11,123 nucleotides of DNA from Deferrisomatales bacterium (GTDB lineage: Bacteria; Desulfobacterota; Deferrisomatia; Deferrisomatales; JACRMM01), in assembly GCA_033551855.1 (NCBI GenBank), contig JAWSUI010000086.1, forward strand, positions 1-11,123, in the 5' to 3' direction. The stretch's first letter is position 1. Every line of letters starts with the position of its first letter. Shown one piece after another: positions 1 through 11,123 of this stretch. The translations under genes and the position numbers were made by a program. The notes below the pieces were generated by a model. It was not told where the DNA came from. It searched no databases and worked only from the letters and a program-made list of their open reading frames with translations.

Positions 1-108
1 ACTCCCCGCCCTGTCGCCGTTCCCTGAATGTTGCCCTGCGGCATCGTTCCCCTCGGGAAGGCCCGTCTTTAATGCATTTTTAACAAAACGCGGGTCGCCT
101 TCGGTTTC

Positions 109-124
109 TGGCACACGGGTTGCT
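109..124 (+). promoter_or_regulatory. Sigma-54 (RpoN) -24/-12 promoter
   Basis: TGGCAC-acggg-TTGCT matches the consensus TGGCAC-N5-TTGCW exactly (GG at 110-111, GC at 122-123). It is preceded by an AT-rich patch (68-88) in otherwise very GC-rich DNA and lies about 75 nt before the first gene. Confidence 0.88.
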
Positions 125-198
125 TCTAAGGGGGGCGAAGCGCGGGGGCTGTGAGGTTGGGCACAAGGGCAGGTGTGAGAGAACCCGGGAGGCAGGCG

Positions 199-1197
199 GT
201 GAAGAGGAACGGTCGGCACGGGGGGAGCACGGTTCGAGGAGTCGCCTTGGCGGCGGTTCTCGGCCTCTGCCTCGCGAGCCCGGGGGCGGCGAACCAGGGC
301 GAGGGCGAGGCCCGGCCCGTAATCACGGCATCCTACCTCTACAGCCTGTCCGACTTCACCGGCACGCTCCCCTTCACCTGGGTCCGGGTCTCGGTGGACG
401 ACCTCCGGAACGAGGTCTACGTGGCCGAATCCGGGTCGGTCTCGATCTTCAACGAGGCCGGGATGGAGATCTACCGGTTCGGCGAGGACGAGCGGCTGGG
501 CCAGGTGCTCGACGTGGCGGCGCTGGCGAGCGGCGACCTGCTACTGCTGACCCATCAGGGGCACGATTCCACGCCCTCTCTCGTCCGGTGCGACTATCGG
601 GGCGGCTTCCTCGAGCGGCGGCCTCTCGCGGGCCTCCCGTCGGAGTGGGAGGGTTCCCGAGGGTTTCGGCCTACCCGCATGGTGCTCCGGGGCGAGACCC
701 TCTACCTGGCCGACCTCTCGGGGATGCGGGTCGCCGTGGCCGACGCGGCGGGCGCGGTGCGCGAGACCGTGAGCCTGGGGCCGAAGCTCCAGATGACCGG
801 GCAGCAGGTGGGCGACTCCGGGCTGGGGGGGTTCGACGCCGGCCACGACGGCACCCTGTACTTCACCGTGCCCACCCAGTTCCGGGCCTTCCGGATGGCG
901 CCCGGACGAGAGCCCGAGGGGTTCGGGCAGGCGGGGAGCTCGCCGGGCAGGTTCGGGGTCATCGCCGGCATCGCCGCCGACCGCAACGGCACCCTGTACG
1001 TGGTCGACACCCTCAAGTGTGCCGTCATGGCCTTCGGGGCCGACCTTGAGTTCGCCACCGAGTTCGGGTACCGCAGCTTTCGCCGGCCCGAGGGGCTCAT
1101 CGCACCCAAGGAGGCCACGGTAGCCGACAACGGCCGGCTCTACGTCACCCAGCAGGCCCGGAAGGGGGTGAGCGTCTTCCGGGTGGGCGTCAACTGA
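199..1197 (+). CDS. Secreted NHL-repeat / 6-bladed beta-propeller protein, resembling the gene found upstream of omcS in Geobacter
   Basis: Hydrophobic signal segment VALAAVLGLCLASPGAA. NHL-like blades: EVYVAESGSVSIF, LYLADLSGMRVAV, GIAADRNGTLYVVDT, VADNGRLYVTQ. Start placed at GTG 199 because GGGAGG (187-192) precedes it; the ORF track starts at 151. Confidence 0.85.
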   Translation: MKRNGRHGGSTVRGVALAAVLGLCLASPGAANQGEGEARPVITASYLYSLSDFTGTLPFTWVRVSVDDLRNEVYVAESGSVSIFNEAGMEIYRFGEDERLGQVLDVAALASGDLLLLTHQGHDSTPSLVRCDYRGGFLERRPLAGLPSEWEGSRGFRPTRMVLRGETLYLADLSGMRVAVADAAGAVRETVSLGPKLQMTGQQVGDSGLGGFDAGHDGTLYFTVPTQFRAFRMAPGREPEGFGQAGSSPGRFGVIAGIAADRNGTLYVVDTLKCAVMAFGADLEFATEFGYRSFRRPEGLIAPKEATVADNGRLYVTQQARKGVSVFRVGVN

Positions 1198-1230
1198 GGC
1201 TGAGGCGCGGGAGGCGCACCGGCATCATCA

Positions 1231-1257
1231 CAACCGAGGCAACCGAGGCAACCGGGG
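1231..1257 (+). repeat. Short tandem repeat, 3 x 9 bp (CAACCGAGG, CAACCGAGG, CAACCGGGG)
   Basis: Directly visible in the 304-bp intergenic leader. A second direct repeat, GCAGCACCG, occurs at 1321-1329 and 1337-1345. Confidence 0.8.
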
Positions 1258-1388
1258 CCCGTCGCTCGAAACCGCGATCCACCGGGGGAAAAGGAGGGGA
1301 GAAGACACCGCGAAGCGGAAGCAGCACCGGAGCAACGCAGCACCGAGTTGGTTACACAGGCGAGAACGGTCACGGAAGACGCACATCA

Positions 1389-1474
1389 TCCTCCGAGAAG
1401 GGCAAACCCGCCGCGAGGCGGGGGCGCAACGCCGACGGGCCTCCCCCCGGGGAGGCGGCCGGGCTGCCGGAGGA
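1389..1474 (+). ncRNA. GEMM-I (c-di-GMP-I class) cyclic dinucleotide riboswitch aptamer
   Basis: P1 is TCCTCCG (1389-1395) pairing with CGGAGGA (1468-1474). P2 is GGGCAAACCCGCC-GCGA-GGCGGGGGCGC with a GNRA tetraloop. The junction is GCAAC-GCC, and P3 ends in GCCGGGCTGCCG. Ligand-contact equivalents (Vc2 numbering): G20=1401, A47=1428, C92=1467. It sits directly upstream of the omcS-like gene. Confidence 0.9.
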
Positions 1475-1501
1475 ACCACCAACCCCACACGGGAGGATGA
1501 G

Positions 1502-2752
1502 ATGAGGATTCGCAGCTTCACCCTGGCCCTCGCGGCCGCAGGCATCCTGTCCCTGGGTCTGGCCTCCACCGGCCTGGCCCTCCACGACGGCGGCGTCGCC
1601 CGGTGCGAGGCCTGCCACACCATGCACAACTCCCACAACGGTGCGATCCACGACGCCGATTTGATCGCCCAGTTCACCACCGGCCCCATGCTCCTCAAGG
1701 GCTCCGACGCGAGCTCCGCCTGCCTGAACTGCCACGCCAGCACAACGTTGTCCAGCTACCGGGTCCTCACCACCGGGCTGAGCCCAGAAGGCATTCCCGC
1801 CCAGCGCACCCCCGGCGGCGACTTCGCGTTCCTGCTCGTCGGCACGAGCGCTGAGAGAAAGTCCATGCGGGGCCACAACGTCATCGCCCTCGACAGCGGC
1901 CTAGCCGCGGACACCCGTGATGGTATGGCGACCGGCCCCGGCGGCGACTACCCCAATGCGGACCTCGGCTGCCACAGCTGCCACGACCCCCACGGCAAGT
2001 ACCGGGTGGACGCGGACGGCAACGTGAGCACCACCGGCCTGCCGATCTCGAAGTACGGCTCCTACGGCGAAGGTAACTCCGCATACGCCCCCACCGGGAC
2101 CGCCGCGGTCGGCGCCTACCGCATCCTGGCCGGCACGGGCTACCTGCCCAAGTCCCTGGAAGATACCCCGGGTCTGGCCTTCGTGAACCAGGTCCCCATG
2201 GCTCTGACCAAGAGCACCTACAACGTGGCGAACACGGACACCAAGGTGGCCTACGGCTCGGGCATGAGCGAGTGGTGCGCCAACTGCCACGGCCAGATCT
2301 ACAACGACAATTATCCCACCCACCTGCGGCACCCCTCGGGCGACGCGGCGAAGCTGCCCTCGGCCATCGTCGCCAACTACAACGCCTACGTGAAGTCCGG
2401 CGACATGACCGGCACCTTCGATACGGCCTACTGGACCCTGGTCCCCTTCGAGAAGGGCCTGGGCTTCGCCGACCGCGATACCCTGGCGGGCTTCCTGACC
2501 ACCGACGAGACCAAGGGCGCGGCCGCCACCGACAACGTGATGTGCCTCTCCTGCCACCGCGTCCACGCCAGCGCCTTCGACCACATGCTGCGCTGGGACG
2601 ACTCGAAGAACCTGGTGGCGAGCGGCGGAGCGTACCCGGAATCGGGCGGCCTCACAGTCGAGCAGATCCAGGCCGGCTACTACGGCAAGCCGGCGACGGA
2701 TTTCGCCACCTACCAGCGCTCGCTCTGCAACAAGTGCCACGCGAAGGACTGA
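1502..2752 (+). CDS. omcS: OmcS-family hexaheme c-type cytochrome (probable major nanowire subunit), 416 aa
   Basis: Sec signal peptide, then LHDGGVARCEACHTMHNS. Six CxxCH: CEACH, CLNCH, CHSCH, CANCH, CLSCH, CNKCH. OmcS hallmark segments: AQFTTGPMLL, TPGGDF, CHDPHGKYR, GMSEWCANCH, YQRSLCNKCHAKD. SD GGGAGG at 1491-1496. The family is secure; orthology to omcS versus omcT is inferred from position. Confidence 0.93.
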   Translation: MRIRSFTLALAAAGILSLGLASTGLALHDGGVARCEACHTMHNSHNGAIHDADLIAQFTTGPMLLKGSDASSACLNCHASTTLSSYRVLTTGLSPEGIPAQRTPGGDFAFLLVGTSAERKSMRGHNVIALDSGLAADTRDGMATGPGGDYPNADLGCHSCHDPHGKYRVDADGNVSTTGLPISKYGSYGEGNSAYAPTGTAAVGAYRILAGTGYLPKSLEDTPGLAFVNQVPMALTKSTYNVANTDTKVAYGSGMSEWCANCHGQIYNDNYPTHLRHPSGDAAKLPSAIVANYNAYVKSGDMTGTFDTAYWTLVPFEKGLGFADRDTLAGFLTTDETKGAAATDNVMCLSCHRVHASAFDHMLRWDDSKNLVASGGAYPESGGLTVEQIQAGYYGKPATDFATYQRSLCNKCHAKD

Positions 2753-2793
2753 GCGGGGCCGGGGCGTGAGCTCCCTTCCCTCTGCGTGAGGAC

Positions 2794-2833
2794 GGGAGGG
2801 GCCGGGTCGTCCGGCCCCTCCCCTTCCTTTTTT
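2794..2833 (+). terminator. Intrinsic terminator-like / mRNA-stabilising hairpin after the first cytochrome
   Basis: 12-bp perfect stem GGGAGGGGCCGG (2794-2805) / CCGGCCCCTCCC (2811-2822), followed by CTTCC and T6 (2828-2833). Confidence 0.75.
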
Positions 2834-2892
2834 CGGGTTTTCGGCAGGTTTTGGCGGTCACGGACGAGAAGCGGGGCGGCGGGGAGGGTCCG

Positions 2893-4128
2893 ATGGGTTC
2901 GAGACGAAGAGCCATTCTGAGCCGGGGCCTCGCGGTGGCGCTCGCGGCGGCGGCCGCGGTGGGGGCCCTCGGGGCAGGCGGCCTGGCCCACGGGTTCCAC
3001 TTCGGCGGGGTCGGCGAGTGCGCCGGGTGCCACACCATGCACAACTCCCTGGGGGGGGAGCGGATGACGGTGAACGACCTGCCCGCCGGCACGGCCAACC
3101 CGTACCTGCTGCGGGGGTCCGACGCCAGCTCCACCTGCCTGGTCTGCCACCACACCACCGCGACCACGCCACAGACCTACCACGTGAGCAGCCCCCGCAC
3201 CGGCGGGCCGCCCATGCCCAGCCAGATGACCCCGGGGGGCGACTTCGGGTGGGGGGCGGCCGGGCCGTCGGGGCAGCCTCCCATCTACCAGAGGGCCCAC
3301 AGCATCGTCGCGGCCGACTTCGGGTACGGGCCCGACACCACCCTGACCCGGGCGCCCGGGGGCACCTACTCCCGCGACGACCTGAGCTGCGTGAGCTGCC
3401 ACGACCCCCACGGCCGGTACCGGCATCTGCCGGGCACCGGCGAACAGGCGCTGACCGGGGCACCGATCCGCGAGTCGGGGTCCTACGGGGCCGAGCCCGA
3501 CGCCGCCTCGGCGGTGGGGGTGTACCGGCTCCTGGGCGGGGTCGGGTACCGGCCCCGGGCCGTGGCCGGCGAGCTGGCGTTCGCCGGCGCCGCGCCCGTG
3601 GCGGTCTCGCCCGAGGACTACAACCGGGCCGAGTCCGAGTCCGACACCCGGGTGGCCTACGGCCTGGGCATGTCGGAGTGGTGCCAGAACTGCCACGGTC
3701 TGATGCACAGCGACGACTACCCCGGCTACCCCGGCAACTTCCGCCACCCGGCGGGCAACCACGCCAAGCTCGGGGCCCGGATCGCCGCCAACTACAACCG
3801 CTACGACCTGCGCACGGGCGCCGTGGACGCCGACGGCTCCCAGGCGTACACGTCCCTCGTGCCCTTCGAGAGGGGCACCGCCGACCGCGCCGAGCTCCTG
3901 GCCGCCACGGAGTCCACCGCGGGTCCCACCACCGGGAGCGAGAACGTGGCCTGCGTGAGCTGCCACCGGGCCCACGCCTCGGCCTTCGCCGACCTGGGGC
4001 GGTGGAATTTCAACGCCGTTCTGCTCACCCAGCCGGGGTTCTTCGCCAAGTACTACTACGACCGGCCCGCGAGCTACTTCGGGCCCTTCCAGCGGTCCCT
4101 CTGCAGCAAGTGCCACGTGAGGGACTGA
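2893..4128 (+). CDS. OmcS/OmcT-family hexaheme c-type cytochrome, paralog 2 (411 aa)
   Basis: ATG 2893 follows GGAGGG. Signal peptide, then FHFGGVGECAGCHTMHNSLGG. Six CxxCH: CAGCH, CLVCH, CVSCH, CQNCH, CVSCH, CSKCH. Ends FQRSLCSKCHVRD. Confidence 0.92.
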   Translation: MGSRRRAILSRGLAVALAAAAAVGALGAGGLAHGFHFGGVGECAGCHTMHNSLGGERMTVNDLPAGTANPYLLRGSDASSTCLVCHHTTATTPQTYHVSSPRTGGPPMPSQMTPGGDFGWGAAGPSGQPPIYQRAHSIVAADFGYGPDTTLTRAPGGTYSRDDLSCVSCHDPHGRYRHLPGTGEQALTGAPIRESGSYGAEPDAASAVGVYRLLGGVGYRPRAVAGELAFAGAAPVAVSPEDYNRAESESDTRVAYGLGMSEWCQNCHGLMHSDDYPGYPGNFRHPAGNHAKLGARIAANYNRYDLRTGAVDADGSQAYTSLVPFERGTADRAELLAATESTAGPTTGSENVACVSCHRAHASAFADLGRWNFNAVLLTQPGFFAKYYYDRPASYFGPFQRSLCSKCHVRD

Positions 4129-4195
4129 GATGCGCGCCGCGAGGGAGTGCGACCGAGGGAACGGGAGCCGGGGAGCGCCGGGAGGGAGGGCGACC

Positions 4196-5581
4196 ATGGG
4201 CGCGAGCAAGAGCGTGAAGGTGTTCCTGGCCGCCGGGCTCGCCGTCTGGGCGTTGGGGGCGGCCCCGGGGAGCGTGCGGCAGGCGCAGGCCTACACCGAT
4301 TACTACCAGACGGGAGTCGCCACCTGCAACGACTGCCACGTGGGGCAGGGGTACGGCTTCCACCGGGGCGGAGTGGCCCGGTGCAACGGCTGCCACACCA
4401 TGCACAACTCGCAAAACGGCACCCTCATGACCTACAACCGGGGCGGGTCGGTGGGCTCGTCCTTCCCGTCGCTCCTGCGGGCCAGCGACCCCACCTCGGT
4501 GTGCCTGTACTGCCACCATAACAACGCCGGGCACCGGGACGAGCGGATCGACATCATCGTGAGCACCTTCCCCACCCCGGCGAACCTGACCCCGGGGGGG
4601 GACTTCGGGTGGCTCAAGAAGAACTATGCCTGGTCCGGCGGGGCGAGCCCCGGGGCGGCCCACGGCCACAACGTGGTGGGCCAAGACTTCGGGTACACGG
4701 CCGACCCGCGCTTCACCGAGGGCCCGGGGGGCGCCTACCCGGCGGCGACCCTCTCCTGCGTGAGCTGTCACGACCCCCACGGCCGGTACCGCCGGCTCGG
4801 CGACGGCTCGGAGATTCCCGAGGGGGTGAGGATCCGAAGCTCCGGTTCCTCGGGCCAGGCGCCCGGGAGCTACGCGGTGGGCTCGTACCGCCTCCTGGCC
4901 GGGGCGGGGTACGCCACCTCCCAGGCCCCGGAACACGCCTTCGTGCACCGCACGCCGGTGGCCGTGCTGCCGAGCTACCCGGTGAACGAGGACTGGGACA
5001 CGGGCAGTACCTGGCGTGACACGGTGAACCGCTCCGAGGCCGTCTCGGACACCCGGGTGGGCTACGGCACGGGCATGGCGGAGTGGTGCGCCAACTGCCA
5101 CGCGGCGATCCACAACCCCAGCTACCCGGCAAACCTCCGGCACCCGGCGGGGAGCACCGCCCAGCTCGGCTCGGCCATCGCGGCCAATTACAACGCCTAT
5201 GTGAAGACCGGCGACCTCTCCGGCTCGGAGGCCGCGTCGTTCACCTCGCTGGTCCCCTTCGAGACGGGCCAGACCGACCTGGCGCTCCTCCAGTCGCTGG
5301 CCACGAGCTCCACGGCCGGCCCCCAGGCCGACGCCAACGTGAGCTGCCTCACCTGCCACCGGGCCCACGCCTCGGGCTGGGACAGCATCGGCAGGTGGAA
5401 CTTCCAGACGACCTTCGTCACCTACGCCGGAAACTGGCCCGGCACCGACGGGGGAGACCCCGAGGAAACCCACCAGGGCCGCACCCGGGCGGAGACCCGG
5501 CTGGCCTATTACGACCGTCCCCCGACGCGGTTCGCGACCTACCAGCGGTCGCTGTGCAACAAGTGCCACGTGAAGGACTAG
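4196..5581 (+). CDS. OmcS-family cytochrome, paralog 3, with seven CxxCH motifs (461 aa)
   Basis: ATG 4196 follows GGAGGGAGGG (4181-4190). Signal peptide ends AQA. Motifs: CNDCH, CNGCH, CLYCH, CVSCH, CANCH, CLTCH, CNKCH. Contains TPGGDFGWLKK and YQRSLCNKCHVKD. Confidence 0.92.
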   Translation: MGASKSVKVFLAAGLAVWALGAAPGSVRQAQAYTDYYQTGVATCNDCHVGQGYGFHRGGVARCNGCHTMHNSQNGTLMTYNRGGSVGSSFPSLLRASDPTSVCLYCHHNNAGHRDERIDIIVSTFPTPANLTPGGDFGWLKKNYAWSGGASPGAAHGHNVVGQDFGYTADPRFTEGPGGAYPAATLSCVSCHDPHGRYRRLGDGSEIPEGVRIRSSGSSGQAPGSYAVGSYRLLAGAGYATSQAPEHAFVHRTPVAVLPSYPVNEDWDTGSTWRDTVNRSEAVSDTRVGYGTGMAEWCANCHAAIHNPSYPANLRHPAGSTAQLGSAIAANYNAYVKTGDLSGSEAASFTSLVPFETGQTDLALLQSLATSSTAGPQADANVSCLTCHRAHASGWDSIGRWNFQTTFVTYAGNWPGTDGGDPEETHQGRTRAETRLAYYDRPPTRFATYQRSLCNKCHVKD

Positions 5582-5589
5582 GCTCGAAC

Positions 5590-5613
5590 CGCCAAGACGC
5601 CAAGGGCGCCAAG
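5590..5613 (+). repeat. Triple CGCCAAG short direct repeat
   Basis: CGCCAAG at 5590-5596, 5598-5604 and 5607-5613, immediately after the paralog-3 stop codon. Confidence 0.7.
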
Positions 5614-5646
5614 GTTGGTTCCGTCGGTCGCGAATCACGGGCTAGT

Positions 5647-5696
5647 TCCTCCCCCTTCAAGGGGGAGGACAGGAGGGGGATGGGGTTTCTGAAGGG
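5647..5696. repeat. Extragenic palindrome with G-rich tail (BoxC / potential-intrastrand-triplex-like), copy 1
   Basis: TCCTCCCCCT-TCA-AGGGGGAGGA 10-bp stem, followed by the purine tail CAGGAGGGGGATGGGG and TTTCTGAAGGG. Confidence 0.7.
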
Positions 5697-5774
5697 CAGG
5701 GGAGGAAAGTGGGCTGGGCAAGGGTAAGCCCCAGTAGAAACGGCGCCAACGGTTGCGGGATTCCATTCAGGTCG

Positions 5775-5783
5775 TGCTAGAAT
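5775..5783 (+). promoter_or_regulatory. Possible sigma-70 extended -10 element (internal promoter for accessory genes)
   Basis: TGcTAGAAT about 60 nt upstream of the ATG at 5842. A weak -35-like TTGCGG lies at 5753-5758 with a long, 19-nt spacer. Confidence 0.4.
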
Positions 5784-5799
5784 TCACTGGTCGTGACCC

Positions 5800-5830
5800 A
5801 AGGGGCCGGCGCGAGCTGGCCCCTTTTCTT
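5800..5830 (+). terminator. Terminator-like hairpin directly upstream of the YVTN gene RBS
   Basis: GGGGCCGGC-GCGA-GCTGGCCCC stem (one G-U pair) with a GNRA loop, followed by TTTTCTT. Confidence 0.6.
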
Positions 5831-5841
5831 GAGAGGGAGAG

Positions 5842-7242
5842 ATGAGGCGACTCGCCACCCTTTGCGCCGGACTCTTGCTGCTGGCCGGGTGCCAGGTTCG
5901 GGCAGTGCGCACCGAGGCGCCCCGGGGGGATGGGGGCAGCGTGTACGTGTACCTGCGGCCCCTGCCCGAGGGGGCGGCGCGGCTCCGGTTCACCCTGGAG
6001 GGCGCAGCGGCGGTGAGCGCCGAGGGGCACGCCGTGCCCCTGGAGCTTCGGCTGGGCGAGCTCGACGGACGCGCGCCCGGGCGCCAGCGGCTGCTGGCCG
6101 CCGGGCGGGTGCCCCCGGGATCCTACCGGGGGCTCTCTCTGGCCGTAGGCAGGGCCTGGCTGCGGGGCGAAGACGGGGAGGCCGCGCTCCTCGTGCCGGA
6201 GGAGCCGGTTTCGGTGGAAGCGCCCTTCGCGGTGGGCCGGGCGGAGGCGGCGCTCGTGGAGGCGGCGCTCCGCACGGAGGGCGCGGTGGACCAGGCCTTC
6301 CGGTTCGCGCCCGCCTTCGACGCCTACGTGCCCCCACGCCCGGTCTTCAGCCGCATCGGGTACGCGGCGAGCGCGGCCGAGGACCACCTGGCGGTCTTCG
6401 ACCGCAAGACCCTCGAGGTGGTCTCCGTGATCGCCACGGGGCGGGGGCCGAGCTCGGTGGTCCTGGACGAGCGCTCCCGCCGGGCGTACGTGGCGCTGGC
6501 GGAGGAGGACGCGGTGGAGGTGGTGGACGTGGCGGCGGGCCGGGTCACGGCCCGGGTGCAGCTCCGCTCCGGGGACCGGCCGCAGTGGCTCGCGCTCACT
6601 CCCGGCGGGCTCCTGCTCTGCGCCAACCGCGACACCGACAGCCTGAGCCTCATCGACGGCGGATCCGCGGTGGAGATCGGCCGCCTCCCGGTCGGCGACG
6701 AGCCCGTCTTCGTGCTCGTGGACCGGCCCGGGCGCCGGGGCTACGTGTTCAACGCCCGCTCCGACACGATCTCGGTCCTCGACCTCACCTCGCGGTCGGT
6801 GGTGGGGGAGCTCCCCGTGGAGGCCGGGCCCTTCCGGGGTTCGATCAACCGGGCCGGCGACCGGCTGTACGTGATCCATCGAGGCTCCCCCTACCTCCTG
6901 GTCGTCGACACCCGAACCCTGGCGCCGCTGGAGCGCGTCCTGGTCGGCCCGGGGGCGAGCGCGGTCCACGTGGACCTGCGCACCGATTTCGTGTACGTGG
7001 CGAATCGTGGTTCGAACCGGGTGGACCTCTACGACCCCTTCTCGCTCCTCCCCGTGGACTTCCTGGAGGCGGGCGGAGCCCCGGCCGACCTGGTCATCGG
7101 CGACGAGGAGAACCGGCTCTTCCTGGCCCTGCCGGAGCAGGGGGCGGTGTCGGCGGTGGACCTCATGGGCATGCGCCTCCGGGGCCTTTTGGAGGTGGGC
7201 CGCGAGCCGCGCTCGCTGGCCGTGTGGGGGGCCCGGGATTGA
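5842..7242 (+). CDS. Lipoprotein with an N-terminal beta-rich domain and a C-terminal YVTN/YncE-type beta-propeller (466 aa)
   Basis: Lipobox LLAG-C17. Repeated blades: RAYVALAEEDAVEVVD, LLCANRDTDSLSLID, GYVFNARSDTISVLD, VYVANRGSNRVDLYD, with TGRGP / VGDEP / VGREP turns. Purine-rich RBS at 5831-5841. Confidence 0.88.
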   Translation: MRRLATLCAGLLLLAGCQVRAVRTEAPRGDGGSVYVYLRPLPEGAARLRFTLEGAAAVSAEGHAVPLELRLGELDGRAPGRQRLLAAGRVPPGSYRGLSLAVGRAWLRGEDGEAALLVPEEPVSVEAPFAVGRAEAALVEAALRTEGAVDQAFRFAPAFDAYVPPRPVFSRIGYAASAAEDHLAVFDRKTLEVVSVIATGRGPSSVVLDERSRRAYVALAEEDAVEVVDVAAGRVTARVQLRSGDRPQWLALTPGGLLLCANRDTDSLSLIDGGSAVEIGRLPVGDEPVFVLVDRPGRRGYVFNARSDTISVLDLTSRSVVGELPVEAGPFRGSINRAGDRLYVIHRGSPYLLVVDTRTLAPLERVLVGPGASAVHVDLRTDFVYVANRGSNRVDLYDPFSLLPVDFLEAGGAPADLVIGDEENRLFLALPEQGAVSAVDLMGMRLRGLLEVGREPRSLAVWGARD

Positions 7243-7296
7243 CGCAGGCGGGCAGGCCTGCGATTCCGGTAGTCTCGGGAGCGGGCCGTATCTCGC

Positions 7297-7343
7297 ACCC
7301 TCTCCCTCAGGGAGAGGGTTGGGGTGAGGGTGGGTTTGAAGGG
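7297..7343. repeat. Extragenic palindrome with G-rich tail (BoxC / potential-intrastrand-triplex-like), copy 2
   Basis: ACCCTCTCCC-TCA-GGGAGAGGGT 10-bp stem, followed by TGGGGTGAGGGTGGG and TTTGAAGGG. Confidence 0.78.
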
Positions 7344-7379
7344 GAGGGGACGACGGCGTTAGCGGCCGTTGCTCATGCT

Positions 7380-9542
7380 TTGCGGCGTCGCGCCCGCCTG
7401 ACAGCCCTCTGGTCCGTCGTTCTGGCTACGCTTTCGGCTTTGCTCGGTCCGCCCGGAGCCCGGGCGGACAGCCTGCGGAGCACGGTGGAGTACAATTACT
7501 CGGTGGCCGACTCCGAGACCCGCACCGAAGGGGGCGAGACCACCCGTACGGAATCGCGAACCTTCGGCCAGCGCTACCGCCTGGGCTTCGAGAAGACCTT
7601 CTACCCGTACCTCACCCTGCGCGGGGGCGGGCTCTTCGAGAGGATCGACTCCTCGGTGGAGGCCGACGCCGGCGACTCGGACGCGACGTTCACGCGCCTG
7701 AACCCCTTCGCCGAGCTGGTGCTGGGGAGCCCCCTGTACTCCGCCGCCCTGGGGTACAACCGCCAGGAGGAGAAGAGCGAGAGCGGCGGCGTGAGCGACA
7801 AGAGGATCCGCGACCTGTACACCGCGCGGCTCGGCTGGCGCCCGGTGGACGCCCCGTCTCTCAACCTCCAGTACAGCCGCACCGACACCTACGACCCCGC
7901 CCGGCGGGACGAGGACGGCACCCGGGAGTTGTTCCAGCTCACCTCGCGGTACCGGCCGGTGAGCACGGTGGACCTGACCTACCAGGGCTCGCTGAGCCAG
8001 AGCGAGGACCGGCTGTCGGGCGTGGAAACCGAGGAGATGACGCACTCGGGCCGCGTCGCCTACGACGACCGGTACTGGGACAACCGGCTCTCCCTCAGCA
8101 CGAGCTACGCCGTCTCCCACCGGACCACTGAGACCCGGGCCCCGGCCGGGGCCGAGGTGACGGTGGAACAGGGCGCCCTGCGGGCCCTCTCGGCGCTGGA
8201 CGACACGGTGGACCCCATCGAGCTCGCCGACGCCCCGGCTCTGCTGGCCGGGAACGCGGGCGTCCCCATCGGCCTGCCCTCGGCCGGGGCCTTGGAGCCG
8301 CTGCGCCAACTGGGCCTGCAGTTCCTGGACGGCACCGAGGTCAACGCCCTCCGGGTCTTCGTGAACCGCGACGTCTCTTTGGACTCCCCGTTCCCGCCGT
8401 TCCGGTGGGAGGTGTACGAGAGCACGAACAACGAGGACTGGCGCCTGGTGCAGGGGGCCTCCGCCGCGACCTTCGTGCGGCAGTTCGAGACCTTCTGGTT
8501 CGAGGTCCGATTTCCCAGGGTCGCGAGCCCCTATGTCAAGGTCGTGGTGAGCCCGCTGGTCCTGCCGGGGGTCGCCGAGATCCGGGTCACGAGGCTCCAG
8601 GGGGCCTTGATCCTTCCCGGGGAGGAGGCGCGGGGCGAGACGCACCGCACGAGCCACCTGGTGAACCTGGCGGCCCGCGCGCGGCTGCTGGAGGACCCGA
8701 GCCTCTTCTACACCTTCACGCTGCTGCACAGCCGGAGCGATCCGGACACGGTGACCCGCACCCTCGTCTCCAACGGCCTCTCGGTCAACCGCCGGCTCCG
8801 GCCCTGGCTGACCGGGGCGGCCCAGGTCGCCCGGGACGACGCGGACGAGACGGCGGGCCGGCGGGTGGACTACCGCTGGGGGGCCTCCCTGAACGCGACG
8901 CCCCTGCCCACCCTGACCCAGACGGCGGCCTACAGCGGCCGCCGGTCGCAGACCGACGAGGGGACGAGCCGGCGGCAGTCGGTCTCTCTCAACAACCGGG
9001 CCGCCCTGTATCGGGGGGTGGATGTGCTCCTCAACGGGGGGGTGAGTGAAGCCTTCCGGGAGGACGGGCAGAGGACCCGGAGCTACCTGGTGAGCGCGGG
9101 CGCCGAGGTCACGCCCCACCCCGCGATGACGTGGAGCGTCTTCTACTCCGCCGATTGGTCCGAGCAGTCGGGGGGCGACCGCCCCGACGCGAGCACCTCG
9201 ACCCGGCGGGCCCGGGCGAGCGTGGGGTGGAACCCCCTGCCCGCGGTGAACCTGTTTGCGTCGGTGGACCGCGTGGACCGGGAAGAGGGGGTGACGACCC
9301 TGTACAACTGGTCGGGCAACTGGTCCCCCTTGCGGGACGGGACCCTGCAGCTGAGCTTCTCGTACAGCGAGAGCCTGCGGCCGGAGGACGAGGCCAAGGA
9401 CCGCATGATCGGCCCGAGCCTCCGGTGGGAGATCCGCAGGGGAACCTTCCTGGACCTCTCGTACAGCTACCTGGAGAGCGAGACCGCGACCCAGGAGACC
9501 GTCAGCCGGATGATGTCGGGGAACCTGCAGGTGAATTTCTAG
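7380..9542 (+). CDS. Large outer-membrane beta-barrel protein (about 720 aa) with a central inserted soluble domain
   Basis: Signal peptide (M)RRRARLTALWSVVLATLSALLGPPGARA. Many amphipathic alternating strands (QRYRLGFEKT, YTARLGWRP, SLNLQYSRT, YRWGASLNATP, LQLSFSYSE). C-terminal GNLQVNF ends in Phe, as BAM substrates do. The start is uncertain: TTG 7380 is chosen, with no close SD. Confidence 0.8.
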   Translation: MRRRARLTALWSVVLATLSALLGPPGARADSLRSTVEYNYSVADSETRTEGGETTRTESRTFGQRYRLGFEKTFYPYLTLRGGGLFERIDSSVEADAGDSDATFTRLNPFAELVLGSPLYSAALGYNRQEEKSESGGVSDKRIRDLYTARLGWRPVDAPSLNLQYSRTDTYDPARRDEDGTRELFQLTSRYRPVSTVDLTYQGSLSQSEDRLSGVETEEMTHSGRVAYDDRYWDNRLSLSTSYAVSHRTTETRAPAGAEVTVEQGALRALSALDDTVDPIELADAPALLAGNAGVPIGLPSAGALEPLRQLGLQFLDGTEVNALRVFVNRDVSLDSPFPPFRWEVYESTNNEDWRLVQGASAATFVRQFETFWFEVRFPRVASPYVKVVVSPLVLPGVAEIRVTRLQGALILPGEEARGETHRTSHLVNLAARARLLEDPSLFYTFTLLHSRSDPDTVTRTLVSNGLSVNRRLRPWLTGAAQVARDDADETAGRRVDYRWGASLNATPLPTLTQTAAYSGRRSQTDEGTSRRQSVSLNNRAALYRGVDVLLNGGVSEAFREDGQRTRSYLVSAGAEVTPHPAMTWSVFYSADWSEQSGGDRPDASTSTRRARASVGWNPLPAVNLFASVDRVDREEGVTTLYNWSGNWSPLRDGTLQLSFSYSESLRPEDEAKDRMIGPSLRWEIRRGTFLDLSYSYLESETATQETVSRMMSGNLQVNF

Positions 9543-9657
9543 CAGGCGAGGTTCCGGGCGCCCCATGCGGTGCGTAGGGGTTGAACATGGGCCTGAAACC
9601 TGCATCCTGGAACCGGGAACGGATTCCGGGACCAACGAGCGACGAGGGCACCCAACG

Positions 9658-10242
9658 ATGAACGCGACCATCCGCAGCGCGATCGCTGCCTTGCTCCTCC
9701 TCCCGCTCGTCGGCGGGTGCGCGACCACCGGGGGAACCCGCTACCACAACCTCCAGATGGACTTCGGATCCCTCCAGAGCGTGGCGGTGCTGCCCTTCGC
9801 CAACCTCACCCGGGACCAGGCCGCGGGGGAGAGCGTGAGGGACGTGTTCACCACCATGCTCCTGGCCACGGGCGCGGTGTACGTGGTGCCGCCGGGGGAG
9901 ACCTTCCGGGGCCTGTCCCGGGCGAACCCCCTGGACCCCACCCGGCCTTCCCCCGAGGAGGTCAAACGCATCGCGGGCATCGTGAGCGTGGACGCGGTGA
10001 TCACCGGGATCGTGCGGGAGTTCGGCGAGGCGCGGTCGGGCCAGGCGGCGGCCAACGTGGTCTCGGTGACCCTGCAGATGATCGAGGCCGAAACGGGCCT
10101 GGTGGTCTGGACCGGCTCCACGACGAAGGGCGGCGTCACCTGGAAGGACCGCCTCTTCGGAGGCGGCGGCCAGCCCATGAACAAGGTGATCCAGGCGGCC
10201 GTGGAGGACCTGCTGGACAAGTTCTTCGAGCCGGTGGAGTAG
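9658..10242 (+). CDS. Lipoprotein, CsgG/GNA1162(DUF799)/LpoB-like fold (194 aa)
   Basis: ATG 9658 follows GAGGG. Lipobox LVGG-C21. Family-typical segments: SVAVLPFANLT, VDAVITGIVREF, VSVTLQMIEAETGLVVWTGS. Confidence 0.85.
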   Translation: MNATIRSAIAALLLLPLVGGCATTGGTRYHNLQMDFGSLQSVAVLPFANLTRDQAAGESVRDVFTTMLLATGAVYVVPPGETFRGLSRANPLDPTRPSPEEVKRIAGIVSVDAVITGIVREFGEARSGQAAANVVSVTLQMIEAETGLVVWTGSTTKGGVTWKDRLFGGGGQPMNKVIQAAVEDLLDKFFEPVE

Positions 10243-10357
10243 GAGCGAAAGGCCGGCTGGCGGGCACGATGTCGGATGATGGGATGAGCGATGCTCCAAG
10301 GGATGCAGACCGGTTTCGTCAGGGTGTCTCGCCGGAAATTTGCCATTGTCTTTCGCG

Positions 10358-11123
10358 ATGATGCGCAGTAGTTGGGTGGTCTGCGGCCTCTTGGGGCTCC
10401 TCGGGTGTGCGGGAACGGCCGTGCAGCCGGGGGGAGAGCGTGGGGCTGAGGCGCCTTTCGTGCGGGAGGCGGTCGTGCCGCCCTTGCGGGTGGAGGCCCT
10501 CGAACCGGACCGGCCCGCCCCCCAGGCGGCGGTGACCACGACCATCCGGTGGGAGGCGGAGGTCACCGGGGGCGTGGGGGGGCAGGTCCACACCTTCCGC
10601 CTGCGGGACCCCCGGGGAAGGGAATCTTCCGTTCAAGAGGGGCCTGGGCCCGCGTGGTCGTGGACGCCCGCCGAGGCAGGGCTCTTCCACGTGCGTGCGG
10701 GCGTCCGCGACGAACAGGGCAACGAGGCCTGGGGCCCCTGGGTCCCTTACGAGGTGGCGGAGCCCCTGGTCTTGTCGACGCCGGCGCCGGACCGGCCGGG
10801 CCCCCGCATGGCGACCACGCCCGTCCGGTGGGAAGCGGCGGCGATCGGGGGCGTGGGCGCGCGGGTCTATTCCTTCTATCTGCGCGAGGCCGAAGGACCG
10901 GAGGCCTTGGTGCAGGAGGGGCCGGACCCGGCGTGGGAGTGGGCGCCGGCGGAGGCCGGGGTGTACCGGGTGAGGGTCGCGGTGCGGGATGCCTTGGGAA
11001 ACCGTGCTGCCGCCCCGTGGAGCGTGCCCTTCGAGGTGGCGCCCGTGCTCCGGGTGGCGCCGGTGTCGCCGGACCGGCCCGCCCCCCAGGCGGCGGTGAC
11101 CACGACCATCCGGTGGGAGGCGG
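10358..11123 (+). CDS. Lipoprotein with tandem 94-aa Ig/PKD-like (Y_Y_Y-like) repeats; partial, runs off the window
   Basis: Manually translated: MMRSSWVVCGLLGLLG-C17, open to the window end. Repeats begin PDRP at 10505, 10787 and 11069 and share RWEA...GGVG...VQEGP.PAW.W.PAEAG.(F/Y).VR..VRD..GN. An in-frame stop lies upstream at 10277. Confidence 0.82.
   Translation, partial: MMRSSWVVCGLLGLLGCAGTAVQPGGERGAEAPFVREAVVPPLRVEALEPDRPAPQAAVTTTIRWEAEVTGGVGGQVHTFRLRDPRGRESSVQEGPGPAWSWTPAEAGLFHVRAGVRDEQGNEAWGPWVPYEVAEPLVLSTPAPDRPGPRMATTPVRWEAAAIGGVGARVYSFYLREAEGPEALVQEGPDPAWEWAPAEAGVYRVRVAVRDALGNRAAAPWSVPFEVAPVLRVAPVSPDRPAPQAAVTTTIRWEA
10505..11123 (+). repeat. Intragenic 282-bp period repeat; 55-bp exact direct repeat at 10505-10559 and 11069-11123
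   Basis: CCGGACCGGCCCGCCCCCCAGGCGGCGGTGACCACGACCATCCGGTGGGAGGCGG is identical at both sites, 564 bp apart. Confidence 0.9.

Follow-up and report, generated by a model that had tools for sequence, protein, structure and literature searches.

A seven-motif OmcS-family cytochrome with a conserved N-terminal CxxCH motif and a candidate partner histidine in a Deferrisomatales omcS cluster

The last of three tandem omcS-family genes (p1, p2 and p3) in the window, by which we mean the whole 11,123-nucleotide stretch analysed, encodes a cytochrome with seven CxxCH motifs. The seventh motif, which lies in an N-terminal extension ahead of the OmcS-like core, is real and conserved but is not standard among OmcS paralogs, and a second case in a distant OmcS-like family is convergent. 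Our preferred reading, held tentatively and at somewhat less than an even chance, is that p3 is a minor, still polymerizing subunit in which a bis-His side heme near the exposed heme 2 would act as an electron port.

The third paralog and its surroundings

The seven motifs of p3 start at residues 44, 63, 103, 188, 298, 384 and 454, against six motifs each in p1 and p2, and the extra one precedes the FHRGG of the OmcS-like start, as the first-pass annotation had described in calling this a seven-heme OmcS variant. Translation of positions 4292-4405 (YTDYYQTGVATCNDCHVGQGYGFHRGGVARCNGCHTMH) bears out the 22-residue extension ahead of the canonical start, and the positions of the extra copy that match His2 and His16 are indeed occupied by Tyr37 and Gln51. 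Contigs from four runs (X1, X2, X3 and X8) belonging to four studies span the extension, which rules out an assembly artefact, and none of the 40 differences listed falls within 4286-4350, the flanks being variable. All eight members of the p3 clade have an Ala-x-Ala 11-12 residues 5′ of the extra Cys and behind a hydrophobic core (a heuristic assignment); since this site lies upstream of the extension, the extension should outlast signal cleavage and is very likely kept on the mature protein.

By sequence, fold and ligands p3 belongs to the OmcS family, although its seven motifs and its extension set it apart from OmcS proper. A phmmer comparison aligns p3 residues 55-461 with the whole 6EF8_A chain (E-value, 6.6e-104). 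The AlphaFold2 model built from a 150-row alignment (mean pLDDT 86.8) matches 6EF8 with a Foldseek TM of 0.85, an rmsd of 1.6 Å over 387 residues and a VIA Z of 47.6, model residues 22-429 corresponding to chain residues 1-407; it is usable for the core, since residues 1-20, the extension, have a pLDDT of 39-58, and a 7-row alignment of the clade gives a pLDDT of 27. OmcS is described as having 12 His ligands, of which 11 are supplied within the subunit and the twelfth, that of heme 5, by its neighbour (PMC6584659), the donated residue being His16 (PMC13319180). Each of the corresponding p3 residues (His 56, 67, 70, 107, 158, 192, 195, 302, 316, 388, 391 and 458) is present in 8/8 clade members. 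These include His70, the His16 equivalent, a position that the family gives up more readily than any other ligand (retained in 197/215 six-heme relatives and missing from 18). The six-heme proteins that lack it include P0041, P0056, P0066, P0081, L046 and a protein encoded on the minus strand at 11309 of L042 (G000:C24), one of the 18 being encoded in the host genome; from their sequences these are simpler candidates for filament terminators.

The window is an entire contig (G000:C86) of a 4.24 Mb genome of 69.6% GC, and the features discussed here are collected in Table 1. The propeller, large-ORF and lipoprotein genes lie 3′ of p3, an order that may correspond to that of an omcS-companion (osc) cluster, in which propeller, barrel, lipoprotein and large multiheme genes come after the omcS-like ones. 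The YncE/YVTN-type propeller gene is syntenic in L030, L033, L039 and L040; a family search with the large ORF that follows it gave no family match, and an ORF of about 40% identity occupies the same position in L030 and L040. Terminator-like hairpins are also found 3′ of the first paralog in L035, L040 and L030, and thus in all four loci examined, that of L030 being devoid of a T-tail. The hairpin after p1 suggests that p1 would be the bulk subunit, with p2 and p3 minor. No sigma-70-like promoter was found in a search of positions 1150-5900.

Table 1. Features of the window, with the basis of each assignment

Feature	Position	Strand	Basis or remark
NHL-repeat beta-propeller gene, 5′ of p1	151..1197	+	weak Pfam NHL match, below cut-off; syntenic in L030, L040
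p1, hexaheme OmcS-family paralog, likely major subunit	1502..2752	+	terminator-like hairpin 3′ of p1
Terminator-like hairpin 3′ of p1	2794..2822	+	13 bp stem and T-tail; folding z -4.3
p2, hexaheme paralog, separate conserved clade	2893..4128	+	
p3, seven-CxxCH OmcS-family cytochrome, 461 aa	4196..5581	+	phmmer to 6EF8, AlphaFold2 model
Predicted Sec signal peptide, ending A-Q-A	4196..4291	+	hydrophobic core and Ala-x-Ala, heuristic
22-aa N-terminal extension with the extra motif ('heme 0')	4292..4357	+	in 7 of the best 120 homologs; L030, L033, L035, L039
Extra C-N-D-C-H motif, aa 44-48	4325..4339	+	C-x-D-C-H throughout the clade
Canonical OmcS start: F55, His56 (His2 equivalent), heme-1 motif C63-H67	4358..4396	+	alignment to 6EF8 residues 1-13
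His70, equivalent of OmcS His16 (heme 5 ligand of the neighbouring subunit), retained	4403..4405	+	8/8 of the clade
His247, candidate distal ligand of heme 0 (inferred)	4934..4936	+	sole His both clade-invariant and rare elsewhere
Clade-specific acidic and aromatic insertion, aa 261-275	4976..5020	+	segment length 32-34 against a mode of 19
YncE/YVTN-type beta-propeller gene, opening the companion block 3′ of p3	5842..7242	+	PF21783 above cut-off, TIGR02276
Large conserved ORF, presumed outer-membrane beta-barrel (inferred)	7374..9542	+	start codon uncertain
GNA1162/LpoB-like lipoprotein gene	9655..10242	+	syntenic in L030, L040

Several smaller features of the locus may be recorded. An in-frame alternative ATG for p3 lies at 4130, 1 nt past the p2 stop, from which translational coupling of p2 and p3 is possible; it would give the long basic N-region that is annotated in several p3 orthologs, and a 26-nt direct repeat (4134-4159 and 4175-4200) lies 5′ of the second ATG. 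The G+C-rich hairpin at 5646-5668, between p3 and the YncE gene, folds no better than shuffled sequences (z -0.37). The p2 protein, whose clade includes the p2 proteins of L030 and L035, is without the Trp loop that follows GGDFG, and its C-terminal region is shortened. The host genome has three matches above cut-off to PF01578 cytochrome c assembly proteins.

The corresponding cluster of another genome of the order (G004:C19) maps in order onto contigs C77, C86, C123 and C24 of the host, and the cluster of the window probably continues, through a repeat-protein gene running from 10340 to the window end, into C123 and C24, where 26- and 16-motif cytochromes are homologous to the next G004 genes. 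This probable continuation holds three more full-length omcS-like genes and one fragment. The C-terminal fragment, of 111 aa (L042 6676-7008; G000:C24 18675-19007, minus strand), is nearly a copy of the end of a neighbouring paralog and is either a partial duplication, a pseudogene or an assembly artefact.

Distribution and origin of the seventh motif

A homolog search scored 8000 candidates and gave 4080 matches, of which the best 120 were examined: seven of these have seven motifs (that of the window included), 111 have six and two are fragments. The count of CxxCH motifs ahead of the OmcS start thus finds the extension in 7 of the best 120, in one clade and not as a one-off. The six other seven-motif homologs are 62-69% identical to p3, with scores of 615-708 bits, whereas the best six-motif match reaches 429. 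Among 148 further representatives at the 50% level the extension is absent, and two of these have a seventh motif at other positions. A scan of 185,579 GTDB genomes and of JGI metagenomes for a CxxCH just ahead of an OmcS start matched three loci in the former and seven in the latter; four of the ten belong to the p3 clade (L030, L033, L035 and L039), two to a second group (L031 and L034) and four are false, L032 being an unrelated cytochrome, L036 and L037 hexaheme OmcS-like genes and L038 devoid of a multi-motif ORF. Because the pattern skips members without H-x-G or CH-x-M-H, the scan undercounts the second group. A further region search returned four members, all already in the clade.

Wherever the neighbouring genes are assembled, the seven-motif clade members are the third paralog, before a YncE-type propeller gene. 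In L030 the order is NHL gene, p1, p2, seven-motif p3, YncE propeller, large ORF and lipoprotein, and the shorter loci L033, L035 and L039 agree with it over their extent. The clade spans distant hosts, since P0277, a fragment from one of the clusters, carries the source label Desulfobulbaceae and L030 has 59.5% GC. The clade is also rare: within the order of the host 2/21 genomes have OmcS-type matches at an E-value of 1e-20, and in the other of the two, G004, the paralogs of the same cluster are all hexaheme proteins. The concern that the extension might be standard in third paralogs is not upheld, as in G004, which is of the same family, the last paralog before YncE is a hexaheme protein.

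On cores stripped of the extension the p3 clade (clade A) is monophyletic with a support of 100, and it groups near the p2-type proteins and three six-heme proteins (support 87-95). The trees and His counts took proteins of at least 370 aa with at least six motifs, P0238 with its internal seventh motif being set aside, and the eight-row clade counts omit the near-identical L033 and L039. Five OmcS-like proteins (P0238, P0212, L005, L008 and L014) have a seventh CxxCH that is internal or C-terminal, and by the motif counts the superfamily shows several kinds of variation in heme number.

The first-pass annotation had attributed the extra motif to local duplication, pointing to the similarity between positions 4313-4339 and 4370-4396. 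These are indeed identical at 22/27 nt with an offset of 57, which is above the motif background: against the 271 other 27-mers that code for CxxCH in the multi-motif ORFs of this genome (mean 15.1, SD 2.1) this pair is the sole one to reach at least 22/27. The same comparison in four ortholog loci gives only 17-18/27, and 34 of the 271 background 27-mers score at least 18. At the protein level the flank of the extra motif is closest to heme 1 (mean BLOSUM 2.8; heme 6 scores -0.6 and each of the others less than -4). Heme 1 therefore stands as the nearest relative, whereas the high DNA match is peculiar to this lineage, and with orthologs at 17-18/27 any duplication would be old and is unproven. 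An old duplication of the OmcS start is plausible on these comparisons; the high DNA identity in this lineage may reflect retention, convergence or local conversion.

The second group was explored with the L031 protein (labelled Candidatus Eisenbacteria; gene at 9082-10158, minus strand) as the seed. Of the 120 OmcS-like proteins retrieved, which are shorter, 23 carry a seventh motif at the N-terminus, 96 have six motifs and one has five. The family also takes in L034 and P0284-P0403; its proteins are about 350-370 aa long, source labels include Candidatus Eisenbacteria and Candidatus Delongbacteria, and G062 encodes both six- and seven-motif paralogs. A tree with a single origin for both seven-motif groups is rejected (AU p 5e-157; 40 rows, LG+G4, cores without the extension, with a long branch between the families), and the N-terminal seventh motif was gained independently in this distant family, where just 1-4 residues precede it. 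The exact CxxCH is retained in all members of both lineages, while flanks and linkers vary (3-9 and 7-13 aa). L031, the single second-family locus mapped, has no companion genes nearby.

Candidate ligands and possible roles of heme 0

Several paralog-specific His residues had been put forward as ligands for the extra heme, and of these only that of PEH, His247, holds up as clade-invariant. This position, which matches approximately Tyr203 of 6EF8, is His in 8/8 clade members against 4/215 six-heme relatives, and each of the 12 additional fragments and cluster members inspected has it as well; it is, however, one among 33 clade-invariant, family-rare positions, so that a His among them is unsurprising by itself, and the six-heme sister P0011 has it too. 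The other candidates fail: AGHR (H113) and FVHR (H251) are His in 1/8 clade members each and ETHQ (H426) in 4/8, while AAHG (H156) is family-wide (170/215). His108 was also considered as a co-acquired ligand and was rejected, being common to p2-type and sister six-heme proteins and missing in 2/8. The clade-specific insertion that follows His247 is 15 aa long in p3 and 13 aa in its orthologs, and lies just ahead of the site at which the second family has Tyr-His; at 277 the p3 clade has Val in place of the family Tyr.

In the second family Tyr-His stands in the column of p3 residues 277-278 in 24/24 seven-motif rows (L031 included) against 4/96 six-motif rows, and these are the only two of five enriched positions to reach 24/24. 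Among the four six-motif exceptions two are N-terminally truncated predictions, and P0298 nests in the seven-motif clade. The His16 equivalent is likewise kept in 24/24. A further His, in H-T-A-Y, is present in 120/120 rows of the family. As judged from these alignments, the N-terminal motif came in both events together with a new His in the stretch that separates the motifs of heme 3 and heme 4, although the two His sites are in different columns (247 and 278) and 'the same segment' is thus meant loosely. Since the rows are kin, the counts amount to two evolutionary observations and not to 32.

Coevolution analysis gave no placement for His247 or the loop 277-282 (Meff 186 and 242, both shallow, the second with a family-level signal), and prediction of a complex of p1, p3 and four hemes (runs at 0.36, 0.01 and 0.01) is evidence neither way. 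Three residues separate the extra motif from His56 in 6/8 clade members, and seven and nine in the other two, so that in most of them heme 0 must be a near neighbour of the heme that His56 ligates, presumably heme 2 if the paired-CxxCH pattern applies.

Under the reading that we prefer, p3 would be exported by the Sec pathway and cleaved after A-Q-A with the extension staying on the mature protein, and the extra CxxCH would be covalently loaded with heme. The distal ligand of heme 0 would be the new His (His247, or the His of Tyr-His in the second family) and not His70, which would be left free for heme 5 of the next subunit, so that p3 could enter the filament. A new heme supplied with a new His of its own makes no demand on His70, which stays available for the junction; this pattern favours a polymerizing subunit with an off-axis heme. 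With a short linker and with His56 on heme 2, heme 0 would lie beside heme 2, which is among the two OmcS hemes with an exposed edge, and off the axial chain, as an entry or exit port for electrons; with p2 and p3 minor by the hairpin after p1, such ports would be sparse along the wire or confined to one end. In OmcS itself heme 502 is described as solvent-exposed edge-on near the subunit interface and has been suggested as a conduit in or out (Filman et al., PMC6584659). The same source leaves charge entry to and exit from the wire open; according to PMC12977616 OmcS is the only one of the paralogs known to form wires, the functions of OmcT, GSU2501 and OmcJ being open. That wire formation is known for OmcS alone, and that p3 has the position of GSU2501/OscC, which one paper lists as periplasmic (PMC13194489), both count against a side port.

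Among the roles proposed at first, electron entry or exit through a branch is the best reading. A cap, an initiator or a five-coordinate heme is less favoured, since all eight clade members keep the bridging His70 and the motif comes with a new His distinct from it. A cap or initiator, which we think distinctly unlikely, would have heme 0 at the place of heme 6/5 of the preceding subunit, ligated by His70 or by the new His, so that other subunits could join p3 only through its heme-5/6 face and p3 would stand at the start or tip of a wire. A paired-CxxCH motif just before 'His2' does correspond to the place of the preceding even heme (an interpretive reading of the L032 and L041 repeats), p3 is likely to be minor and adjoins the companion block, and PMC9473688 names tip proteins as a possibility left unconsidered. 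With His70 on heme 0, however, the new His would be needless, yet it is found in both lineages; a blocked face should let His70 decay, as in the 18/215 six-heme proteins, yet 32/32 seven-motif rows keep it; and the family already offers simpler cap candidates among proteins without His16. Alternatively, p3 may be a monomer or part of a small complex, in the periplasm or at a secretion pore like GSU2501/OscC, in which heme 0 would connect periplasmic multiheme carriers to the base of the wire. The gene position directly before the companion block, the listing of OscC as periplasmic in a table of PMC13194489, the statement in PMC12977616 that polymerization is shown for no OmcS paralog other than OmcS, and the absence of companion genes near L031 all fit such an adaptor, but p3 is not orthologous to the last paralog before YncE in G004 or to the matches from G. 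uraniireducens and G. daltonii, being nearer p2, and a monomer would leave heme 5 without a sixth ligand and the invariant His70 without a heme. We consider it improbable.

Two readings that dispense with the new His are more remote still. Heme 0 might be five-coordinate, as the first-pass annotation allowed, or be ligated by the N-terminal amine, Tyr or Met, and serve as a substrate-binding or catalytic site. The extension has no His beyond that of its motif, and a Tyr lies 6-8 residues before the first extra Cys in 8/8 members of the clade; the Met candidate eight residues before the Cys is variable (M, L, I or Y), and the second family, with so few residues ahead of its motif, has a strictly co-occurring His. 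Slighter again is the prospect that the motif carries no heme, being removed by processing or serving as a disulfide or metal site. Its precedent is the seventh motif of DA_402, which has no paired His and was set aside by its authors (PMC12545173), but both lineages keep an exact CxxCH throughout despite their varying flanks and linker lengths, and a second signal-peptidase site before FH is unlikely, since that stretch has no Ala-x-Ala and lies over 20 polar residues away from the hydrophobic core.

If the side-heme reading is right, p3 is also a model from nature for fitting cytochrome wires with electrical contacts. A broader proposal, which we regard as doubtful, is that OmcS wires are not always sealed homopolymers, with at least two gains of a seventh heme and a new His giving 'tap' subunits doped into the filament; these would provide an insulated wire with an OmcZ-like side port at which electrons enter, leave or branch off to another wire. 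Electron entry and exit of the OmcS chain and the purpose of the paralogs are treated as open questions in PMC6584659 and PMC12977616, and an OmcS-fold protein with one extra heme and a co-acquired His makes ligand and role directly testable, with the second, larger seven-motif family as an independent replicate.

Comparison with known cytochromes

Our literature search found the N-terminal seventh heme of OmcS-proper paralogs undescribed, although Shen et al. 2025 and Wang et al. 2019 may bear on its novelty; in their accessible portions, 10.1101/2025.10.22.684050, PMC9743091, PMC11936953, PMC12307469, PMC10954620 and 10.1101/2022.11.23.517749 contain no seven-heme OmcS, and an atlas search returned paired-CxxCH cytochrome clusters only, with no model. 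The nearest published case is DA_402 of Desulfurivibrio alkaliphilus, an OmcS-like protein with seven CX2-5CH motifs that is distant from OmcS (TM 0.56) and placed in a sister clade (PMC12545173). Its seventh motif is reported there without a paired His and is ignored, whereas p3 is of the OmcS-proper family and has a candidate paired His.

Compared with OmcS of Geobacter sulfurreducens (GSU2504; 6EF8/6NEF), p3 has the same fold, motif order, 12 axial His and F-H-x-G-G-V start, and differs in the seventh, N-terminal CxxCH, in His247, in the 13-15-aa acidic insertion and in Val at 277; it is also the third gene of its cluster and not the first, and the heme chain of OmcS is described as unbranched (PMC6584659). 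In position p3 matches GSU2501/OscC, the last omcS-like gene before the companion block (PMC12977616; the osc cluster is treated further in PMC13194489), although GSU2501/OscC and OmcT, unlike p3, are hexaheme proteins. Proxies for GSU2501 (the last G004 paralog and the G. uraniireducens and G. daltonii matches) do not group with p3 in the tree, and p3 would thus be a positional analogue only, orthology being judged here from the proxies in place of the GSU2501 sequence itself.

The proposed arrangement would work like OmcZ of G. sulfurreducens, a comparison of working principle only. Its sequence and fold are unrelated to those of p3, it is devoid of inter-subunit His ligation, and its branch heme, observed by cryo-EM, belongs to each of its subunits, whereas that of p3 is a proposed side heme; yet OmcZ combines an axial chain with one off-axis, solvent-exposed heme (PMC9473688), much as we propose for p3.
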